Sequence record: NC_006883.2
Length of the DNA: 64,000 bases
Strand: one strand, 5' to 3'
Below, piece by piece: positions 1 to 64,000 of the stretch; positions within the stretch are counted from its first letter, which is position 1; each line of letters opens with the position of its first letter. Under the pieces are notes generated by a model. That model was not told the DNA's origin. It worked only from the letters and a program-made list of their open reading frames with translations, and ran no database searches. Position numbers and translations under genes: made by a program.

Positions 1-1
1 G

Positions 2-46
2 AAGTGGCACACATACACAAGAAAAGGGATTTAGACTCGCTATAAT
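2..46 (+). promoter_or_regulatory. Early-type promoter: AAGTGGCACA box (2-11) plus TATAAT (41-46)
   Basis: Box to -10 spacing matches the other copies at 4605, 5180, 6060, 6518 and 6767; ORF starts at 73. Confidence 0.7.
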
Positions 47-72
47 AGAAGAGTAAACAAGGGAACCACCCA

Positions 73-315
73 ATGCAAATTTCTTCTAAAGATGGGAATA
101 TGGTTGTTGACTTCTATCCAACGAAAGATGCCAACAACAAGGTGTATTCCGATAAGATATTGAAAGTATTATCTTTCAGAGGTGATACACAGAAAAAGAT
201 GGTGATCTCCAGAGATCATTTCTACTATCAAGTGAGAGAGTATATTCTCACTCACAAGTATAGAGTCACAGATGACGCTATGCTACCACAATTCATTTCC
301 TCGGAGGCAGTTTAA
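73..315 (+). CDS. Hypothetical early phage protein, 80 aa
   Basis: ORF track; follows the promoter; stop overlaps next start (TAATG). Confidence 0.75.
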   Translation: MQISSKDGNMVVDFYPTKDANNKVYSDKILKVLSFRGDTQKKMVISRDHFYYQVREYILTHKYRVTDDAMLPQFISSEAV

Positions 316-602
316 TGTTACCAGAGTACAGACCAGTTAAAGCATTGAATGACTTTGTTGATTATGTTTGGTCATTCTACGGAGAGCATGAGGACACTCT
401 TTACCCTATCAAGGGATTACAAAAGAGAGACATCTACAATGCCTTCTTTACCTACAAGGATAGAATAGAGAAGGGTGACATTGAGTACACCCATTACTCT
501 TGGGGTTTTGGTGATAGTTTAGATCGTGAGAGAGTAAGAGACATCATACTTGAGAATCCAAAATTTAAACAAGTAAACCGTTTCGATCTTTTAAACCAAT
601 GA
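315..602 (+). CDS. Hypothetical phage protein, 95 aa
   Basis: ORF track; translationally coupled on both sides. Confidence 0.75.
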   Translation: MLPEYRPVKALNDFVDYVWSFYGEHEDTLYPIKGLQKRDIYNAFFTYKDRIEKGDIEYTHYSWGFGDSLDRERVRDIILENPKFKQVNRFDLLNQ

Positions 603-823
603 GAACACCATCTAACCAACTCTTCGCAGACATCGACTTCTTAGTGGATGAACTGGGTATGAACGCTAATGAGTGTGATGATGTTTTACACGCTTGTGAT
701 GAGTTAGGAGGCATTAGTGCTGAATACTTCTGTGAGGAGTTTATCTTTGAAACTGGTGATCCTGATGACATTGATAGATTACACGATCCAAACTACCTTA
801 AAATCAACTGGGGTTTAAACTAA
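599..823 (+). CDS. Hypothetical acidic phage protein, 74 aa
   Basis: ATGA overlap with the upstream gene. Confidence 0.75.
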   Translation: MRTPSNQLFADIDFLVDELGMNANECDDVLHACDELGGISAEYFCEEFIFETGDPDDIDRLHDPNYLKINWGLN

Positions 824-865
824 TCCCCCAGTAACCTTTTACATCCACTTACTAATTTTTTTAAA

Positions 866-1075
866 ATGACCGAACTATTAAACAGTTACACATTTGAAGC
901 AAAGAAAATTGTTTACTATTCAGTAACAGTTGGTGCAGAAAATAAAACTGAAGCAAAGAGAATTGCATCTGATTTTGAACATTGCAAACATTATGAAGAG
1001 GTTGAGTATTGTGAAGGATATGAGTATAAGGTAGGTAAACTATTAGAAACAACTGATGAAAAATGGTTAACATGA
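866..1075 (+). CDS. Hypothetical phage protein, 69 aa
   Basis: ORF track; phage-like acidic composition. Confidence 0.7.
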   Translation: MTELLNSYTFEAKKIVYYSVTVGAENKTEAKRIASDFEHCKHYEEVEYCEGYEYKVGKLLETTDEKWLT

Positions 1076-1206
1076 TGGAACCATTAGACTCTAAGGTGTA
1101 TGAAGAGTTAAAACAAGCAACACCAACAATCAAGTATTATTTCCTTTATAATGAGAAGAACAATGACAGAAGAAACGAAACTGATCTGTGCATTAACCGA
1201 GGGTGA
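1072..1206 (+). CDS. Possible 44-aa protein (MMEPLDSKVYEELKQ...)
   Basis: Read manually; ATGA overlap with the upstream stop; overlaps the next gene by about 44 nt. Confidence 0.4.
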   Translation: MMEPLDSKVYEELKQATPTIKYYFLYNEKNNDRRNETDLCINRG

Positions 1207-1360
1207 GATTAGTACAATCTTACATTCATTACAAGTGTATGCACATAGGCATCAAACAACTGATGAGATTGAGAGAGTATTTGAAGAGTTAGAAGGTGTA
1301 GTTGACGTACATTATGATAAAACTTGGCAACAGGAGTTTATACCAAACTTCCATGATTAA
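1163..1360 (+). CDS. Hypothetical phage protein (start 1163 or 1151)
   Basis: ORF track 1151..1360. Confidence 0.7.
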   Translation: MTEETKLICALTEGEISTILHSLQVYAHRHQTTDEIERVFEELEGVVDVHYDKTWQQEFIPNFHD

Positions 1361-1568
1361 GATTGATTCATTAAGTAGAGCAATCGGATCAGTATTGATT
1401 GTTATATCTTACTTTGTTGTTTTAAATGTCTCTGCAACAATCGGAGCAGCAATGTATTTGGTGAGTCATTTTCTAAGTATGCCTTACTTTGTAAGGACGA
1501 AGGGGTGGGATGTAGTGGTAATGTTATCATTTTTAATTGTGATTAGCATTGCCAAGTTAATAGCGTAA
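1353..1568 (+). CDS. Small membrane protein, about 71 aa, 2-3 hydrophobic segments
   Basis: In-frame ATG at 1353 overlaps the upstream stop; hydrophobic sequence. Confidence 0.7.
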   Translation: MIKIDSLSRAIGSVLIVISYFVVLNVSATIGAAMYLVSHFLSMPYFVRTKGWDVVVMLSFLIVISIAKLIA

Positions 1569-1579
1569 ATGTTAAGAGA

Positions 1580-1608
1580 TTGACAAATAAGGGAAAAAGT
1601 ATTATAAT
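1580..1608 (+). promoter_or_regulatory. Consensus sigma70 promoter TTGACA-N17-TATAAT
   Basis: Perfect consensus, intergenic, upstream of ORF 1638. Confidence 0.85.
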
Positions 1609-1637
1609 TAGTATCAACCACCACCACCCTAAGTCCA

Positions 1638-1862
1638 ATGAAAGAAGTAACATTTACTAGCGAAGAGTTTGATTTAGTTTTTAATTTATTACAAGATCAT
1701 TTGGAAGACATAATGCAAGATGAGTTTTTCCATGTTGATAGTCATGAAGCAGCAGAGAAGGCAACACAATTAACTGTTGATAGTCTGCGAGCAATGAAGA
1801 ATTATATGAATGATAAGTTAGAGTCAGATTGTTTTGAGGGTGCAGCAGGTTTAACAGCATGA
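1638..1862 (+). CDS. Hypothetical phage protein, 74 aa
   Basis: First gene after the sigma70 promoter. Confidence 0.75.
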   Translation: MKEVTFTSEEFDLVFNLLQDHLEDIMQDEFFHVDSHEAAEKATQLTVDSLRAMKNYMNDKLESDCFEGAAGLTA

Positions 1863-2044
1863 GTGAAGAAGAACTTGAGCAGTTTGAAAAGGCACTTGAA
1901 ACTTTTATGGAGTATGCAAGTGTCGAAGAACTTAATTATTTGAGAAGAGAATCAACCCGAAAGTATAATCAGTCTTATTATGCACATAAGGCAAAGAAAC
2001 TTGGTGTTGACATTGATTATTATATGAAGGAGTTTGTAATATGA
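1859..2044 (+). CDS. Hypothetical phage protein, 61 aa
   Basis: ATGA coupling. Confidence 0.7.
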   Translation: MSEEELEQFEKALETFMEYASVEELNYLRRESTRKYNQSYYAHKAKKLGVDIDYYMKEFVI

Positions 2045-2244
2045 AATTTAATGATGAGGCAAAGTTAAACTTTGCATTGGAACATGTCTTACACTTAGAA
2101 GACTTATGGAAAGATGATTGGAATCCTGATATATCAATACATATCAGTAATTTAAAATATGAGATCATTAAAGAACAAACTAAGTTGCAATTAAAGAGAG
2201 AAGATGTTAAAATAGTAAGTGGTTCTCACAAGATAAATAAGTGA
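2041..2244 (+). CDS. Hypothetical phage protein, 67 aa
   Basis: ATGA coupling. Confidence 0.7.
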   Translation: MKFNDEAKLNFALEHVLHLEDLWKDDWNPDISIHISNLKYEIIKEQTKLQLKREDVKIVSGSHKINK

Positions 2245-2475
2245 ATGAAATATCTTTATATTATTGATTATTGGGTTCCTTTTCCTTCATCTGAATATGG
2301 TGGAGTTGTTAATGTAATTGCTGAAGATGACTCTGAGGCATTTGAGATATTATCTAAGGAAGAAGGATTTGATGACACTTACATTGAACGTATTATGCCT
2401 AATGTAATCAAGGCACAAAAACTAAAATTAGTTGATGATTACGATTCAAACATTATAGACGCATTTATTACCTAA
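2245..2475 (+). CDS. Conserved-type cyanophage hypothetical protein (YIIDYWVPFPSSEYGG), 76 aa
   Basis: ORF track; abuts the upstream stop. Confidence 0.75.
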   Translation: MKYLYIIDYWVPFPSSEYGGVVNVIAEDDSEAFEILSKEEGFDDTYIERIMPNVIKAQKLKLVDDYDSNIIDAFIT

Positions 2476-2482
2476 AAGGACA

Positions 2483-2665
2483 ATGGCAAAGAAAAAGAAG
2501 AGTACAACTTTCAGAGTTGACGGTTTAACTAATCGTGGTAAGGATGGACAATGGATTAAACAAACTGGTGGATTGTCTGAAGAGGCAGCACAAGAGTGGA
2601 TTGATAACAGAGTTAAACTTGATATAAGTTGCAACGAATCTGATTACAGAATAGTAGGTGAGTAA
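2483..2665 (+). CDS. Hypothetical phage protein, 60 aa
   Basis: ORF track; GGAC RBS-like sequence upstream. Confidence 0.7.
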   Translation: MAKKKKSTTFRVDGLTNRGKDGQWIKQTGGLSEEAAQEWIDNRVKLDISCNESDYRIVGE

Positions 2666-2826
2666 TGGAAAAACTTTATAGAATTGAAGAACTGCAATCT
2701 GCTGGATGGGAATTGATTGACGACAAGGCAGTTAAGTTGACCAGAGATCAGGCAAAGGCACGATTAGACGATGCAATCGCAGAAGGATTAAACCCTAACC
2801 GTCTTCGTGCTATTCCAGATGTATGA
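2665..2826 (+). CDS. Hypothetical protein, 53 aa (MEKLYRIEELQSAGWELID...NPNRLRAIPDV)
   Basis: Read manually; TAATG coupling; fills the gap between neighbours. Confidence 0.7.
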   Translation: MEKLYRIEELQSAGWELIDDKAVKLTRDQAKARLDDAIAEGLNPNRLRAIPDV

Positions 2827-3196
2827 ACCAATAGTAGATGATTACGTTAAGTGGACTAACTCTTTGGGGCAAGTTCATGAAGGTTGGGTATATTTTAAAG
2901 GTGACCCAGTTGATAATAAGAAACGTATTAAAGATGGGTGGAATCCTATTAGTCAGTATATTACTATTGAGATAGGAGTGAAACCTAAACCTCATTGTGT
3001 TTATTCGTCTGGGAAACCTATGAGGCACAAACTAATTCATATATTATTATTGTGTAATAGAGAGCATTGGGGAGAATTAGAATATATCAAGAATCGGAGA
3101 GGCACTCCGAGTGACGCAACGCCTGAGACTAATAAGAACCTTGACCCCTATGCTGGTTATAAGAGTCAAGAAGGAAGGTATGTAGATGTTCAATAA
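2819..3196 (+). CDS. Hypothetical phage protein, about 125 aa
   Basis: ORF track 2807..3196; ATG at 2819 couples to the upstream stop. Confidence 0.75.
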   Translation: MYEPIVDDYVKWTNSLGQVHEGWVYFKGDPVDNKKRIKDGWNPISQYITIEIGVKPKPHCVYSSGKPMRHKLIHILLLCNREHWGELEYIKNRRGTPSDATPETNKNLDPYAGYKSQEGRYVDVQ

Positions 3197-3213
3197 TTTC
3201 ACTACGCAAAATT

Positions 3214-3294
3214 ATGACCAATAAACTGAGAGTTGGACTCTATGTACTTGCTGTTCTACTGTTAGTTCGCAAGTTGTTAATCAGTATGTTCTGA
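3214..3294 (+). CDS. Possible 26-aa hydrophobic peptide (MTNKLRVGLYVLAVLLLVRKLLISMF)
   Basis: Read manually; single TM-like segment; fills an intergenic gap. Confidence 0.35.
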   Translation: MTNKLRVGLYVLAVLLLVRKLLISMF

Positions 3295-3331
3295 TGAGTA
3301 AATATAAGTATCAAGTAACCCTGAGAGAGTA

Positions 3332-3697
3332 ATGCAACCAACAGAGGATAACGTAGGAATATCAACGACTTGGTCTATTGTAGGACTGAGAAGTTTAAAG
3401 AGCAACGGGTTAGTTGATAGTGTGTTATATCAAGTGGTCTGTAGGGAACAAGTAGGCATAGGATTAAGTGCGACAATCAAGACGAATAGGTATAGTAATC
3501 ACTATGAATTGGAAGGAGATTCACCTACAATAGCACTTGCAGATTTATCAGAGAATAATGTAGTAGGATGGGTGAAGACAGGGTTAGGAAGTACAGAGGT
3601 TCAGAGGATAGAAAACAAGGTAGCACCAGCAAAAACTTTGTATGATTTTGATGAGAATAGAGAGATAAGAGAAGGGAATAGTCTTCCTTGGTCATAG
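3332..3697 (+). CDS. Phage protein resembling tail-fibre-associated accessory/chaperone proteins (TTWSI...VVGWVK...LPWS)
   Basis: Motif pattern recalled from cyanophage fibre-adjacent proteins; late-promoter-like GTAAATA at 3298-3304. Confidence 0.55.
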   Translation: MQPTEDNVGISTTWSIVGLRSLKSNGLVDSVLYQVVCREQVGIGLSATIKTNRYSNHYELEGDSPTIALADLSENNVVGWVKTGLGSTEVQRIENKVAPAKTLYDFDENREIREGNSLPWS

Positions 3698-3799
3698 AGA
3701 GATTCTAAGGGGGTTACTACTGAAGAACTTACAGGGCATTTGTAGTCTATTATACCATATTGTCTTGAAATAGTATTAAAATAAGGTTTTAAATACCTT

Positions 3800-3807
3800 T
3801 ATAAATA
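3800..3807 (+). promoter_or_regulatory. T4 late promoter consensus TATAAATA in non-coding DNA
   Basis: Exact gp55 consensus; no ORF downstream; AT-rich context could be chance. Confidence 0.45.
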
Positions 3808-3929
3808 TATCTTCGTGTTTTATAAGGATACTACCCTTGAGTATCTTAGTGTAACCTTGGTGTATGTTTTAAGGGGTTATAAGCATAAAAATACCTGATA
3901 AAACCACTCAGTCTTATGCAGGTTTAGCG

Positions 3930-3958
3930 AGCGTACCATGAGGCGAGCGATCTGTCAA
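3930..3958 (-). promoter_or_regulatory. Minus-strand sigma70 promoter TTGACA-N17-TACGCT
   Basis: tgtcaa at 3953-3958 and agcgta at 3930-3935 on + strand. Confidence 0.55.
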
Positions 3959-4028
3959 GTCTCAGGAATTTTTTTTCTCCATAAGGACACAAAGTCTCTT
4001 CGAGATCTTCGTGATTTATGCGTGGAAA

Positions 4029-4240
4029 ATCTAGTCGAGATATGCACATAATCTCGTGTTGACAATCTCGACTAGATCTGGTATAATATCACTATACAAG
4101 CAATCAATCTCGACTAGATTCTCATGTATTATCAACTAGATTATGAACTAGATTCTCATCTCGACGAGATCTATGACGCATCATCATATAGTACACATAC
4201 ACATCTAGATCATCATGACGAGATGTATGCACGTCGAGAT
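4029..4240. repeat. Iteron-like cluster of ATCTCGACTAGAT repeats (inverted and direct)
   Basis: Reverse copy 4029-4041; exact copies 4065-4077 and 4107-4119; 1-mismatch copy 4158-4170; partial copies 4131-4153 and 4203-4240. Confidence 0.85.
4059..4087 (+). promoter_or_regulatory. Consensus sigma70 promoter TTGACA-N17-TATAAT embedded in the repeats
   Basis: Perfect consensus; a repeat copy fills the spacer; no ORF downstream. Confidence 0.8.
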
Positions 4241-4256
4241 ACATCATATGTAACAC

Positions 4257-4285
4257 TTGCACAACGTCATCATGTGTGATATAAT
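4257..4285 (+). promoter_or_regulatory. Sigma70-like promoter TTGCAC-N17-TATAAT
   Basis: Near consensus with correct spacing. Confidence 0.6.
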
Positions 4286-4335
4286 GTAACACATAACGCA
4301 TTATAATGCACACACTTGTATGTGTCACACATGGG

Positions 4336-4399
4336 TGTGCAGGTTTATGAATTGGCACAAAGATCTGACTTAGGTGTGCCGCCTAAGAAACTGTATTAT
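4336..4399 (+). promoter_or_regulatory. Dyad TGTGCAGGTT-N4-AATTGGCACA, hairpin 4369-4387, -10 TATTAT (4394-4399)
   Basis: Same elements as other early promoters; box to -10 spacing is about 5 nt longer. Confidence 0.55.
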
Positions 4400-4439
4400 A
4401 GTCGATCCTCATCAGAAGTCATCCGACCTTGTGACAGTT
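4395..4439 (-). promoter_or_regulatory. Leftward early-type promoter: AACTGTCACA (4430-4439) plus TATAAT (4395-4400)
   Basis: Canonical spacing on the minus strand; imperfect GTCG/CGAC inverted repeat between. Confidence 0.65.
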
Positions 4440-4491
4440 TTATTTCTGGCACATAGGCATTAATTCTTGTTACCTAATAATATTTCATCGC

Positions 4492-4546
4492 AGGGGGAGT
4501 GTCGAACGTTGATCAAGGAGTTACATCTCTCCTACCTTCCTCTTTT
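4492..4546 (+). ncRNA. Candidate small structured RNA (three-way junction plus U tract)
   Basis: Stems AGGGGGAG/CUUCCUCU, GUCGA/UUGAU and AGGAG/CUCCU, then UUUU; no ORF; flanked by convergent promoters. Confidence 0.4.
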
Positions 4547-4555
4547 GTTATTCTT

Positions 4556-4600
4556 ATTATAGCAACACCAACACGGAAATCTACCTGTCTTGTGCCACTT
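4556..4600 (-). promoter_or_regulatory. Leftward early-type promoter: AAGTGGCACA (4591-4600) plus TATAAT (4556-4561)
   Basis: Canonical spacing; left half of the dyad 4591-4614. Confidence 0.7.
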
Positions 4601-4604
4601 TAAT

Positions 4605-4649
4605 AACTGGCACACTCTATACACCATTCGCTTCAATCTGGTGTATTGT
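4605..4649 (+). promoter_or_regulatory. Early-type promoter: AACTGGCACA, ATACACCA/TGGTGTAT hairpin, TATTGT
   Basis: Canonical spacing; ORF at 4679. Confidence 0.75.
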
Positions 4650-4678
4650 AAGAGAGTACAAAACAAATGAACATTTAA

Positions 4679-4930
4679 ATGATTCAATCAGAACTTTTGG
4701 GAAGGCACTTCTGGATCTCTCCTGATGGAGATTTTGCCAGTTGCCCCACCTTTGCAGATGGAAACCCTGATGTTACTAACACCGATTACCTTGAGTGTTG
4801 GGAGGGTGATGATCTTACCGTGCTTGAGTTTAATGAAATCATTAAGATCTATCAACGCCTTGTGCATCGCAAAGAATTTGGCATAGGAGGTTGGGGTTTA
4901 CCTGATTGGGCAAACAACATCTTTTCTTAA
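4679..4930 (+). CDS. Hypothetical early protein, 83 aa
   Basis: ORF track; downstream of promoter. Confidence 0.7.
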   Translation: MIQSELLGRHFWISPDGDFASCPTFADGNPDVTNTDYLECWEGDDLTVLEFNEIIKIYQRLVHRKEFGIGGWGLPDWANNIFS

Positions 4931-4935
4931 GATTT

Positions 4936-4969
4936 GAGGGGTTCACACACCCCTCTTTTTTGCTATACT
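4936..4969 (+). terminator. Hairpin GAGGGG/CCCCTC plus T tract, directly followed by -10 TATACT (terminator and probable promoter)
   Basis: 6-bp GC stem, TTTTTT, TATACT at 4964-4969. Confidence 0.6.
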
Positions 4970-4994
4970 TAATTTGTACACACGAATCATAGAA

Positions 4995-5177
4995 ATGAAT
5001 CTCTCCAAAGAAGATCTTCAGATTATCAACGAAGTTTTCTGCCAAGCATACTGCTTCGATCTCCCTGAGAAATGGGATGAGGAGGCAGAGGAGTATGATG
5101 GAGAAGAAGAAACCAATTTCAATTCTACCCGATTCTCTGAGGTTTGGGATAAGATCTCAAGGGAACAGGACAGATAA
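4995..5177 (+). CDS. Hypothetical acidic early protein, about 60 aa
   Basis: ORF track 4974..5177; ATG at 4995 lies downstream of the -10. Confidence 0.7.
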   Translation: MNLSKEDLQIINEVFCQAYCFDLPEKWDEEAEEYDGEEETNFNSTRFSEVWDKISREQDR

Positions 5178-5179
5178 CA

Positions 5180-5224
5180 AACTGGCACACATAAACCCCA
5201 TTCTACGGAGTGGGGTTTTATAAT
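5180..5224 (+). promoter_or_regulatory. Early-type promoter: AACTGGCACA, 11-bp hairpin with TACG loop, TATAAT
   Basis: Canonical spacing; AAGGA RBS and ATG at 5251. Confidence 0.8.
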
Positions 5225-5250
5225 ATTAGTATAAGTTTCAACCTAAAGGA

Positions 5251-5757
5251 ATGAACACCATCACACCAGAAATTCAGTATCAAAACCTCTATGAGCAACT
5301 CTATACCCTGTGTGCAGATCAGGGGTGGGGCGATCCTTTCAGTTATGCCCGTTCCCGTGAGATTCATATGGCAGGTATTTTGGGGCATCGTATTGCAGAT
5401 GACTACTCTGGGGCAGATGCCTTTGACGAAGAGGGAGGGTGTGAGTATAAAAGCACTATCGGTAAGAACATCAACGCCACATACAACGGAATCTCCGTGC
5501 AGGATACGTGGGAGGAGCAGGAGAGATACCTTATTGAGGATAAGATCGGCAAATACACTCATCACTATTATGCACGGTACGAAGGAGGAAAGATTGCAGA
5601 GGTATGGAAACTCAATGCTGCTGACGTGCTAAGAATAGCACTACCAAAGGCAAAGAGGCAGTACCCAAAGAAGAGAGCAGGGAACGCAAAAGATCCCCGT
5701 ATTGGTATTACCATCTCACGGGCAGAGATCACAACCCACGGTGTGCAGGTTATCTAA
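5251..5757 (+). CDS. PvuII-like PD-(D/E)XK endonuclease, 168 aa
   Basis: GADAFDEEGGCEYKS aligns by eye to PvuII GNDAVDNAGQEYELKS; C-terminal YARYEGGKIAEVWKL...KDPRI...HG resembles PvuII FAIYRGIAIEAIYRL...NNPKI...HG; similar length. Confidence 0.7.
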   Translation: MNTITPEIQYQNLYEQLYTLCADQGWGDPFSYARSREIHMAGILGHRIADDYSGADAFDEEGGCEYKSTIGKNINATYNGISVQDTWEEQERYLIEDKIGKYTHHYYARYEGGKIAEVWKLNAADVLRIALPKAKRQYPKKRAGNAKDPRIGITISRAEITTHGVQVI

Positions 5758-5801
5758 CTGGCACACTAAGGGGTTTACAGATCCCCTCAAAACTGTACAA
5801 T
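5742..5801 (+). promoter_or_regulatory. Early-type promoter: dyad TGTGCAGGTT-N4-AACTGGCACA, AGGGG/CCCCT hairpin, TACAAT
   Basis: Spacing within 1 nt of canonical; ORF at 5831. Confidence 0.8.
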
Positions 5802-5830
5802 AAGTACATACCAAACAACAGAGAGCATCA

Positions 5831-6061
5831 ATGCAACTCAACAAACTCGGCACTAATCAAACAGAGATTACACTTGCCGATGGTCACAAGGTATTTTTCT
5901 CCTACAACACTCCCGTAGCGTGTCAGACACCTGACTACGAATACTACAGAACAGAGCGTAAGTGGAGCGTAACAACATCACGCCACATCAGCAAGTGGTT
6001 AGATGGAGTTAATGCCACAGTAATGCCACAGGATTTCTTCAACACCCTGACAGCAAACTAA
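5831..6061 (+). CDS. Conserved-type small phage protein (FSYNTPVA...SVTTSRHI), 76 aa
   Basis: ORF track; motif common in phage early genes. Confidence 0.8.
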   Translation: MQLNKLGTNQTEITLADGHKVFFSYNTPVACQTPDYEYYRTERKWSVTTSRHISKWLDGVNATVMPQDFFNTLTAN

Positions 6062-6104
6062 CTGGCACACCATGAGTGGCAACTCCTCTCTGAGTTGCTA
6101 TTAT
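6060..6104 (+). promoter_or_regulatory. Early-type promoter: AACTGGCACA, GCAACTC/GAGTTGC hairpin, TATTAT
   Basis: Canonical spacing. Confidence 0.8.
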
Positions 6105-6125
6105 AAACCTATCAGACAAAGATCA

Positions 6126-6263
6126 ATGACTTTCAACCGCTTCGATGACTACCTCACTGATGATGCTATTCAAGCACTCATGGAGGATGCCATCTCTGAA
6201 ACACTTTCAGATGACGCAAAGAAAGATCTTGATTCTTATCTGAATTCTAAAAACGATTTCTAA
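6126..6263 (+). CDS. Small acidic early protein, 45 aa (MTFNRFDDYLTDD...)
   Basis: ORF track 6072..6263; start corrected to lie downstream of the promoter. Confidence 0.65.
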   Translation: MTFNRFDDYLTDDAIQALMEDAISETLSDDAKKDLDSYLNSKNDF

Positions 6264-6266
6264 CAA

Positions 6267-6401
6267 ATGACTCAAGTCACTTTGAAAAACACTAAGGCAC
6301 AAATCTTTGATGCGTTACAAAGTGTTAAAGATGTAAGAGAAGAAAGAAACGCTCTTGCAATCCTTAGTATAATACTATTCACAACCACCTGCCTTTTTTA
6401 A
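6267..6401 (+). CDS. Small protein with hydrophobic C-terminus, 44 aa
   Basis: Read manually; tightly packed with neighbours. Confidence 0.6.
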   Translation: MTQVTLKNTKAQIFDALQSVKDVREERNALAILSIILFTTTCLF

Positions 6402-6518
6402 ATGCAACCTTTAACAAATGAAATCTACGCAGCACTCAAAGAAGCAGAGCGTAGACAAAAGGAAGAGGTTCTCACATATGCACCACGCAGACGAACCTCA
6501 ATCTTAAACGATTATTAA
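6402..6518 (+). CDS. Small protein, 38 aa (MQPLTNEIYAALKEAERRQK...)
   Basis: Read manually; abuts the upstream stop; ends at the next promoter box. Confidence 0.55.
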   Translation: MQPLTNEIYAALKEAERRQKEEVLTYAPRRRTSILNDY

Positions 6519-6562
6519 ATTGGCACTCACCCCCTTCACAGGGGGTTTTTTATTGGTATAAT
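6518..6562 (+). promoter_or_regulatory. Early-type promoter: AATTGGCACT, ACCCCCT/AGGGGGT hairpin with T tract, TATAAT
   Basis: Canonical spacing; the hairpin also looks like an intrinsic terminator. Confidence 0.8.
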
Positions 6563-6587
6563 AAAAGAGTAATAAGCAATCATTAAA

Positions 6588-6767
6588 ATGAGCAGCATAC
6601 ACAACGAAGCATTAATGGAAACCTGCTTTGACGAAGCGTGGGAGCAGTTCCGTGTTCATAACAAGTTAACCCCTGATATGATGGAGGAGTTATGCTCAAT
6701 ATCAGTAGGCACAGTTCAGCATATAGAAAGAACCGCCCGTAAGATGTTTGAGAGTGCCAGTTCGTAA
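6588..6767 (+). CDS. Small early protein, 59 aa (MSSIHNEALMETCFDEAW...)
   Basis: Read manually; lies between two promoters. Confidence 0.7.
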   Translation: MSSIHNEALMETCFDEAWEQFRVHNKLTPDMMEELCSISVGTVQHIERTARKMFESASS

Positions 6768-6811
6768 ACTGTCCACCGACCCTCCATTCGTGGGGGGTTT
6801 TCCATTATACT
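6753..6811 (+). promoter_or_regulatory. Early-type promoter: dyad AGTGCCAGTT-N4-AACTGTCCAC, hairpin with TTCG loop, TATACT
   Basis: Canonical spacing; ORF at 6837. Confidence 0.75.
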
Positions 6812-6836
6812 ATTCTTATACAAACAAACATTCGTT

Positions 6837-7031
6837 ATGAGTTCTTATCCTACAACTGAAGTGAAGGTAAACGGAAGAGTATGGAAGGTTACACGACTCA
6901 GAACAGCACACGGAGCAAAGACTAATAAGTGGGTGAATCAGATTAAGGGAGGCAGCAGTAGAGTGAGGTGTGCTTCTAATAATGGAGTCACTTCTAACAC
7001 TAAGGCGACAGCACTTATGGACGTGCGTTAG
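6837..7031 (+). CDS. Small basic early protein, 64 aa
   Basis: ORF track; downstream of promoter. Confidence 0.7.
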   Translation: MSSYPTTEVKVNGRVWKVTRLRTAHGAKTNKWVNQIKGGSSRVRCASNNGVTSNTKATALMDVR

Positions 7032-7194
7032 GGGCAGTGCCGTTCGTTCGTGATTTGGCAGGGGTTCGTCGCCCCCGCCCCCCCGTTTAAAAATCACTAA
7101 CTACCCTAACCTACAAAGTGTTACGAAAGCGAGAACAATATTCCATCAAACTTCAAATTTTTTTTCGCTGTTAAAAAACGCCCACAAGGTCGAC

Positions 7195-7223
7195 TTGCAA
7201 AAAATACTTAAGTGATATATAAT
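7195..7223 (+). promoter_or_regulatory. Sigma70-like promoter TTGCAA-N17-TATAAT
   Basis: Correct spacing; overlaps the track ATG at 7222. Confidence 0.65.
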
Positions 7224-7245
7224 GGCAAAGACAAATACGATCATA

Positions 7246-7413
7246 ATGCAAAAAAATTCCGCAGAAGAAACATATGCTATAGAGGTTGATACTGTTACTG
7301 GTGAATATTTTGTTAGGATACCTGAGTGGATCGTAAATGATCAAGGATGGTTTGAGGATACTGAATTAAAATTCAAAACCGATAAAGACATTATTTTTAT
7401 GGAAGAAGCGTAA
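7246..7413 (+). CDS. Small protein, possibly AbrB/SpoVT-like (GEYFVRIPEWIVNDQGW), about 55 aa
   Basis: ORF track 7222..7413 with start moved downstream of the -10; pattern resembles swapped-hairpin regulators. Confidence 0.55.
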   Translation: MQKNSAEETYAIEVDTVTGEYFVRIPEWIVNDQGWFEDTELKFKTDKDIIFMEEA

Positions 7414-7595
7414 TGAGTAGTACTTATCACATATACTTGAGAGGAGAAGTTCTCTTTAAAGATCTAGATGATTATGAGTTTAAAATTATATGGGGTAGGT
7501 TATACCATTCGTACTATAAGAATGAGATAGAGTATGAAGAGATTGAATACACAGAAGATCAACAAAGAGATTTACTACAGGATGCAAGTTATTAA
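7413..7595 (+). CDS. Hypothetical protein, 60 aa
   Basis: TAATG coupling. Confidence 0.75.
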   Translation: MSSTYHIYLRGEVLFKDLDDYEFKIIWGRLYHSYYKNEIEYEEIEYTEDQQRDLLQDASY

Positions 7596-7600
7596 ACATT

Positions 7601-8230
7601 ATGACAACAAGTAAGTATAAGATACTTGATAATTACCTACCTAATGATTACTTAAAGTACTTACAGAATAAGATATTACATAACGAGAAAGGATTTTCAT
7701 GGATATTCTCGGATGTAGTTGCTTATCATGGAGATAATAAGCATCATGATGATAGTGATGCAAAGTATAATTGTTACTTTATGCATCAGGTCTTTAATAA
7801 TCACGAACCGTTCAGTGGTTTACATGAAGACTTGCAGTTTTTATATAAGCAATTAGATATTAGATCTTTGATTCGTGTCAGGGTATTGATGTATATGAAT
7901 CATGGTAAACAGATCATACATAAACCTCATACTGATTTTATGTACTCACATAAAGCAGCATTGTTATATCTGAATACGAATAATGGATTTACTCAAATGG
8001 CAGATGCAGATTGGGGAATCAAACCACAGTTAGATAAGGATCCGAATGGTGAGTTAAGGTTATACAACTACAATCCATATTGGGAAGATTGTCAAGATTG
8101 TTTTAAGACTCAAGATAGAGTAATGAGTGTAGAGAATAGATTAGTTATACACGATGGTTCTCGTCCACATAGTAGTAGTACTTGTACTGATGAGAAGTAT
8201 CGGTTATTGTTGTCTTTAAATTATATGTAA
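7601..8230 (+). CDS. 2OG-Fe(II) oxygenase superfamily protein
   Basis: HxD (PHTDF), distal H (HDGSRPH) and R (YRLLLSLNY) of the DSBH fold. Confidence 0.8.
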   Translation: MTTSKYKILDNYLPNDYLKYLQNKILHNEKGFSWIFSDVVAYHGDNKHHDDSDAKYNCYFMHQVFNNHEPFSGLHEDLQFLYKQLDIRSLIRVRVLMYMNHGKQIIHKPHTDFMYSHKAALLYLNTNNGFTQMADADWGIKPQLDKDPNGELRLYNYNPYWEDCQDCFKTQDRVMSVENRLVIHDGSRPHSSSTCTDEKYRLLLSLNYM

Positions 8231-8871
8231 TGACTGAAGAAATTAAAGGTAGTTTAGTTGATACCTTTATGGTTGCACCTGTAATAGCATATACTTATCC
8301 AAAGTCTTTAGAACCTATTATAGAATATGTTAATAGTTTAGAGTATCGTATGCCTGAAGATGGTGATTCTAACTATAAGTCAACTGATAAGTGGATTTTA
8401 AAGAATGAAGAATTGAAAGATCTAAATGATTTTTGTAAACAAGCAATTCAAAGTTATGCAAAGGAGATATGTCACACTAAAGCAAAGATAGGAATACAAC
8501 AATCGTGGGTTAATTTAACTCCACCTGGTATGCAACATCCACCACATTGGCATAGTAATTCTTATTTAAGTGGAGTATTTTATATTGCTTCTGAACAAGA
8601 TGGTGGATCTCCACTTAAATTACATTCACATTTAAAGAATTTTAGTTATCAACCTACTGTAATGGAAACTGCTGGCGATGAACCATATAATCCTTATACT
8701 TGTAGTAGTTGTGAACTTGCATCGATACCTGGTGTGTTATTAGTCTTCTCTTCAATGATGCCTCATAGTGTTCCTACGAATGTAACAGAACAAAATAGAG
8801 TGAGTTTATCCTTTAATACCTTTCCTGAAACTCCTTTTGGTGATGAAGACCGACTGAATATAATTACTTGA
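8230..8871 (+). CDS. Putative 2OG-Fe(II) oxygenase (TIGR02466-like)
   Basis: SWVN...HPPHWHSNSYLSGVFY...FSSMMPHSV...RVSLSFN. Confidence 0.85.
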   Translation: MTEEIKGSLVDTFMVAPVIAYTYPKSLEPIIEYVNSLEYRMPEDGDSNYKSTDKWILKNEELKDLNDFCKQAIQSYAKEICHTKAKIGIQQSWVNLTPPGMQHPPHWHSNSYLSGVFYIASEQDGGSPLKLHSHLKNFSYQPTVMETAGDEPYNPYTCSSCELASIPGVLLVFSSMMPHSVPTNVTEQNRVSLSFNTFPETPFGDEDRLNIIT

Positions 8872-8896
8872 CTTTCACTATATAAGCGTATATAAT
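8868..8896 (+). promoter_or_regulatory. Sigma70 promoter TTGACT-N17-TATAAT
   Basis: Near consensus, upstream of ORF 8919. Confidence 0.75.
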
Positions 8897-8918
8897 ATAT
8901 GAGTAATTACATAACATT

Positions 8919-9674
8919 ATGGGAAAAGGATTTACAGTTAAAGCTAAGTCTCCCGTTGTCAAAAAAGAACCTGAGTTCGATTATGATAAAGCACGAGAGT
9001 TAGTTAAAGGTAAAACAGTTGTATTCTGTTTGCCTGGTAGAGGAGTGTCATATGCATTTTTAAAGAGTTTTGTACAACTATGCTTTGATCTGGTACAAAA
9101 TGGAGCAAGTATCCAAATCTCTCAGGATTACTCATCAATGGTCAACTTTGCACGTTGTAAGTGCTTAGGTGCAAATGTTCTACGTGGACCTGATCAGAAA
9201 CCTTGGGACGGACAGTTAAAGTATGATTACCAACTTTGGATCGATAGCGATATTGTATTCAACTCAGAGAAGTTTTGGCAATTGGTTCTTATGGATAAGG
9301 ACATTGCTGCTGGTTGGTATTGTACAGAAGACGGCAAAACCACCTCGGTTGCACACTGGATGGAAGAAGACGATTTTCGCTCGAATGGTGGCGTAATGAA
9401 TCACGAAACCATCGAAAGCATCTCGAAAAGAAAGAAACCATTCACCGTAGATTACACTGGATTTGGTTGGACATTAATTAAGAACGGTGTATTTGAACAC
9501 GATGAGATTAAGTATCCTTGGTTTGCTCCAAAGATGCAGGTCTTTGAATCTGGTGAAGTACAGGATATGTGTGGTGAAGATGTTTCGTTCTGCTTAGATG
9601 CAAAGGAAGCAGGTTTCGAGATCTGGTGTGATCCTCGCATTCGTGTCGGGCATGAAAAACAAAGAGTTATATAG
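8919..9674 (+). CDS. GT-A fold glycosyltransferase-like protein, 251 aa
   Basis: WIDSD (DxD), GFGWTLIK, GEDVSFC and CDPRIRVGH motifs. Confidence 0.7.
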   Translation: MGKGFTVKAKSPVVKKEPEFDYDKARELVKGKTVVFCLPGRGVSYAFLKSFVQLCFDLVQNGASIQISQDYSSMVNFARCKCLGANVLRGPDQKPWDGQLKYDYQLWIDSDIVFNSEKFWQLVLMDKDIAAGWYCTEDGKTTSVAHWMEEDDFRSNGGVMNHETIESISKRKKPFTVDYTGFGWTLIKNGVFEHDEIKYPWFAPKMQVFESGEVQDMCGEDVSFCLDAKEAGFEIWCDPRIRVGHEKQRVI

Positions 9675-9816
9675 TATCTTTGAGGGTGATAAACTTCTTT
9701 ATGAAGATCTCACCCAAGATGAGTACTTTAGTGCTATGGAGGACCTTGCATATGAATTTTATGACAATGGTTCTCACAATCCAAACGATTTAAGAACTGA
9801 AATTAGAGCAATTTAA
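9652..9816 (+). CDS. Hypothetical protein, about 54 aa
   Basis: ORF track 9598..9816; likely start at 9652. Confidence 0.6.
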   Translation: MKNKELYSIFEGDKLLYEDLTQDEYFSAMEDLAYEFYDNGSHNPNDLRTEIRAI

Positions 9817-9818
9817 CT

Positions 9819-9962
9819 ATGGCAACTCGAACTGGTATCAACGGTAACGTATTTGTAGAGGCAATCCCGAAAAAGTCTCGTCAAGGAAACGGCAAACATA
9901 CAAAATACTCCGCTACGTCTCGTAATAAGGCGAAAAAGAGAAATAGAGGGCAAGGTAAGTAA
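9819..9962 (+). CDS. Small very basic protein, 47 aa (...PKKSRQGNGKHTKYSATSRNKAKKRNRGQGK)
   Basis: Read manually; resembles the small gene usually near gp25 in cyanomyoviruses. Confidence 0.75.
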   Translation: MATRTGINGNVFVEAIPKKSRQGNGKHTKYSATSRNKAKKRNRGQGK

Positions 9963-10597
9963 TGCCCTCCCCTCGTTTAATAGATCATATTCATCATGAC
10001 AATATGATCTCTGAATTTTTATTTGATCCAAGTACCATCAATACTGATGAAATAATTAATTATTTTGAAGTACTAAATCAATCGGAAAAATTAATAGAAG
10101 CAAGAGATACAATAAGAACTAAAGACACTCAAATGTTTTTGAATGAAACCCTCTCTATGGGTTCGGAATTGGGTGTAAATGAAGCGACAATGATGGTAAC
10201 GCAATCAATATACTACAAATGGCATGAAATTGTAGGTATTGGATTGGCGAATTACTTAGAAAAGTATGAAATATTAAAAACTAGGCACTTTGAGCATAAA
10301 TTTTGCAAAATTCAACGAACTAATCCTTGTGAAGGGTTTCATATATGGCATTCCGATCAGACTGGAACTAGTCCTTATCGGCAATTAGTCACATTATTAT
10401 ACCTAAATGATGATTTTGAAGGTGGAGAAACCGAATTCTTGTACCAAAACGTAAGAATTAAACCTCAAGCAGGTAAATTTATTATTTTTCCTCCATTTTG
10501 GACACACACTCATCGAGGAAACCCTCCAATTGGTGGTTCAAAGTACATAATTACTTCTTGGGCAGATTCATTTCCTATGGCAGGAATGACAAAGTAA
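9962..10597 (+). CDS. 2OG-Fe(II) oxygenase (prolyl-4-hydroxylase-like)
   Basis: WHSD...LYLND.FEGGETEF...FPPFWTHTHRGNPP...KYIIT. Confidence 0.9.
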   Translation: MPSPRLIDHIHHDNMISEFLFDPSTINTDEIINYFEVLNQSEKLIEARDTIRTKDTQMFLNETLSMGSELGVNEATMMVTQSIYYKWHEIVGIGLANYLEKYEILKTRHFEHKFCKIQRTNPCEGFHIWHSDQTGTSPYRQLVTLLYLNDDFEGGETEFLYQNVRIKPQAGKFIIFPPFWTHTHRGNPPIGGSKYIITSWADSFPMAGMTK

Positions 10598-10616
10598 AGT
10601 ATATTTAAAAAATAGG

Positions 10617-10624
10617 TATAAATA
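10617..10624 (+). promoter_or_regulatory. T4 late promoter TATAAATA
   Basis: Exact consensus 30 nt upstream of gp25. Confidence 0.85.
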
Positions 10625-10654
10625 AAGAGAGATAATACTAAATATACCATTTAG

Positions 10655-11056
10655 ATGGCAGTCCAACGCACATCACAATCATTTAAAGATATAAGTCTAT
10701 CTTTCAAACCACATCCAGTGACGAAAGATCTTCCAATCTTGAAGAATGAACGTGCAATAGTGCGGTCTGTTAGAAATTTAGTAGAAACAATTCCCACAGA
10801 AAGGTTCTTTAACTCAAATTTAGGAACTGATATACGTGCAAGTCTCTTTGAGAACTTCTATCCAACCTTAACTAAGGTAATAGAGGATCAAATTAATGAA
10901 ACTGTCATGATATATGAACCTAGAGTTCAGAATTTAAGAGCACAAGTAGACGATTACATTGATTCAAACGCTTTTAATGTAACAATAATCTTTGATATTA
11001 GAGGTTTACCTGTTCCTACACAACAATTTTCCTTTCTTTTAGAACCTACAAGATAG
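10655..11056 (+). CDS. gp25: Baseplate wedge subunit gp25
   Basis: DISLSF..HP.T.D, ERFFNS.LG, YEPRV motifs; synteny. Confidence 0.92.
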   Translation: MAVQRTSQSFKDISLSFKPHPVTKDLPILKNERAIVRSVRNLVETIPTERFFNSNLGTDIRASLFENFYPTLTKVIEDQINETVMIYEPRVQNLRAQVDDYIDSNAFNVTIIFDIRGLPVPTQQFSFLLEPTR

Positions 11057-11060
11057 TAAT

Positions 11061-13004
11061 ATGCCTTTTACTCAGTTTACAAGTTTAGATTTTGATGAGA
11101 TCAAGGCTCAAATACGGGCTTATCTTCGAGCAAATAGTAATTTTAGTGATTTTGACTTTGAAGGATCCAATTTCTCAGTTTTAATTGATACATTAGCATA
11201 TAACACCTACATTAACTCGTTTAATGCAAACTTAGTTGCGAATGAGTCCTTCTTAGATTCAGCAAATATTAGAGAAAATGTTGTTTCTCTTGCAAGAAAC
11301 ATTGGTTATGTACCCCGTTCAAAATCCTCTGCAGAGGCATCAATTTACTTTGATGTACAAACTGATTCAACTGAACCAATACTGTACTTAAAACCAGGTT
11401 TAGTGTGTGTAGGAGCTGCAAATAACACTACATATAGGTTCTCAGTATCTCAACCACTACATGCTGCTATTAAAAATGGTGTTGCGTCATTTGGAACTGC
11501 TGAATCTCCTGTTAGTGTTTTTCAAGGAACAGTACTAGAAGTACAATTTTTAGCAAATACTAGTACAGATCAAAGATTTTTACTACAAAACCCTAATATT
11601 GATGCATCTAGTATTAAAGTATTTGTATCTGGTGCTGCTGATGATGGTATAGGTAGAGAATATGCCATGATTGATAATATTCTGAATATTAATAAAACTT
11701 CAGAAGTATTCTTCATACAAGAAGTTCAAGATGAAAAGTATGAAATATTATTTGGTGATGGTTACTTTGGTAAAAAACTGGAAAATAATTCAATCATAAC
11801 AGTAAGATATATTGTTACTGATGGTGCAGAAAGTAATGGTGCAAGAGAATTTAGTTTCCAAGGAGTATTTACTGGAAAGGATCCGAATACTGCTGTAAAT
11901 CCAGCAACTGTAATTCCTACTGCTGGTATTACAATAAACACTGTTAATGGTGCTACTAACGGTGCTGATATGGAGGAAATTAACTCCATTAAGTATTTTG
12001 CCCCTAGACTATATTCTGCTCAGTACAGGGCAGTTACACCAAGGGATTATGAGGCAATTATACAGTCAATTTACCCTAGAACAGAGTCCGTTGCTGTTAT
12101 TGGTGGTGAAGAATTGGATCCACCTCAATATGGTAAGGTTCAAATTAGTATTAAACCCAAAAATGGAACTTATGTTTCTGATTTTGATAAACAACAAATC
12201 AAAAATAAGTTAAAAAGTTATGCGATTGCAGGAATTAATTCTGAAATTATAGATCTTAAAATATTATACGTTGAAATTGATTCGACAATTTATTATAACA
12301 CTACTCAAGTTTCAAACGCTAATAACTTACATTCAAAAGTTTTAGGTTCTCTAAGAGATTATTCTAATACCATAGACATTAATAAATTTGGTGGTAGGTT
12401 TAAGTATAGTAAAATATTACAACTAATCGATAGAGTTGATACTGCAATTACTTCTAATATTACAAAATTAAAGATTAGAAGAGATATGAAGGTATTAAAA
12501 AACCAATTTGCTCAATATGAATTATGTTTTGGTAATAGATTTCATATAAATCCAGAAGGATTTAATATAAAGAGTACTGGATTTACCCTAAGTGGATCAG
12601 GTGACACTGTATTCATAACAGACGTTCCTAATAAAAAGGCAGATGGTAGTTTAGATGGTAGTGGAAAGGGTGTTTTGAGTGTTATTGCACGAAATCAAAA
12701 AGAAGAATTGAAAGTTGTTGCAAAATCGGCAGGAACCGTAGATTACATTAAAGGTGAAATTATCTTAAATACATTGAATATTACTTCAACTGCATCAAAT
12801 AACGATCTTATAGAGATACAGGCATTCCCAGACTCGAATGATGTAGTTGGATTGAAGGATTTATACCTCAGTTTTGACGTTTCTAATAGTAAGATAAATA
12901 TGGTTAAGGATGTAATTGCTTCTGGTGAAGATGTATCAGGAGTCGTATTTACAAGAGATTATTACACATCAAGTTACTCAAACGGAGACCTAGAGAGAAA
13001 ATAA
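11061..13004 (+). CDS. gp6: Baseplate wedge subunit gp6
   Basis: LDFDEIK, DFDFEGSN, RAVT..DYE motifs; synteny. Confidence 0.95.
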   Translation: MPFTQFTSLDFDEIKAQIRAYLRANSNFSDFDFEGSNFSVLIDTLAYNTYINSFNANLVANESFLDSANIRENVVSLARNIGYVPRSKSSAEASIYFDVQTDSTEPILYLKPGLVCVGAANNTTYRFSVSQPLHAAIKNGVASFGTAESPVSVFQGTVLEVQFLANTSTDQRFLLQNPNIDASSIKVFVSGAADDGIGREYAMIDNILNINKTSEVFFIQEVQDEKYEILFGDGYFGKKLENNSIITVRYIVTDGAESNGAREFSFQGVFTGKDPNTAVNPATVIPTAGITINTVNGATNGADMEEINSIKYFAPRLYSAQYRAVTPRDYEAIIQSIYPRTESVAVIGGEELDPPQYGKVQISIKPKNGTYVSDFDKQQIKNKLKSYAIAGINSEIIDLKILYVEIDSTIYYNTTQVSNANNLHSKVLGSLRDYSNTIDINKFGGRFKYSKILQLIDRVDTAITSNITKLKIRRDMKVLKNQFAQYELCFGNRFHINPEGFNIKSTGFTLSGSGDTVFITDVPNKKADGSLDGSGKGVLSVIARNQKEELKVVAKSAGTVDYIKGEIILNTLNITSTASNNDLIEIQAFPDSNDVVGLKDLYLSFDVSNSKINMVKDVIASGEDVSGVVFTRDYYTSSYSNGDLERK

Positions 13005-16000
13005 ATGAGCATAGGCATCGATAAAAGAGTTCAGGTCAATAGAATAGTTGAAAGTCAGTTACCTGAATTTGTAAGGTCGGATTTTCCTCTCGCTGTTGAT
13101 TTTTTAAAGCAATATTATATTTCACAGGAATTTCAGGGTGGTACAACTGATTTAATTGATAATTTAGATCAGTATCTAAAGGTTGATAATCTAATTCCTG
13201 AAGTTGTTTATGGAACTACTACATTATCTTCTGATGTTTCTATATCCGATGCAACTATCACTGTTGCATCAACTAAAGGTTTTCCTGATACCTATGGTCT
13301 TTTAAAGGTTGGTAGTGAAATTATAACATATACTACCAAAACAGATACTACTTTTAATGGTTGTCTTCGTGGTTTTAGTGGAATAAGTGGATTTGAAGTT
13401 GGAATATCAACATCTTTAGATAATGTCAATAGAGAAGGTTTAATATTTGAGAGTACAAAGGCAGAATCTCATGTTAATGGTGCAACTGTCACCAACTTAA
13501 GTGTATTATTCATACAACAATTTTATAAAAAGTTAAAGAAAACATTCTTACCTGGTTTAGAAGATAACGATTTTACTAGAGATCTTGATGTTGGTAATTT
13601 CATAAAGCATGCTAGATCTTTTTATCAGTCAAAAGGTATTGAAGAATCCATTAGAATCCTATTAAAGGTTCTATTTGGAGAAGAATCTATAATATTAGAC
13701 TTAGAGGAGCGTTTATTTAAACCTTCTAGTGCAGAATTTATAAGAAGAGAAGTTATAATTGCCGATAGGATTGTTGGAGATCCTCAAAAACTAGTTGGTC
13801 AAACTATTTTTAAATCAAATGATTTAGGAACAAGTGCTTCTGTATCTGAAGTTGAGATATTAACTAGGAATGAAAAGATCTATTATAAGATCTCTTTATT
13901 TGTTGGATACTCTGATAGAGATTTAATTGAAGGAATATTTACTATTCCTGGTAGGACAAAGGTAATGGAACCAGTTTCAGTTGGTTCTTCCATTGTTTCT
14001 GTAGATTCTACTGTTGGATTTGCTCAGACTGGTTATGTTTTATGTGGTATTAACTCAATTACATATTCATCAAAATCAGTTAACCAGTTCTTTGGTTGTA
14101 CTAATATATCAGAAAACATTGGTATTGGTTCTGATCTTAGAGCAGATGAAACAATTTTTGGATATGAAGATGGGGATTTAGAAAAAAGAGTTGATTTAAG
14201 AATAACTGGTGTTCTATCTGAATTTAAAACAGTATCAGATATCTCTTCGGTATCTGAAGGTGAGAGGATTTTTGTTAAGAACGTTGGTGAAACTATACTT
14301 AATCCAAGTAGTGGCAAGACCTATAAAGAAGTATTTGCAAATTCTTGGATATACAATACTAGCAGTAGATATCAAATTTCTAATATTTCTGGTTCTACTA
14401 TAGTATTGGGAAGTTCAATTGATAAATCTAGTTTAAAAGTTGGCGATAAAGCAGAAATTTTAAGTAGAAACTCTGAAAATGTTGAAGTTTCACTTGTTGA
14501 AATTACAAATATCGATGCTGCTGGTAATGCAGTAATAGTTTCTGGAATATCTGGATTTACTCCTGCGGTTGGTTTATATTATGATTTAAGAAGAAAACTG
14601 AATAAAGCATCTAGTCAAGGTATAGAAATAGCAGAAGGTAACTCGAATATTATATCTGATGTATTAAATGTTTATACTGATGATGATAAGGATGGATATG
14701 TTGCATCTAACTCCTTACCGAGTTATACGTTACCTTCATCAATTAAAAGAACTTTACTTCAAATAACATCTACAACTGATAAGTTAGAAGGATATAATAA
14801 TTTAACTAAGGATTATAATATAATTTTATCTGGCAATAATGATGAAATTGAGTTAATTACTGGAGATGCTGTAGTTTATGAATCCTCCAATTCGTTAGTT
14901 AACTTAGAATCTGGCACAACTTACTATGTTGAAATAGTTCAGAAGAAACCTGGTAAAATTAGACTATATCGTTCCAGAGGAATGATAGGTAATGTAGTAA
15001 ATGCTATCAGATTTGCTGCTGAAGGACTTGCAACAACTTCTACTCATACGTTTACAAAAGAAACTGAGTATGTTAAGAATTTATCTGCTAATAAAATTCT
15101 TAAGAAATTCCCATTAAGTCAAGATCTATATGTTTCTGGTAAAAATGAAACACCAGTTAACAATATTGGTATGTTGATTGATGGTGTTCAAATAAGAACT
15201 CCTATATCAGAAGATTGCATTTATTATGGTCCTGTTGATACTGTAGATGTATACAATGATGGTGAAGGTTATGATGTAGTAAATCCACCAAGATTGATTA
15301 TTGATAATAGTATTGGTGCAGGAGTAACTGCATTAATCGAACCCGTTATTAGTGGAACAGTTAAAGAAGTATTTGTAGATCCTCATGATTTTGATATAGA
15401 TGAAGTAAAAGCAATTTCTTTAACAGGTGGTAATGGATCTGGTTGTCTTTTAGAACCTGTTATCGGACAAAGATATAGAGAAATGCTCTTTGATAGTAGA
15501 GATATTTTCTTCTCTGGTGGACTATCAATAGAAGACGAAACAATTACATTTAAGAAGAAGCATTTCCTATCTAATGGTGAGGTTATTTACTATAATAGTA
15601 ATGGTAATCCTGCTATTGGTATAGGTGGATATGGTGATACATCAAATACTGCTAGTGGAAGATTAGCAACTGGTGCTGGATATAATGTTAGGGTAATTAA
15701 TACAAGCACTATTCAGTTGCATAAGACTTATGAGGATGCGATTGCAGGTATTAATACTATCGGTATTTCAACTGCAACTAACGCTGCAGGTATTCATAAG
15801 TTTAGAACAGTATCTAAGAAAACCTTACAATCGGTTAAAGTTCTAAATTCTGGTTCTGGTTATCAATATAGAAAATTACATATCAAACCAACAGACGTTT
15901 CTGTAGGATATGCAAAGATAAACTTTAAGGGTCATGGATTCTCTGATGGTGATCTTGTTGAATATACAACTTCAGGAACTGTTATTAGTGGATTAAACAC

Positions 16001-19000
16001 ATCCAATAATTATCATATACTTAAAGTTGATGATAATTCGTTCAGATTAGCAGATGCAGGTATCGGAACCCCATCTAGAGGCACTTATGAGAGACGTGAT
16101 TATGTTGGATTAGAATCTCAAGGTGAAGGATTCCAGACATTTAAGTATCCAGATATTAAAGTAACTGCAGAAGTTTCTTTTGGATCTACTGTTACTGGAT
16201 CATTTAATTTTACTCCAGTAGTTACAGGAAACATAGTTGATACTTATCTCTATGAAAAGGGTAGTAAGTATGGTTCAACTATATTAAATTTACAGAAAAA
16301 TCCAAAAATAGTTGTTGAGAATGGAAAAGATGCTATTGTACGTGGTTCTATAGTTGGTGGTAAGGTAGTTGATGTTCAAGTTTTAAATAGAGGATCTCAA
16401 TACTACTCTTTACCAGAAGTTTCTATAGAAGCAGTTGGAATGACCACAACTGGAGTTACTGGTGCTGGAGTTTATGGAACTGGTGCTATTCTCAAACCAA
16501 CAATTAGTGAAGGAAGATTAACTGCTGTAGATGTAATTAATCCTGGTATTGGATATACTGATTCTTTAGTTACATTTAGCGTTAAGGCAAGAGGAAAGAA
16601 TGCTAAGTTTGAACCGAGAGTTAGAAAACTAATAATTGATAATAATAAGAGGCAGGGAAATTATAGTTTAAATTCTGAAGGTGGAAATACTTTAAATCTC
16701 GCTGTTCATGGATATTCATCAGAAATTAGAACATCATTTAAAGATGATGGAACTAGTCACTCTCCTATTATTGGTTGGGCGTATGATGGAAATCCAATTT
16801 ACGGACCATATGGATATACTAAAACTGATGAATTAGGACCTGCTGTTGGTATTGTAACTTCTGGTTATGTTTTAGATTCTACTAAAGTTTTAGATCGTCC
16901 ATCTTTAAGTGAATTTGAGGCAGGATATTTTACAGATGATTGGCAATATACAGGAGCACATACTCTTGATGAACATAATGGTAGATTCTGTAAAACCGAT
17001 GAGTTTCCTAATGGTGTCTATGCGTATTTTGCTAGTGTAGCACCTAGTACACAAACAAATGATTTAGAACCAAGTTTCCCATACTTTATTGGTAAAACTT
17101 ATAGATCTCCTTACATATCATCTAATACTACATTAACACAAGAATTTGATTTTAACACTTCAAATCTAGCAAGAAATACTTTCCCATACAAAGTTGGTAA
17201 TGCTCTAGCTGATAATGATTTTATTGTAGAATCTAATGAATTTTTAAGACAATTAACTACTGTTGAGTCTGTAACTACTGGTGAAATCGATAGTTTACAG
17301 GTTTTAGATGGTGGTTCTGGATATAGGGTTGGCGACTTTACAGATTTCAATGATGATGGAACTAATGGATCAGGTCTTAGAGGACAAGTTAAATCTTTAG
17401 TTGGTATTGCAGTTTCTAGTATTACAACCGATTTGACTAGATATGAAAATGCAGTATTTACTTGGAAATCTGGCACTGAAGTTATTGCAAAATATTCACC
17501 ATTCTTCGAGATTGGTGATAAGGATTCAGTTTCAATATCAGGATTAACTAGTTCAATAGTTCACTTAACAAATTCATTTACTGTTGGTGTTTCAACCGAT
17601 AAGATTGGACTTGCTCAATCTATGACTGCAAATGCAGTTGTTACTGGTAGAGTTGATGATATTTACGTAAATATAATTCCAAAATCAGTTTCAATTGGTT
17701 CATCTATAAAAATCAATGATGATGAGACTGTTAGGGTTCTTAATATCTATGATGTAGGTTCTATTTTAAGAGTAAAGAGGTTTGGTACTGGTGCTGCTCA
17801 TGCCTACGGATCTAAATTAGATGTTTTAAACAGAGAAATATCAATACCAGTTAAGGTTGAAAAGTTTGAATCCACAAATAACGATCTAGTTTACTTTAAT
17901 CCTCATCAAGCAGTAGGTCTTGGTACGACAGTTGGTGGTGGTATTAGTCTTGATTATACTGTTGGTGAAACTACAAAAGAAGTTCCTATACCAACAAGAT
18001 CAATATATCTTCCAAATCACCCATTTGTTAATGGACAGAAGTTAACATTTACTAAGAGAGGAACTGCTACATCTTTGATTGTTGGAGAAGAGAGTGCTCC
18101 AAATAACCTATTCAATATTCCAAATGTAACAACAGATACTTTTACTGTATATGCTATCAATAAGGGGCAAAATTATATTGGTCTCGTAACTGAAAGAACT
18201 TCAATAGGTAGTACAAGTGAAGGTTTATTCTTCCACGGTAATGGATCTGATGACTTTGAATATGCTTTAGAATCTAATCACAATCAAGTTATTGGTGATG
18301 TTGATAGTATTACTGCAACAGTTCTTACGAATATTGGGTTAGCAAGAACTAGTACACATGGTTTAAACAACGGTGATACCATTAATTTGAATGTTATACC
18401 AAATTCTGTTGTTGGCGTAGGTAGTACTGCACCATTAAGTCTTATTTTCAATTCTGACTTCCAGAAGTTAATGGTTAATAGGGTTGGATTTAATTCATCA
18501 GGTATTAATACAACAACATCTACTATAACATTAAACAGTCATGGTTATAAAACTGGTGATAGAATTTTATATGAAGCTACTGAATCTGCGGATGGTTTAG
18601 ATAATCCATGTTATTATGTTTATGAGCAAAACTCAAATCAATTTAGTTTAGGTGAAACTTTAAGTGATGTTCAACAGCAACCACCATTATTGGTTGGTAT
18701 CACTTCTGTTGGTGGAGAAATTCATACTGTTGGTTTAGTTAATCCTCAATTAAGAGTAACTAAGAATTCTAAATTATCTTTTAATATTTCTGATCCTTCT
18801 TTAACTGGATATGATCTTAAATTCTTCTATGATAAAGAATTTAAAAATGAATTTGTTAGTTCTCAAGATAGTGATAGATTTAATAGATCTGGTGTAGGTA
18901 CGGTTGGTATTGGATCAACTTCAGCTGTATCACTTGCATTCTCTAAGACAACCCCAACCCAGTTATATTATGGAATAGAAAAGGGTGGGTATATTAGTAC

Positions 19001-22000
19001 TGCTGATCCATTAGTTCCAAATTATTCTGAAATTAAGTTTGTAGATAGTGTTTATAGTGGTGAGTATAAAGTATTTGGAATAACATCAGATACTTTTAAG
19101 GTTTCTCCTACAAAAATACCCGAACTTCTCTCTTATCAAGCAGATCAGTGTGAAATATTAGAATATTCAACAGAATCTAAGACTGTAACTGGATCAATAA
19201 AAGATATAAAGGTAATCTCTAAAGGTGTTGATTATAAGAAAATTCCTAAATTTGAACAAATTCTTAGTGCAAGGGGTTCAAATTGGAGTAATATAATTGA
19301 TTATAAGCGTGGTACTGTAGTTGAATTTGGTGGATTAACTTATGTCGCAATTACAACTAGCACCAATGTTGTTCCAACAACACCAGAAAACTGGGAGAGA
19401 GTTATTACTAGTGGTAAAAATGCGAATGTGGTGGCACTTTCTACTTCAATTGCAAGGATTAATGATGTAAGAATTCTTGATATTGGTTATGAGTATCCAT
19501 CAGATAAAACTTTAAGTCCAGAAGCATTTGTTTCTCCAGTAATTAGGATTGATAATGTAGATAGTATTAAGGGTATTAATGTTGTTGATGGTGGTAATCA
19601 ATACTTATCTGCTCCAGATGTTATTGTTTATGACCCTGAAGATGATAAAGTTGTAGATGAAACTTCTTTAATTGCTAAAACTCCACATCAATCAATATCC
19701 GAAATTGATATCATTGCACCTATTCAAGGATTACAATCAGTAACTCATAGAATTGTTACGGTTAATAACTCGAATGGTGTAGGAATTTCTTCTATGACTG
19801 GTGGTGGAAGTGGAATAGTTACTTGTATTCTAGAGACTCCAATAAACGGATTTGTAAATCCTCCATTTGAAACTGGAGATGAGATTTTTGTAGAAGGTGT
19901 TGAGTTATTTGGTGAAGCTGGTATAGGAACTCAAACCAATACCAATTCTTCTGGTATTGCTACTGGTGGAGATGGTTATAATTCTTCAAATTATCAATAT
20001 AGATTCTTTAAAGTTGATGATTATGTCAACTCAAATCCAGCAGTTTTGAAATATAGTATAGCTGGATTAACAACTAATCCTGGTATTGCTAAAACCTATC
20101 AATCAGGTTATGCAAATATTATTAATAGGAAGAATTATCCTGTATTTGATGTAGTTCAGGAAAGAGGATTATTATTACTCAATGAAAGTATTCTTGTTCA
20201 ATCAGGAACTAGCTTTATTGAAAGAGGACTTACTGTAGTAGAATCTAGAGAAGATTACATTAAAATTGATGGTGATTATCAATTACAGATAGATGATAGA
20301 ATACAGGGTGCTAATAGTAATGTTAGTGCAACAATAACTGGTATTGTTGGAAATAGAGCTAAATTTAAAGTTGATTATGCTAATAGAAAAGATTATGGAT
20401 GGTTAGACAATACTGGAAAATTAAATGAAGATTTCCAAGTTATTCCAGATAACGATTATTATCAGAATTTATCATACTCCATTAAGAGTCCAGTTCCTTG
20501 GGATAATTTAGTTAATCCTGTTAATAGACTGGTTCACCCATCAGGACTTAAAAATTTCTCTGATGTTGGTATAACATCTGCGGTTACTGTTGGTATTGGA
20601 ACAACAATTCAGGCAACTCCAGTTATAGTTGTCGATCTTATGAATGATAAGAGAGTTGATACAATTAATAACTTTGACTTTGGAAGAGATTATGATGCTA
20701 GACCTGAAGTAAATCCAACAAAATCAAAATTTGCAACATTCCAGAATACTAAATTAACAGATTATACAAAATGTAAGTCAAATAGAGTTCTAATTCATGA
20801 TGATATTAGTGGAAGATTCTCAAGTAAAGGTTTCCAAGATGTATTTACTGAAATTGAAGAAATTGATGGTAACTTTACAAAATATTTGGTGCAAATTGTT
20901 AATGCAGATACTCTTGATGTTCAATTATCAGAGATAGCAGTACTAACAACTACAAATAACGCATTTTTAGTTGAAAAATCATCAGACTATACAAATATAA
21001 AGTTGGGTGATTTTGAAGCAACTGCAGATGCATTCCAAAGAAAGGCATTAAACTTCTTACCAACTGACAAGTATGACAGAGATCATGATATCAAAATCTT
21101 AAAAACTGAATTTGTTACTAATGCAATTAAAAATGAGTCAACTTCAATAGGACAAATTGATTTAACTGGTGTTAATGTAAAAGTTGCTATTGCACAGACA
21201 GATGCTAGTGATAATATTATTGGAGTTACTACAACAACTATAGCACAATTCTCCGATACAGATTTCAATGGATTCTTTGCTGATGTTCTAGTTCAGGATG
21301 ATATCACTAAAGAACTTAACTATGGTGAAGTTATAGTAGACTTTGATGGAACCAATATCTTTTATGCAGAGACTTATGTTGATGCATTAAATGTTTCTTA
21401 TAGTGCATCTAGAGTTGGAGTTCTTACTGCAAGATATGACTCTGGTACAATCTACTTTGAATGTGAAAATGATACGAAGAGAGTAATTAATGCAAGTGCA
21501 AATGTTGTTGGTTTAGGTGCAACACTATCAGTTGGAGTGGGAACATACAGATATGCTGTTCCTGGTCAACCTATTGGTGCTGAGAGAAGTGCTAGATTAG
21601 AATCAACTTATCATACAGGTACTTCAACACCAATATTAATCTCTACAATCGATAAGAGAATTGATAGTTCAATTAAGACTCTAGTAAGAGTTTCTAGTTC
21701 TACTGAATCTGCTATACATCAAGCAGTTACTTTACAAGATGATGGTGTTGCAACTACTATACAGTACCCATTCACAGGACAATCTAATTCTGGATTAGGT
21801 ACAATTGGAGCAGTTACATCAGGAAATAATATTAATATTAATTTCTATCCAGATGCATCACAAACATCTCTAATTGAAGTTCAGGCATATAATGAAGTTT
21901 TCAATACAATAAACGATTTCTCCAATACTCCAGATTCTTTGGTTGTTGGTCCTGCAGAGAAGAGTATATTATTATCTTCTTACGATGGAGTAAATGGAAG

Positions 22001-25000
22001 TAGAGCAAATAAAGTTAATTTTGAATTAGAGCATAATGATATTCCAATCTACTCTAAAGTATTCAATCCTGCAGATACAACTCAATTAGATAAAGTAACT
22101 GGTGAATTTACCATACCAGATCATTTCTTTAATGATAATGAACAGTTAACATATACTCCTGGATCTACTTTTGTTGGAGTAGGATCAACTGCAGTATCAA
22201 TAGGATCTACAACTAATAGTGCTGGTATTACAACTGATATACTACCATCCACAGTATTCGTTAAAGTTGTTAATGAAAATAAATTCAAACTATTCAGTAG
22301 AGAAGAATATGTTTCATCTGGTATTGCAATAACATTCACTGGAATTGGTGAAGGTAATGCACACAAACTTGATATGACTAAGAAACTATCTAAGACTGTT
22401 ATTGGTTTAGATGGTATTGTTCAACAACCAATTACATTTACTTCAATTGAACATACACTTAACGGTGCTATTGGTGCTGCAACATCTCAATTTGTTCTTA
22501 GTGGTATTAGCTCAGTTCAACCAAGAGATGTATTGAAGATTGAAAATGAATATATGAAGGTTGAGCAAGTAGGATTTGCAAGTATTTCTGATGGAACTAT
22601 CAATGATTCTGCTGATGTTGCCCTCGGTATTTGTACTCTACCAGTGGTTAGGGTTAATAGAGGATCTTTGGGTATAGCAGCAACTTCTCACGCTGACACA
22701 ACCGCTACTAGGGTTCATAGAGGATCCTTCAATATAGTTGATAGTACTGTATGGTTCTTAGACCCACCAAAGGGAAATACTAGAGCAAGAAGAAATGATA
22801 CTAACTTACCATATGTAAGAGCAGAATTTAGTGGTAGAACCTTCTTAAGAAGTAATTACGATACTAATATGGTGTTTGATGATGTTTCAGATTCATTCAC
22901 AGGAATCGGCAAAACTTATACTTTAACTGTTGGTGGTGCTAATACTGAAACTGGTGTTGCTGTTGGAAATGGCATTTTATTCATCAATGGTGTGTTCCAA
23001 ACTCCACTTACATTGAATAATGCTGGTAATAATTATGAGATGAAGGCAGATACTACTGCTGGTATTTCTAGTGTTATATTCACTGGTATATCTTCGGAAA
23101 ATGGCACTCCAATGCAATCCGACTTTGATATTAACCAGAATCAATTGCCAAGAGGTGGTCTAATAGTTTCAATGGGATCTACTCCAGGTATTGGATATGC
23201 TCCACTTGTGGGTGCTAAAGTTAAACCAAGTTTAACAGATAATACTAACTTATTTGCTGCTGGATCTATCAATCAAATTACTGGAATTGGTGTATCATCT
23301 AAGTATCAACTTGGTATTCAAACTGCTGCTTATGATAATACTACTGGAATAATAACAGTTACAACCAGTTCTGTTCACGGATATGCTTTACAATATCCAA
23401 TTTCAGTTCATCTTAAAAATTTAGAGTTTAGATGCCCAACTGGAGTTGTTGGAACTCCTACTAATGCTACAACATATGATCCAGCAACGGGTGATATGGT
23501 AGTAACAATTCCAAATCACGGTCTTTATGATGGTGATGCAATTAAATTTGATAAGGAATCAATAACCTTTAGTTGTAATTATAATGGTGCTACAGGTTCT
23601 GCTGCAGAGAAAGCATATCCTCGTGCTACAGATCCTGCTTATGACAAGTACCTATACATCTCTGACGTAACGACAGATACATTTAAGGTAAATGTACTAT
23701 TAGGAACAACTCCAACCAATACAGATGCACACACGTTCGTTTCAGCAACGCCTAATGCAGTAAAAACTATTGGTGATGGTGGATATGTTGGTGTTACAAC
23801 TTCATTCTTCCAAGATCATGAAAGAGGTTTACCTATAGTTGGTATTATATCTGAGAGAACATTTGAAGTTCAAGCTGGTTTAACCACAATTAGACATAAT
23901 TATCATGGTGGTGGAAGTGTATATGAGTACTATAATGATTTAACTTTCGGATCTGGTTATCGTGATCCAGTTTCTATTGGAGCAACTGATATAGCATTTG
24001 TACATAAATTTGTTTCTTCAAATACAAATTCAATAACAGATAATACAGGAACGCAATATACACCTTCTATTGTAGATTATATTTCTTCTACAGGAGAATT
24101 AATATTAACTCTCGGAGATAATCATGGATTAACTTCTCCATCTACACACGATATTAATGGTGTATCTTATAATCCAACATCTGGCGTAATGACAATTACT
24201 GCAGGTGTATTAACTAATGGTCATGGATTCTCGAATAATGATTGGATTAAGATTAAAGATCATTCAATTACACTTACATGTACAATGGATAATAATGGTA
24301 GTAACCATACTTATCCTAGACCTTCTGATCCAATAAGCGATAAGTGGGTACAAATTACAAATGCAACTCAATTTACCTTTGACGTGAATGTTGGTGCTTC
24401 ACCAGAAGTAACATTTACACCAACTTTTGCTGAGTATGATCCTACAACAGGATTGATGGAAATAACGATTGGTGCTCATACATTAAGACCAGGAACTAGT
24501 ATTAAACTTGATCAAGAATCAATCAAATTCACTTGTGATCTTGATGATAATAATGCTGAGAAGGCATATCCTAGAACAACTGATCCTTTCTTTGACACAG
24601 CAATTAATATTGAGTCTGTTACTGATACAACTATCACAATTCAAACTCTAACAACAATACCATCAACAAACATTTCTAGACACACCTTTAGTAGTGCAAA
24701 TCCTAATGCAGTAAAAACTGGTGGTAATTACACACATACATTTGTTCCTGGATTAGATGCAGCGAAGGATGCAATTAAGAGATCAACGAATACCGTTACT
24801 ATTGCAACAGAATCTTTGAATTTTACTTGTTCTAGAGATAAGCATAACAGTGTACATCCATATCCACGTTCTACTGATCCTGCTGCAGGTCAAACATTAG
24901 GATTGGATGGAGTTACAAATAATACTATTACTGTTAATGTTGGATCTGGTGGTGGTGGAGGAACTGGTGCGTTATTCTCTGCTAAGGTTGCAACAAATAA

Positions 25001-28000
25001 GCATAAGTTTGTAAACTCTATTGGTACTCATAATTTTAAAGGAACTAAGAAGTGGGATGCTATTACTGTTGGTACTACAAAGAGATCTGTTTCTGATGCT
25101 GCATATAATCCATTAACAGGTGTATTAGAATTAACTATTGGATCTACTACTGGATTATCTGCTGCCACTTCACATCAGGCAGAATCAGGCACTAGTTATA
25201 ATCCAACTACAGGTATTATGACCTTGAAGGTTACTGGTCATAACTTCTCTAATGGCGACTATGTAAGACTTGATGATGGTGCAGTTACCTTTAAGTGTGA
25301 TTATGGTGTAGGTTCAGCACATACATGGGTTGGTGGAACATCAACTAACGCTGTTACAATTACTGCTGGTAATGTTCAGAAAAATGTAACAAATGCAGTA
25401 TATGATCCTAATACTGGTCTTTGTGTAATGACTATTGGATCACATAGTTTTACGACTAGTGATACAGTTACAATTGGTGCTAATAAGTTATCCTTTACTT
25501 GTACTGCTGACGGTAACGTCAAGACTAAGACATATCCACGTACAACTGATCCTGCATATAATACTGCTATTGCAATAACTGCTGTGGATCAATCTGGTGG
25601 TACTATTACCTGTAATGTTGGTGCTGTAAGTGGTAATGAAACAACTGCATATCCTCGTGTTAGTGATCCTATTAGTAATAAGTGGGTTGCAATTTCTAAT
25701 GTTCAGACAGATACATTTGATATTCAGGTATTAGATACAATTCCTTCTACTAATACAGATACGCATACATTTGTAAGCGGAGCAGCAGGTGCTATTAAGA
25801 GAGCATTAGATACTTTAACAATAGAACCTAAATCACTTATCTTTACTTGTGACGCTGATAATCATGCAACATTACATGCTTATCCAAGAACTTCTGATCC
25901 TGCATATAATTCACCATTAGGAATTACTGCTGTAACAGGAACCACAGTAACTGTAAATGTTGGTGCTCCACATCAACAAGATGGTGTTTCTGTTTCATAT
26001 GGATCTACAACAGCAAGTAATGCAACTTACGATCCTTCAACTGGAGAGTTGATTGTTATTAGTAATAATCATGGTATTCCTGGTGCATCTCTCACAACAC
26101 CTACAAATGCTTCTTATGTTAAGAATACTGGAAATCTAACTCTTACTAAAGCGAATCATGGATATTCTGTTGGTGATAAAATTCTAATTGAAGATTATGG
26201 TTTAACATTCACTTGTACAAAGGATAATAATCAAACAGAACACAGATATCCAAGACCAACTGATTATGCAAGTGGAAGATGGCTTTCGATTTATGCAGTA
26301 ACAACTAACACATTTAAAGTTAATGTAAATCCAAGTCCATCATTATCTCAATTTACTCATACATTTGTACCTGGTAAAACCGTAACCAACTGTATTCAGA
26401 AATCAAATGCTAAGATTGGTATTGTAAAAGGATCTTTAGTATTCAAGTGTGCTCAAGATGCTTATCAAACAGTTCATCCATATCCTAGAGTAACTGATCC
26501 AGCATATAATACAGATTTACCAGTTGGTAGAGTGACAATAAACACTATGAGATTACAAGTAGGCAAATCTCCTGCTGGTACTGGTGGTTCTTTAGACTTT
26601 ACTATTACTAATCAAGGTGCAAGATACGTTAATCCTGAAGTTTCAACACCAGAACCAGTTTACGAAAATATGCCTATTGTTGGTGTTTCTAGATTGGGTG
26701 TTGGTAAGACAGAAGATACTGGTAGAAATTTACTATTAAATCTTAATGTAGGTGCGGCAACAACTAATGTTGGAGTTGCTAGAAGTATGTTTGAGATTTC
26801 TGAATTTGATGTTGCTAGATCTGGTTATTCGTTCGCTATTGGTGATAAGTTCAAACCAATTGGATTAGTAACTGATAAGAGATTGCAAAAACCTTTACAA
26901 GAATTCCAGCTAGAAGTTGTTTCAACATTTAATGATTTCTTCTCTGCTTGGCAGTTTGGTGAATTAGATTTCATAGATGATATTTCACCTATGCAAACTG
27001 GAACCAGAAAGAGATTCCCACTATTCCGAAATGGACAATTATTAAGTTTTGAAATTGATGAAGAATCTCTACTAGGAGAGCAAATTGATTTAAATGCAGT
27101 TCTAGTAATATTTGTAAATGGTGTTATGCAGACTCCTAATGTTGCATATCAGTTTGAGGGTGGAACTACGTTTACCTTTACAGAAGCACCATCAGTAGAA
27201 GATAAAGTTGATGTATTCTTCTACAAAGGACAAGATGGTATTGATGTTGAGATAGTTAATATCAATGAAACTATCAAAATTGGTGATGATATTCGTATTA
27301 CTAGAAATCCAGCATTTACAGATACTATAGATCAAGAAAATGATAGAATTATCAAAGATATTCTAGGTTCTGATCTTGTTGAAACAACATTATACCGAGG
27401 AAAAGGTATTAATGAAACAACATTTAAACCTGTTGATTGGACAAAACAGAAAGAAGATAAGATTATTAAGGGTGAATTAATTTCTAAAGCAAGAGAAATT
27501 ATTGAACCACAAATATATCCAACAGCAAAGGTTATTGGAGATGTATCTACTTCTTCTGGTACAGGTGCTAGTGGTGGAATATTTGTTGATGATGCAGAAT
27601 CATTCTTCTATGAAGATGATACCAACCCTGCATTAGGAACTGATGATAGGTATAATGTTAACATCACGGCAGTAGATGCATTATTAATGTCATCTGACAA
27701 TTCTGTAGCAGCAGCGATTACTGCAACTGTTTCTGCTAAAGGTGATATATCAGCATTAACTATTGTTGAATCTGGTAGTGGTTATGTTGGTTCTGCAGTT
27801 ACATTATCAATATCAGCACCAATAGGAGTTGGTATTGGAACAACTGTTAAGAATGAATATGCACAGGTTGGAGTTTCTACATTCGCAGAAGCAACTGCTA
27901 ACATCGTAAATGGTAAAGTTGATTCTATAACAATAGACAATATTGGATTAGGATATACTCATACAAATCCACCACAAGTAATTATTAAGAGACCTCTATA

Positions 28001-28592
28001 TCAAACTGAGAAGATGACCTCATTTGATAATGTTGAAGGTTACACTGGTATTATTACTGGAATTTCTACTGCACAAGGTTCTGGTGGAGCAGGAACTAAA
28101 GCACTTAAGTTCTTCTTTACTTCACATAAATCAAATGCTAATAAGTTGGCAGTTGGATATCCTTTATTAATAAAAGATACCACAATAGGAAGTGGAGTTA
28201 CTTCTGTTGATGGAAATGATAATAGTGTAGTTGCTATTGGAACACATTTCTTAGATAACATCTATAAAGTTCATACATTCTCACAACTTAGTGACTTTAG
28301 AGCAGAAATTACCTGCGATATTTTAAGCACAACTAATACTACTGGTTTTGCTCAAACTGGTTACTATGATATAACCAATATTGGATTGACAACCTCGTTA
28401 GGAACTATATCTTGGGGTAGAATATATAATGGAACTAGATCAACTTCACCAATTTCAATAGGCGTTACTGGATTGACAGTTGATTCTGGATTATCAACAT
28501 ACCCAACAATACAAAGAAGGTATTATGGTGGTTTAAATTCTGAATTTGGACTACGAAATACAGGTTCCATTAGGATTGTTAGTGGACTATAA
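13005..28592 (+). CDS. gp7: Giant baseplate wedge initiator (gp7-like), 5195 aa
   Basis: Between gp6 and gp8; FYQSKG.EESI..L N-terminal motif and HPSGLKNF; many beta-rich inserts. Confidence 0.85.
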   Translation: MSIGIDKRVQVNRIVESQLPEFVRSDFPLAVDFLKQYYISQEFQGGTTDLIDNLDQYLKVDNLIPEVVYGTTTLSSDVSISDATITVASTKGFPDTYGLLKVGSEIITYTTKTDTTFNGCLRGFSGISGFEVGISTSLDNVNREGLIFESTKAESHVNGATVTNLSVLFIQQFYKKLKKTFLPGLEDNDFTRDLDVGNFIKHARSFYQSKGIEESIRILLKVLFGEESIILDLEERLFKPSSAEFIRREVIIADRIVGDPQKLVGQTIFKSNDLGTSASVSEVEILTRNEKIYYKISLFVGYSDRDLIEGIFTIPGRTKVMEPVSVGSSIVSVDSTVGFAQTGYVLCGINSITYSSKSVNQFFGCTNISENIGIGSDLRADETIFGYEDGDLEKRVDLRITGVLSEFKTVSDISSVSEGERIFVKNVGETILNPSSGKTYKEVFANSWIYNTSSRYQISNISGSTIVLGSSIDKSSLKVGDKAEILSRNSENVEVSLVEITNIDAAGNAVIVSGISGFTPAVGLYYDLRRKLNKASSQGIEIAEGNSNIISDVLNVYTDDDKDGYVASNSLPSYTLPSSIKRTLLQITSTTDKLEGYNNLTKDYNIILSGNNDEIELITGDAVVYESSNSLVNLESGTTYYVEIVQKKPGKIRLYRSRGMIGNVVNAIRFAAEGLATTSTHTFTKETEYVKNLSANKILKKFPLSQDLYVSGKNETPVNNIGMLIDGVQIRTPISEDCIYYGPVDTVDVYNDGEGYDVVNPPRLIIDNSIGAGVTALIEPVISGTVKEVFVDPHDFDIDEVKAISLTGGNGSGCLLEPVIGQRYREMLFDSRDIFFSGGLSIEDETITFKKKHFLSNGEVIYYNSNGNPAIGIGGYGDTSNTASGRLATGAGYNVRVINTSTIQLHKTYEDAIAGINTIGISTATNAAGIHKFRTVSKKTLQSVKVLNSGSGYQYRKLHIKPTDVSVGYAKINFKGHGFSDGDLVEYTTSGTVISGLNTSNNYHILKVDDNSFRLADAGIGTPSRGTYERRDYVGLESQGEGFQTFKYPDIKVTAEVSFGSTVTGSFNFTPVVTGNIVDTYLYEKGSKYGSTILNLQKNPKIVVENGKDAIVRGSIVGGKVVDVQVLNRGSQYYSLPEVSIEAVGMTTTGVTGAGVYGTGAILKPTISEGRLTAVDVINPGIGYTDSLVTFSVKARGKNAKFEPRVRKLIIDNNKRQGNYSLNSEGGNTLNLAVHGYSSEIRTSFKDDGTSHSPIIGWAYDGNPIYGPYGYTKTDELGPAVGIVTSGYVLDSTKVLDRPSLSEFEAGYFTDDWQYTGAHTLDEHNGRFCKTDEFPNGVYAYFASVAPSTQTNDLEPSFPYFIGKTYRSPYISSNTTLTQEFDFNTSNLARNTFPYKVGNALADNDFIVESNEFLRQLTTVESVTTGEIDSLQVLDGGSGYRVGDFTDFNDDGTNGSGLRGQVKSLVGIAVSSITTDLTRYENAVFTWKSGTEVIAKYSPFFEIGDKDSVSISGLTSSIVHLTNSFTVGVSTDKIGLAQSMTANAVVTGRVDDIYVNIIPKSVSIGSSIKINDDETVRVLNIYDVGSILRVKRFGTGAAHAYGSKLDVLNREISIPVKVEKFESTNNDLVYFNPHQAVGLGTTVGGGISLDYTVGETTKEVPIPTRSIYLPNHPFVNGQKLTFTKRGTATSLIVGEESAPNNLFNIPNVTTDTFTVYAINKGQNYIGLVTERTSIGSTSEGLFFHGNGSDDFEYALESNHNQVIGDVDSITATVLTNIGLARTSTHGLNNGDTINLNVIPNSVVGVGSTAPLSLIFNSDFQKLMVNRVGFNSSGINTTTSTITLNSHGYKTGDRILYEATESADGLDNPCYYVYEQNSNQFSLGETLSDVQQQPPLLVGITSVGGEIHTVGLVNPQLRVTKNSKLSFNISDPSLTGYDLKFFYDKEFKNEFVSSQDSDRFNRSGVGTVGIGSTSAVSLAFSKTTPTQLYYGIEKGGYISTADPLVPNYSEIKFVDSVYSGEYKVFGITSDTFKVSPTKIPELLSYQADQCEILEYSTESKTVTGSIKDIKVISKGVDYKKIPKFEQILSARGSNWSNIIDYKRGTVVEFGGLTYVAITTSTNVVPTTPENWERVITSGKNANVVALSTSIARINDVRILDIGYEYPSDKTLSPEAFVSPVIRIDNVDSIKGINVVDGGNQYLSAPDVIVYDPEDDKVVDETSLIAKTPHQSISEIDIIAPIQGLQSVTHRIVTVNNSNGVGISSMTGGGSGIVTCILETPINGFVNPPFETGDEIFVEGVELFGEAGIGTQTNTNSSGIATGGDGYNSSNYQYRFFKVDDYVNSNPAVLKYSIAGLTTNPGIAKTYQSGYANIINRKNYPVFDVVQERGLLLLNESILVQSGTSFIERGLTVVESREDYIKIDGDYQLQIDDRIQGANSNVSATITGIVGNRAKFKVDYANRKDYGWLDNTGKLNEDFQVIPDNDYYQNLSYSIKSPVPWDNLVNPVNRLVHPSGLKNFSDVGITSAVTVGIGTTIQATPVIVVDLMNDKRVDTINNFDFGRDYDARPEVNPTKSKFATFQNTKLTDYTKCKSNRVLIHDDISGRFSSKGFQDVFTEIEEIDGNFTKYLVQIVNADTLDVQLSEIAVLTTTNNAFLVEKSSDYTNIKLGDFEATADAFQRKALNFLPTDKYDRDHDIKILKTEFVTNAIKNESTSIGQIDLTGVNVKVAIAQTDASDNIIGVTTTTIAQFSDTDFNGFFADVLVQDDITKELNYGEVIVDFDGTNIFYAETYVDALNVSYSASRVGVLTARYDSGTIYFECENDTKRVINASANVVGLGATLSVGVGTYRYAVPGQPIGAERSARLESTYHTGTSTPILISTIDKRIDSSIKTLVRVSSSTESAIHQAVTLQDDGVATTIQYPFTGQSNSGLGTIGAVTSGNNININFYPDASQTSLIEVQAYNEVFNTINDFSNTPDSLVVGPAEKSILLSSYDGVNGSRANKVNFELEHNDIPIYSKVFNPADTTQLDKVTGEFTIPDHFFNDNEQLTYTPGSTFVGVGSTAVSIGSTTNSAGITTDILPSTVFVKVVNENKFKLFSREEYVSSGIAITFTGIGEGNAHKLDMTKKLSKTVIGLDGIVQQPITFTSIEHTLNGAIGAATSQFVLSGISSVQPRDVLKIENEYMKVEQVGFASISDGTINDSADVALGICTLPVVRVNRGSLGIAATSHADTTATRVHRGSFNIVDSTVWFLDPPKGNTRARRNDTNLPYVRAEFSGRTFLRSNYDTNMVFDDVSDSFTGIGKTYTLTVGGANTETGVAVGNGILFINGVFQTPLTLNNAGNNYEMKADTTAGISSVIFTGISSENGTPMQSDFDINQNQLPRGGLIVSMGSTPGIGYAPLVGAKVKPSLTDNTNLFAAGSINQITGIGVSSKYQLGIQTAAYDNTTGIITVTTSSVHGYALQYPISVHLKNLEFRCPTGVVGTPTNATTYDPATGDMVVTIPNHGLYDGDAIKFDKESITFSCNYNGATGSAAEKAYPRATDPAYDKYLYISDVTTDTFKVNVLLGTTPTNTDAHTFVSATPNAVKTIGDGGYVGVTTSFFQDHERGLPIVGIISERTFEVQAGLTTIRHNYHGGGSVYEYYNDLTFGSGYRDPVSIGATDIAFVHKFVSSNTNSITDNTGTQYTPSIVDYISSTGELILTLGDNHGLTSPSTHDINGVSYNPTSGVMTITAGVLTNGHGFSNNDWIKIKDHSITLTCTMDNNGSNHTYPRPSDPISDKWVQITNATQFTFDVNVGASPEVTFTPTFAEYDPTTGLMEITIGAHTLRPGTSIKLDQESIKFTCDLDDNNAEKAYPRTTDPFFDTAINIESVTDTTITIQTLTTIPSTNISRHTFSSANPNAVKTGGNYTHTFVPGLDAAKDAIKRSTNTVTIATESLNFTCSRDKHNSVHPYPRSTDPAAGQTLGLDGVTNNTITVNVGSGGGGGTGALFSAKVATNKHKFVNSIGTHNFKGTKKWDAITVGTTKRSVSDAAYNPLTGVLELTIGSTTGLSAATSHQAESGTSYNPTTGIMTLKVTGHNFSNGDYVRLDDGAVTFKCDYGVGSAHTWVGGTSTNAVTITAGNVQKNVTNAVYDPNTGLCVMTIGSHSFTTSDTVTIGANKLSFTCTADGNVKTKTYPRTTDPAYNTAIAITAVDQSGGTITCNVGAVSGNETTAYPRVSDPISNKWVAISNVQTDTFDIQVLDTIPSTNTDTHTFVSGAAGAIKRALDTLTIEPKSLIFTCDADNHATLHAYPRTSDPAYNSPLGITAVTGTTVTVNVGAPHQQDGVSVSYGSTTASNATYDPSTGELIVISNNHGIPGASLTTPTNASYVKNTGNLTLTKANHGYSVGDKILIEDYGLTFTCTKDNNQTEHRYPRPTDYASGRWLSIYAVTTNTFKVNVNPSPSLSQFTHTFVPGKTVTNCIQKSNAKIGIVKGSLVFKCAQDAYQTVHPYPRVTDPAYNTDLPVGRVTINTMRLQVGKSPAGTGGSLDFTITNQGARYVNPEVSTPEPVYENMPIVGVSRLGVGKTEDTGRNLLLNLNVGAATTNVGVARSMFEISEFDVARSGYSFAIGDKFKPIGLVTDKRLQKPLQEFQLEVVSTFNDFFSAWQFGELDFIDDISPMQTGTRKRFPLFRNGQLLSFEIDEESLLGEQIDLNAVLVIFVNGVMQTPNVAYQFEGGTTFTFTEAPSVEDKVDVFFYKGQDGIDVEIVNINETIKIGDDIRITRNPAFTDTIDQENDRIIKDILGSDLVETTLYRGKGINETTFKPVDWTKQKEDKIIKGELISKAREIIEPQIYPTAKVIGDVSTSSGTGASGGIFVDDAESFFYEDDTNPALGTDDRYNVNITAVDALLMSSDNSVAAAITATVSAKGDISALTIVESGSGYVGSAVTLSISAPIGVGIGTTVKNEYAQVGVSTFAEATANIVNGKVDSITIDNIGLGYTHTNPPQVIIKRPLYQTEKMTSFDNVEGYTGIITGISTAQGSGGAGTKALKFFFTSHKSNANKLAVGYPLLIKDTTIGSGVTSVDGNDNSVVAIGTHFLDNIYKVHTFSQLSDFRAEITCDILSTTNTTGFAQTGYYDITNIGLTTSLGTISWGRIYNGTRSTSPISIGVTGLTVDSGLSTYPTIQRRYYGGLNSEFGLRNTGSIRIVSGL
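23331..26565 (+). repeat. Ten degenerate ~90-aa modules in gp7 (Y[DN]PxTG...H...FTC...YPRxxDP...VNVG...HTFV), several nested
   Basis: 10 YxxxTG starts and 9 YPR motifs, all in frame. Confidence 0.85.
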
Positions 28593-28601
28593 AATTATGT
28601 C

Positions 28602-28609
28602 TATAAATA
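28602..28609 (+). promoter_or_regulatory. T4 late promoter TATAAATA
   Basis: Exact consensus upstream of gp8. Confidence 0.85.
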
Positions 28610-28634
28610 AAGAAAAAAAGTTTAATTTATAATC

Positions 28635-30236
28635 ATGCCAGCAATTGTTACTGATCAGTTTAGAATTTTAAACGCAAATAATTTTGTCGAATCAGTAGAA
28701 TCAGATAAAAATGCTTACTATGTTTTTATTGGATTGTCAAATCCAACAGGAACACCATCTCCTAGTGTTCAAGTAGGGTATGGTAGGTCTAGTGATTGGA
28801 ATAAAACTAATTCTACACCAAAACCTCTTGACAGTTTTTCTAGTACTGCTCATGTAGGCGATACTATGATGTTTGGTAAGAGAATTGCCTCTGCTAATAT
28901 AAGAAGAATTGTTAGAAGAATTGATTGGACTGCTGGTAAAAGATATGAAATGTATCGTGATGATTATTCAACCGAAGCAGGTGCTCAGAGTCCAATAAAC
29001 GATTCTAGTAGATTATATGGTGCAAGTTATTATGTAATGAACTCTGAGTTCAAAGTGTATATTTGTATTTCAAATGGTTCTAGTGGTGATAATCCTACTG
29101 GAAATATTTCTCAGGATGAACCAATGTTCACTGATTTAGAACCTTCTAGAGCAGGTACTAGTGGTGATGGTTATGTATGGAAGTATCTTTATACTGTTTC
29201 TCCAGCAGATATATTAAAATTTGACTCTACAGAATACATTACTGTTCCTAATAATTGGTCAACAAGTACAGATGCCCAAATTAAAGCTGTTAGAGAAAAT
29301 GGAGATTCTTCATTAAACAGTAACCAAATCAAACATATTTACATTGATAAAGCTGGTGGTAAGTATGCTGACGGATTAGGACAAGAAGTTGACATACTAG
29401 GAGATGGTACTGGTGGTAAAGCGAGAGTTGATGTAGTTGGTGGTAAGATAACCAATGCTACGGTTAGTTCTGGTGGAAGTGGTTATAGTTATGGGTTGGT
29501 AGATTTGGGTGCATTGCAAGATGCTGCTCACCCATCAAACCAAAGAGCAAAACTTGTTCCAATTATACCCCCATCTTTAGGTCATGGATATGATATCTAC
29601 AAAGAATTGGGTACTGATAGGGTTTTAATATATGCTAGATTTGATGATTCTACAAAAGATTTCCCATCTGATACTAAATTTGCACAGGTAGGTATTGTTA
29701 AGAATCCAACTAAAGTAGGAACAGCAGTAACTTACAGCGATTCTACATTTTCATCAACACAAGCATTTATTTTTGATACTATTGCAGATTCATCTGTTAC
29801 ACCAAAAGTTGGTGAGCGTATAACGCAAGTACTAACTTCAGGGCAAATTGCTCAAGGTTATGTTGCATCTTATGATGAAGAAACAAAAGTTATGAAGTAT
29901 TTTAGAGATAGATCTCTAAATTATACTACTACATTGGATCAAACGGATTATACTGGAATATCAACTTCTGGTAGAATTTATTCTTTTGAAGATTCTTCAA
30001 ATGCAATAAAAGGTGATAGTTCTAATTTCTCTGCAGGTATCAATACCTCGTTTAGTGGAATAACAACCAATCCAACTGGAACTAAGTTAATTGATTTGGG
30101 TGTTAACTTCTCAAATGGGTTATCCAATTCAGAGATAAATAAAGGATCAGGCGAAATTGTTTACTTAGACAATAGACCTTTGATCGCTCGTAATGAGAGA
30201 CAAAAAGAAGACGTCAAAATCATCCTGGAATTCTAA
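28635..30236 (+). CDS. gp8: Baseplate wedge subunit gp8
   Basis: RRIDW..G..Y.MYR.DY, DGY.WKYLY and EDVKIILEF motifs. Confidence 0.93.
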   Translation: MPAIVTDQFRILNANNFVESVESDKNAYYVFIGLSNPTGTPSPSVQVGYGRSSDWNKTNSTPKPLDSFSSTAHVGDTMMFGKRIASANIRRIVRRIDWTAGKRYEMYRDDYSTEAGAQSPINDSSRLYGASYYVMNSEFKVYICISNGSSGDNPTGNISQDEPMFTDLEPSRAGTSGDGYVWKYLYTVSPADILKFDSTEYITVPNNWSTSTDAQIKAVRENGDSSLNSNQIKHIYIDKAGGKYADGLGQEVDILGDGTGGKARVDVVGGKITNATVSSGGSGYSYGLVDLGALQDAAHPSNQRAKLVPIIPPSLGHGYDIYKELGTDRVLIYARFDDSTKDFPSDTKFAQVGIVKNPTKVGTAVTYSDSTFSSTQAFIFDTIADSSVTPKVGERITQVLTSGQIAQGYVASYDEETKVMKYFRDRSLNYTTTLDQTDYTGISTSGRIYSFEDSSNAIKGDSSNFSAGINTSFSGITTNPTGTKLIDLGVNFSNGLSNSEINKGSGEIVYLDNRPLIARNERQKEDVKIILEF

Positions 30237-30242
30237 AGAAAA

Positions 30243-33200
30243 ATGCCACAAAAGACTAACTTAAATATAAGTCCTTATTATGATGATTTTGATAAGGCAG
30301 ATAACTTTTATAAGATACTGTTTAAACCTGGATTTCCAGTTCAAGCAAGAGAGCTAACAAGTCTTCAGTCGATATTACAAAATCAGGTAGAATCATTCGG
30401 AAGCCATATCTTCAAAGAAGGATCTATGGTTATACCTGGTGGGGTTACGTATGATAGTACTTACTTTTCAGTAAAGGTAAACCCAGATCATTTAGGTATT
30501 GATGTTACAATATATTTGGATGCGTTAGTAAATAATAATAACGGTAAAGGTACTAAAGTTAGAGGGCAAAATTCTCAAATAGTTGGTACTATTAAAAATT
30601 ACATCTTACCTCCAGATGAAGGTGTTGATGATATTACTCTTTTTGTAAAATATAACGAGTCTGGAGTAAATTCAATAAGTGAAATGTTCCCTAGTGAGGA
30701 AATTTTAACACTTGAAGAGAATATTACTTACGGAAATACCACCCTAAACGCTGGTGAAACAATCTTAACTGTATTGACAGAAGATCCTAGTAATATTGGA
30801 TCTGCTGTTGGTGTTGATAATGGTGTATATTTTATAAGAGGAACTTTTGTAGATGTTAATAAAGATATTATAGTATTAGATCCATATTCTAATAAACCAT
30901 CATATAGAGTTGGACTTGAGATATCTGAAACTGTAATTAATGCAAATGATGATTCTTCTTTGAATGATAATGCTAAAGGATTCACTAACTATGCAGCTCC
31001 AGGTGCGGATAGATTTAAAATAAGTGTTAAATTAGCAAAAAAAGCACTTTTAGATTTTGAAGACACTAATTTTGTAGAATTAATTCGTGTTAGAGATGGT
31101 GAAATTAAAAAATTACAAGATACTTCAGTATATTCTGAAATTAAAAAGTATTTTGCTAAGAGAACTTATGATGAGTCAGGAAACTATGCAGTAAATCCAT
31201 TTAGAGTTAATATTCAAAACTCTTTAAATGATGAAATTAGTTCAAATGGTTTATATGTAGAGGGACAAAAAACTGATCAGGGTAACGATCCTTCAGAAGA
31301 CACTATGTGTGTTAAGTTGTCTCCAGGTAAAGCATATGTTAGAGGATTTGATGTAACATTACCAGGAACTACAGTTATAGATGTAGATAAGCCAAGAGAT
31401 ACGAAGACAATAAAAACTGCATCCGTTCCATTTAGAATGGGTAGTATGTTAAAGGTTGATAATGTTGAGGGTACTCCTTGGATTAATGTTGGTGGATCTA
31501 CTGCTAATATTATATCTCTTTATAGTCAAAGAAAAACTGCATCTGCTAACCCAACTGGTGGTTCTGGTACGAAGGTTGGTGAAGCTCGTGTTTATTCATT
31601 TGCCGTTGCTGGTGCAGAATATAGTGGAGATAGTACAAAATGGGATCTTCATTTATATGATATTCAAACATTTACAGTATTACAGATTTCTAATCCTGGA
31701 ACAAATATCCAAACTACAGTTCCAGCATCTAGTCGTGTTAGAGGACTTAGTAGTGGTGCAATAGGATATGTTTCTGGACATAATCCAGCAGAACTTATTT
31801 TATCTCAAACAACTGGATCTTTCATTCAAGGAGAGCAATTAATATTTAATGAAGAAACAAAATCTTCAAATTCATCTGTAATTAATGTTACCGCATATAC
31901 AACAGACGATATTAAATCAGTACATCAAGATTCTAATGCACTGAATACTTCTTTGGTCTCAGATTTCACTGCTGATGCTGTTTTATATGACAAAGTATTG
32001 CCTAATTTCTCATTAGTAGATCCATTAACGGTATCTGGTGCTGCTAATGGTAATAGTGGAACAGCACAATCACCTAGAAGAAGATTTGCAGGACAAGTCG
32101 GAGTAAAAACAGACACGGTTGTAGGATATTCTACAGATTTTGGATATCAAACTTATAATACAGTTACTAGTATATCTGCTGATGGAGCAACTTTAGGATT
32201 AGCACCTGTTGCAAATGTAGATAATGTTAATAGTGGTGAAATTATTGCTGGTTTAACCACATCAAATATATTCAGAGTTAAATATCCAAAGATTCTTAAT
32301 CTTGCTAACTCTGGTTTATACAGTAGATTGCCCAAGAAAAATATTTCTTCTGTTGATCTTTCAAATTCAACACTTCTTATTAATCGCCAAGTAACAGGTA
32401 AAACAACATCAGCAGCAGGTTCACTATCATTTAGTAGTGCTTCAGCATTAGATGTTTCTTCTGGGATTAGTAGTGCTTTCTTTGAAACATTTGATGAAGA
32501 AAGATATTCTATTCATTATGATAATGGAACTACAGAAACCTTAAGTGCAGATCAAGTTTCTATAACAAATAGCGGTAATGATATTTCGTTTAGTGGATTA
32601 ACTGCAAATACTGCTTGTACTGTAAATGTAACTTTGAAGAAGGTTGGTGTAATAACAAAATCAAAAGATTTTGTTAGGAGTAGCAAAGTAGAAATAACAA
32701 AACAAGTAGGAGTATCTACTAATAATGGTCTTACTGCAAGTAATTATTATGGATTAAGAGTTGAAGATACTGATATTTCATTAAATGTTCCTGATGTAGT
32801 TAAAATACATGCAATATACGAATCAAAAGATACAAATATCCCTTCCCTTGATAAACTAACATTTGTTTCTGGACTTGCTTTAGATACGAATACTGTTGTT
32901 GGTGAAAAGATTGTTGGTAAGAGTAGTAGAGCAATCGGACAAGTTGTTAATAGAGTATCTGCAACTGAAATTGAGTATGTGTATTTAAATGATAATACTT
33001 TCTCTAAAGGAGAACCGATTACATTTAAAGAATCCAATATTGAAACTAATTTACAAGGTATAACAAACGGTAATTACACAGATAGAACTTCAAATTACAC
33101 TTTAGATAAAGGTCATAAGAAGCAGTATAGTGATTATTCTAAAATTGTTAGAAAGAAAAATTCTTCACCTCCAACTAATAGATTGTTAGTTATATTTGAT

Positions 33201-36200
33201 TATTATCAGACTCAAAGTTCAGAAAGTGGAGATTTATTTACTGCAAATTCATATAATAAGGATAGGTATACAAATGATGTTCCCCATATATCTTTAGATA
33301 GAGGAACTGATATCTTAGACTTCAGACCTAGAGTTAATCCATTTGATCCAGCAGTTACAACTAATAAGTCACCATTTGATTTCTCTGCTAGAACTTTTGA
33401 ATCAATAACAAAATATGTTGTTGCTCCAAATGAAAGTTCTATTCTTGGATATACCTATTATTTACCTAGAATAGACAAATTAGTTATTAATAAATTTGAA
33501 GAGGTAAAACTAATTAAAGGTGTTTCTGCAGATAATCCTGCACCACCTACAGAAGTTGGTCCATCTATGGAAGTAGCACAGATAACACTTCCACCATACT
33601 TATATGATCCTGTAAAAGGTCCAAAGATCAGGTTATATGATAATAGACGATTTACCATGAGAGATATTGGTAAAATTGAAAAGAGAGTTGCCAATTTAGA
33701 AGTAATGACTTCTCTTACTGCTTTAGAATTAGATACTAAATCTTTACAAGTTACCGATGCTGATGGATTAAACAGATTCAAAACTGGATTTGTAGCAAAT
33801 GATTTTAAAGATAGAAACTTTATCAACTTCAATAGAACACAAGGTTCTAGATGTGATGTTGATGTTGTTAATAAGGAATTAATTAGTGCTGTTGATTTTT
33901 GGTCATTAAAGGCAGATTTAGCATTTGATCCTTCAATAGATGCAAATGCTGTAGATAGAAATGCTAACTTAAAATTACTAGATGAGAATTGTCAAAAAAC
34001 TGGCGATTTAATTACATTGAAATATACTGAAGTAGCTTCTGAACTTAAGAATCTTCAAGCAACTCAAGTTGAAAATATTAACCCGTTCAATGTTATTGTA
34101 TTTGCTGGTCAAATTATTTTAGATCCACCATCAGATAACTGGACTAGAACAATCTATATTGATGATTATAGAACAGAATCTAGTGGAGCAACTTGGGCAG
34201 AGCAAGCAAATATAGTTTCTGATAACACAACAACACAAACAGATGTAGATGTAACTGTAACTGAAGTTGATCCTGGAGCGGATGATCCAGATAGACATGG
34301 TGCTTTTGATGGTAATCATATTGATACCACTACAACAACTACAACAACTACAACTCATACAGTAGAAACTTCATTTACTAATACAATTGAACCTCTTAGG
34401 GAGTTTGATTATGTTGAAAGTGTTAAGATTAGTGGTGCAACAGATCCATTTATGCGTTCTAGGAACGTTGCATTTAATGGAAATGGATTAAAACCATTTA
34501 CTAAGCATTATCATTATCTTGATAGTGGAATTCCTGATGTATTCCCTAAAGTTATTGAAATTGAAATGTCATCTGGTACATTTACAGTATATGAAAATGC
34601 ATCAATCTTTAAAAATGGCAAGGAGATAGGTAAAGTTAGAGTAATGGCTCCTGAACATAAGTTTGGTGATGCAAATCCAATTGTAGTTCCTTTAGGAACT
34701 CCAAGCGGAATTAATGTAAAGAATGGTAGTGTTGAAAAATATCAAGTTGATATTTTTGATAGAACAAGACCTGCTCCATCTGATGCTTATTCATCTACAT
34801 CAAAATTATTTAATGCTGATGTTTCTGCATTATCAAATGACGAATCTTATTATGGTTATGTAACGGAAGGTTGTGTAATTGTTGGTGAATCTAGTGGTGC
34901 ATCTGCAAAAGTAACAAATTCATCATTAATGTCAGATAATTGGGGTGATATTTTAGGTGCATTCTTCTTTAGAAATGCAAATGCAACACCACAACCACCA
35001 ACACTATTCTATAGTGGAACTAAGACGTTTAAGTTAACTGCCACTACTCCAGGTACAGTAACTCTACCAGGAAGCACTGCTCTTGCAAGTGATGCGACAG
35101 GAACTTATCACGCAACAGGAACTATTCTAACTCAACAAACATCTACAGTTGGAGTTAGAAATCCACCCGAACCTCCACAAAGACCTAATGAAACTTCAAC
35201 CACTACACAGGTTAATAGTACATCAGAGACTGTAAGAGTAGAGGCTCCTTATAGAGATCCTTTAGCACAATCATTTAGAGTTGATGATAAAGGTATGTTC
35301 TTAACCTCTATTGATGTTTATTTTGGAAGTAAAGATCCAAATGCTAAGGTTTATTGTGAAATTAGAGATGTTGAGTTGGGTACTCCGACTAATTTCTTAG
35401 TGCAAGATTATGCACAGATTCCAGGTGGAATAAACCCAAATGATATAGAAACATCCATCGATGCTTCTATAGCAACAAATATTAAATTCCCATCACCAAT
35501 TTTCTTAGAAGGTGGTAAGGAATATGCTGTAGTATTCTTATCTCCAGCATCAGATTTATATGAGATGTGGGTTTCCACTATGGGTCAGAAAACTGTTAAG
35601 ACCGCAAATTTACCTGATGTTGAAGCTGTTGTTCATACTAAGCAATATATTGGTGGTAGTTTATTTAAATCTCAGAATGGTACAATTTGGACCGCAAGTC
35701 AGTATCAAGATTTAACATTCCAGTTATATAAAGCAGAGTTTGTTCCTTCTGGTACAGTAACATTCTATAATAGTCCAGTTGAACCTGGCAATGAGAATAC
35801 TCAAATATTACCTACTAACCCAATTAGAACTTTACCTAGAAAATTAAAGGTTAAAGTTGCTGGTCTCGCTGCTTCAGATGCCCCTGTTGGTAGAAAATTA
35901 AGTACTGGTCTTCCTGCAGATACAGAAGATGGTAGTATTACTGGCGTAGTTGAAAATGTATTTGCTCCTATTGATACTAGTGTACAACCAGAGATAGTTT
36001 CTGGTGGTAGTGGATATTCATTTGTAGGACAAGATAATTCAACACCATCAGCACCAACTATAGGTGGAGTTGCACTTAAATCAACTACCAGTGATGGTTC
36101 AGGTACAGAAGGAGATCTTGTTATGGATGCTTCTGGTGCAATTACTTCTATTACCAATATTACTGCTGGTAGTAGATTCGCTGTTGGTGATATTATAACA

Positions 36201-37763
36201 GTTGATCCTGAAGGAAGTTTGTTTATAAAAGGTGCTGGTGCTAAACTTGCAATTAAAAAGATTAGTACAACTCTAGACACAGTACATCTAACAGATGTTC
36301 AAGGCGAAGTATTTAAGAATGGTGCTGCAATTATTCATTACGGTGCTAATAACGATACTAGAACTGCAGCATCAGGTGCATCTGTATCTCCATCCGATTC
36401 TGAAGTTCTTAGTGATCTTAATACTGGTAATGTTATTGAGGTTGTACAATATAACCACGGACATCATGGTGGAAATAATGCTGTTAAACTTCAAGGTCTT
36501 GAACCAGATTCTTTATCAACACAGACAACTGCAGAATTGAAGATAAGCGACACACTCGTGTCAGTTGCTTCAACTGCACCGTTTATTAATTTTGCTGGTA
36601 TTGCAACTGATAGAGGTGATGCTTTAATAGAAAGTGAAGTTGTTTCTTATGTTGTTGGAACGGGTCAGTTAACAATTGATAGTAGAGGACTTGGTGGTTC
36701 TACTGCTATAGGGCATAGTACAGGAGTTACTATTCAACCATATCAAATAAATGGATTCCCGTTAGTTGGTATTAACAGTACTATTAACATTCCTACTAAT
36801 ACAACTTTAAGGAACGAATCTAATATTGACAATTATTATTTGCAAATTGATAGGGGAAATGGTCCTAGAAGTGAAAATGTTGCTGATAATAAAGCATTAT
36901 TATGTTTTACTAGTGAAAAGGCTGTAGGTGGTAAAACTGCAAAGATATCTCAAAACCATCAATTTAGTAGTTTATCTCCACAATTTAATGTAATTACTCC
37001 TGGCAAAGAAACATTTGCTAATACTTCAGTTAGAACGGTTAGTGGAACTAGTGCTGGTGGAAGTGAAGTTTCGTTTATTGATCAAGGATTTGAACCAACT
37101 ATATTAAATGAAACTACATTCTTCCCAACACCAAGATTAGTAGCATCTAAAACTAATGAATCACTTAGATTAAGTACTTTACCTAAGAATAAGTCATTAG
37201 CATTAAAAGTTGATATGACTTCTAAAGATAAGAATTTATCTCCAGTTTTAGATTCAAAATATGCTACTTTTGTTTTAGGTAGAAATAAAATTAACAATCC
37301 AGTATCGGATTATGTTACTGATACAAGAAGTAAGTCATTAGAAAATGATCCACATGGTTCAATATTTGTATCTAAGAAAGTTTCTTTGAAACAACCTGCT
37401 ACATCACTTAAGGTATTTGTTGCTGCTAATGTTCAACCAGAAGCAGACTTTAGAATATTCTACAGACTATTCAGTGCAGATTCTAGTGAAGTTTCTCAAA
37501 CATATAGAGCCTTCCCTGGTTATAAGAACCTAATTGATACTGATGGTGATGGTTTTGGTGATGACATTATTGATCTTGGATTAAATGATGGCAGAGCAGA
37601 TTCTCAAGTGAAGAAAAATGGACAAAATGATTTTTCAGAATATCAGTTTACCATAAATGATTTGGAACAGTTTGATGGATTTACAGTTAAAATAGTGATG
37701 TCATCCACAAACGAATGTGTTCCTATTAGATTAAAAGACTTTAGAGCGATTGCATTAGCGTAA
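30243..37763 (+). CDS. Large virion structural protein (VrlC/DUF4815-like), 2506 aa
   Basis: N-terminal PYYDDFD...LFKPGFPVQARELT..QSILQ.Q; RFKTGF; DPLAQSF; position after gp8. Confidence 0.85.
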   Translation: MPQKTNLNISPYYDDFDKADNFYKILFKPGFPVQARELTSLQSILQNQVESFGSHIFKEGSMVIPGGVTYDSTYFSVKVNPDHLGIDVTIYLDALVNNNNGKGTKVRGQNSQIVGTIKNYILPPDEGVDDITLFVKYNESGVNSISEMFPSEEILTLEENITYGNTTLNAGETILTVLTEDPSNIGSAVGVDNGVYFIRGTFVDVNKDIIVLDPYSNKPSYRVGLEISETVINANDDSSLNDNAKGFTNYAAPGADRFKISVKLAKKALLDFEDTNFVELIRVRDGEIKKLQDTSVYSEIKKYFAKRTYDESGNYAVNPFRVNIQNSLNDEISSNGLYVEGQKTDQGNDPSEDTMCVKLSPGKAYVRGFDVTLPGTTVIDVDKPRDTKTIKTASVPFRMGSMLKVDNVEGTPWINVGGSTANIISLYSQRKTASANPTGGSGTKVGEARVYSFAVAGAEYSGDSTKWDLHLYDIQTFTVLQISNPGTNIQTTVPASSRVRGLSSGAIGYVSGHNPAELILSQTTGSFIQGEQLIFNEETKSSNSSVINVTAYTTDDIKSVHQDSNALNTSLVSDFTADAVLYDKVLPNFSLVDPLTVSGAANGNSGTAQSPRRRFAGQVGVKTDTVVGYSTDFGYQTYNTVTSISADGATLGLAPVANVDNVNSGEIIAGLTTSNIFRVKYPKILNLANSGLYSRLPKKNISSVDLSNSTLLINRQVTGKTTSAAGSLSFSSASALDVSSGISSAFFETFDEERYSIHYDNGTTETLSADQVSITNSGNDISFSGLTANTACTVNVTLKKVGVITKSKDFVRSSKVEITKQVGVSTNNGLTASNYYGLRVEDTDISLNVPDVVKIHAIYESKDTNIPSLDKLTFVSGLALDTNTVVGEKIVGKSSRAIGQVVNRVSATEIEYVYLNDNTFSKGEPITFKESNIETNLQGITNGNYTDRTSNYTLDKGHKKQYSDYSKIVRKKNSSPPTNRLLVIFDYYQTQSSESGDLFTANSYNKDRYTNDVPHISLDRGTDILDFRPRVNPFDPAVTTNKSPFDFSARTFESITKYVVAPNESSILGYTYYLPRIDKLVINKFEEVKLIKGVSADNPAPPTEVGPSMEVAQITLPPYLYDPVKGPKIRLYDNRRFTMRDIGKIEKRVANLEVMTSLTALELDTKSLQVTDADGLNRFKTGFVANDFKDRNFINFNRTQGSRCDVDVVNKELISAVDFWSLKADLAFDPSIDANAVDRNANLKLLDENCQKTGDLITLKYTEVASELKNLQATQVENINPFNVIVFAGQIILDPPSDNWTRTIYIDDYRTESSGATWAEQANIVSDNTTTQTDVDVTVTEVDPGADDPDRHGAFDGNHIDTTTTTTTTTTHTVETSFTNTIEPLREFDYVESVKISGATDPFMRSRNVAFNGNGLKPFTKHYHYLDSGIPDVFPKVIEIEMSSGTFTVYENASIFKNGKEIGKVRVMAPEHKFGDANPIVVPLGTPSGINVKNGSVEKYQVDIFDRTRPAPSDAYSSTSKLFNADVSALSNDESYYGYVTEGCVIVGESSGASAKVTNSSLMSDNWGDILGAFFFRNANATPQPPTLFYSGTKTFKLTATTPGTVTLPGSTALASDATGTYHATGTILTQQTSTVGVRNPPEPPQRPNETSTTTQVNSTSETVRVEAPYRDPLAQSFRVDDKGMFLTSIDVYFGSKDPNAKVYCEIRDVELGTPTNFLVQDYAQIPGGINPNDIETSIDASIATNIKFPSPIFLEGGKEYAVVFLSPASDLYEMWVSTMGQKTVKTANLPDVEAVVHTKQYIGGSLFKSQNGTIWTASQYQDLTFQLYKAEFVPSGTVTFYNSPVEPGNENTQILPTNPIRTLPRKLKVKVAGLAASDAPVGRKLSTGLPADTEDGSITGVVENVFAPIDTSVQPEIVSGGSGYSFVGQDNSTPSAPTIGGVALKSTTSDGSGTEGDLVMDASGAITSITNITAGSRFAVGDIITVDPEGSLFIKGAGAKLAIKKISTTLDTVHLTDVQGEVFKNGAAIIHYGANNDTRTAASGASVSPSDSEVLSDLNTGNVIEVVQYNHGHHGGNNAVKLQGLEPDSLSTQTTAELKISDTLVSVASTAPFINFAGIATDRGDALIESEVVSYVVGTGQLTIDSRGLGGSTAIGHSTGVTIQPYQINGFPLVGINSTINIPTNTTLRNESNIDNYYLQIDRGNGPRSENVADNKALLCFTSEKAVGGKTAKISQNHQFSSLSPQFNVITPGKETFANTSVRTVSGTSAGGSEVSFIDQGFEPTILNETTFFPTPRLVASKTNESLRLSTLPKNKSLALKVDMTSKDKNLSPVLDSKYATFVLGRNKINNPVSDYVTDTRSKSLENDPHGSIFVSKKVSLKQPATSLKVFVAANVQPEADFRIFYRLFSADSSEVSQTYRAFPGYKNLIDTDGDGFGDDIIDLGLNDGRADSQVKKNGQNDFSEYQFTINDLEQFDGFTVKIVMSSTNECVPIRLKDFRAIALA

Positions 37764-38272
37764 TGAGAACTTTTCAAGAATTTCTACAATTATGTGAAGG
37801 TGGTCTAGCAAGACAATTGAGTAATGCTAGAACTAAAGATACTGGTCACATCTCTGCGGATCGTGGTGATGATGAGGATGAAAATCGTAAAAAGAGAAGA
37901 AGACTTGAAGGTAAGTTGGAGAAAAAAGGTATCGGTTATCGTAAAACAACTGGTAGATATCAATATGATGATGGAGTTGAGGGTAAAGAAGTATCTTATT
38001 CTGTTACCAAACCTAAAAATATGTCAAGACGTAAGTTTGGCAAAACTATAAGAAGACTTGGTCGTGAAGAAGATCAGGAATCTGTGATCACTAAGAAACC
38101 AGGTAAAAAGGCAACTTTACATTATACTGATAAGAGTAAGAAGAAATCTGAAGGATTAGGAAAGGAAAAACCAGGTCCACATCCACAAAAGTATGGAGAA
38201 ACTGGCGAGAAACGTCAGAGAGGGGATAAGTTGAAGGATAAAAAAGACGATAGGAGTATGCACTACGCATGA
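37763..38272 (+). CDS. Basic protein with capsid-targeting-like N-terminus (MRTFQEFLQLCE), 169 aa
   Basis: N-terminus resembles T4 IP CTS; core ISA.RG...GY...G...E.SY...F...LG...QESV. Confidence 0.7.
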   Translation: MRTFQEFLQLCEGGLARQLSNARTKDTGHISADRGDDEDENRKKRRRLEGKLEKKGIGYRKTTGRYQYDDGVEGKEVSYSVTKPKNMSRRKFGKTIRRLGREEDQESVITKKPGKKATLHYTDKSKKKSEGLGKEKPGPHPQKYGETGEKRQRGDKLKDKKDDRSMHYA

Positions 38273-38529
38273 AGTCATTCAAACAATTTTTAGAAGAAGC
38301 ATATAATAAGGTTATAAACCTTAAGGATGCTGGTTGGGGAAGACCACATAAACAATATACGAAAGATGGGAAAACTCGTTATGGACCTACAGGAAATAGA
38401 TTGTTTCGGTTACAGGCAAAACAATCTAAAGATGATAAGATAGATGCTTTATATAAGGATATTAATAATCCTAAAAAACCATCTGAAAAAGATTTAATTA
38501 ACGGAACTATACCAGTTAAAAAAGCATGA
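38269..38529 (+). CDS. Basic protein with CTS-like N-terminus (MKSFKQFLEEA), 86 aa
   Basis: ATGA coupling; N-terminal motif. Confidence 0.7.
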   Translation: MKSFKQFLEEAYNKVINLKDAGWGRPHKQYTKDGKTRYGPTGNRLFRLQAKQSKDDKIDALYKDINNPKKPSEKDLINGTIPVKKA

Positions 38530-38729
38530 TACCAGTTGAAGGACATAAAAACCTGTTTCGTGATCCAGAAACAGGTGCGATTTTAAATTACGATACCAAT
38601 TCATATTCTCAACATATTTCTAAAAGAAATAAAAAACTTGATGAGAAAGCAGAACTAGATGAGATGAAAAAGGATATTGATGAGATTAAATCTTTACTTA
38701 AAGAGTTAGCTAATCGTAAACATAAATAA
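38526..38729 (+). CDS. Small coiled-coil protein (LFRDPETGAILN), 67 aa
   Basis: ATGA coupling; heptad C-terminus. Confidence 0.8.
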   Translation: MIPVEGHKNLFRDPETGAILNYDTNSYSQHISKRNKKLDEKAELDEMKKDIDEIKSLLKELANRKHK

Positions 38730-38757
38730 TAGATAGATTCTTGAATTGCTTACATAA

Positions 38758-38985
38758 ATGGCAGACATAAAGGTCAGAGTCGGGCAAAAAAACGCTGTTA
38801 AGGTTATTTCTTCACTTGCTGGAGCCCAAGGTCTTTCCTTAGCTGAACTCAGCGATGTAAATGCTGCGAACCTACTTAATGGAATGATGTTGGTATATAA
38901 TGGAGCAACTCAAAAGTGGGACGCTACACTAACCATAACACCTGGCTCAGAAGCAAATTTAGACATTAACGGGGGAAATTTTTAA
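38758..38985 (+). CDS. Small virion/fibre-associated protein, 75 aa, ending INGGNF
   Basis: Late-like CATAAATA at 38721-38728; LAELSDV fibre-type motif. Confidence 0.75.
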   Translation: MADIKVRVGQKNAVKVISSLAGAQGLSLAELSDVNAANLLNGMMLVYNGATQKWDATLTITPGSEANLDINGGNF

Positions 38986-40569
38986 ATGGCTAGCATTATT
39001 AGGATCAAACGATCCTCTGGTACTAACAAACCTGCCAGCCTAAATTGGGGAGAAATGGGCTATGTAACTGGTATCGGCAGTTACGGTGGAGTAAATCAAT
39101 ATAAAGATAGAATATTTGTCGGTGATGATGGAAGTAATGTTTTCTCAGTAGGGGGACATTATTATACTTCTATGATGGATCATCAACCAGGATCCATTGC
39201 TGGTGTTACAAATACAAGAAATAGTGATGGTGGTATAGTTGCTGTTCTTGATGATAATAGAAAAGTTGATCAGTGGAATGTAGATAATCTTAGAATGGAT
39301 GGTAATACTTTATCATCCACAAACACAGATGGAGATGTTATATTTGCAACTGATGGAACGGGTGAATTTGCTGTTAGTGATGATACAGCATTCTCATTTG
39401 GTTCTGATAAGGATGTTAAATTTGAGTATGATGAAGATGGTAATGATGAATTAGTAGTATCCAGTCTTACTGGTAAGCAAGTTAAGTTTACTACCCCATT
39501 AAATGTTCAAACTTCATCATATTTTGGTAAAGTTAAGATTGAAGATAACGTTATATCTTCGGTTAGTGGTAGTGGAGATAAACTCTTTATTGACCCATTC
39601 CCCGATGGATTAAGTAATGAAGGTGATGTTATCATCAAAGGTAACTTACAAATTGATGGTACAACAACTTCAGTTAACTCAACTGCCGTAACAGTTAATG
39701 ACCCAATATTTGTTATTGGTGATGTTACCAGTTCTAGGGTAGTTACTGCTCCAGCTACAACTGGTGTTAGTACAATTACAATTGATTCTGTTGTTGGTAT
39801 TAATACTGGTGATATTGTAAGTGGTCATACATCACTTCCAAACTCTGGATTAACAACAGTTACTGAAGTTAATACTACAAATAAAGTTATTACTATTCAG
39901 GGAAGTACTTCTGCTGGTATTACAACAACTTCAGAATTAACAATTACTCATGCTTACGATACTAATACAGATCGTGGTATAGCATTTAAGTATAATACTG
40001 GTATTGGAACTGCAAATAACAAAACTGGTTACTTTGGTTATGTAGATGCTGATTCAAATACAGGAAGTAATGCTCCTGCAAGATCTTGGACTTATGTACC
40101 AGATGCAAGTACGGCAAGTAATACTGTATCTGGAACAAGAGGTTTCTTAGATATCAAAGGTATCTACTATCAGACTGCTGATTACAATGCTAATGGTGCA
40201 GTTTACTTTGATGAGAATGGTTTACAGACCTCAACAAATAATCCAGCTGCTCCTATATTAACATCTAAGCAGATATTAACTGCTGTTACTAAGAATACTC
40301 TTGCATTACCAAGTAATGTAACCCTTTCTATTGGTGATGTTGTTAGACAAGATACTAGTAATGCTTATGGTGTTGTTGAGAGTGCAGTAAGTAACTCAAA
40401 TTCAGTTGATGTAGTTGGTGTTGAGGGAACTTTCACTAATACTTACAATATTAGAAGAGAGGGGCAAAATGGTACAGTTGAAAATCTATCAGTAATACCT
40501 TCTACAGTTTCCGTGATATATACTAATAAGCCTCACTGGTCTTCTACACTTGATGGGGGTACTTTCTAA
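38986..40569 (+). CDS. Tail fibre / baseplate fibre-like protein, 527 aa
   Basis: N-terminal IRIKRS..T..P..L..GE motif; beta-rich; ends LDGGTF. Confidence 0.75.
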   Translation: MASIIRIKRSSGTNKPASLNWGEMGYVTGIGSYGGVNQYKDRIFVGDDGSNVFSVGGHYYTSMMDHQPGSIAGVTNTRNSDGGIVAVLDDNRKVDQWNVDNLRMDGNTLSSTNTDGDVIFATDGTGEFAVSDDTAFSFGSDKDVKFEYDEDGNDELVVSSLTGKQVKFTTPLNVQTSSYFGKVKIEDNVISSVSGSGDKLFIDPFPDGLSNEGDVIIKGNLQIDGTTTSVNSTAVTVNDPIFVIGDVTSSRVVTAPATTGVSTITIDSVVGINTGDIVSGHTSLPNSGLTTVTEVNTTNKVITIQGSTSAGITTTSELTITHAYDTNTDRGIAFKYNTGIGTANNKTGYFGYVDADSNTGSNAPARSWTYVPDASTASNTVSGTRGFLDIKGIYYQTADYNANGAVYFDENGLQTSTNNPAAPILTSKQILTAVTKNTLALPSNVTLSIGDVVRQDTSNAYGVVESAVSNSNSVDVVGVEGTFTNTYNIRREGQNGTVENLSVIPSTVSVIYTNKPHWSSTLDGGTF

Positions 40570-40581
40570 CCTTAAAATATT

Positions 40582-40800
40582 ATGCAACAACAAAATAATG
40601 GTGACGTTGATGTTAATGTTCTTGTAAGTTTATATAATGGTAAATTGGCACAATCATTAAATCAAAATGTACTTTTGGAAGCAAAGTTACAAACTTTAAA
40701 AAATGATTTTGAAGAGGAAGAAAAAAATCTTCAACAAGAAATAATTTCTTTACAAGAAGAAATACAAAAATTGAAAAAGACCAAGAAAACTGATACTTAG
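40582..40800 (+). CDS. Small coiled-coil protein (possible fibre chaperone), 72 aa
   Basis: Heptad-rich; directly after the fibre gene. Confidence 0.7.
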   Translation: MQQQNNGDVDVNVLVSLYNGKLAQSLNQNVLLEAKLQTLKNDFEEEEKNLQQEIISLQEEIQKLKKTKKTDT

Positions 40801-40805
40801 GGGAT

Positions 40806-41651
40806 ATGGCAAAACCAGCAAGTAGACAACAACTTATAGATTACTGCTTACGGAAGCTGGGTGCTCCTGTATTGGAGATTAACCTTGATGATGACCAAAT
40901 AGATGATTCTGTTGATGATGCCATTCAACTCTTTAATGAACGCCATTTCGATGGTGTTGAGAGGATGTTTCTTAAGTATAAGATTACTCAAGCAGATTTA
41001 GATAGGGGTAGAGCAAAAGGTACAGATGGAGTTGGTATTGTAACTACAACTGCTACTTCCACAAATATAGCAGGTTATGGAACTACAACAAGTAGTTGGT
41101 ATGAGACTTCTAATTTCTTACAGGTTCCAGATTCTGTAGTTGGTATAGAAAAGATTTTTAAATTTGATACTAGTACAATATCAGGTGGTATGTTTAGTAT
41201 TAAATATCAGTTATTTTTGAATGATCTTTATAATTTTAATTCTGTAGAATTACTTCAATATTCTATGGTTAAGTCATATTTGGAAGATATTGACTTTTTA
41301 TTAACAACAGATAAGCAAGTAAGATTTAATAAGAGACAAGATAGATTATATTTGGATATAGATTGGGGTGCAGAATCTCTTGATAATTTCTTAGTTCTTG
41401 ATTGTTATAGGGCATTAGATCCAACATCATTTACTCAAGTATATAATGACCCTTTTCTCAAATTGTATCTCACAGCTCTTATGAAGAGACAGTGGGGACA
41501 GAATTTAATCAAATTTCGTGGAGTTAAGTTACCAGGTGGTATAGAACTTAATGGTAGAGAGATTTTTGATGATGCTGAAAGAGATATAGAATCTCTAAGA
41601 TCAAGGATGGCATCTGAATACGAATTACCTCCTTATGATTTTGTGGGTTAA
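40806..41651 (+). CDS. gp13: Neck protein gp13
   Basis: LIDYCLRKLGAPVLEIN; WGQNLIKF.GV.LPGG..LNG. Confidence 0.95.
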   Translation: MAKPASRQQLIDYCLRKLGAPVLEINLDDDQIDDSVDDAIQLFNERHFDGVERMFLKYKITQADLDRGRAKGTDGVGIVTTTATSTNIAGYGTTTSSWYETSNFLQVPDSVVGIEKIFKFDTSTISGGMFSIKYQLFLNDLYNFNSVELLQYSMVKSYLEDIDFLLTTDKQVRFNKRQDRLYLDIDWGAESLDNFLVLDCYRALDPTSFTQVYNDPFLKLYLTALMKRQWGQNLIKFRGVKLPGGIELNGREIFDDAERDIESLRSRMASEYELPPYDFVG

Positions 41652-41657
41652 TAACAC

Positions 41658-43070
41658 ATGGCACTTAATCCATTTTTCCTACAAGGAACATCTTCAGAGC
41701 AAAGATTAACACAGGATCTCATAAACGAGCATCTAAAAATTTACGGTGTTGAAGTAACTTATATTCCAAGAAAATATGTAAATACAAAATCAATTATAGA
41801 AGAGGTTCAATCTTCTAAATTTGATGATAATTTTGCTATAGAAGCATATGTTAACACATATGAAGGATATGGTGGGCAAGGAGATGTATTGACTAAATTT
41901 GGAATGAGTATAAGAGATGAAGTTACTCTTACTATTTCAAAAGAAAGATTTGAAGATTTCATAGCACCATTTATGGCAGGATTGGATGATGGTCCTGGTG
42001 GAAATGAAGAAGTTATACTTGCTACTAGACCAAGAGAGGGAGATTTAGTATTTTTCCCACTCGGATCAAGGTTATTTGAAGTTAAATTTGTAGAACATGA
42101 AGATCCATTCTATCAGTTAGGTAAGAACTACGTTTATCAACTTAAATGTGAGCTCTTTGAATATGAAGATGAAGTTATTGATACTTCTATTGATGCTATA
42201 GATACAGTTGTTCAAGATGATGGTTATATATCTAAACTACAATTGGTTGGTATTGGTAGAACTGCTGAAGTAGCAGCATCTATTGGTGTTGGATATGTTA
42301 GAGAAATATTCCTTAATAATGATGGATCAGGATTCACTTCTCCACCAACAATAACATTCTCAGCTTCTCCAGCATTTACAGATGCAAGAGCAGTTGGTAT
42401 TTTGACAACTAGAGCAAATGTTACTTCTATTGAAAAGATTTTAATGACTAGTGCTGGTGCTGGTTATATTACCCCACCAACTATTACTATTTCTGGTGGT
42501 GGTGGAACTGGTGCTGCTGCAACTTGTTCTATCGAAACTGTTTATCAAGGTGTTGTTAACTTTAACGTTGTTGATGGTGGTGTTGGATATGGAACAGAAC
42601 CTTCAATAGCGGTTACTCAACCTGGTGCTGGAACAACTGCTGTTGGAATAGCATCTATAGGTATGGCAGGATCTGATCAAGTTCTTAAATCAGTTTATAT
42701 TGGTAATCCAGGTCGTGGATATACCGCAACTCCAAATGTAATTGTTGCTGATCCCCCTTCTATGTCTGGTATTGGAACGTTTACTTTTAATGAAGTTATA
42801 AAAGGGTCTAGATCTGGTACAGAAGCAAGAGTTAAATCTTGGGATGATGATACTAAGATATTACTTGTAAGTAATGTTGGTATTGGATCAACTGTATCTG
42901 GTTTCTATACTGGTGAGAGTATTGTAGGGCAAGAATCTGGTGCATCATACGCACTTGGATCTTACAATTCTGATGATGCTAATGATAAATATAATGATGG
43001 TGATGAATTTGAATTTAACGCAGATCAAATCCTAGACTTCACTGAATCAAATCCCTTTGGTAATTTCTAA
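41658..43070 (+). CDS. gp14: Neck protein gp14 with internal Gly-rich insert
   Basis: NPFF, YIPR, RPREGDL, FEVKFVEHE.PFYQLG; ends NPFG. Confidence 0.93.
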   Translation: MALNPFFLQGTSSEQRLTQDLINEHLKIYGVEVTYIPRKYVNTKSIIEEVQSSKFDDNFAIEAYVNTYEGYGGQGDVLTKFGMSIRDEVTLTISKERFEDFIAPFMAGLDDGPGGNEEVILATRPREGDLVFFPLGSRLFEVKFVEHEDPFYQLGKNYVYQLKCELFEYEDEVIDTSIDAIDTVVQDDGYISKLQLVGIGRTAEVAASIGVGYVREIFLNNDGSGFTSPPTITFSASPAFTDARAVGILTTRANVTSIEKILMTSAGAGYITPPTITISGGGGTGAAATCSIETVYQGVVNFNVVDGGVGYGTEPSIAVTQPGAGTTAVGIASIGMAGSDQVLKSVYIGNPGRGYTATPNVIVADPPSMSGIGTFTFNEVIKGSRSGTEARVKSWDDDTKILLVSNVGIGSTVSGFYTGESIVGQESGASYALGSYNSDDANDKYNDGDEFEFNADQILDFTESNPFGNF

Positions 43071-43912
43071 TGTTAGGAACCTATTTTTATCACGAGATAA
43101 TACGAAAAACTGTTATCGCTTTTGGAACTCTTTTTAATGAGGTTCATGTTAGACATCAAGATGCTGCAGGAAAAGATATTAGTGATATTAAAGTACCAAT
43201 TTCATATGGTCCTAAACAGAAGTTTTTAGCAAGAATTCAGCAACAACCAGATTTAAATAAGGCAGTTCAAATAACATTACCTAGAATGTCATTTGAAGTT
43301 AGTAATATTCAATACGATCCATCTAGGAAAGCAGGTATTACTCAAACTTTTAAGGCACAAGAAGGTGCTAAGTTAAAGAAGGTTTTTATGCCAGTTCCAT
43401 ATAATTTGGGATTTGAATTGAATATTCTTACAAAACTCCAAGATGATTCTATGCAGATCTTGGAACAGATTTTACCATTCTTTCAACCAGGTTTTACATT
43501 AACAATCGATTTAGCAAAATCTATTGGAGAAAAAAGAGATGTTCCTATGGTGCTTGATAGTATTACATTTAGTGACGATTATGAAGGTAATTTTGAAACC
43601 AGAAGAGCATTAATTTATACATTAAACTTTACCGCTAAGACCTATATGTTTGGTCCTATTGCAGATTCTACAGAGGGTCTTATTCGTAAGGTTCAAGTTG
43701 ATTACTATTCTGATAGTAATACACAAACCGCAAAACGTGAACAAAGATACACTGTAAAAGCAACAGCGAAGAAAGATTATAATGAAGATAGTGTTATTGA
43801 TCAGTATGATGATCCATTAATCCCACCAGGTGACGATTTTGGATTTACAGAAACTTCGACTTTCTATGGTGATGGAAAAGAATTTAGTCCAACTAGAAAG
43901 GTAGATCTTTAA
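43070..43912 (+). CDS. gp15: Tail sheath stabilizer/terminator gp15
   Basis: YFYHE.IRK...FGTLFN; VP..YGPKQKFLAR; LPRMSFE. Confidence 0.95.
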   Translation: MLGTYFYHEIIRKTVIAFGTLFNEVHVRHQDAAGKDISDIKVPISYGPKQKFLARIQQQPDLNKAVQITLPRMSFEVSNIQYDPSRKAGITQTFKAQEGAKLKKVFMPVPYNLGFELNILTKLQDDSMQILEQILPFFQPGFTLTIDLAKSIGEKRDVPMVLDSITFSDDYEGNFETRRALIYTLNFTAKTYMFGPIADSTEGLIRKVQVDYYSDSNTQTAKREQRYTVKATAKKDYNEDSVIDQYDDPLIPPGDDFGFTETSTFYGDGKEFSPTRKVDL

Positions 43913-44728
43913 ATGGCAAACAAATCAGGCGATAGTTCGTTACACGATTGGTTTAATAAATCTAAGTCTTCTGATGGTAAGAAGGGTTGGGTTCAATTAG
44001 GTGGTAAGTATGCTGGTAAACCTTGTGCCAAGCAACCAGGTCAAAAAACTAAACCTAAGTGTGGTTCCAGTAAAATGAAACGGAATCTAAATAAGGACGA
44101 GGAAGCAGCAGCTTTTAGACGTAAAAATAAAAAGGATCCAAATCCAAATAGAAAAGGAAAGGCGATTAACGTGGCTACCGAAGAAACTATTGATCAACTG
44201 TTTAGAAGAACCTTTAAGGAGAAGTGTTGGGATGGATACACTCAAAAAGGTATGAAAAAGAAAGGGGATAAAGTTGTTCCTAATTGTGTCAAGGAAGAAG
44301 ATAGTGTAGTTGAAGAAGGTAAGAAAGATGCTTGTTATAAGAAAGTAAAATCAAGGTATTCTGTTTGGCCAAGTGCATATGCTTCTGGTGCTCTTGTTAA
44401 GTGTCGTAAAGTAGGTGCTGCTAATTGGGGCAATAAGAAAGAAAGTTATTCATGGAGAGATGATTTTGAATTTGTTAATGAAGGTGCTGCTTGGACAAAA
44501 AAATCTGGTAAAAACAAAGAAGGTGGTTTAAATGAAAAAGGAAGAAAAAGTTACGAAAGAGAGAATCCAGGCAGTGACCTTAAAGCTCCTTCAAAGAAAG
44601 TTGGGAACCCTCGTAGAAAGAGCTTTTGTGCGAGGATGAAAGGTATGAAGAAGAAACTTACTTCTGCCAAAACCGCAAGGGATCCCGATTCAAGAATTAA
44701 TAAGTCCTTAAGGGCTTGGAATTGTTAA
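43913..44728 (+). CDS. Modular basic Cys/Trp-rich protein (candidate internal-head polyprotein), 271 aa
   Basis: Four basic modules separated by Glu-containing linkers. Confidence 0.7.
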   Translation: MANKSGDSSLHDWFNKSKSSDGKKGWVQLGGKYAGKPCAKQPGQKTKPKCGSSKMKRNLNKDEEAAAFRRKNKKDPNPNRKGKAINVATEETIDQLFRRTFKEKCWDGYTQKGMKKKGDKVVPNCVKEEDSVVEEGKKDACYKKVKSRYSVWPSAYASGALVKCRKVGAANWGNKKESYSWRDDFEFVNEGAAWTKKSGKNKEGGLNEKGRKSYERENPGSDLKAPSKKVGNPRRKSFCARMKGMKKKLTSAKTARDPDSRINKSLRAWNC

Positions 44729-44732
44729 AACT

Positions 44733-45164
44733 ATGAAAGATAATTATGACGATTTGAATGATACATTTAATACTGAAATAGAAGTTCAGCAAGTTAATGA
44801 GGGTGGTTGTGTCCGAAGAAAGGATACACTGCCCGATATTAGTGATGATGCTGAAAAGGATTACAAGTACGCAAGAGCACAGTTATATTCACTAATAGAG
44901 AAGGGTCAGGAAACTTTGAATGGAGTTATGGAACTTGCTGGTGAAAGTGCAAGTCCTAGAGCATATGAAGTTGCTGGTCAAGTATTAAAGTCAACTGCAG
45001 ATATTACAGATAAGTTAGCAGATCTTCAGAAGAAAATGAAAGATTTGGATGAGGATAAACCCAAAGGTCCAAGTAACGTTACAAATAATGCTTTATTTGT
45101 TGGTTCTACATCAGAACTTTCAAAAATGATAAAAGAAGGTATTCTAAATAATAAAGACGATTAA
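44733..45164 (+). CDS. gp16: Terminase small subunit gp16
   Basis: DY.YAR..L..LIEKGQE...A...SPRAYEV; TNNALFVGST.EL. Confidence 0.92.
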   Translation: MKDNYDDLNDTFNTEIEVQQVNEGGCVRRKDTLPDISDDAEKDYKYARAQLYSLIEKGQETLNGVMELAGESASPRAYEVAGQVLKSTADITDKLADLQKKMKDLDEDKPKGPSNVTNNALFVGSTSELSKMIKEGILNNKDD

Positions 45165-45172
45165 TCCGTTCC

Positions 45173-47164
45173 ATGAATAATATAAGAGTAAAGCAAGAAT
45201 CTCTAAACAATTGGAGAGAGGAATTTAGTATTAATGAAGAAATTGAAGGTGGCATAAGTGTCCAGAATGTTGCAGACGGATTAAATTTTACAGAAGTAGA
45301 AACAGTAGATATAATTAAACCAGAACCAATTAAAGGTGCTTCTAATTGGCAATTGGAAATGGCAGTTGAATCTTTAATCTCTGAAGGATATAACGATGAT
45401 GAGATTGTTACTATATTGACAGAAGAATTGCCAAAAATACCACTTGGTGGAATTGTAACTGGTGCTGCTAGAGCTGCTTGGAATCTATCAACTAAAGGTG
45501 TTAAAGGTGCATATGATCTAGGTAAAGGTGTAAGAGGTGTTGTTAATCGTGGTGTAAGAGATACTAAATTAACAAAAGATATTCTTTCTACTGCTAAAAA
45601 ATTAAGAAATCCTGATAATGTATCAATAACTAAAAACCCAAGGGTTGATACACCTAGTAAAGGTGGTCGTTTAGTAAAATCCTTTAAGGGTTTTATGCAG
45701 AATGTTAAAGATGCTGGTAGCAATTTAGCGAATAGAACTAAAGGAAAATTAGATAGAATTAATGCTAAGAAAGCAGAAATTCAAACAACTGCAAAAGACG
45801 TAGATGTATTGGGTGGTGCTGCTACTACACCAAAACCTACATCTACGCCTATGAAGAATATTACACCAAGTCCTATTGGTGATGGTATAAAGAAGGTTGC
45901 AAATCAAATAAAAACTGGAGCTAGTGCTGCTGCTGTTACTGGAGGTGTAGTTGCTGGTAGTAAACTTACAGGGGGTTCTTCGAGTAAAGTTTCAACTGCA
46001 ACACCAACTCCACCAGTAGAGAAAAAGGTTGAAGCACCTATAACTAATGATGGTAAAAAGGAAGTTGATCCTTCTAAGAATGAAAAAATAGAATCTAAAC
46101 CTACTAAGAGAGAGTTGAGAAATAAGAGAAACGCTGCTTTAAGTAGTAAAGAAGGAAAACGTGCAAGAAGAGATGCAGCACTTCAAAAGAAAAAGGATTC
46201 TGGTTTCCCATCAAGGAGAATGAAATCAGGCACTCCAGTTAATCAACTCTTCAATAAAGAAGAAGTTACTAATGAAGATTTGACTGATTTTAAAAATAGA
46301 TCAGAAATAACCACTAAAGGAAAATTAAATAAAGGAAACTTTTCTGCAAGTATCAAACAACTGACTGATAAGGAAATTAGTGATAAATTACCTACTATAA
46401 ATGGTGTTAAACTGGAAATGGATGCTGATGGGGAACTTCCAAATATGGGTAAGTTTGTAAAAGATCAAGCAGTATCTCAAGCAAATCAGTTTGCAGATTC
46501 AGGAATAATTGATAATAATCCTGAAGTAGCAGCAGCAATGAGTAAAAAAGTAGGTTTAGAAGGACCTATGACTACTGATAAATTTAAAGACATAACAAAG
46601 CAAGGTACAAAGAATCTTGATTTTGATATAAACAAAAATATACAAGGTACACAGGCAAATCGTTTGCAAAATGTAGCTAATAGTATTAATCAGAGTACTT
46701 CAAATAATAAACCAACAATCAAAAATCCCAAAATAAAAACTGTTGTTCAGGGATCGTCTTCCACTAGACCGATGGGTGAAGGTCTTGTTAGTAAAGCTCT
46801 TAAATTCAGTATAGGTGGATTTCTTGCTAGTCAAGGACTTAAAAAATTAAAAAATAATGTTGATAACAAACTTGATGATGCAAGAAAGAATATGAAGATA
46901 GGTGGAGATAAGAGAAAATCTGATATTGAAAAGGCAACTGGAGTAAAACTAGATCACTATTCATGGAGAGATGAATTAGATCTACAAGAAATGGGTGCTT
47001 ATCGTGGTGGTGGCACAATTATAGATCCAAGTGGTTCTAGAAATAAATTTGGTTATCCAGATAGTCTTAAACCAGGATCAGGACCAACAAAAGAAGTTCC
47101 TCTTACACCTTCACAAAATAGAATGCTTGTGAAGAACAAAACAAAAACTACAAAGGTGGGTTAA
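45173..47164 (+). CDS. Low-complexity Lys/Gly/Thr-rich protein, 663 aa (candidate internal/ejected protein)
   Basis: Long ORF between gp16 and gp17; WREEF, DIIKPEP and LISEGY motifs. Confidence 0.75.
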   Translation: MNNIRVKQESLNNWREEFSINEEIEGGISVQNVADGLNFTEVETVDIIKPEPIKGASNWQLEMAVESLISEGYNDDEIVTILTEELPKIPLGGIVTGAARAAWNLSTKGVKGAYDLGKGVRGVVNRGVRDTKLTKDILSTAKKLRNPDNVSITKNPRVDTPSKGGRLVKSFKGFMQNVKDAGSNLANRTKGKLDRINAKKAEIQTTAKDVDVLGGAATTPKPTSTPMKNITPSPIGDGIKKVANQIKTGASAAAVTGGVVAGSKLTGGSSSKVSTATPTPPVEKKVEAPITNDGKKEVDPSKNEKIESKPTKRELRNKRNAALSSKEGKRARRDAALQKKKDSGFPSRRMKSGTPVNQLFNKEEVTNEDLTDFKNRSEITTKGKLNKGNFSASIKQLTDKEISDKLPTINGVKLEMDADGELPNMGKFVKDQAVSQANQFADSGIIDNNPEVAAAMSKKVGLEGPMTTDKFKDITKQGTKNLDFDINKNIQGTQANRLQNVANSINQSTSNNKPTIKNPKIKTVVQGSSSTRPMGEGLVSKALKFSIGGFLASQGLKKLKNNVDNKLDDARKNMKIGGDKRKSDIEKATGVKLDHYSWRDELDLQEMGAYRGGGTIIDPSGSRNKFGYPDSLKPGSGPTKEVPLTPSQNRMLVKNKTKTTKVG

Positions 47165-48622
47165 ATGAAAATATTAGGAACTGAAAGTAATTTAGGATCT
47201 CCTACTAATATTAGTAATGCTTCTGTTGTAAGGGTTTATAATAGTAATGCATCTAATATATTAGTAACTCAAAAAGATTCTGGTGGTACTGTTAAAGGAA
47301 GTTTTTTAGCAGCTACTGGTAAAGTTTTATATTGTGAAAAAGATTTTACAGATACATTAGAGGGTAGTTCTGACATTAAAGTAACGAAAGTTGCTTTTTC
47401 TCCCTATATGAATCTTATTAATGCAACTGGACCTGTAGCATCATATACTTTATCAGTATCTGCTACAGAAGTAGATGAAGATGGCAATTTTACTACTACA
47501 GTTTCAACCACTAATGTAGATGAGGGAACTACATTATATTGGGAATTATCTGGAAGTGGTATAACATCTGCTGATTTTTCATCTGGAGCATTAACAGGAA
47601 GTGGCACTATTTCTAGTGGTGGTTTTACTTTCTCTCATACACTTGACGAAGATGGAACTATAGAAGGAACAGAAACTATTACTATTAAATTATATAATGA
47701 TTCTGGTAGATCAAGTCAAGTTGGTAATACTATATCAGTTACTATTAATGATACATCTACAGTATCGGCAGGACAACAAGCATATACAACAGCAGGAACT
47801 TATAGTTGGACTTGTCCTTCTGGTGTAAGTGCAGTTTCAGTTGTTGCTATTGGTGGTGGAGGTGGTGGAGGTGCTACTGATACTGGTGGTAGTGCTGAAG
47901 GTGGACACGGTGGTACAGGTGCTGGACTTGGATATAAAAATAATATTTCTGTAACAGCAGGACAATCATATACTGTAGTAGTTGGTGATGGTGGAGCTGG
48001 TGGAGGTACTCCAGGTAATGATGGTCAAGATGGAGGAAATTCATATTTCATAGATGCAACTACTGTTAAAGGTGGTGGTGGTCCAGGTGGTAAACACGGT
48101 GGTAGGGGTCCAGGTGCTCAAACCCATAGTGGTGGAAGTTATGTAGGAGATGGTGGTGGTCAAGGTGGTGGTTCTGCTGCAAGTTCTTATTCTGGTGGTA
48201 GCCTTTCTGCTGGTGGTGGTGGAGCTGGTGGATATTCTGGTAGTGGTGATAGAGGTAGTAATTCCACTTCTTCTAATGGTGGTTCTGCTAATGGTGGTGG
48301 AGCTGGCGGTGGCGGTGGAAGTTATAACGGTGCTGGCGGTGGCGGTGGAACTGGAATATTAGGTGAAGGATCTAATGGAACTGGTGCTAATTTTGGTGGC
48401 GGTCCAGCTGATGGTGGTACTGGTGGATCTGGTGGTGCTACTGGTGGATCTGGTAATACTACTGGTACAGGTGGTGGTGGAAATGGTGGAGATTATGGTG
48501 GCGGTGGCGGTGGTGATAGTACTAGTGGTGGCGTAGGACCTAAAGGTGGTTCTGGTGCTGTAAGAATAATTTGGCCTGGAGATGTTAGACAGTTCCCATC
48601 AACGAGAACTGCTGATGAATAA
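47165..48622 (+). CDS. Virion-surface-like protein: small N-domain, Calx-beta-like domain, Gly-rich domain, 485 aa
   Basis: Y.LS.S.T.VDE.G...T..V.TT...GTTLYW...DF...EGTET; C-terminal GGGGG repeats ending GAVRIIW. Confidence 0.75.
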   Translation: MKILGTESNLGSPTNISNASVVRVYNSNASNILVTQKDSGGTVKGSFLAATGKVLYCEKDFTDTLEGSSDIKVTKVAFSPYMNLINATGPVASYTLSVSATEVDEDGNFTTTVSTTNVDEGTTLYWELSGSGITSADFSSGALTGSGTISSGGFTFSHTLDEDGTIEGTETITIKLYNDSGRSSQVGNTISVTINDTSTVSAGQQAYTTAGTYSWTCPSGVSAVSVVAIGGGGGGGATDTGGSAEGGHGGTGAGLGYKNNISVTAGQSYTVVVGDGGAGGGTPGNDGQDGGNSYFIDATTVKGGGGPGGKHGGRGPGAQTHSGGSYVGDGGGQGGGSAASSYSGGSLSAGGGGAGGYSGSGDRGSNSTSSNGGSANGGGAGGGGGSYNGAGGGGGTGILGEGSNGTGANFGGGPADGGTGGSGGATGGSGNTTGTGGGGNGGDYGGGGGGDSTSGGVGPKGGSGAVRIIWPGDVRQFPSTRTADE

Positions 48623-48648
48623 ATAACCTTATAGTGTAAGTTAGAGTA

Positions 48649-48918
48649 ATGTCAAGAACTTTGATTAAAGGTGCTGAAGCGGCATGTGCCACAGCAACAG
48701 GATCAGCAAGTACATTTAGTAGTGCTACTGTTGTTCGTCTTGTTAATACAGATTCAAATGCACACTTAGTAACACTTGTAACAGAACAAAATGGAACAGT
48801 TGTTGGTTCGTTTACTATGCCAGCAGGTTCAGTTGAGTTTTTAGAGAAAGTAAGTACACAAGCAATATTTGCTGCTAATGCTGGAGTAAAAGGAGCAGCA
48901 GCAGGATTTACTGATTAG
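48649..48918 (+). CDS. Small Ala-rich virion protein, 89 aa, paralogous to the N-domain of the upstream gene
   Basis: ATVVRLVNT...GSFTM..G.V..LEK; late-like AATAAATA at 48618-48625. Confidence 0.75.
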   Translation: MSRTLIKGAEAACATATGSASTFSSATVVRLVNTDSNAHLVTLVTEQNGTVVGSFTMPAGSVEFLEKVSTQAIFAANAGVKGAAAGFTD

Positions 48919-48937
48919 TAAGTAATTTTCTTTTATT

Positions 48938-50581
48938 ATGGCAGAAGTATATCTAGGTAATCCCAACCTAAAAAAGGCGAACACGCCTATAGAATTCTCT
49001 AAGGATAATATTAGGGAATTTTTAAAGTGTAAAGAAGATCCCGTATATTTTACTAGGAATTATATAAAGATTGTTTCTCTTGATGAGGGACTAGTTCCTT
49101 TTAATATGTACGACTTCCAAGAGAAGTTAATTACTAGATTCCACGAGAATAGATTTAATATCTGTAAGATGCCTCGGCAGACAGGTAAATCTACAACTTG
49201 TATATCATATCTTTTACACTATGCAGTTTTTAACGATAATGTCAACGTTGCTGTTCTGGCAAACAAAGCGTCCACTGCTAGAGATTTACTTGGTAGATTA
49301 CAACTTGCATATGAAAATTTGCCTCGGTGGATGCAACAAGGTATAATATCTTGGAATAAAGGTTCTTTGGAGTTAGAAAATGGATCTAAAATATCGGCAA
49401 ACTCTACTTCTTCCTCTGCTGTTCGTGGTGGATCTTATAATGTCATATTTTTGGATGAGTTCGCATTCATCCCGAATCACATTGCTGATGATTTCTTTGC
49501 TTCCGTTTATCCAACTATTACTTCTGGACAAAGTACTAAAGTAATTATCGTTTCTACCCCAAGGGGTATGAATCATTTCTATCGTATGTGGCACGATAGT
49601 GAAAAAGGAAAGAGTGAGTATGTAGCAACTGATGTTCATTGGAGTGAAGTTCCTGGTAGAGATGAGGAATGGAAAGAGCAAACGATTGCAAACACATCAG
49701 AGCAACAGTTTAAGATTGAGTTTGAGTGTGAGTTCTTAGGATCTGTTAATACTCTTATAAATCCAGCAAAACTTAGAAATCTTGTATATGAAGCACCTAA
49801 AACGAGAAATGCTGGACTTGATATTTACGAAACACCAGTTAAAGAACATAATTACATAATAACTGTAGATGTTGCCAGAGGATTAGGTAATGACTATTCT
49901 GCATTTATAGTTTTTGATACTACAGAGTTTCCTTATAAAGTAGTTGCTAAGTATAGGAATAATGAAATCAAACCTATGCTATTTCCAAATATTATATTGG
50001 ATGTGGCAAAAGGATATAATAATGCTTATCTCTTAATAGAAGTAAACGATATAGGAGATCAGGTTGCAAGTATTCTTCAATATGATCTTGAGTATGAGAA
50101 TGTTTTGATGGCATCTATGAGAGGTAGAGCAGGTCAAATAGTTGGACAAGGTTTCTCTGGTAAGAAAACTCAACTTGGTGTCAGAATGACATCTGCAGTT
50201 AAGAAGTTAGGATGTTCCAATCTTAAGACGATGATGGAGGATGATAAACTCCTTACTTGCGATTATGAAATTATTTCAGAACTAACAACATTTGCACAAA
50301 GACATAATTCCTTTGAAGCAGAGGAGGGGTGCAATGATGATCTTGCTATGTGCCTTGTTATATTTTCTTGGTTAGTTGCACAGGATTATTTTAAAGAGAT
50401 GTCTGATAATGACATCCGTAAGAGAATATATGAAGAGCAGAAGAATCAAATAGAACAAGATATGGCTCCATTTGGATTTATTGCAGATGGATTAGATGAT
50501 ACAAGTTTTGTAGATAAAGATGGAGATACTTGGCATTTGGATGAGTATGGGGATAAGTCATACATGTGGGACTACATGTAA
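48938..50581 (+). CDS. gp17: Terminase large subunit gp17
   Basis: PRQTGKST Walker A, IFLDEFAF Walker B, DVARG, DDLAM nuclease motifs. Confidence 0.98.
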   Translation: MAEVYLGNPNLKKANTPIEFSKDNIREFLKCKEDPVYFTRNYIKIVSLDEGLVPFNMYDFQEKLITRFHENRFNICKMPRQTGKSTTCISYLLHYAVFNDNVNVAVLANKASTARDLLGRLQLAYENLPRWMQQGIISWNKGSLELENGSKISANSTSSSAVRGGSYNVIFLDEFAFIPNHIADDFFASVYPTITSGQSTKVIIVSTPRGMNHFYRMWHDSEKGKSEYVATDVHWSEVPGRDEEWKEQTIANTSEQQFKIEFECEFLGSVNTLINPAKLRNLVYEAPKTRNAGLDIYETPVKEHNYIITVDVARGLGNDYSAFIVFDTTEFPYKVVAKYRNNEIKPMLFPNIILDVAKGYNNAYLLIEVNDIGDQVASILQYDLEYENVLMASMRGRAGQIVGQGFSGKKTQLGVRMTSAVKKLGCSNLKTMMEDDKLLTCDYEIISELTTFAQRHNSFEAEEGCNDDLAMCLVIFSWLVAQDYFKEMSDNDIRKRIYEEQKNQIEQDMAPFGFIADGLDDTSFVDKDGDTWHLDEYGDKSYMWDYM

Positions 50582-50634
50582 ATAGGTATAATCATAAATA
50601 TTTTTAGCATAATCTGAGATTCGGAGTATAAAAG

Positions 50635-52824
50635 ATGCCTCTAAATTTAGCATCTCCTGGAATTGTAGTAAGAGAGGTTGACCTAACGATTGGGAGAGTA
50701 GATCCTACGAGTGGATCTATTGGAGCGTTGGTCGCACCGTTTGCGAAGGGACCTGTTAATGACCCACAACTCATTGAAAGTGAGGAGGATCTATTACAGA
50801 CTTTCGGACAACCTTACTCAACAGACAAACATTATGAGTACTGGATGGTAGCATCATCATACCTTGCGTATGGTGGAACAATGCAAGTTGTTCGTGCTGA
50901 CGATTACAACACTCAAACTGGCGTTGGTTTAAAAAACGCATTTGTAACTGGTGGTGTTGGTGTTGGTGCAACAATGCTAAGGATTACAAGTAACACTCAC
51001 TATAACCAATTAGGTTATGATGAGAATACAATTTCTGGTGTAAGTGTTGCTGCAAAGAATCCAGGTACTTGGGCAAATGGAATTAAAGTTGCAATTATCG
51101 ATGGTAAGGCAGACCAGATCTTAACTGTTGCTAGTGGAAACACTACTGCTGTTGGATCTGCTGTTACACAATCAATAAGTAAAACTATTGGAACCGCAAC
51201 TGGAACAACTACCATTGATGGAGTTCTTAAGGGTATCGTTACAGGAAGTACTGATACAACTTTAGAAGTTAAGGTTATTTCACATATATCTGCTGCAGGT
51301 GTAGAAACCGCAGTAGAGTATCAGCAAAATGGTACATATACATTTGATAATAGTGGTTCTGTTAATGTTATAGCAGCAGGTTCATCTGGATCTGGTTCTG
51401 CTAAGAGTTATACTGCTCAGACAGACTGGTTTGAGTCGCAGAATATAGTGTTGAGTAATTCAACTCTAGAGTGGGATTCAATAGCAGATGCTCCTGGTAC
51501 TTCAACATACGTTTCTACAAGAGGCGGTAAAAATGATGAAATTCACGTACTTGTTATTGATGACAAAGGAACCATAACTGGTAATTCTGGAACTATCTTA
51601 GAGAAGCATCTAAGTTTATCTAAAGCAAAAGACGCTGAGTATTCTGTTGGATCTTCTTCTTATTGGAGAGATTTTCTAGCAACTAACTCTAAGTATATTT
51701 TTGGTGGTGGTGCTACTTCTGGAATTACAACTACAGGATATAGCGTATCTTCAACCAATACTTTAGATACTGATAGTGGTTGGGATCAGAATGCTGAAGG
51801 AGTAAACTTTGGTGCTTCTGGTGTTGCTACATTAACACTTGCAGGTGGTACAAACTACGGTGATAAAACAGATCTTACTACATCTGGAGCATTAAGTTCT
51901 GGTGTAGATGATATCATTAGTGGTTACACTCTCTTTGAAAATACTGAGGAAATTGAAGTAGACTTCATCTTAATGGGTGCTGCTCATCATCCAAAAGAGC
52001 AATCACAAGCAGTTGCAGAAAAAGTTACTGCTGTTGCAGAAGCAAGAAAAGATGCAGTTGCATTTATTTCACCTTATAGACAGGCATTCTTGAATGATAC
52101 TGTTTCTGGTACTGTAACTGTAAGTAATATAGACCAAACAACAGAGAATGTTGTTGGATTCTATGCTCCGTTATCATCATCCACTTATAGTGTATTTGAT
52201 AGTGGTTATAAGTATATGTTTGATCGCTTCAACAATACTTTCAGATATGTCCCATTAAACGGAGACATTGCTGGAACTTGTGCAAGAACTGATATTGAAC
52301 AGTTCCCTTGGTTCTCACCAGCAGGAACTGCAAGAGGTCCAATCCTCAATTCAGTAAAACTTGTTTACAATCCAGGCAAGAAACAAAGAGATATCCTTTA
52401 TTCCAACAGGATTAACCCAGTTATCCTATCACCTGGAGCTGGTATTATCTTATTTGGAGATAAAACTGGATTTGGTAAATCATCAGCGTTTGATCGCATC
52501 AACGTTCGTAGATTATTCATCTACCTTGAAGATGCTATTTCAGCCGCAGCTAAGGATCAACTATTTGAATTCAACGATGAACTTACAAGGACTAACTTTG
52601 TAAACATAGTTGAACCATTCCTTAGAGATGTTCAAGCGAAGAGAGGTATCTTCGACTTTGTAGTTATTTGTGACGAGACAAATAACACAGCAGCAGTAAT
52701 CGACTCAAATGAGTTTGTTGCAGACATCTTCATTAAACCAGCACGTTCTATCAACTTCATCGGACTTACCTTTGTTGCTACCAGAACTGGTGTTGCTTTT
52801 GAAGAAGTAATCGGTTCAGTTTAA
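50635..52824 (+). CDS. gp18: Tail sheath protein gp18
   Basis: SPG.VVRE.DL; PWFSPAG..RG; RINVRRLF. Confidence 0.97.
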   Translation: MPLNLASPGIVVREVDLTIGRVDPTSGSIGALVAPFAKGPVNDPQLIESEEDLLQTFGQPYSTDKHYEYWMVASSYLAYGGTMQVVRADDYNTQTGVGLKNAFVTGGVGVGATMLRITSNTHYNQLGYDENTISGVSVAAKNPGTWANGIKVAIIDGKADQILTVASGNTTAVGSAVTQSISKTIGTATGTTTIDGVLKGIVTGSTDTTLEVKVISHISAAGVETAVEYQQNGTYTFDNSGSVNVIAAGSSGSGSAKSYTAQTDWFESQNIVLSNSTLEWDSIADAPGTSTYVSTRGGKNDEIHVLVIDDKGTITGNSGTILEKHLSLSKAKDAEYSVGSSSYWRDFLATNSKYIFGGGATSGITTTGYSVSSTNTLDTDSGWDQNAEGVNFGASGVATLTLAGGTNYGDKTDLTTSGALSSGVDDIISGYTLFENTEEIEVDFILMGAAHHPKEQSQAVAEKVTAVAEARKDAVAFISPYRQAFLNDTVSGTVTVSNIDQTTENVVGFYAPLSSSTYSVFDSGYKYMFDRFNNTFRYVPLNGDIAGTCARTDIEQFPWFSPAGTARGPILNSVKLVYNPGKKQRDILYSNRINPVILSPGAGIILFGDKTGFGKSSAFDRINVRRLFIYLEDAISAAAKDQLFEFNDELTRTNFVNIVEPFLRDVQAKRGIFDFVVICDETNNTAAVIDSNEFVADIFIKPARSINFIGLTFVATRTGVAFEEVIGSV

Positions 52825-52845
52825 TTAGAGGTTTAAAAAACAATC

Positions 52846-53433
52846 ATGGCTAGAAATCAAGTCAATCCACCACCACTAAGAACGATATCAAACTTCAAGA
52901 GTAAGTTGACGGGTGGTGGTGCTCGTGCTAATCTGTTTGAAGTTGTCCTCACTTTCCCAGACGTCGCTCAACCTGACTCTGCGGTTCTTGATAAAGCAAG
53001 ATTCTTAGTAAAGGGTGCTAATTTACCAGCATCCAACGTTGCTCAGATCGAAGTTCCTTTCAGAGGAAGGGTTCTTAAAATTGCTGGAGATAGAACATTC
53101 GATTCTTGGACTGTTACCGTTATTAACGATACAGACTTCGCTATTCGTTCTGCATTTGAAAGATGGTCTAATACAATTAATAGACTATCTGATAACACAG
53201 GTTTAACAAATCCTGCAGATTATCAATCCGATGCTTACGTTTATCAGTTAGATCGTGACGGATCAACATTAAGATCTTACAGATTCTATGATACTTTCCC
53301 AACTCAGGTTGGACCTATCGAACTTTCATACGATGCTCAAGGCATTCAGGAATTCACAGTTGAACTACAAGTTCAGTACTGGGAAGCAATTAAAGGTTCT
53401 GGTCCAAATGCTGGTGGTGAGAACGTCAGCTAA
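52846..53433 (+). CDS. gp19: Tail tube protein gp19
   Basis: ARANLFEV; FRGRVLKIAGDRTF..WT.T..ND. Confidence 0.97.
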   Translation: MARNQVNPPPLRTISNFKSKLTGGGARANLFEVVLTFPDVAQPDSAVLDKARFLVKGANLPASNVAQIEVPFRGRVLKIAGDRTFDSWTVTVINDTDFAIRSAFERWSNTINRLSDNTGLTNPADYQSDAYVYQLDRDGSTLRSYRFYDTFPTQVGPIELSYDAQGIQEFTVELQVQYWEAIKGSGPNAGGENVS

Positions 53434-53461
53434 ATAGAACATACTAGAGACTAAATTTATA

Positions 53462-55138
53462 ATGGCAAAACTTTTCGGGTTTTCAATTGAGGAAACGCAA
53501 AAGAAATCCACTTCGATAATCAGCCCTGTTCCCAAGAACAATGAGGATGGGGTTGATAATTTCATATCAAGTGGATTTTATGGTCAATATGTAGATATTG
53601 AAGGTGCGTATCGTTCTGAATATGATCTAATAAGAAGATATAGAGAAATGGCACTTCATCCAGAAGCGGATGGTGCTATTGAAGATGTTGTAAATGAAGC
53701 GATAGTTAGTGATTTATATGACTCACCAGTAGAAGTAGAACTTTCAAATTTGAATGCAAGTAATACTTTAAAGAAAAAGATTAGGGAAGAGTTTAGATAT
53801 ATTAAAGAAATGATGGACTTTGATAAAAAGTCTCATGAAATTTTTAGGAATTGGTATGTTGATGGTAGAGTTTTCTACCTAAAAGTTATTGATACTAAGA
53901 ACCCACAAGAGGGTATTCAAGATCTTAGATATATTGATCCATTAAAAATAAAGTTTATTCGTCAAGAGAAAAGGAAACCAGGTAATCAAGATCCTGCCAT
54001 AAGAGTTAGAAGTGAACAGGATGTAGTCCCAAACCCTGAGTTTGAAGAGTTTTATATTTACACTCCCAAAGTCCAACATCCAACAGGGATGGTGGGTCAA
54101 ATGGGCGGTAAGAATTCTATTAAGATTGCTAAGGATTCTATTACCATGTGTACTTCTGGTTTAGTTGATAGAAATAAGAATAGAGTTCTTTCATATCTCC
54201 ATAAAGCAATTAAGGCACTTAATCAACTTAGAATGATTGAGGATTCTCTTGTTATCTACAGATTATCAAGAGCACCTGAAAGAAGAATATTCTATATTGA
54301 TGTAGGTAATCTACCAAAAGTAAAGGCAGAACAGTACCTAAAAGAGGTAATGTCTCGCTACAGAAATAAGTTAGTTTACGATGCGAACACAGGTGAAGTT
54401 CGTGATGATCGTAAATTTATGAGTATGATGGAAGATTTCTGGTTGCCTAGAAGAGAAGGTGGTCGGGGAACTGAAATTACAACTCTACCTGGTGGTCAGA
54501 ATTTAGGTGAATTATCTGATGTTGACTATTTCCAAAAGAAACTTTATAGAGCTTTAGGTGTTCCTGAATCAAGAATCGCTGCTGAAGGTGGTTTTAATTT
54601 AGGTCGTTCATCAGAGATCTTAAGAGATGAACTTAAATTTGCTAAGTTTGTAGGACGTTTAAGAAAGCGTTTTGCAGCAATGTTTAACGATATGCTTAAG
54701 ACACAATTAGTTCTTAAGAATATTGTTACTCCAGAAGATTGGAAAACTATGGAAGATCATATTCAATATGACTTCTTATATGACAACCAATTTGCAGAAC
54801 TTAAAGAATCCGAACTTATGGAAGGTAGATTGGGTATGCTTGCAACAATCGAACCTTATATTGGTAAGTATTATTCTACAGAATATGTCCGTAAGAGAGT
54901 TTTGCGACAAACTGATATGGAAATTGAAGAAATTGATACTCAAATTGAAGATGAAATTCAAAAAGGAATCATTCCAGATCCATCTCAAATCGATCCAATA
55001 ACAGGAGAACCATTACCTCAAGAGGGTGATCCTGCTATGGAAGGAATGGGTGAACAACCAGTAGATCCAGATTTAGAAGCACAAGCACAAGCAGTTGATG
55101 CTCAATATTCAAAAGATACTAAGAAAGCCGAGTTATAA
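53462..55138 (+). CDS. gp20: Portal protein gp20
   Basis: YRLSRAPERRIFYIDVGNLP; EDFWLPRREGGRGTEI.TLPGG. Confidence 0.98.
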   Translation: MAKLFGFSIEETQKKSTSIISPVPKNNEDGVDNFISSGFYGQYVDIEGAYRSEYDLIRRYREMALHPEADGAIEDVVNEAIVSDLYDSPVEVELSNLNASNTLKKKIREEFRYIKEMMDFDKKSHEIFRNWYVDGRVFYLKVIDTKNPQEGIQDLRYIDPLKIKFIRQEKRKPGNQDPAIRVRSEQDVVPNPEFEEFYIYTPKVQHPTGMVGQMGGKNSIKIAKDSITMCTSGLVDRNKNRVLSYLHKAIKALNQLRMIEDSLVIYRLSRAPERRIFYIDVGNLPKVKAEQYLKEVMSRYRNKLVYDANTGEVRDDRKFMSMMEDFWLPRREGGRGTEITTLPGGQNLGELSDVDYFQKKLYRALGVPESRIAAEGGFNLGRSSEILRDELKFAKFVGRLRKRFAAMFNDMLKTQLVLKNIVTPEDWKTMEDHIQYDFLYDNQFAELKESELMEGRLGMLATIEPYIGKYYSTEYVRKRVLRQTDMEIEEIDTQIEDEIQKGIIPDPSQIDPITGEPLPQEGDPAMEGMGEQPVDPDLEAQAQAVDAQYSKDTKKAEL

Positions 55139-55141
55139 ATA
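55134..55141 (+). promoter_or_regulatory. T4 late promoter TATAAATA
   Basis: Exact consensus upstream of the prohead core genes. Confidence 0.8.
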
Positions 55142-55166
55142 GGAAATATATCACTTATATAATCTT

Positions 55167-55352
55167 ATGGAAGACATCGTTGATTTGATTGCAACAGATT
55201 CGTCTGCGTCTGATATTAGCGACAAAATAAAGGATATGCTTTATGCTAAATCAGCAGGACGTATTGATGCTATGAAACCACATATAGCGGATACTGTATT
55301 TGCGGAACCAGCAGCATCAGAAGAACCAACTGAACAGGAACAAGAAGAATGA
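55167..55352 (+). CDS. Small acidic prohead core protein (gp67/gp68 position)
   Basis: Between gp20 and gp21; acidic tail. Confidence 0.65.
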   Translation: MEDIVDLIATDSSASDISDKIKDMLYAKSAGRIDAMKPHIADTVFAEPAASEEPTEQEQEE

Positions 55353-55999
55353 AACTGATCACAGAAGAGATTTCTCAGGTAAAAATAATATCTGAAGGTA
55401 AAGGGTCTAATAAGACACTTCATATCGAAGGAGTATTTTTACAGGGAGGCATTAAAAACCGTAACGGTAGGATGTATCCTATAGATACTCTTTCTCGTGA
55501 AGTTGGTAGATATAATGAAAATTTCATTAAAAAAGGACGTGCTTTAGGTGAATTGGGTCATCCCGATGGTCCTACAGTTAACCTTGATAGAGTTTCTCAT
55601 AAAATTACTTGTCTTACTCAAGAGGGTAATAATTTTAGAGGAAAAGCAAAACTTCTTGAAACACCTATGGGTAAGATTGCAAAATCTTTATTAGGTGAAG
55701 GTGTTATGTTAGGTGTTTCTTCTCGTGGAGTTGGATCACTTAAAGAAAATAACCAAGGTTATAAAGTTGTTGGTGAAGATTTTCAATTAGCAACTGCTGC
55801 CGATATAGTGGCAGATCCTTCTGCTCCAGATGCTTTTGTTAACGGCATAATGGAAGGAAAGGAATGGGTTTGGGAAGGAGGAATACTCCGTGAACAACTC
55901 GCAGAAAAAACAAAGAAGGCTATTGATACTTTAGCTGGTCAAAATGCTTTAGAAGAGCATAAGTTAGGTCTATTTAATAATTTTCTAAATAACCTCTAA
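55349..55999 (+). CDS. gp21: Prohead protease gp21
   Basis: NRNGR.YP; GELGHPDGP; GVSSRG.GSL; D.VADPSAP.AFV. Confidence 0.97.
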   Translation: MKLITEEISQVKIISEGKGSNKTLHIEGVFLQGGIKNRNGRMYPIDTLSREVGRYNENFIKKGRALGELGHPDGPTVNLDRVSHKITCLTQEGNNFRGKAKLLETPMGKIAKSLLGEGVMLGVSSRGVGSLKENNQGYKVVGEDFQLATAADIVADPSAPDAFVNGIMEGKEWVWEGGILREQLAEKTKKAIDTLAGQNALEEHKLGLFNNFLNNL

Positions 56000-56011
56000 G
56001 TTTAACAAATC

Positions 56012-56019
56012 TATAAATA
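56012..56019 (+). promoter_or_regulatory. T4 late promoter TATAAATA
   Basis: Exact consensus upstream of gp22. Confidence 0.85.
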
Positions 56020-56070
56020 AGTATAGATTCTTACAAGATTCAGTAAAACACGTTGGTAACAATTCACTAA

Positions 56071-57171
56071 ATGGAAAACATCGAAGAAAACGTAGTAACC
56101 AAAGGTGCAGCTGCAGCAGATCCAGCACCAAAAGCTGGCGTTCCAGTAGAAGACCTTGGTGGACCTACCCCAGAAAACTATCGTCCTGATGACGATTCTG
56201 CAAAACTCAAAGACCCAGCCGCTACATTAGCACAGGTCAAAGACGTTGTTAATGCTAAAGCAGCTAAAGCTGAGGCAGTTTCAGACGAACTAGAAGACGG
56301 TCAGGAAGTTGTTGCTGAAGACGAAGTAGCTACAGAAGAAGGAACTGAAGTAGTTGCTGAAGAAGAAACTTCTGAAGAGGAAGCAACTGAAGTAGTTGCT
56401 GAAGAAGAAGTTACTGAAGAGGAAGTAATCGAAGAAATTAATGTTGAAGAAGATCTTCAAGCATTAATCGCTGGTGAGGAACTATCTGAAGAGTTCCAAG
56501 ATAAAGCAAGAACGATTTTCGAGACCGCAATCAAAACCAAGGTTGTAGAAATTAAAGAAGAACTCAATGAGTCTTATGCTAAAGCTCTAGTTGAAGAACT
56601 AGATACTATTAAGACTGGACTTACAGAAAGAGTTGATTCTTACCTTGAGTACGTTGCTGATGAGTGGGTTCAGGAGAACCAACTTGCAGTAGAAGCAGGT
56701 CTTAAAACAGAAATGACTGAATCCTTCCTAGAAGGTATGAAGTCACTATTTGAAGAACATTATGTAACAATCCCTGAAGAAAAATATGATGTGCTTAATA
56801 GCATGGTAGATAAGCTTGATGAAATGGAGAATAAACTCAATGAGCAGATTGAAAGAAATGTTGCTCTAAACTCTAGATTAGCAGAATCCACAGCAGATGT
56901 AATTTTTGCAGATGTTGCTGAAGGTCTTGCAGACACTCAGAAGGAAAAACTTGCCACTCTTGCAGAAAATGTTGAGTTTGAAAGTGAGACAGACTATCGT
57001 GAGAAACTAGGTACACTTAAGGAATCTTATTTCCCAAGTAAAACTAGTGCTCCAAAAAGCACCTCTGAAAATTTATCAGAAGAGGTATCTACTGAAGAAG
57101 TAGCATCCGAGGAAGTAAATCCTAGAATGCAAGCATACCTTGATACTCTTTCAAGAGCTGCTCATAAGTGA
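56071..57171 (+). CDS. gp22: Prohead core scaffold protein gp22
   Basis: Glu-rich; ELSEEF..KA.TIFE.A; YL.YVA.EW. Confidence 0.95.
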   Translation: MENIEENVVTKGAAAADPAPKAGVPVEDLGGPTPENYRPDDDSAKLKDPAATLAQVKDVVNAKAAKAEAVSDELEDGQEVVAEDEVATEEGTEVVAEEETSEEEATEVVAEEEVTEEEVIEEINVEEDLQALIAGEELSEEFQDKARTIFETAIKTKVVEIKEELNESYAKALVEELDTIKTGLTERVDSYLEYVADEWVQENQLAVEAGLKTEMTESFLEGMKSLFEEHYVTIPEEKYDVLNSMVDKLDEMENKLNEQIERNVALNSRLAESTADVIFADVAEGLADTQKEKLATLAENVEFESETDYREKLGTLKESYFPSKTSAPKSTSENLSEEVSTEEVASEEVNPRMQAYLDTLSRAAHK

Positions 57172-57219
57172 TTTTTAAATTATTAAATTCAAACAATAAA
57201 CCGTAAGAGGTAAACTCAA

Positions 57220-58632
57220 ATGCAGATGTTCAATTCTGAATATCTACAGGAAAAGTGGGCTCCTATTCTAGACTATGATGGACTTGATCCAATCAAAGAT
57301 TCTCATAGAAGAAGCGTAACCGCAGTCCTGTTAGAAAACCAAGAAAAAGAATTAAGGGAAGAGCGTAACTTCCTATCCGAAGCTCCCAACGTTAACACCA
57401 ATAGTGGTGCTACAGCAGGTTTCTCTGCCGATGCTACTGCTGCTGGTCCAGTTGCTGGTTTCGACCCCGTTCTGATTTCATTAATCAGACGTTCAATGCC
57501 AAACTTGGTCGCTTATGACCTTGCTGGCGTTCAGCCTATGAATGGTCCTACTGGACTTATTTTCGCAATGCGTTCTCGCTACAAGACTCAGTCTGGTACA
57601 GAAGCATTATTCAACGAAGCAGACACCGCATTCTCAGGACAACCTGATGGATTGGATGACACTTCAGGTTTCACCGCTACTGGTGCTAACAACGTTGGTT
57701 TGGGTACAACAGCACAACAGGGTTCTAACCCAGGGTTGTTGAATTCAACTGCTGCTCAAACAAATGCTACTGACTACAACGTTGGTCAGGGTATGCGTAC
57801 AGACTCTGCTGAAGATCTAGGTGATGGAACTGGCGACCAGTTCAACCAGATGGCATTCAGCATCGAGAAAGTAACAGTTACTGCGAAATCTCGTGCGTTG
57901 AAAGCTGAGTACTCACTAGAGCTTGCTCAAGACCTCAAGGCAATCCACGGTTTGAATGCAGAAGCAGAACTTGCTAACATTCTTTCTACTGAGATCCTTG
58001 CGGAAATCAACAGAGAAGTTATCAGAACTATCTACAACGTAGCAGAGCCTGGTGCTCAAGCAAACGTTGCTGCTGCTGGAACATTCGACCTTGACACCGA
58101 TTCAAACGGTAGATGGTCAGTTGAGAAGTTCAAAGGACTTATCTTCCAGATCGAGCGTGATGCCAACGCTATCGCACAAAGAACTCGTCGTGGAAAGGGT
58201 AACATGATCCTTTGTTCCGCAGACGTTGCTTCTGCTCTAACAATGGCTGGTGTTCTCGATTACACTCCTGCACTTAACGCTAACCTTAATGTAGATGATA
58301 CAGGCAATACATTTGCTGGTATTCTTCAAGGTAAGTATCGTGTATACATCGATCCTTTCTCTGCTTCTGGTGGAGCCGCTGCTACTCAGTACTACGTAGT
58401 TGGTTATAAGGGTTCATCTCCTTATGACGCTGGATTATTCTACTGCCCATACGTTCCTCTACAGATGGTTCGTGCGGTTGGTCAGGATACATTCCAACCT
58501 AAGATTGGCTTTAAGACAAGATACGGTCTTGTTGAGAACCCATTCTCTCAAGGAACTACACAGGGACTTGGAACACTTACACGTAACTCTAACCGTTACT
58601 ACAGAAGAGTTAAGGTTGCTAACCTTATGTAA
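57220..58632 (+). CDS. gp23: Major capsid protein gp23
   Basis: L.EKW.P.L; GVQPMNGPTGLIFAMR; AKSRALKAEYS.ELAQDL; FQPKIGFKTRYG. Confidence 0.99.
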   Translation: MQMFNSEYLQEKWAPILDYDGLDPIKDSHRRSVTAVLLENQEKELREERNFLSEAPNVNTNSGATAGFSADATAAGPVAGFDPVLISLIRRSMPNLVAYDLAGVQPMNGPTGLIFAMRSRYKTQSGTEALFNEADTAFSGQPDGLDDTSGFTATGANNVGLGTTAQQGSNPGLLNSTAAQTNATDYNVGQGMRTDSAEDLGDGTGDQFNQMAFSIEKVTVTAKSRALKAEYSLELAQDLKAIHGLNAEAELANILSTEILAEINREVIRTIYNVAEPGAQANVAAAGTFDLDTDSNGRWSVEKFKGLIFQIERDANAIAQRTRRGKGNMILCSADVASALTMAGVLDYTPALNANLNVDDTGNTFAGILQGKYRVYIDPFSASGGAAATQYYVVGYKGSSPYDAGLFYCPYVPLQMVRAVGQDTFQPKIGFKTRYGLVENPFSQGTTQGLGTLTRNSNRYYRRVKVANLM

Positions 58633-58655
58633 GATAGTTGCTTATATCTTCAAAG

Positions 58656-58682
58656 AGCACTCCTTCGGGGGTGCTTTTTTTT
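58656..58682 (+). terminator. Intrinsic terminator after gp23
   Basis: AGCACTCC-TTCG-GGGGTGCT stem-loop plus T tract. Confidence 0.9.
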
Positions 58683-58721
58683 GTCTACATATGTTATAAT
58701 AATACTAAATGAGAGTTTGAA

Positions 58722-59306
58722 GTGAAAATAGATCATCAACCATTATTTCCAACACCTTTATTTGAAATTACAGGATTGGAAATTGATAATGAAAAATTGG
58801 CAAAAGACATATATGACTTGCAAAAGAAAGATGAAGGTGTAAAGGATGGATATTCAAATTGGGGTGGGTGGCATAGTAAAGCTCAATATGGTAATGAAAT
58901 TGATGAAATTTTTAAACCATTAATAGATTCCTTTATAAAACTTCTACCAGATTTTGGATTTAATCCAAAAATAACAGAAGTTTGTAATTTAGTTCTATGG
59001 GCAAATATAAATCCCAAAGGATCTTACAACACTACACATAATCATCCAGGATGCGATCTTTCTGGTGTTTATTATGTTAAAGTTCCCGAAGGAGAATGTG
59101 GTAATATAAATTTTCTCGATCCTAGACCTGCTTTAAATTATGGAAATTCTTTTATTGTTGAAAGGTATGTTGGTGGCGATTCAGTTCCAAGATATCCTGT
59201 AGAGGGGAATATGTATGTGTTCCCTTCTAGTTTACAGCATAGTGTAGGAACTAATCTAGTAGATGATGATAGAATTTCAATAGCATTTAATTTAAACGTA
59301 AGATGA
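58722..59306 (+). CDS. Putative 2OG-Fe(II) oxygenase (TIGR02466-like)
   Basis: WANIN..GSYN..HNHP...SGVYY...DPR...FPS.L.H.V..N...RISIAFN. Confidence 0.9.
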   Translation: MKIDHQPLFPTPLFEITGLEIDNEKLAKDIYDLQKKDEGVKDGYSNWGGWHSKAQYGNEIDEIFKPLIDSFIKLLPDFGFNPKITEVCNLVLWANINPKGSYNTTHNHPGCDLSGVYYVKVPEGECGNINFLDPRPALNYGNSFIVERYVGGDSVPRYPVEGNMYVFPSSLQHSVGTNLVDDDRISIAFNLNVR

Positions 59307-59327
59307 TAAATAGTTAAAAAATTAATA

Positions 59328-59861
59328 ATGTCTGGACCATTCGCATCGCAAATACAAAATAGAAATTATCTATCAGGTATAGGTTTTAAATTTAATCTTG
59401 GTAAGTACCCCAAGGTGGATTTTTTTTCTAATAGTGCTAGAATACCAGAGTTATCTTTGGCAGTCGCTACTCAACCATCATATCTAAAAGATATTGATAT
59501 TCCTGGTGAGAAATTAACTTATGGAGATTTCACTCTTAGATTCTTAGTTGATGAAGATATGGAAAACTATATGTCAGTATATAATTGGTTAAATGGATTA
59601 GGGTTTCCAGAATCAGCAAAAGATTTTAAAGATTTAACTACAGATAAAACTGGTATAAGAGATATGAAAGAACAGTTTTGTGATGGAACACTTAGAATAT
59701 TGAATAGTAATCTTAGAGAAGTTGCAAAGGTTAAATTTAAAGATCTATTTCCAATTTCATTAACATCACTAGACTTTGATGCCACTAGTTCTGATGTACA
59801 ATATCTCACAGCAGAAGCATCATTCAAATATACTATATACGAATTAACCAGTTCTAAATGA
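59328..59861 (+). CDS. gp3: Tail completion protein gp3
   Basis: NRNYLS..GFKF; PG.KL.YGD..LRF.VDE...NY; F.DLFP.SL..L.FD. Confidence 0.9.
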   Translation: MSGPFASQIQNRNYLSGIGFKFNLGKYPKVDFFSNSARIPELSLAVATQPSYLKDIDIPGEKLTYGDFTLRFLVDEDMENYMSVYNWLNGLGFPESAKDFKDLTTDKTGIRDMKEQFCDGTLRILNSNLREVAKVKFKDLFPISLTSLDFDATSSDVQYLTAEASFKYTIYELTSSK

Positions 59862-60286
59862 ATCTTGATAAAATTCAGGAGATGTGGGAGCGTGATGCTG
59901 TCATTGACCCTGATAATCTACATGATGAATCCTTGAAGATTCCCCAATTACACTCAAAGTATTATACAGTTTATAATACAGTTACTTTGATGCGTGAAAA
60001 AGCAAGAGAGCAATATAATAAAACAAGATTGGAAAGGCATAATTACTATACTGGTAAAGCACCAGCAGAGGTTTATATTGAGGAACCTTTTGGATATAAG
60101 GTAAGAGAAAAGGATGCCATACAGAGGTATATGGAAGCAGATGAGAAGATGTCAAAGATAGATCTTAAAATAAGATATTATGATACTACATTAAAGTTTT
60201 TAGAAGAGATAATTAAAAACATTTCTAATAGAACTTTTCAAATAAAAAATGCAATAGAATGGAATAAGTTCCAAGCAGGTATGTAA
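59858..60286 (+). CDS. uvsY: Recombination mediator UvsY
   Basis: W..D..ID...L..ESL.IP.LH.KY; IKNAIEW.KF..G. Confidence 0.93.
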   Translation: MNLDKIQEMWERDAVIDPDNLHDESLKIPQLHSKYYTVYNTVTLMREKAREQYNKTRLERHNYYTGKAPAEVYIEEPFGYKVREKDAIQRYMEADEKMSKIDLKIRYYDTTLKFLEEIIKNISNRTFQIKNAIEWNKFQAGM

Positions 60287-60313
60287 TAAATACTTTATAT
60301 TTTCAATAACTTC

Positions 60314-60538
60314 ATGGATCATCATTCTGGTGAGACTGATGAATGGGTAGTTGAGATTAAGATGGGCATCCAAGAAATTAGGTTGCTTTACCATCATATA
60401 AACGATTCCTTATATGGACCTTATCCAAAAAAGTCCGTATATTCAATAGATCAGCTTGCATATCTACGTGCATTAAAAAATAAATTGTTTGCGATAATTT
60501 GCGAATATAGTTATGATATGGAAGAATTTGATAAATAA
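60314..60538 (+). CDS. Hypothetical protein, 74 aa
   Basis: ORF track; late-like AATAAATA at 60285-60292. Confidence 0.65.
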   Translation: MDHHSGETDEWVVEIKMGIQEIRLLYHHINDSLYGPYPKKSVYSIDQLAYLRALKNKLFAIICEYSYDMEEFDK

Positions 60539-60561
60539 AGTATAAAGTAATTTTTGTTACG

Positions 60562-60717
60562 ATGAAGCCAACTCCAAAAGAAAGCAAGAAAATCCACGAG
60601 AACTATGAGAAAGTTGTGGGACATCTTATTGAAGAAAAGTATGCTGTAGATGCTGAAGCAGCAGATAAGATTATTTCAGGTATGAGTCAAGAATGGTTTG
60701 ATACCATCGTAGGATAA
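60562..60717 (+). CDS. Small protein, 51 aa (HLIEEKYAVDAEAADKIISGMSQEW)
   Basis: Read manually; coupled to the next ORF. Confidence 0.65.
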   Translation: MKPTPKESKKIHENYEKVVGHLIEEKYAVDAEAADKIISGMSQEWFDTIVG

Positions 60718-60866
60718 TGTCAGCACAAGGATTTACAGATAACGCTACAAAATATACTATCGACACTAAGTCAGTTGCTGCAAGTAGAAAAGCATTTAAA
60801 GCTGGAAATATTGATTTAAGAACTCACGTAAGAAATTTATTGGGTGCTAAATCTTTAGTTAAGTAG
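60717..60866 (+). CDS. Small basic protein, 49 aa
   Basis: Read manually; TAATG coupling. Confidence 0.5.
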   Translation: MSAQGFTDNATKYTIDTKSVAASRKAFKAGNIDLRTHVRNLLGAKSLVK

Positions 60867-60907
60867 GAAAAATAAGTCTCTAAATAATCCTACGTTGGTA
60901 TAGGATT

Positions 60908-62371
60908 ATGAGTCATTTGATTATATCAAAGAAGAATGAAGTTCATCTGCACATAGAAGCAGAGGCACATGTGTATTATGAATTATCCGACCAATTCACT
61001 TTTGAAGTGCCTGGTGCAAAGTTTATGCCCCACTATCAAAAGAAACACTGGGATGGTAAGATACGATTATTCAGTACTCAAACAGGCGACATATATGTTG
61101 GACTATTAGATAGAATAGTTCAATTTTGTAAAGATCACGGATATACTTACGAATTTAAAGAAAACAAATATTATGGACTACCGTTTGAAGTCAACGATAT
61201 GATTTCAAAGGAGGGTGTTAAAGATTATATGACTGCAATCTCTAAGCATAAACCTAGAGATTATCAGATTGATGGAGTATACGACGCTTTAAAACATAAT
61301 AGAAAATTATTGATATCTCCAACTGCTTCTGGAAAGTCTTTGATGATATACGGGATTGTGAGATATTTCGTTGAAAAAAAGCAAAATACTTTGATAGTTG
61401 TTCCAACGACTTCCCTTGTAGAGCAAATGTATAAAGACTTTGCAGACTATGGATGGGATGTTGGTTCATATTGTCATAAGATATACGCTGGTAGAGAAAG
61501 AGAAACAGATTCTCAAGTTATTATTACAACGTGGCAATCAATATACAAATTACCTAGAAAATACTTTGATAGATTTTCTACGGTTATTGGAGATGAAGCA
61601 CACCAGTTTAAGTCGAAGTCACTTATATCTATAATGACTAAATTGGGTAATGCAAAATATCGTTATGGATTCACAGGAACCTTAGATGGATCAGAAACTC
61701 ATAAGTGGGTTTTAGAAGGTTTGTTTGGTCCTTCCTATAAGATTATCAAAACTGATGAACTGATGAAGAAGGGGCATCTTGCCACTTTGGATATCAATGT
61801 GCTTCTATTGAAACACCCACCGAATAAATTTGAATGCTTTGAAGATGAAGTTCAATACATTATTGGTCATGAGAAAAGAAATCGACTAATTCGTAACCTT
61901 GCTTTAGATCTTAAAGGTAATACTCTTATTCTATTTGCAAGGGTAGAAGCACACGGAGAACCTTTATATGAGATGATAAATAGTAATGTTGTGGAGGAAC
62001 GTAATGTCTTTTTTGTTCATGGTGGAGTGGATACCCAAGACCGAGAGAGAGTTCGAGAAATCACTGAGCAAGAGAATAATGCGATTATCGTGGCCTCGTA
62101 TGGAACCTTTTCCACTGGTATTAACATCAAGAATTTACACAACATAATATTCGCTTCTCCTTCTAAATCTAGAATCAGAAATTTACAATCTATCGGGAGG
62201 GTTCTTAGAAAAGGTAATCAAAAATCTAAAGCTACTTTATATGATATTGCCGATGATATTAGTAGTAAGTCTAGAAAAAATTATACGTTAAATCATTTGA
62301 TAGAAAGAATTAAAATTTATAATGAAGAAAACTTTAATTATGATATTGTAAATATACCGCTTAAGAAATAA
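60908..62371 (+). CDS. uvsW: SF2 DNA helicase UvsW
   Basis: SPTASGKS, DEAH, GFTGT, SYGTFSTGINI, QSIGRVLR. Confidence 0.97.
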   Translation: MSHLIISKKNEVHLHIEAEAHVYYELSDQFTFEVPGAKFMPHYQKKHWDGKIRLFSTQTGDIYVGLLDRIVQFCKDHGYTYEFKENKYYGLPFEVNDMISKEGVKDYMTAISKHKPRDYQIDGVYDALKHNRKLLISPTASGKSLMIYGIVRYFVEKKQNTLIVVPTTSLVEQMYKDFADYGWDVGSYCHKIYAGRERETDSQVIITTWQSIYKLPRKYFDRFSTVIGDEAHQFKSKSLISIMTKLGNAKYRYGFTGTLDGSETHKWVLEGLFGPSYKIIKTDELMKKGHLATLDINVLLLKHPPNKFECFEDEVQYIIGHEKRNRLIRNLALDLKGNTLILFARVEAHGEPLYEMINSNVVEERNVFFVHGGVDTQDRERVREITEQENNAIIVASYGTFSTGINIKNLHNIIFASPSKSRIRNLQSIGRVLRKGNQKSKATLYDIADDISSKSRKNYTLNHLIERIKIYNEENFNYDIVNIPLKK

Positions 62372-62784
62372 TGGGAGAAGAATTCTACGGAGTCATAAAG
62401 TTAGTAACTGGAGAAGAAATCTTTGCTTTGATTTCTGTAGAGGAAAATGACCACGGTAATCCAGTTGTTTTAGTTCAAACTCCTGTAGTTATGAAGGTAT
62501 TAAGTCATGCTCATGGACAGTATGTAAAAATAAAACCTTGGTTAGAATTAGCTGATGAAGATATGTACTTAATTAATTATGATAGAGTTGTTACAATGAC
62601 TCAAGTAAAAGATTCTGATTTAATTGGTTTCTATGAAAGATATCTTAAAGATGATGAAGTAGATATTGAATTAGATGGTAAAGTTAAACTTCATGAAAAT
62701 ATGGGATTTATATCAACTGTAGACGATGCTCGTAAAAAACTTGAAGATATCTTTAAAAATACTAATAAACCTGAAGAAGATTAA
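62371..62784 (+). CDS. Conserved T4-like hypothetical protein (Sm-like beta fold possible), 137 aa
   Basis: IKLVTGEEI motif; usual position between uvsW and gp55. Confidence 0.75.
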   Translation: MGEEFYGVIKLVTGEEIFALISVEENDHGNPVVLVQTPVVMKVLSHAHGQYVKIKPWLELADEDMYLINYDRVVTMTQVKDSDLIGFYERYLKDDEVDIELDGKVKLHENMGFISTVDDARKKLEDIFKNTNKPEED

Positions 62785-62811
62785 AGCCATCCCATCAACC
62801 CTTACAGAGTT

Positions 62812-62840
62812 ATTGTACTGATATTTTGTTACCTTGTCAA
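62812..62840 (-). promoter_or_regulatory. Antisense sigma70 promoter TTGACA-N17-TACAAT
   Basis: tgtcaa at 62835-62840 and attgta at 62812-62817. Confidence 0.6.
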
Positions 62841-62862
62841 GTCGAGTAAATAATGTTATAAT
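62834..62862 (+). promoter_or_regulatory. Sigma70 promoter TTGTCA-N17-TATAAT for gp55
   Basis: Correct spacing, intergenic. Confidence 0.75.
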
Positions 62863-62895
62863 ATAAACAATTATTAATAAGGATATATTAATGTT

Positions 62896-63375
62896 ATGGC
62901 TAAGAAGAAATCAGAACATTATGTTAATAATAAAGAACTCTTAGCAGCGTTAATAGATTATCGTGCTGAAGTTGCTGTAGCAAAATCAAAGGATTTACCT
63001 AAACCACGTATTAGTAATTACCTTGGATCTTGTTTTTTAAAGATTGCTACACACCTTTCTTATAAACCAAACTTTGTAAACTATATGTTTAGAGATGATA
63101 TGATCTCTGATGGTATAGAGAATTGTGTACAATACATTCATAATTTTGATCCTAATAAGTCTAGAAATCCATTTGCTTACTTTACTCAGATCATTCATTA
63201 TGCTTTTTTAAGAAGGATTCAGAAAGAGAAGAAGCAATTAGAAATTAAGACAAAGATAATTGAGAAAACTGGATTTGATGAAGTTATGGTGGTTGATGAT
63301 GGAGCACTTACTGGTAGTAGTTCCGATTATAATACTATCAAAGATAATATTCAGTATAAGTCTGGTAATAGATGA
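62896..63375 (+). CDS. gp55: Late-transcription sigma factor gp55
   Basis: HYVNNKE; NFVNY.FR.DMISDG.ENC; NPFAYFTQI..YAFLRRI.KEK. Confidence 0.97.
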   Translation: MAKKKSEHYVNNKELLAALIDYRAEVAVAKSKDLPKPRISNYLGSCFLKIATHLSYKPNFVNYMFRDDMISDGIENCVQYIHNFDPNKSRNPFAYFTQIIHYAFLRRIQKEKKQLEIKTKIIEKTGFDEVMVVDDGALTGSSSDYNTIKDNIQYKSGNR

Positions 63376-64000
63376 AGATAGCGATAATAACGGATCAGCA
63401 CTTCGGTGCTCGTAAAGGATCTAAATCATTTCATTCTTATTTCAAAAAGTTTTACGATAATGTCTTTTTCCCATATTTGGAAGAACACAAAATCGATACT
63501 GTTATTGATATGGGTGATACCTTTGATAATCGTAGATCTATAGATTTATGGTCTATTGATTGGGCAAAGGAGACTTACTTTGATAGGCTCCAAGAAATGG
63601 GAATAACACTTCATAGTGTTGTTGGTAATCATACTGCTTATTATAAAGATACGAATGAAGTTAATACTATAGATCTGTTATTAAAAGAATATAATAATAT
63701 AACAACCTATTCCGAAACAACTTCTATTGAAGTGGGTGGATGTAATATTCTTCTTGTTCCTTGGATTAATGAAGAGAACAGGGAAATGAGTTTGGGACTT
63801 ATTAAGAAGTCAAAGGCTCCTGTTTGTATGGGGCATCTTGAGTTGAATGGATTTGTTGCTACTGCTGGTCATGTAATGGATCATGGTATGGATATGGATC
63901 CTTTTAAGAAGTTTAAAAAGGTTTATTCTGGTCATTATCATACAAGATCTAATGTTGGTAATATCTACTATCTTGGTAATCCTTATGAGATGTTCTGGAA
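63372..64000 (+). CDS. gp47: Recombination endonuclease subunit gp47 (Mre11/SbcD-like), truncated by the window end
   Basis: Read manually: MKIAIITDQHFGARK...MGDTFDNR...VGNH...GHLEL...SGHYH. Confidence 0.95.
   Translation, partial: MKIAIITDQHFGARKGSKSFHSYFKKFYDNVFFPYLEEHKIDTVIDMGDTFDNRRSIDLWSIDWAKETYFDRLQEMGITLHSVVGNHTAYYKDTNEVNTIDLLLKEYNNITTYSETTSIEVGGCNILLVPWINEENREMSLGLIKKSKAPVCMGHLELNGFVATAGHVMDHGMDMDPFKKFKKVYSGHYHTRSNVGNIYYLGNPYEMFW

Follow-up and report, generated by a model that had tools for sequence, protein, structure and literature searches.

A 24-base dyad in fixed register with the -10 hexamer as a putative upstream promoter element of T4-like cyanophages

As judged from the sequence, a repeated 24-base dyad in the genome of Prochlorococcus phage P-SSM2 is a real upstream promoter element, common to many related cyanophages, that replaces the -35 box. 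The consensus is an imperfect 24-bp dyad, TGTG(C/a)CA(G/C)TT-N4-AA(C/G)TG(G/t)CACA, the promoter-proximal half of which ends 29–30 bp before a TAnnnT -10 hexamer. We consider it probable that the element constitutes the upstream half of a -35-less early promoter class of T4-like cyanophages (Kyanoviridae), and that a dimeric factor serves this class. That a protein binds and activates, that the timing is early and what the factor is like are what we infer from these patterns, and the genes are assigned to the early class by their position among small ORFs together with what is reported for phage Syn9.

Of the viruses that infect the ocean's main photosynthetic bacteria, T4-like cyanophages rank among the most abundant. 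P-SSM2 is an ocean cyanophage with a 252-kb genome, and its record holds no regulatory annotation. The window is the whole stretch of DNA that was analyzed, 64,000 nucleotides corresponding to genome bases 62001–126000 of P-SSM2 (NC_006883.2).

Promoter modules in the window

Ten sites within the first 7 kb of the window carry a box, AAnTG(G/T)CACA, upstream of a TAnnnT hexamer. The distance from the end of the box to the hexamer is 29 nt at 2, 4605, 5180, 6060, 6518 and 6767 on the plus strand and at 4439 and 4600 on the minus strand, and 30 nt at the other two sites, 5756 (plus) and the box 4345→4336 (minus). All sites listed in a first-pass annotation of this DNA are present in the sequence, and the spacing of 30–31 nt given there is the same distance, counted from a 9-mer and not from the 10-mer AAnTGnCACA used here; the list was incomplete, lacking a third leftward promoter (box 4345→4336, TATAAT 4305→4300). 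The inverted pairs with a 4-nt spacer are likewise found at 4336–4359, 4430–4453, 4591–4614, 5742–5765 and 6753–6776, as are the weak distal halves, described as GACAG, at 5166 and 6046. The individual features are:

2..46, plus strand: promoter module; proximal half 2–11 (AAGTGGCACA), 29-nt spacer, -10 TATAAT at 41–46, predicted start near 53, downstream ORF 73–315 (PSSM2_085).
Genome 61988–61997, plus strand: distal half of module 2..46 (TGTGCCAGCT), immediately preceding the window.
4300..4359, minus strand: leftward module of dyad 4336–4359 (TGTGCAGGTT-TATG-AATTGGCACA); 30-nt spacer, -10 TATAAT 4305→4300, predicted start near 4293.
4395..4453, minus strand: leftward module of dyad 4430–4453 (TGTGACAGTT-TTAT-TTCTGGCACA); 29-nt spacer, -10 TATAAT 4400→4395, predicted start near 4388.
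4556..4614, minus strand: leftward arm of dyad 4591–4614 (TGTGCCACTT-TAAT-AACTGGCACA); 29-nt spacer, -10 TATAAT 4561→4556, predicted start near 4549.
4591..4649, plus strand: rightward arm of dyad 4591–4614; box 4605–4614, 29-nt spacer, -10 TATTGT at 4644–4649, predicted start near 4656, downstream ORF 4679–4930 (PSSM2_099).
5166..5224, plus strand: weak distal half 5166–5175, box 5180–5189, -10 TATAAT at 5219–5224, predicted start near 5231, downstream ORF 5251–5757.
5193–5218, plus strand: spacer hairpin of module 5166..5224 (-17.3 kcal/mol), ending in a T run.
5742..5801, plus strand: dyad 5742–5765, 30-nt spacer, -10 TACAAT at 5796–5801, predicted start near 5808, downstream ORF 5831–6061; distal half inside coding sequence, TAA stop 5755–5757 overlapping the box.
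5769–5787, plus strand: spacer hairpin of module 5742..5801, with TTTACA in the loop.
6046..6104, plus strand: weak distal half 6046–6055, box 6060–6069, -10 TATTAT at 6099–6104, predicted start near 6111, downstream ORF 6126–6263 (PSSM2_101); upstream stop 6059–6061 overlapping the box, hairpin 6079–6098.
6518..6562, plus strand: box 6518–6527 (AATTGGCACT) without a distal half, -10 TATAAT at 6557–6562, predicted start near 6569, downstream ORF 6588–6767.
6529–6546, plus strand: terminator-like hairpin of module 6518..6562, followed by a T run.
6753..6811, plus strand: dyad 6753–6776, its distal half good (AGTGCCAGTT) and its proximal half weak (AACTGTCCAC); terminator-like hairpin 6778–6799, -10 TATACT at 6806–6811, predicted start near 6818, unannotated downstream ORF 6837–7031.

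Module 2..46 lies entirely within PSSM2_084, at the 3' end of its coding region. At the 4336 dyad, the right half (4350–4359) has no in-register -10 (34 nt), and no ORF lies downstream of the leftward arm of the 4591 dyad, from which the predicted transcript, starting near 4549, would include a conserved block at 4481–4506. At 6767 the box is weak (6/10), the distal half being the better of the two, and the ORF at 6588–6767 is absent from the RefSeq annotation and matches phrog_14136.

Composites of a box with at most one mismatch and a TAnnnT at 29 or 30 nt occur 8 times in the window, whereas 300 dinucleotide-preserving shuffles of it gave 0.27 on average and never more than 2; all 8 lie within the first 7 kb and none in the remaining 57 kb. 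The box is fixed in register to the -10 and occupies the place of the absent -35, as had been proposed, and the dyad would span roughly -65 to -42, with its centre near -53/-54, if transcription starts about 7 nt past the hexamer. The related statement that a consensus -35 is missing is accurate for every site, but three sites match it in 5 of 6 positions at 16–17 nt: GTGACA (4345, minus), TTTACA (5756) and TTCACA (6518). With a best -35 match of at most 5/6, reached at only 3 of the 10 window sites, the modules are unlike host sigma-70-type promoters, and a logo of 302 aligned sites holds no information in the -35 region.

The dyad with its invariant 4-nt spacer proves to be the norm. Among 608 sites picked solely by the proximal core and the -10, ignoring the distal half, a distal core of at least 5/7 stands in exact register at 453 (75%); at shifted registers it is found at 8 sites at most. 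Modules with a single half-site occur at 6518 and 57061.

Distribution and divergent use

A scan of the genome and its relatives, which the first-pass annotation had suggested, shows that the motif recurs in P-SSM2, Syn9 and related contigs. P-SSM2 carries 20 sites in 252 kb, 18 of them between 42.3 and 68.8 kb, the small-ORF region; the other two precede the peptidase gene PSSM2_150 and cobS, and there are none elsewhere. The small ORFs that follow the sites have no known function. Syn9 has the same box at 29-nt spacing at 48572, 51014, 53010 and 148756; at 127506, before the orthologous peptidase gp150, the spacing is 28 nt. IMG/VR holds at least 191 dyads and at least 120 loci with a full dyad and an in-register -10, and 105 of the 120 loci listed have ORFs matching P-SSM2 or Syn9. 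Among the 375 sides of the listed IMG/VR dyads, the TAnnnT offset peaks at 29 (121), 30 (60) and 28 (26), over a background that is mostly in single figures at other offsets. From P-SSM2 and Syn9 to the at least 120 IMG/VR loci, the element is conserved and abundant among T4-like cyanophages.

The podoviruses P-SSP7 and Syn5, which likewise depend on host polymerase for their early genes, lack the strict dyad. The suggested scan of host genomes came back empty, with the strict dyad in no Prochlorococcus or marine Synechococcus genome. The absence from hosts and podoviruses weighs against a general host activator; it identifies no phage activator.

Working with Syn9 and P-TIM40, Doron et al. 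in 2016 reportedly described a novel early-gene element that is unlike host promoters and that T4-like cyanophages conserve and carry in abundance. The box of P-SSM2 recurs in Syn9, 29 nt from the -10 and in its small-ORF region, and such an early-gene element has probably already been published; no quotation of the 2016 motif sequence was found in the citing papers examined. If the published Syn9 element is the same, our main point is not new, and what we add is the rule for the half-sites, the terminators nested in the modules, the divergent use and the lack of the dyad in hosts and podoviruses.

The earlier suggestion that the dyad fires both ways holds in part: the window has three leftward promoters with a perfect TATAAT, but strong -10s on both sides are rare, being present in 3 of 104 dyad clusters across contigs. 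A weaker TAnnnT at 29–30 nt on the other side accompanies 34 of 135 one-sided promoters, about a quarter, compared with about 6 expected, and about a fifth of dyads carry a putative weaker divergent -10. At two of the three leftward promoters, the dyad and the -10 hexamer are invariant in a three-phage alignment at 74–79% identity. The 4430 dyad and its leftward -10 are unchanged in L035 and L026; the spacer downstream of the 4591 dyad is fully diverged in L026, with no clear -10 there. We propose that the near symmetry of the site lets a dyad serve a -10 on either flank, and that a minority of dyads would have a -10 on both sides.

Candidate factor and comparison with known systems

In the mechanism that we propose, a DNA-binding dimer that is already there at the time of DNA entry would occupy the dyad and recruit or stabilize host RNA polymerase on the -10-only core, and would therefore replace the job of the -35 contact. 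The protein could be a conserved host factor or be carried in the virion. Cyanomyoviruses lack the known T4 devices for redirecting polymerase (alt, mod [modA, modB], motA and asiA; PMC2984593), and the early genes of generalist T4-like cyanophages were expressed in 12/12 resistant strains tested (PMC6708340), which is consistent with a factor either common to the hosts or supplied by the phage. Neither the annotated P-SSM2 DNA-binding protein nor the phrog_385 regulators yielded a candidate binding protein: PSSM2_151, annotated 'DNA binding protein', is actually a pyrimidine-dimer glycosylase, and the phrog_385 'transcriptional regulators' have no above-threshold match in Pfam, NCBIfam or PDB, their sequence reading like that of a cysteine-less zinc-ribbon protein.

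A more specific version, possible but doubtful, holds that a virion-delivered, family-specific dimer binds the dyad and replaces -35 recognition, and that dyads also fire divergently to yield conserved early non-coding or antisense RNAs, including a small RNA with an invariant C-rich core, CACTCCCCCTGC. If true, early transcription would not depend on host regulators. Concrete probes for seeking the factor are provided by the sequence and register of the dyad and by the predicted starts, including the leftward gene-less ones; the dyad architecture could serve as a simple genomic marker of early-type transcription units in uncultured cyanophage contigs, and the module as a compact promoter for cyanobacterial genetics.

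The dyad of P2 promoters is centred near -55, compared with the predicted -53/-54 here. The Ogr/Delta/B-dependent late promoters of P2-like phages are -35-poor and require an upstream dyad, TGT-N12-ACA, to which a phage activator binds, and in Smp131 the divergent promoters PP' and PO' have one dyad at the same coordinates (PMC3931495). The modules described here share with them the -35-poor promoter with an upstream dyad, and the putative ability of one dyad to serve divergent promoters. However, the present dyad is TGTG-N16-CACA, 24 bp long, and the P2 promoters are late, their activator being made during infection. No small CX2CX22CX4C zinc-finger ORF was found in P-SSM2 or Syn9, and we rejected an assignment to the Ogr-type activator-dependent class on both the form of the dyad and the missing C4 zinc-finger gene. 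In the MotA/AsiA-dependent middle promoters of T4, a phage-specific box likewise replaces the -35 and a sigma-70-type -10 is kept (PMC5780444), but the MotA box lies near -30 and is not a dyad, and cyanomyoviruses have neither motA nor asiA (PMC2984593).

The box core, TGGCAC, is identical to the core of the sigma-54 -24 element. The full pattern TGGCAC-N5-TTGC has 0 matches on both window strands, and a sigma-54 identity was rejected since TTGC is missing 5 nt downstream and the box is too far upstream by about 40 bp. These cyanobacterial hosts are not known to have sigma-54, and the resemblance is coincidental. CRP/FNR/NtcA-type sites were also rejected, the half-site frequencies matching none of TGTGA-N6-TCACA, TTGAT-N4-ATCAA and GTA-N8-TAC (consensus sequences in part from PMC3037559).

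Alternative readings

As anticipated for a dimer-type site, the arms of the dyad resemble a pair of protein half-sites in their behaviour and do not resemble a hairpin. They are anticorrelated at variable position 8, show no co-variation at the two variable positions, and are perfectly complementary in 12 of 176 dyads, compared with 50.7 expected (132 hetero vs 71 palindromic at the cluster level; Fisher p = 1e-5); the lack of co-variation and the avoidance of perfect complementarity favour a protein site over a hairpin. This avoidance is not what a simple homodimer would predict. The repeat could fold into a 10-bp stem with a 4-nt loop, and it often lies at the end of an upstream ORF, as would suit a hairpin or cruciform acting as an RNA 3' stabilizer or terminator of the upstream gene, or as an extruded DNA structure. 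What is conserved, however, is sequence and not pairing, the single half-sites at 6518 and 57061 seem to function as modules, and the matches that this pattern has in unrelated bacteria, unlike the phage sites, are for the most part perfect palindromes. The arm statistics largely refute a hairpin or cruciform, which we regard as extremely improbable.

Known UP elements are A/T-rich. The proximal half, predicted at about -51 to -42, falls in the territory of UP elements, and host RNA polymerase might read the box directly in an UP-like manner, through its alpha C-terminal domains or sigma factor and with no extra factor, the dyad representing two polymerase contacts or two-way use. The rigid 29–30 bp register would fit direct contact, as would the expression of early genes in many different hosts (PMC6708340). 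We nevertheless find such direct reading unlikely: the box contains G/C and is highly specific, the distal half is kept even without a second -10, podoviruses of the same hosts do not use the box, and the strict pattern is not found in host genomes. It is quite unlikely that the dyad is an operator at which a phage-made repressor shuts off early promoters of a plain, -10-only host type. Marine picocyanobacterial promoters often show only a -10, the site is of the dimer type, and three dyads cluster in a 280-bp stretch inside a non-coding control region; yet a repressor would not need the fixed 29–30 bp register to the -10, its site would normally overlap the core promoter and not lie at -65 to -42, and the element is not seen apart from in-register -10 hexamers.

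Five of the ten window modules (5180, 5756, 6060, 6518 and 6767) carry a stem-loop in the spacer, those at 6518 and 6767 being called terminator-like by a scan, and at 5756, 6060, 6518 and 6767 the upstream ORF ends in a TAA that overlaps the beginning of the box; neither feature appears in the first-pass annotation. Of all spacers, 34% fold to -7 kcal/mol or lower, compared with 4% of random 29-mers, and the stem-loop is inside the promoter, not upstream of it. Between 42 and 69 kb of P-SSM2, each small gene tends to have its own module, inside which the upstream stop codon, and often its terminator hairpin too, is packed. PeSL (promoter-early stem-loop) cassettes of T4-type phages are compact promoter and terminator units between small ORFs in hyperplastic regions (PMC4122927), and some of the present modules resemble them in combining a promoter with a stem-loop between small ORFs of a variable region. 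PeSLs differ in having a sigma-70-type -35/-10 at 17-bp spacing, where no -35 is conserved here, and a stem-loop upstream of the promoter, where it lies here between box and -10; the upstream dyad is additional. We rejected PeSL identity for the dyad modules, which lack the -35/-10 pair 17 bp apart. The packing of promoter and terminator between small ORFs of a variable region, as in PeSLs (PMC4122927), and the anecdotal break in L026, where homology to P-SSM2 stops past the end of PSSM2_099 and resumes near the next module, would suit modules that are chiefly PeSL-type recombination cassettes, shuffling small genes between phages and keeping their sequence for homologous exchange. We give this little credence, as it leaves unexplained the dyad symmetry, the exact -10 register and the fact that distantly related phages whose flanks have diverged conserve these 24 bp; a recombination role can coexist with a promoter role. 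Separately, a box-less unit with sigma-70-like hexamers 17 bp apart lies at 4936–4969.

Box promoters in the window and the anatomy of the module

P-SSM2 is a T4-like cyanomyovirus (Kyanoviridae), and its box modules, in which the 10-mer AAnTGnCACA (the box) is followed by a spacer and a -10 hexamer TAnnnT, sit where a long series of small plus-strand ORFs with no assigned function comes to its end. Window bases 3700-7200 match P-SSM2 (NC_006883.2) 65700-69200 at 100% identity, which puts window base 1 at genome base 62001. Pfam recognises none of the eight ORFs served by the window modules, and in PHROG they match only families whose function is unknown. The box/-10 sites listed in the first-pass annotation were all found again in the window sequence, and the five dyads (distal half, N4, box) with their 4-nt spacer, together with two weak distal halves, are as it had described them; a tenth site had been missed.

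Box modules in the window, spacing counted from the 10-mer AAnTGnCACA to TAnnnT
2, 4605, 5180, 6060, 6518 and 6767, plus strand: box, 29 nt, TAnnnT
5756, plus strand: box, 30 nt, TAnnnT
4439 and 4600, minus strand: box, 29 nt, TAnnnT
4336, leftward: left half of the dyad, 30 nt, TATAAT (the tenth site)

When the box was allowed at most one mismatch and an in-register TAnnnT was required, eight composites were observed in the window, compared with a mean of 0.27 and a maximum of 2 in 300 dinucleotide-preserving shuffles; all eight fall within the first 7 kb, leaving the other 57 kb without any. The element is genuine, conserved and far from random, and it is almost certainly a cis-acting promoter element, for which a putative dimeric activator acting at the dyad is the best reading of the mechanism.

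The module was dissected using 608 unique sites from phage genomes and from the loci of the IMG/VR scan described below, selected by the proximal core and an in-register -10 only. At least five of the seven distal-core bases are present at the exact dyad register in 453 of these sites, as against at most eight sites at any shifted register, and the half-site reads T-G-T-G-(C 80%/A)-C-A-(G or C)-T-T. The distance from box to -10 is 29 nt (n = 302), 30 nt (n = 249) or 28 nt (n = 57), and the sequence logo holds zero information at the -35 position; with a start about 7 nt past the hexamer, the dyad would span roughly -65 to -42. Spacers are 53% G+C, compared with about 39% for the loci overall; 34% of them, but 4% of random 29-mers and 14% of spacers after shuffling, reach a folding energy of -7 kcal/mol or below. 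Five window modules have a stem-loop in the spacer, those at 6529-6546 and 6780-6797 being terminator-like by an independent scan, and at four the TAA codon that ends the upstream ORF shares bases with the start of the box. The order of the module is therefore stop codon, box, terminator, -10, short leader and next gene.

Several other features were seen in the same region. The RefSeq annotation lacks two small ORFs, 6588-6767 (matching phrog_14136 with E = 2e-19) and 6837-7031, each of which is served by a box promoter of its own. At 4936-4969 lies a terminator-plus-promoter unit without a box, in which the hairpin loop holds a -35-like TTCACA followed after 16 nt by TATACT; a -35-like hexamer in a hairpin loop recurs within the box modules at 5774 and 6535. 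Upstream of ORF 1638-1862 (PSSM2_090), within the small-ORF run whose other promoters are of the box type, lies a sigma-70 promoter with a perfect consensus (1580-1608; TTGACA, 17 nt, TATAAT). PSSM2_100.1 (5251-5757, phrog_35715), a 168-aa early-region protein kept in at least ten of the contigs examined, includes a D...E-x-K stretch which, by our reading, resembles a PD-(D/E)XK nuclease motif.

Proposed protein half-sites and divergent use

A 10-bp inverted repeat around a 4-nt loop might equally be expected of an RNA or DNA hairpin, and we compared the two arms with this in mind. The data argue against a hairpin, in that the conservation is of sequence, beyond pairing alone. The arms show no co-variation at the two variable positions and are perfectly complementary in 12 of 176 dyads, where 50.7 would be expected; we read the dyad as two putative protein half-sites with selection against the perfect palindrome. 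Position 8 agrees between the arms in 110 of 401 sites (183 expected), and with one representative per flank-similarity cluster there are 132 hetero and 71 palindromic dyads (Fisher p = 1e-5). In contrast to the phage dyads, most occurrences of this pattern in unrelated bacterial genomes are perfectly palindromic.

The non-coding stretch 4290-4650 contains three dyads with leftward modules, each with a perfect TATAAT, and the dyad at 4591-4614 has, in addition to its leftward module, a rightward one serving PSSM2_099. In L035 and L026, two phage contigs 74-79% identical to P-SSM2, two shared dyads and both leftward hexamers are unchanged. The earlier proposal that the dyad fires both ways holds in part: a weaker TAnnnT lies at 29-30 nt opposite the strong promoter in 34 of 135 cases, compared with about 6 expected, but a strong -10 on both sides of one dyad was found in only 3 of 104 clusters across contigs. 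All five P-SSM2 dyads situated within an upstream coding region have a TAnnnT at 28-31 nt on the antisense side. Judged from these hexamers, divergent use appears to be real, but a minority feature.

Distribution, known systems and candidate factors

The complete 252-kb genome of P-SSM2 contains 20 modules, of which 18 lie between 42.3 and 68.8 kb, one upstream of the large 'peptidase' gene PSSM2_150 and one upstream of cobS; the scan found none elsewhere. The same box occurs in Syn9, a Synechococcus phage of a different genus, with 29 nt to the -10 at 48572, 51014, 53010 and 148756, and 28 nt at 127506, upstream of the orthologous peptidase gene. The box promoter of this gene, which is without a Pfam match, is thus kept at the orthologous position (P-SSM2 genome 129362, Syn9 127506), far from the early region in both phages. 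A scan of IMG/VR with the exact pattern TGTGCCANNT-N4-ANNTGGCACA returned at least 120 loci with at least 191 dyads. Among the matches listed, TAnnnT on 375 flanks peaks at offsets 29 (121), 30 (60) and 28 (26) over a background of mostly single figures at other offsets, and ORFs of 105 of 120 loci match P-SSM2 or Syn9 by tblastn. Since the box is present in Syn9 and the IMG/VR loci carry P-SSM2 or Syn9 homologues, the dyad element is a cyanomyovirus family trait and not peculiar to P-SSM2.

In 2016 Doron and colleagues reportedly described a novel element, conserved across T4-like cyanophages, that governs early genes of Syn9 and P-TIM40; the motif itself was not found quoted in related literature. 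Because Syn9 has the same module in its small-ORF region, the P-SSM2 element is very likely the Doron element, and the core of the finding has probably been published already. Possibly beyond the published description are (i) the strict dyad and its register, the position-8 rule and the terminators nested in the promoter, and (ii) the conserved leftward promoters and the absence from podoviruses and host genomes. Cyanomyoviruses are without alt, modA, modB, motA and asiA, and their early promoters were in 2010 considered sigma-70-like (PMC2984593). The closest analogues in workings are the P2-type late promoters, with an upstream dyad TGT-N12-ACA bound by the activator Ogr and divergent promoters sharing one dyad (PMC3931495), and the promoter-early stem-loop (PeSL) cassettes of T4-type phages (PMC4122927); the P-SSM2 modules differ from both classes in defining features. 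The resemblance to the -24 box of sigma-54 promoters is a coincidence, and the sigma-54, CRP, FNR, NtcA, CIRCE, DnaA-box and LexA consensus sequences were rejected on comparison by eye.

In one genome per prokaryotic species, the strict dyad pattern gave 37 loci, none of them from Prochlorococcus or marine Synechococcus. Some six of these loci are likely to be phage contigs binned wrongly: L137, L150 and L167 (several ORFs each) and L161 (one ORF) contain P-SSM2/Syn9 homologues, and L142 and L144 were so taken solely from a phage-type dyad or an in-register -10. Two orthologous Nostoc matches fall within an integrase gene and there encode VPVQQVAQ; of three other matches in cyanobacteria, one is at an ORF end in a phage-like Trichormus region, one near integrase fragments and one at a non-coding site. 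A further match lies in a Cyanobium MAG; the other cyanobacterial matches are integrase coding coincidences or sites in mobile regions. The Trichormus site (L141:4620-4712) shows the phage-type dyad followed by 29 nt, TATAGT and a 101-aa ORF, an architecture that in a filamentous cyanobacterium may be due to chance. In Burkholderiales and other MAGs (L136:150-326, L153:3759-3833, L140, L157), high-G+C contigs unrelated to cyanophages, the dyad lies in 51-nt tandem repeats.

A host regulon is unsupported by the 37 loci of the strict-pattern scan, although one built of weaker sites may exist. Among T7-like cyanophages, P-SSP7 (whole genome) and Syn5 (first 12 kb) yielded no module. Early genes of T7-like phages also depend on the host polymerase. 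Generalist cyanomyoviruses express their early genes even in resistant strains (PMC6708340). As the strict-dyad scan gave no Prochlorococcus or marine Synechococcus site, the P-SSP7 and Syn5 sequences yielded no module, and early expression occurs in resistant strains, we lean toward a factor brought in by the phage. Among the P-SSM2 genes annotated as DNA-binding or as regulators, none makes a convincing candidate. PSSM2_151 was rejected because it is a pyrimidine-dimer glycosylase; also rejected were the phrog_385 'regulators', for which Pfam, NCBIfam and PDB gave nothing above threshold and which, by our reading, seem to resemble a zinc-ribbon protein minus its cysteines. No Ogr-like zinc finger was found.

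The predicted leftward transcript and the 1-kb non-coding region

Inside a predicted leftward transcript starting near 4549, which carries CACUCCCCCUGC, lies a block (4481-4506, minus strand) with an invariant core, CACTCCCCCTGC, in seven distinct phage contigs. In all seven a same-strand dyad precedes it by about 95-105 nt; in six the dyad has its -10 at the usual 28-30 nt, and the seventh (L051) has a longer spacer and a sigma-70-type -35. No ORF follows the block, Rfam and tRNA scans of window 3500-7300 gave no match, and consensus folding of the transcript from three and then seven phages gave no supported structure. The block is a candidate for an early small RNA whose seed is C-rich and anti-Shine-Dalgarno-like; alternatively, read on the opposite strand, it may represent the ribosome-binding site (GGGGGAG) of a very short peptide.

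At the left edge of the 1-kb non-coding region, a 26-nt block (3783-3808), invariant in three divergent phages, includes the T4-type late-promoter motif TATAAATA at 3800-3807; the exact motif is too rare for a contrast between this region and the rest of the genome. Further in, a perfect sigma-70 consensus promoter (4059-4087; TTGACA, 17 nt, TATAAT, with TG before the -10) is surrounded at 3995-4230 by six or seven copies of a 13-nt repeat, ATCTCGACTAGAT, in both orientations, which looks like an operator array. These repeats make up most of the annotated ORF PSSM2_098 (4124-4279), which is perhaps not a true gene. The promoter is kept in L035, and the repeats occur also in the contig L100.

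Follow-up and report, generated by a model that had tools for sequence, protein, structure and literature searches.

Short repeated sites gathered around a strong promoter are familiar from several repressor-operator systems, among them OR of phages lambda and 434, the Arc and Mnt sites of P22, the omega heptad arrays of plasmid pSM19035 and the R1 parC repeats around the parMR promoter. In these systems short dyad or heptad sites cluster at one strong promoter in both orientations, with one site between the -35 and -10 boxes and others upstream and downstream of them. Promoters also meet short repeats, in a non-essential region, at replication origins of phage T4, where ori(uvsY) and ori(34) are R-loop primed, the former by a promoter transcript, and oriE has iterons and RepEB. 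For cyanophages, Doron and colleagues are said to have described, in ISME J in 2016, a 'novel regulatory element' of early genes in Syn9. The promoter-early stem-loops (PeSLs) of T4-type phages combine an intergenic sigma-70-type promoter with a stem-loop whose G/C stem is variable and sits between the -35 and -10 boxes, and are repeated in a hyperplastic region of small ORFans, where they are tied to cassette gain and loss (Arbiol et al., 2010, PMC2839356; Comeau et al., 2014, PMC4122927); neither paper covered cyanophages. T4-like cyanophages lack motA and asiA (PMC5780444), and the ordering of their early, middle and late transcription is only partly understood.

The window analysed here is a stretch of 64,000 nucleotides from the 252-kb genome of Prochlorococcus phage P-SSM2 (NC_006883.2), in which positions 3960-4680 (record 65960-66680) had been proposed by a first-pass annotation to be an ORF-free region acting as an origin, a packaging site or a regulatory hub read by a dimeric phage protein. 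The premise that no credible ORF lies between 3697 and 4679 is wrong, as the repeat array runs into a gene: PSSM2_098 (4124-4279, + strand, 51 aa) is annotated there and is a conserved gene. The proposal of a hub read by a dimeric protein fares better, being consistent with dyadic 13-mers, a site that always lies in the promoter spacer and several conserved opposed promoters, while the origin or packaging part found no support in the tests run. We consider the interval between PSSM2_097 and PSSM2_099 to be probably (at about 0.6) a transcription-control region in the early 'hyperplastic' gene block, in which an operator-controlled promoter lies within a multi-class promoter cluster. Literature searches on P-SSM2 turned up neither a transcript map nor an origin map, and every transcript start, end and timing class given for this locus is a prediction. 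No tRNAs were found, and no Rfam family matched at its gathering score in the whole window, with two chance-level matches (E up to 10) in 3600-4800.

The forward frame of PSSM2_098 is open in 17 of 17 homologs compared with 11 of 17 for the antisense frame, and every indel among the homologs is a multiple of three. Its pN/pS is 0.41 in the conserved block as against 0.86-1.24 in other frames, with one antisense frame at 0.56. At least 20 distinct variants occur in related phage contigs, and 35 clusters were found among 1.84 billion representatives. On these measures PSSM2_098 is a real protein-coding gene. The predicted product is rich in Tyr, Asp and His, carries a charge of -7 and ends in a conserved C-terminal motif of the type Y-A-R-x-D-x-x-Y-E-x-L-A-Y-R-H-Y-A; it belongs to no Pfam or PHROG family, and its AF2 model is of low confidence (pLDDT 64).

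The 13-mer ATCTCGACTAGAT is present exactly at 4065-4077 (O2) and 4107-4119 (O3) and as its reverse complement at 4029-4041 (O1), as the first-pass annotation had it. O1 belongs to a group of upstream operator-type sites (3997-4057) that is conserved in relatives and includes half-sites at 4001-4006 and 4051-4056. O2 occupies the spacer of P1 (4059-4087, + strand), a rightward promoter already recognized as a perfect TTGACA-N17-TATAAT, which matches the consensus at 12 of 12 positions and has a TG before the -10 box; its transcript would start near 4094. This places O3 at about +13 to +25 in the leader of PSSM2_098, and inside the gene lies O4 (4158-4170), a perfect palindrome with one mismatch to the 13-mer. 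The P-SSM2 genome has nine promoters that match the consensus perfectly, P1 among them, and the P1 hexamers are identical in 11 of 17 homologous loci. Half-site hexamers (CTAGAT, CGAGAT, ATCTAG or ATCTCG) number 16 in 3990-4245 versus 0.16 expected and at most two in any other 256-bp stretch of the window, and the 13-mer with up to two mismatches forms no further cluster anywhere in the P-SSM2 genome. Both the 13-mer copies and the perfect promoter exceed chance by far. The dyads stand in either orientation, their centres 36, 42 and 51 bp apart, and further half-sites are scattered among them. Decaying copies of the repeat had been traced to 4240; the half-sites are real, but they are not direct iterons, and the portion in 4124-4279 falls within PSSM2_098, where eight hexamers (4136, 4148, 4158 and 4165, which together make up O4, 4203, 4205, 4219 and 4235) mostly coincide with Leu-Asp codons. 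Three exact IMG/VR matches to the promoter 17-mer (L014-L016) lie in unrelated DNA and were set aside as chance.

Half of the copies are ORF codons, in frame as LD, RD or DE(I/M), as would be expected if the repeats were functionless, a by-product of a Leu-Asp or Arg-Asp peptide in PSSM2_098 with slippage or gene conversion copying the words upstream. Some lineages moreover lack the array but have the gene: L029, L033 and L042 retain promoter, gene and flanks without any repeat, with zero half-site copies in the ORF. We nevertheless regard this explanation as quite unlikely, as neither the three exact 13-mers nor the best dyads fall within the ORF, and their positions relative to the -35 and -10 boxes are fixed in many diverged loci; a half-site stands in the spacer beside the -10 box in 14 of 14 repeat-bearing homologs. 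In repeat-bearing relatives the half-site type at the promoter is also the type inside the ORF of the same locus, L032 having only CGAGAT, which encodes Arg-Asp, and P-SSM2 and L022 mostly CTAGAT, which encodes Leu-Asp. In L032, L008 and L023 Arg-Asp takes the place of Leu-Asp as the operator type changes, a co-variation of promoter and ORF that rests on few independent lineages, as operator presence tracks phylogeny. A non-conservative peptide change that keeps the DNA word argues for selection on the DNA rather than on the protein. In P-SSM5 a one-base change in O2 relative to P-SSM2 turns the dyad into a perfect palindrome, which also speaks against a by-product. The repeats inside the ORF could still have spread by slippage or gene conversion, and not by selection for binding.

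P1 is therefore best compared with the repressor-operator promoters described above: its dyad sites lie in both orientations, upstream and downstream, with O2 in the spacer of the core promoter and O4 a perfect palindrome. It departs from them in that the array extends ~120 bp into the coding sequence of the controlled gene, that PSSM2_098 is much too acidic a protein to bind the sites itself, and that P-SSM2 is a lytic, T4-like phage with no lysogeny or partition to control. Searches of Pfam and PHROGs revealed no DNA-binding domain (HTH or RHH) in the neighbouring proteins, which are acidic (pI 4.2-5.2) and have no known domains, in PSSM2_070-077 or in the two annotated 'transcriptional regulators'. 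One member of the PSSM2_070-077 group is annotated with an ImmA/IrrE-type domain. PSSM2_099 (4679-4930, + strand), an annotated 83-aa acidic protein of phrog_13427 (function unknown), is the downstream neighbour in all operator-bearing loci but one, and a comparison of gene presence and absence singled it out, in 18 of 19 operator-bearing versus 0 of 6 operator-free loci; the protein is very acidic, so the association was taken as synteny.

According to the operator reading, P1 would act as a host-type sigma-70 promoter driving the small acidic protein gene PSSM2_098, with ~16 half-sites of the 13-bp dyad around it that extend from upstream DNA through spacer and leader into the gene, as far as two thirds of its coding length. 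A dimeric DNA-binding protein, of phage or host origin, may occupy the dyads co-operatively, and their occupancy would shut or time P1 alone. The repeats might instead act in RNA, the leader and ORF copies binding a RegA-type translational repressor or pairing with antisense transcripts. O3 and eight half-sites fall in the predicted P1 transcript, regA is encoded by P-SSM2, and complementary RNA is to be expected from the conserved leftward promoters described below. Three or four sites, including the exact inverted copy, are however upstream of the P1 start, one is in the untranscribed spacer, and both site orientations suit double-stranded DNA and a dimer, making action in RNA highly improbable.

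A dense and unique motif array adjoining strong promoters could also mark a replication origin, the 13-mers serving as initiator-bound iterons or the P1 transcript priming replication through an R-loop, in the manner of T4 ori(uvsY) and ori(34). T4 provides precedents for both, and the relative L026 has four direct ACGAGAT repeats upstream of the promoter. We find this very unlikely for P-SSM2, in which the repeats are 13-bp dyads in both orientations at 36-, 42- and 51-bp spacings and not direct iterons of 17-22 bp, overlap the core promoter, and always place one dyad in the promoter spacer, the position of a repressor site. The locus differs further from T4 origins in having no MotA-type middle promoter, no downstream unwinding element and no initiator gene; P1 is a plain sigma-70 consensus, and its transcript would run into a conserved ORF after 30 nt. 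An AT-rich unwinding stretch is missing after P1, where the lowest GC of any 60 nt is 0.28 (19th percentile of the window), and GC is 0.36-0.38 in 3960-4680 versus 0.35 for the window. Initiator, helicase or helicase-loader domains are absent from the acidic neighbours PSSM2_097, 098, 099 and 100. The three lineages that retain promoter and gene without repeats argue against an essential origin. Cumulative GC skew rises steadily across the site without a turn, a weak and uninformative test since nearly all genes are on one strand.

The right half of the interval is built differently from the operator array, around three copies of a 24-bp palindrome, TGTGCCA-N10-TGGCACA, that stand 30-31 nt from -10 boxes. 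Palindrome 1 (4336-4359) is a degenerate copy, palindrome 3 (4430-4453) reads TGTGACA-N10-TGGCACA, and palindrome 4 (4591-4614) is perfect, with a hairpin energy of -9.7 kcal/mol (z = -4.2), and is placed for promoters on both sides. To its right, a TATTGT at 4644-4649 (+ strand), 30 nt after TGGCAC (4608-4613), is the putative -10 box of the PSSM2_099 promoter. Two leftward promoters that had been suggested, here Pm2 (4395-4422) and Pm3 (4556-4583; both - strand), are conserved in relatives and obey the same 30-nt rule. Pm2 has -35 ATGACT and -10 TATAAT (reverse complement of 4395-4400), and exactly 30 nt separate this -10 from the left half-site of palindrome 3, the reverse complement of 4431-4436; of 13 homologs, 11-12 carry TTGnnn-16/18-TATAAT, with a perfect version in the L003 group. 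In Pm3, whose -35 is TAGATT, the distance of the -10 TATAAT (reverse complement of 4556-4561) to the left half-site of palindrome 4, the reverse complement of 4592-4597, is again exactly 30 nt, and T[AT]GATT-16-TATAAT is found in 10 of 13 homologs. A third leftward candidate, Pm4 (4300-4328, - strand), is GTGACA-17-TATAAT (11/12); its -10 (reverse complement of 4300-4305) and the left arm of palindrome 1 are 31 nt apart, and its ATTATA box is invariant in seven sequences. Two further rightward promoters had been called beside P1. P2 (4258-4285, + strand), TGCACA-16-TATAAT with TG, scores 10/12, overlaps the PSSM2_098 stop codon and is kept only in the closest relatives (the P-SSM2/L005/L011 subgroup), so that it is weakly supported as a promoter; the other, at 4336, dissolves, as the promoter scan found no rightward sigma-70-type promoter there and the position is the left arm of palindrome 1.

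The spacing between palindrome and -10 box recurs elsewhere in the genome. TGGCAC and TATAAT are separated by 30 nt at 10 sites and by 31 nt at two in P-SSM2, compared with ~0.7 per other offset, and 11 of these 12 composites lie within 53.9-68.6 kb. In 33 related loci 101 of 234 TGGCAC sites show this spacing, and related contigs contain 306 distinct instances of the composite. Bidirectional use of the palindromic element in its strong form occurs only at this locus in the P-SSM2 genome. TGGCAC was also considered as part of a sigma-54 site (TGGCAC-N5-TTGC) and rejected, as there is no TTGC at the proper place and cyanobacteria are not known to have sigma-54.

In the small-gene block of Syn9 (43-54 kb) a palindrome TGTGCCAGTT...AAGTGTCCAC or ...GGTGGCACA precedes genes in the intergenic regions at 46.3, 47.2, 48.6, 49.1, 51.0 and 51.2 kb. 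A -10-like box follows ~30-35 nt downstream in five of these six regions, as TATAAG in four, with none evident at 48.6 kb. The TGTGCCA-N10-TGGCACA composite is probably the known cyanophage early-gene element, although in P-SSM2 the copies are used in both directions and no gene follows on the left. It also resembles the PeSLs, the 12 composites of P-SSM2 being repeated intergenic combinations of promoter and stem-loop; unlike in PeSLs, a 24-bp palindrome of specific sequence forms the stem-loop, at a fixed 30-31 nt from the -10 box. Between palindrome and -10 there is often another GC hairpin, which is variable. The palindrome copies are the repeated promoter cassette of this phage lineage, of which two or three would fire leftward here and yield antisense transcripts across the core and terminator (4484-4552) and the PSSM2_098 message.

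This core (4484-4505, + strand) comprises 22 invariant nucleotides, TTCATCGCAGGGGGAGTG-N-CGA, preceded by an AT-rich -10-like box (4475-4483). It is invariant across 15 sequences, found as an exact 18-mer in 10 IMG/VR contigs and present in a single copy in P-SSM2. No coding frame across the core stays open in homologs; an all-against-all ORF comparison over it is uninformative because the DNA itself is conserved. A terminator-type hairpin follows at 4516-4552 (+ strand), with stem 4516-4520/4529-4533, a loop around TACATC and a pyrimidine- and U-rich tail on the + strand only. Nine versions of the stem were seen, with covariation at the four inner pairs (GC/CG/AT/TA) and a conserved hexaloop, as scored by a loop-anchored count, the stems being misaligned in the MAFFT alignment. 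The hairpin would form the end of a rightward transcript, and together core and covarying hairpin (4484-4552) suggest a small RNA or 3' UTR. An invariant 22 nt followed by a covarying hairpin and U-rich tail is what small trans-acting RNAs and 3'-UTR elements show; unlike known small RNAs, this core matches no Rfam family and has no complementary target in the P-SSM2 genome, and the predicted fold of the candidate RNA is no more stable than that of shuffled sequence (z = -0.6).

Alternatively, the right half (4280-4680) could be a graveyard of PeSL-like promoter/stem-loop cassettes left after recombination removed the genes they flanked, its leftward promoters and core now being functionless. 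The palindrome-plus-promoter cassette does occur at about a dozen P-SSM2 gene boundaries, and relatives show the expected turnover, with L043 having no 098 cassette, the L003 group an extra gene, and L008 and L013 a replaced middle segment; PeSLs have been proposed to mediate such shuffling (PMC2839356, PMC4122927). We think this doubtful, since dead DNA would not be expected to keep the 22-nt core invariant and the terminator stem covarying across lineages that are ~30% different elsewhere, the leftward -10s at the 30-nt distance with conserved -35 boxes, and the core-plus-terminator module in two copies in L032.

On the left flank, Pm1 (3930-3958, - strand) has -35 TTGACA (reverse complement of 3953-3958) and -10 TACGCT (reverse complement of 3930-3935) separated by 17 nt, and a T-run at 3972-3979 forms an A-tract upstream of its -35 on the - strand. 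The exact 17-nt spacing and the hexamers are invariant in 24 of 24 loci with enough sequence, with variable spacer sequence. Module A (3783-3807) combines a small hairpin (AAGGT/ACCTT), which is invariant, with a + strand box directly after it, TATAAATA (3800-3807), that resembles a T4 late promoter. The module is single copy in P-SSM2, invariant across a 17-sequence alignment and present as an exact 25-mer in 25 IMG/VR contigs. Read on the - strand, the hairpin is followed by ATTTTAAT, a possible end for a leftward RNA. Pm1 may thus send a short non-coding RNA leftward toward the Module A hairpin and late-promoter box; in the region of this RNA, RNAalifold shows only the invariant 5-bp hairpin and no covariation. 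Pm1, the three 24-bp palindromes and the terminator hairpin (4516-4533) were absent from the first-pass annotation.

A more far-reaching possibility, which we judge unlikely, is that the locus is a self-contained timing switch, or that the array nucleates a nucleoprotein complex doubling as an origin or genome-organising site. In such a switch, early-class palindromic promoters would fire leftward as infection begins; their antisense RNAs, and a protein polymerising over the array (about -110 to +150, coding sequence included), would silence the strongest host-type promoter of the block, and the small acidic protein would be released at a set moment.

A single 1-kb interval of P-SSM2 thus brings together a promoter within an operator-like array, three palindromic elements, a pair of conserved host-type promoters that point away from each other and a box of the late type. 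It offers a compact system in which to test the timing of phage transcription, and control by antisense RNA, for a virus and host that are ecologically dominant. The interval yields a small acidic protein family and a possible small RNA as candidates, and illustrates that apparent 'decaying iterons' can turn out to be codons. The rule of TGGCAC, 30 nt and TATAAT is usable for annotating hundreds of promoters in marine phage contigs. If true, the timing switch or nucleoprotein complex would have no described counterpart among the regulatory devices of T4-like phages, and could be relevant to the way in which cyanomyoviruses, having no MotA and AsiA, delay 'middle' promoters of the host type.

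The 2 kb around the interval 3960-4680 are 100% identical to Prochlorococcus phage P-SSM2 (NC_006883.2 / AY939844.2; record position minus 62000 gives window position) and 97.4% identical to its sister phage P-SSM5. They lie in a long series of small genes that read rightward and are for the most part unnamed (PSSM2_056 to _103), of the sort that T4 workers call 'hyperplastic'. GC content is 0.42 at window 4001-6000 compared with 0.31-0.37 across most of the window, which suggests that this cassette block may have a different history from its surroundings. Among the neighbouring genes, PSSM2_100.1 (5251-5757; 168 aa, phrog_35715) contains a candidate PD-(D/E)XK nuclease motif, a D...E-x-K pattern around DAFDEEGGCEYK. 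The interval itself is a promoter cluster, described here in its anatomy, conservation and spacing statistics. It is predicted to comprise a single late-type box, a back-to-back pair of host-type promoters, a promoter governed by a private operator-like array that reaches into the promoter's own gene, and three palindrome-linked promoters, two or three of which would fire leftward as well.

The first-pass annotation took this region to be free of open reading frames, but PSSM2_098 is annotated at 4124-4279. In homologous DNA collected from IMG/VR via exact conserved words, the frame is open in all relatives and all of its indels are multiples of three, despite a 1-nt indel between P-SSM2 and P-SSM5 just upstream. 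This frame has a pN/pS of 0.41 in the conserved block; the others give 0.86-1.24, except for an antisense frame with 0.56. P-SSM5's annotated antisense frame is open in only 11 of 17 sequences. The 20 distinct variants have a common C-terminal motif of the Y-A-R-x-D-x-x-Y-E-x-L-A-Y-R-H-Y-A type, and a profile searched against 1.84 billion representative proteins matched 35 clusters. Judged by its sequence, PSSM2_098 is a real gene, so the decaying copies of a 13-mer reported as far as 4240, although present, are largely codons of that gene for Leu-Asp, Asp-Glu and Arg-Asp. Its product is acidic, with a charge of about -7, and is predicted, at low confidence only, to be helical, and no family was found for it in Pfam or PHROG. 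This small protein family appears to be undescribed so far, though the gene itself is annotated.

The 13-mer ATCTCGACTAGAT occurs exactly, as originally noted, at 4065-4077 and 4107-4119 and as its reverse complement at 4029-4041, and ATCTCGACGAGAT at 4158-4170 is a perfect palindrome. The copy at 4065-4077 fills the spacer of promoter P1, an exact TTGACA-N17-TATAAT (4059-4087) of which the 252-kb genome holds nine perfect examples. Four half-site hexamers (CTAGAT, CGAGAT, ATCTAG and ATCTCG) together occur 16 times in 3990-4245, where 0.16 are expected, and at most twice in 256 bp anywhere else in the window; a reading of the whole genome in pieces placed good copies of the 13-mer at this locus only. 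All 14 diverged repeat-bearing loci have a half-site that adjoins the -10 box inside the spacer between -35 and -10, with the remaining half-sites upstream and in the leader. The type of half-site varies by lineage and the copies in the reading frame match those in the promoter: the homologous locus L032 has only CGAGAT in both, encoding Arg-Asp where P-SSM2 has Leu-Asp, CTAGAT predominates in both in L022, and three lineages (L029, L033 and L042) have half-sites in neither. The intragenic half-sites thus look like members of a single cis-acting array with the promoter copies. Retention of a DNA word despite a non-conservative residue change would point to selection acting on the DNA and not the peptide, or else to local gene conversion, which is suggestive and not proof because the independent lineages are few. 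This operator-like array, unique to the locus and with co-varying intragenic copies, appears to be undescribed so far. A second full promoter stands in tandem ~60-90 nt upstream of P1 in L003, L009 and L010 (TTGACT-N17-TATAAT), and L032 has two perfect promoters; an operator word accompanies each tandem promoter, either next to it or within its spacer (the latter in L032), and these four relatives carry 5-7 copies of TTCGTGT.

The 13-bp sites, which are dyads, stand in both orientations and one of them overlaps the core promoter, an arrangement that by analogy is the anatomy of a repressor operator. The repeats and opposed promoters had been proposed to mark a replication origin. Iterons usually take the form of longer direct repeats at regular intervals, with an initiator gene and an AT-rich unwinding element next to them. 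At this locus, however, GC content is slightly above the window mean, the lowest 60-nt GC stretch is unremarkable, the neighbouring proteins are acidic and without relevant Pfam or PHROG domains, and the repeats are dispensable, since related lineages without them retain everything else. For a T4-type R-loop origin, the promoter would have to be of the MotA type and an unwinding element would have to follow downstream; neither was found here, and motA and asiA are absent from cyanophages (PMC5780444). GC skew, a poor test here, gave no signal. With several expected features missing, we consider an origin very improbable. The likeliest mechanism is transcriptional (probability about 0.6): a putative dimeric protein would repress or time P1, and convergent transcription would add antisense control. 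Binding, timing and transcripts at the locus are what we infer from the DNA.

The best conserved promoter of all was absent from the original list. It reads leftward, with TTGACA (complement of 3953-3958), 17 variable bases, TACGCT (complement of 3930-3935) and an A-tract upstream, and is found with a spacing of exactly 17 in all 24 loci with enough sequence. Its predicted transcript would run ~150 nt to the module 3783-3807, and no covarying structure was found in this RNA. The module is a small hairpin with TATAAATA, which we take to be the T4 late-promoter word, after it on the plus strand. As an exact 25-mer the module is present in 25 IMG/VR contigs; no other part of the interval is conserved so widely, and neither a hairpin nor a late promoter by itself would seem to call for such invariance.

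The right half of the interval carries three copies of a 24-bp palindrome, TGTGCCA-N10-TGGCACA, at 4336-4359, 4430-4453 and 4591-4614 (palindromes 1, 3 and 4). We measured the distance from every TGGCAC in the P-SSM2 genome to any good -10 box and found one sharp peak, with 10 cases at a spacer of 30 nt and two at 31, compared with ~0.7 per other offset. All but one of these sites lie at record 53.9-68.6 kb (window part 1932-6569; those before record 62001 are in L018, a piece of the record preceding the window). The rule is obeyed by 101 of 234 TGGCAC sites in 33 related contigs, and a further scan of related IMG/VR contigs brought the total to 306 distinct instances of the composite with the consensus tgtgcCAgTT-N3/4-aAAcTGGCACA, 29-30 nt, TATaAT. 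About a dozen P-SSM2 gene boundaries are marked by TGGCAC-30(31)-TATAAT, and AACTGGCACAC recurs at or just past small-gene stop codons, where first a GC hairpin and then a -10 box separate it from the next start codon. What is constrained is the distance, because the gap is unconserved in sequence and often has no hairpin. A variable GC hairpin with a T-run is also frequent there.

Palindrome 4 points both ways, its right half lying 30 nt from TATTGT (4644-4649) before PSSM2_099 and its left half 30 nt from TATAAT (4556-4561) on the minus strand, the only strong leftward case from the exact TGGCAC search of the genome. In palindromes 1 and 3 the left arm departs from TGGCAC and so falls outside that search; on the minus strand these arms stand 31 and 30 nt from TATAAT at 4300-4305 and 4395-4400, respectively. 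The two leftward promoters already recognized here are kept in homologs, with TTGnnn-16/18-TATAAT (-10 at 4395-4400) in 11-12 of 13 and T[AT]GATT-16-TATAAT (-10 at 4556-4561) in 10 of 13. Our scan detected no sigma-70-type promoter at 4336, where a rightward one had been claimed. The same palindrome occurs in frame within the 3' ends of three DNA methyltransferase genes and PSSM2_084, encoding V-P-x-x-E/K-V-A/T (record 44640, 55757 and 60626 in L017/L018, two record pieces before the window, and 61988 in L018, whose right half-site extends into window 5-10). TATAAT lies 30 nt beyond it at record 55774, 60643 and 62005, where a predicted promoter element is embedded in coding sequence. A second stretch of ~960 bp lacking annotated genes in the RefSeq record (6263-7222; three small genes in the P-SSM5 annotation) holds two further hairpin-plus-TATAAT cassettes, one with TTGGCAC and the other with TGTCCAC, and there is a GC-rich hairpin-like stretch near 7.0-7.1 kb.

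Between palindromes 3 and 4, a 22-nt core (4484-4505) shows no variation among 15 diverged sequences. Next come a hairpin with nine versions, whose inner four pairs covary, and a U-rich tail on the plus strand only. No reading frame stays open across the core, no site complementary to it was found in the P-SSM2 genome, Rfam returned no family for the region, and the P-SSM2 copy of core and hairpin folds no better than shuffles. Core and hairpin would be either the 3' end of a PSSM2_098 message (from P1 or from P2, a weaker promoter-like site at 4258-4285) or a ~60-nt RNA from the AT-rich -10 at 4475-4483, and the leftward promoter at 4556-4561 would yield the complement of this RNA. L032 has two such modules ~1.7 kb apart (4677-4771 and 6349-6443), so core and terminator can be duplicated or relocated together. 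This pairing of an invariant core with a terminator appears to be undescribed so far.

The operator and cassette ideas are both of known kinds. An element of this kind also precedes genes in the small-gene block of Syn9, which belongs to another genus of cyanomyoviruses, and Doron et al. (2016) reportedly described a novel regulatory element for Syn9 early genes; the palindromic early element is thus probably already published, and we regard its bidirectional use here as the new detail. The P-SSM2 element resembles the PeSL cassettes of coliphage-type T4 relatives (PMC2839356, PMC4122927) but, unlike them, has a palindrome of specific sequence placed at a fixed distance. Candidate roles for the palindrome are a dimeric-activator site, an RNA hairpin or a recombination site. 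The locus is a good subject for a short wet-lab study, though not as the origin earlier proposed, and the TGGCAC-30-TATAAT rule could be used for promoter annotation in marine phage contigs.

Follow-up and report, generated by a model that had tools for sequence, protein, structure and literature searches.

The DNA analysed here belongs to the Prochlorococcus phage P-SSM2 (record NC_006883.2), and the whole stretch of 64,000 nucleotides is referred to below as the window. The window covers record positions 62001-126000, so that a record position equals the window position plus 62000. PSSM2_100.1, the gene under study, is an annotated CDS that carries the label hypothetical in RefSeq and falls only into a family of unknown function in PHROGs. 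An earlier reading of the letters without database searches, hereafter the sequence-only reading, had described an open reading frame with a G-x-D-A-x-D...E-Y-K-S motif; both are present as described, the residues being S53-G54-A55-D56-A57-F58-D59 ... E65-Y66-K67-S68. Measured against relatives with the same split arrangement of the endonuclease gene (R) and the methyltransferase gene (M), the dN/dS of PSSM2_100.1 is 0.064 and 0.082, and the gene is under strong purifying selection. The features of the locus are collected in Table 1.

Table 1. Features of the PSSM2_100.1 locus and its putative partner gene (window positions unless marked as record positions).
Feature	Position	Strand	Remarks
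Upstream dyad element (...AACTGGCACAC; ends ...CTGGCACAC)	5169..5190	+	Member of a repeated promoter-cassette family
Hairpin, AAACCCCA / TGGGGTTT stem, 10-nt loop	5193..5218	+	Read from the sequence; lies between dyad and -10 box, at the -35 position
-10 box, perfect TATAAT	5219..5224	+	28 nt after the dyad
Purine-rich AAGGA	5246..5250	+	Abuts the ATG with no spacer; weak or atypical Shine-Dalgarno
PSSM2_100.1	5251..5757	+	168 aa; PvuII-fold PD-(D/E)XK restriction endonuclease, probable R half; predicted catalytic D56/E65/K67
Next dyad copy	5745..5766	+	Spans the last codons and stop of PSSM2_100.1; 3' edge of the cassette
PSSM2_078 (methyltransferase, M)	record 60090-60683		1.3 kb before the window start, 6.6 kb upstream of PSSM2_100.1

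The upstream dyad overlaps the last 9 nt of PSSM2_100, the preceding gene, whose CDS ends at 5177, and is one of four copies near PSSM2_100.1 (at 4594, 5169, 5745 and 6049). Its distance to the -10 box is fixed at 28 nt (29 nt in one copy) in eight of the nine plus-strand copies genome-wide. Likewise, of the other eight plus-strand copies of TGGCACAC in the genome, seven are followed by a -10-like hexamer at an equal spacing, give or take one base. A -35 element was not found at PSSM2_100.1, where a generic sigma-70 scan called no promoter, and the sole hit of a consensus scan in the hairpin region was a terminator-like hairpin of 7 pairs on the minus strand (5211..5195). The proposal that the gene has its own early promoter and ribosome-binding site is upheld for the promoter, though not for its early timing, by the conserved dyad and TATAAT, whereas the ribosome-binding site is weaker than had been supposed. 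The next dyad, together with a TACAAT at 5796-5801, would judging by its sequence serve the downstream gene PSSM2_100.2. In RNA-library contigs from an infected culture, the region is spanned by single pieces of 27-66 kb, which are uninformative on timing, strand and transcription.

Direct family scans of the P-SSM2 protein gave zero matches in Pfam (E ≤ 10), NCBIfam and PADLOC, so that its relation to PvuII is seen only through its homologues and its fold. Sequence and profile searches of the PDB returned nothing significant for PSSM2_100.1, and an E value of 0.22 for the homologue P0075. The Pfam family PF09225 (Endonuc-PvuII) was matched at E ≤ 1 by 15 of 34 homologues (63-89% identical), with P0075 as the sole one above the gathering score (26.8 bits vs 25), at profile positions 3-150 of 155. 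D56, E65 and K67 are invariant across the 34 homologues. The sequence-only reading had recognised the likeness to PvuII by eye and had proposed to check it by fold prediction. The AlphaFold2 model of PSSM2_100.1 has a pLDDT of 94.2, and a Foldseek search with it placed PvuII chains at all of ranks 1-10 (E 3e-7 to 9e-6, prob 1.00, TM 0.56-0.70). VIA-align against 48,161 chains also put PvuII first, above all other folds (Z 13.4, rmsd 3.7, 151 residues aligned), and the alignment takes in the whole length of both proteins, residues 1-168 of the model and 3-157 of the PvuII chain. The homologue matches to PF09225 and the two structure searches confirm the likeness and assign the model to the PvuII PD-(D/E)XK fold.

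R.PvuII of Proteus vulgaris (Type IIP; PF09225; PDB 1PVI, 1PVU, 1NI0) is of similar size, 157 aa as compared with 168 aa, and has the GxDAxD...E-x-K-S active-site motif in common with PSSM2_100.1. A D-x-F segment after helix 1 and a C-terminal x-x-P-(K/R)-I segment also align, whereas the identity is only about 17-20%. D56 aligns with PvuII D58 inside the GxDAxD motif. By sequence, E65 and K67 would match PvuII E68 and K70 only with a one-residue gap, because the D...ExK spacing is one residue shorter (8 residues between D and E, 9 in PvuII). The fold and the invariant residues support the assignment of PSSM2_100.1 as a PvuII-like PD-(D/E)XK endonuclease whose catalytic triad is intact.

Does this endonuclease stand alone, as the sequence-only reading had it? 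That reading had noted that the window holds no methyltransferase, which is correct: the matches to PF01555, to PF02086 and to the small methyltransferase all fall outside 62001-126000, the methyltransferase matches of P-SSM2 lying at record 43.7, 54.9, 60.1 and 139.2 kb. The description as solitary does not stand, since a cognate-type methyltransferase, PSSM2_078, is encoded upstream, and genes of its kind adjoin or overlap R in about 80% of related loci. Among IMG/VR loci anchored on R, 63 of 80 have the methyltransferase no more than 60 nt downstream in the same orientation, directly following or overlapping R, and another six have it about 1 kb downstream. When the loci were anchored on M instead, R was found directly upstream on the same strand in 66 of 80. 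No partner is within reach in 10 of the 80 R loci and 8 of the 80 M loci. The two reading frames overlap by 4 nt in one related locus (L006) and by 20 nt in another (L010), and the gene overlapping R at its 3' end in relatives shares 75-78% identity with PSSM2_078. A search of 50,697 phage records found R in P-SSM2, P-SSM5 and P-TIM68 alone, and the cultured phages with close homologues of the small methyltransferase are these same three. In P-TIM68, 10 nt separate R (gp050) from the methyltransferase gene downstream (gp051); in P-SSM2 and P-SSM5, R and M are not adjacent. The R family extends over 424 IMG/VR stretches and 1097 metagenome protein clusters. Its cellular relatives, in a survey of about 185,000 species genomes, amount to two contigs under 3.3 kb in MAGs, and the R clade is phage-specific.

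The partner in the related IMG/VR loci is a methyltransferase of 180-197 aa with an NPPF motif that is invariant in its family. It matches PHROG 799 'DNA methyltransferase' (E 1e-36) and has sub-threshold Pfam matches to Eco57I, EcoRI_methylase and MTS around motif IV. The best matches of its structure model are M.TaqI, M.BseCI and Type I M subunits, with the catalytic domain of M.TaqI at E 1.4e-5 and prob 1.00. The partner is a minimal N6-adenine-type DNA methyltransferase with an M.TaqI-like catalytic domain. Comparison of the structure model revealed no recognisable target-recognition domain, and the model is only moderately confident (pLDDT 73); the site specificity of PSSM2_078 and its match to R are for these reasons putative. 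A search ahead of PSSM2_078 found no dyad-type promoter.

Taken together, the adjacency of R and M in related loci and their co-occurrence in the same three cultured phages lead us to regard PSSM2_100.1 as probably the R half of a Type II restriction-modification pair carried by phages, whose two genes have become separated in the P-SSM2 lineage. The gene order of the cyanophage relatives has a counterpart in the Eco29kI-type operons, in which R likewise precedes and overlaps M (PMC3113576). The enzymes belong to unrelated families, however, and in P-SSM2 the operon is broken up, with a separate promoter for R. The PvuII system itself differs from the cyanophage pair in several respects. M.PvuII is an N4-cytosine enzyme of PF01555, whereas the cyanophage partner is the small NPPF, M.TaqI-like methyltransferase; the PvuII gene resides on a bacterial plasmid and PSSM2_100.1 in lytic phages; and a gene for a C (controller) protein, part of the PvuII system, was not seen between or beside the cyanophage R and M genes. 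Our literature search found no paper connecting cyanophages with PvuII-like enzymes.

A truly solitary nuclease would degrade host DNA while the phage escaped either by lacking the site or through another of its methyltransferases. Such an arrangement would fit the 6.6 kb that separate R from the nearest small methyltransferase in P-SSM2 and P-SSM5, the promoter-type element of its own that R possesses, the 10 partnerless R loci, and the three other methyltransferases that P-SSM2 carries besides PSSM2_078, namely PSSM2_041, PSSM2_068 and a D12-class enzyme. We nonetheless consider it unlikely in view of the adjacent or overlapping genes in both sets of anchored loci and the shared distribution among cultured phages. 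Six of the 10 partnerless loci belong to the P-SSM2-like clade and have at most 5 kb of sequence upstream, so that a partner at the P-SSM2 distance would lie beyond their ends. The widespread N6_N4 'dam' methyltransferase (T4-GC 38) is present in P-SSM4 as well, a phage without the nuclease, and therefore does not track R. The locus illustrates how one gene of a two-gene system can seem solitary when the view is limited to a fixed window.

The pair could also be viewed as a selfish mobile cassette, addictive or homing-like, that spreads among co-infecting genomes through the promoter-cassette boundaries and brings no benefit to the phage. The pair is indeed patchy within helicase clades, near-identical helicases occurring with and without it, and complete relatives lack both genes. 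The flanking repeated dyads resemble the PeSL shuffling cassettes of T4-type phages (PMC2839356, PMC4122927), and in some loci other genes are inserted between R and M. This account, which we hold to be quite unlikely as a replacement for ours, concerns why the pair persists and not what it is, and is compatible with an active restriction enzyme; the strong purifying selection and the wide distribution over IMG/VR fit either reading.

The fold comparison bears on a modification-dependent nuclease, an option raised by the sequence-only reading, in which a PvuII-fold enzyme of the NhoI, Eco15I N-terminal domain or DpnI type would cut methylated DNA of the host or of rival phages. NhoI and the Eco15I N-terminal domain (5mC-dependent, PDB 8Q5N and 8Q5M) have the same fold class as PSSM2_100.1 and rank next after PvuII (Z 10.6 and 8.7, respectively), with DpnI at Z 6.9. 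Their scores are lower and their identity is 9-14%, whereas PvuII scores clearly higher with a whole-length alignment and the Pfam kinship is to Endonuc-PvuII. The tight linkage to a methyltransferase further disfavours this option. NhoI and Eco15I need a methylated target, and an obligate methyltransferase neighbour suits an enzyme that methylation blocks and would be a hazard alongside a methyl-dependent one, except where the two specificities were unrelated; we judge this explanation very unlikely. That the protein merely binds DNA, as suggested by the name 'DNA-binding protein Fis' in some JGI homologue records (P0053, P0054, P0057, P0075) and by a weak, non-significant Fis-like match (E 0.4-0.5), is highly improbable given the full-length PvuII fold and the invariant catalytic D/E/K, which an inactivated binder would not need.

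Then, which site would the R half of the pair recognise? The residues by which PvuII reads CAGCTG are H84/H85 and N140/N141, a numbering that agrees with our alignment. In the P0075 alignment V/Q and K/D stand in their place; the equivalents in the P-SSM2 protein are V83/Q84 and K147/D148. CAGCTG occurs four times in the window, at 18922, 40244, 48405 and 56108; the sequence-only reading had the number and three of the positions right, and had placed the second copy at 40184. The shuffle expectation is 8.4 +/- 3, and avoidance of CAGCTG in the window is not significant by the shuffle test. Given the replaced reading residues and the lack of significant CAGCTG avoidance, the specificity of PSSM2_100.1, judged by sequence, very probably differs from CAGCTG, one of the alternatives that the sequence-only reading had allowed.

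Searches for an avoided word were made on several levels. No hexamer palindrome was purged in both cultured carriers yet not in four non-carriers, and gapped 3+3 palindromes showed no outlier. GTGCAC was rejected as a candidate: P-SSM2 has 0 copies against 24 expected, but the non-carrier P-SSM7 has 0 against 21, and the word is low in the metagenome loci of carriers (0.07) as well as in those of non-carriers (0.15). CATG stood out among the tetramers. Its median observed/expected value is 0.22 in 57 carrier loci as compared with 0.75 in 53 matched non-carrier loci (p 9e-11), its carrier/non-carrier ratio is the lowest among all 136 tetramers, and it is depleted in every flanking context. Several observations weaken it as a site, however. 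Non-carriers with low CATG are interspersed among carriers on the helicase tree; five whole low-CATG contigs, one of them a complete 222-kb genome, lack both R and M; and a test on independent pairs showed no link, about 5 of 6 pairs not differing. The signal is lost after control for relatedness, which leaves CATG depletion as a weak lead.

We propose the following mechanism for the restriction-modification pair. R would be a PvuII-family Type IIP endonuclease of a pair carried by T4-like marine cyanophages, forming with M an R-then-M unit in most carriers, while the P-SSM2 nuclease would be produced from its own small cassette behind the dyad-plus-TATAAT promoter. It may act, as PvuII does, as a homodimer on a short palindromic site other than CAGCTG, and D56, E65 and K67 would support Mg2+-dependent cutting. 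Incoming phage DNA would be protected by methylation from the previous cycle, which PSSM2_078 may uphold, and unmethylated DNA in the infected cell would be cut, namely the host chromosome and co-infecting phages without the methylase. Such cutting of host DNA or exclusion of rival phages is plausible, and a benefit to the phage would presumably follow from it.

For a lytic virus that uses a restriction-modification pair, the best functional analogue is found in the chloroviruses. PBCV-1 encodes Type II pairs (R.CviAI/M.CviAI, GATC; R.CviAII/M.CviAII, CATG) and is, as a lytic dsDNA virus of a phototroph, comparable to the cyanophages. Its m6A methyltransferases are expressed early, and its own methylation shields the viral genome from its own nucleases, which in chloroviruses are packaged in the virion (PMC7248222). 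The chlorovirus host is a eukaryotic alga, in contrast with that of the cyanophages. A more far-reaching reading, which we regard as unlikely, sees the pair as a weapon in general use by one large group of ocean cyanomyoviruses, with CATG avoidance as its footprint. On that reading, the 190-aa methyltransferase without a target-recognition domain may be low in specificity or borrow it, the host chromosome and co-infecting rivals would be shredded early in infection in the manner of chloroviruses, and the avoidance of CATG in patchy clades, even by members without the pair, would be a footprint of phage-against-phage restriction.

The restriction-modification pair bears on a more general aspect of cyanophage biology. 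The nucleases of T4 destroy host DNA and spare the phage's own hydroxymethylcytosine DNA. T4-like cyanophages do not have the T4 hydroxymethylcytosine modification network (PMC2993671), and how they tell their own DNA from that of the host is therefore a question. The analysis proposes a function for a family of about 1100 protein clusters, which RefSeq labels 'hypothetical' and PHROGs 'unknown'. The findings suggest a new enzyme of the PvuII fold whose recognition site differs from that of PvuII and is probably short, and whose partner would be among the smallest DNA adenine methyltransferases. An R gene and a protecting methylase, present in hundreds of uncultured marine cyanophage genomes, offer a testable candidate for self/host discrimination and for phage exclusion.

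The 2 kb surrounding the nuclease gene is 100% identical to NC_006883.2, the genome of Prochlorococcus phage P-SSM2, which is a T4-like cyanomyovirus (Kyanoviridae). The catalytic-type motif proposed by the sequence-only reading is present in PSSM2_100.1 as S53-G-A-D56-A-F-D59-E-E-G-G-C-E65-Y-K67-S68, and D56, E65 and K67 are invariant, together with about 40 more positions, in an alignment of 34 homologues (63-89% identity). A word-indexed search found homologues in 1097 protein clusters, nearly all of them unnamed and from marine metagenomes. The protein by itself had no match in Pfam, NCBIfam or PADLOC, and its PHROG match was to a family of unknown function alone. Fifteen of the 34 homologues matched PF09225 (Endonuc-PvuII) in Pfam; one, P0075, reached 26.8 bits over profile positions 3-150 of 155 and was the sole homologue above the curated cut-off of 25. 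With an AlphaFold2 model built from the homologue alignment (pLDDT 94.2, pTM 0.87), Foldseek against the PDB returned PvuII chains at all of ranks 1-10 (E 3e-7 to 9e-6, probability 1.00). The independent all-against-all comparison by VIA-align also placed PvuII on top (Z 13.4, 151 residues aligned, whole length), followed by two PvuII-like, methyl-dependent enzymes, NhoI (Z 10.6) and the N-terminal domain of Eco15I (Z 8.7), with generic PD-(D/E)XK nucleases at Z ≤7. The likeness to PvuII first seen by eye is thus supported by both the profile matches of the homologues and the fold searches. Aligned with PvuII by phmmer, P0075 gives a weak match (E 0.22) in which the GxDAxD motif pairs D56 with PvuII D58; the loop has one residue fewer than in PvuII, which puts E65/K67 one residue off register with E68/K70. 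With a dN/dS of 0.06-0.08 against its closest relatives, the gene evolves under strong purifying selection.

The PvuII residues that read CAGCTG, H84/H85 and N140/N141 (a numbering that fits the P0075-PvuII alignment), are replaced by V/Q and K/D in the nuclease family in the same weak alignment, so that a specificity other than that of PvuII would be expected. Between the differing specificity and the protected phage DNA offered earlier to account for CAGCTG sites in the window, these replacements favor the former. The sites number four, at 18922, 40244 (misplaced at 40184 in the sequence-only reading), 48405 and 56108, against a shuffle expectation of 8.4 ± 3.

No methyltransferase lies inside the window, as had been stated, and all four of P-SSM2 are encoded outside it. 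The nuclease is not solitary, however, as had been claimed: in 63 of 80 nuclease-anchored IMG/VR loci a small methyltransferase gene follows it at ≤60 nt in the same orientation, and the P-SSM2 counterpart of this gene, PSSM2_078, is found 6.6 kb upstream. Of the remaining loci, six carry the methyltransferase gene about 1 kb downstream with an ORF between, one is truncated where its contig stops and 10 have none in reach; six of these 10 belong to the P-SSM2-like clade, with upstream flanks of ≤5 kb, short of a partner placed as in P-SSM2. Anchoring on the methyltransferase gave the nuclease gene directly upstream in 66/80 loci. In metagenome contigs with close nuclease homologues, the downstream neighbor overlaps the nuclease gene by 4 or 20 nt and encodes a product of 183-190 aa, 75-78% identical to PSSM2_078. 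Close methyltransferase homologues among cultured phages are confined to P-SSM2, P-SSM5 and P-TIM68, and the nuclease is found in just these three as well; the order in P-TIM68 is N6_N4 methylase (gp049), nuclease (gp050) and small methyltransferase (gp051). The 'dam' gene (T4-GC 38), which is widely conserved, occurs in the nuclease-free P-SSM4 too and therefore does not track the nuclease.

Sequence and model identify the partner as a methyltransferase. PSSM2_078 matches PHROG 799 'DNA methyltransferase' (E 1e-36) and its NPPF motif is invariant, with Pfam matches near motif IV below threshold. The best structural match to its model (mean pLDDT 73, core blocks 80-93) is M.TaqI, an N6-adenine enzyme, in its catalytic domain, followed by M.BseCI, Type I M subunits and CamA; the protein has no separate target-recognition domain. 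Distant relatives (27-45% identity) occur in Thermus, Campylobacter, Listeria, Fusobacterium and Streptococcus phages.

Coordinates of the features (record position = window position + 62000; L-numbers are compared loci)
Feature	Position	Strand	Remarks
PSSM2_100.1, nuclease	window 5251-5757	+	annotated CDS, 'hypothetical protein', 168 aa
-10 box of PSSM2_100.1	window 5219-5224	+	perfect TATAAT
Hairpin	window 5193-5218		occupies -35 position
Promoter-cassette dyads ending TGGCACAC	window 4594-4615, 5169-5190, 5745-5766, 6049-6070		second and third flank PSSM2_100.1
Same dyad family, outside that list	record 53932, 55774, 57064, 62005
PSSM2_078, small methyltransferase	record 60090-60683		1.3 kb before window
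Small NPPF DNA methyltransferases, 176-197 aa	record 60090-60683; L006:10510-11061; L093:4479-5009		M.TaqI-like catalytic domain, no target-recognition domain
PSSM2_041, methyltransferase	43.7 kb		N6_N4 type
PSSM2_068, methyltransferase	54.9 kb		N6_N4 type
P-SSM2 methyltransferase	139.2 kb		D12-class
ORFs between nuclease and methyltransferase genes	L034:1161-2174; L067 between 7516 and 8660; L063:2299-3222		305-338 aa
Second methyltransferase, upstream	L010-L012:9117-9932		D12-class
Second methyltransferase, upstream	L093:2979-3893 (P-TIM68)		N6_N4-type
P-SSM4 pair	L165 20590-22235; record 40590-42235		'restriction endonuclease II' + DNA methyltransferase
P-RSM4 weak match	record 146698-146973 (L171)		4 stop codons interrupt

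The ORFs inserted between the two genes in six nuclease-anchored loci are of two types, DUF6551/ParB-like (PHROG 2558) and PHROG 5778 of unknown function. A second methyltransferase gene frequently stands just upstream of the nuclease gene, giving methylase-nuclease-methylase triplets. P-SSM4 carries a different annotated pair in the equivalent place, adjoining dam (T4-GC 38) and the helicase (T4-GC 36), and in cyanomyoviruses this neighborhood has the look of a site where R-M cassettes are exchanged.

The P-SSM5 copy of the nuclease is 98.8% identical and that of P-TIM68 51%; no other was found among 50,697 phage records. A prokaryote scan (one genome per species, about 185,000) gave two contigs only, both <3.3 kb and in MAGs, and IMG/VR held 424 stretches with the nuclease clade, which is essentially phage-borne. 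P-RSM4 has a very weak match (E 0.009) that covers the C-terminal half of the profile; it may be what is left of a decayed gene or may have arisen by chance.

PSSM2_100.1 is flanked on both sides by a repeated dyad element ending AACTGGCACAC. On the + strand of the whole P-SSM2 genome TGGCACAC has 9 copies, with a TAnnnT hexamer 28 nt later in 8/9 (29 nt in one). The promoter ascribed to the gene would correspond to this dyad with a perfect TATAAT at fixed spacing, although a generic sigma-70 scan did not call it; the accompanying RBS is atypical, since AAGGA abuts the ATG with no spacer. Its 'early' timing may be right; Logan contigs from four RNA libraries of one 2015 study are single 27-66 kb pieces across the region, uninformative on timing, strand and transcription. 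These assemblies (4/4) have A at window 5991, in PSSM2_100.2, against G in the reference; the laboratory's phage stock had probably become fixed for this variant. The dyad often overlaps the stop codon of the preceding gene and is followed by a variable hairpin and the TAnnnT -10 box, without a -35; such elements delimit small one-gene cassettes. They resemble the promoter/stem-loop cassettes (PeSLs) by which genes are shuffled in T4-type phages other than cyanophages (PMC2839356, PMC4122927).

The search for the recognition site compared whole genomes of the carriers P-SSM2 and P-TIM68 with those of the Prochlorococcus-phage non-carriers P-SSM4, P-SSM7, P-HM1 and P-RSM4. To these were added 1.0 Mb of carrier sequence in 93 non-redundant loci and 0.89 Mb of non-carrier sequence in 53 loci anchored on the helicase. 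In this set no hexamer palindrome was purged specifically in carriers. CATG had the lowest carrier/non-carrier ratio among 136 tetramers, with depletion across all flanking contexts; its observed/expected value was 0.46 and 0.55 for the carrier genomes versus 0.69-0.79 for the non-carriers, and the median was 0.22 in carrier versus 0.75 in non-carrier loci (Mann-Whitney p 9e-11). As the recognition site CATG is only a weak lead. Low-CATG non-carriers interleave with carriers on the helicase tree, five low-CATG contigs searched whole (one a complete 222-kb genome) hold neither nuclease nor methyltransferase, and about 5/6 independent pairs show equal CATG class. Because the signal is lost once relatedness is controlled, CATG avoidance belongs to those lineages as such where the pair has a patchy distribution. 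In helicase-anchored IMG/VR contigs of marine cyanomyoviruses CATG is bimodal (about 0.05-0.4 or 0.6-1.0) and tracks helicase phylogeny, and AGCT is strongly depleted (0.2-0.4) in all of these loci. GTGCAC is absent from P-SSM2 (24 expected) and P-SSM7 (21 expected), both isolated on Prochlorococcus NATL1A, and near expectation in P-SSM4, P-HM1 and P-RSM4; the two phages are probably avoiding a restriction activity that is shared or comes from the host.

PSSM2_100.1 most likely encodes the restriction component (R) of a Type IIP restriction-modification pair. The patchy distribution and the repeat-bounded cassettes would also suit a purely selfish cassette, but that reading addresses the persistence of the pair and not its identity. 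Structurally the protein could also be an enzyme that depends on modification, as NhoI and DpnI do, but this would be odd beside an obligate methyltransferase. A genuinely solitary nuclease is difficult to reconcile with the linkage data. For the restriction-modification pair, what the data show is the fold, the conservation of the motifs, the selection and the linkage; the mechanism is inferred. As in PvuII, a homodimer would recognize a short palindrome and cut with Mg2+ via D56, E65 and K67. The phage genome would arrive pre-methylated, PSSM2_078 would maintain the methylation, and unmethylated DNA of the host chromosome or rival phages would be cut. An ancestral R-then-M unit may have split in the P-SSM2/P-SSM5 lineage, leaving the nuclease in its own cassette behind the dyad-TATAAT promoter.

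The closest functional precedent is chlorovirus PBCV-1, whose early-expressed m6A methyltransferases shield the viral genome from restriction enzymes that the virus itself makes and packages in its virion (PMC7248222). In the literature searched, we found neither PvuII-like enzymes nor a pair of nuclease and small methyltransferase described in cyanophages. Since virus-borne Type II R-M systems are already known and another pair is already annotated in P-SSM4, we count the P-SSM2 pair as a system of known type. What is unusual in it is a methyltransferase without a recognition domain and the split arrangement of the genes.
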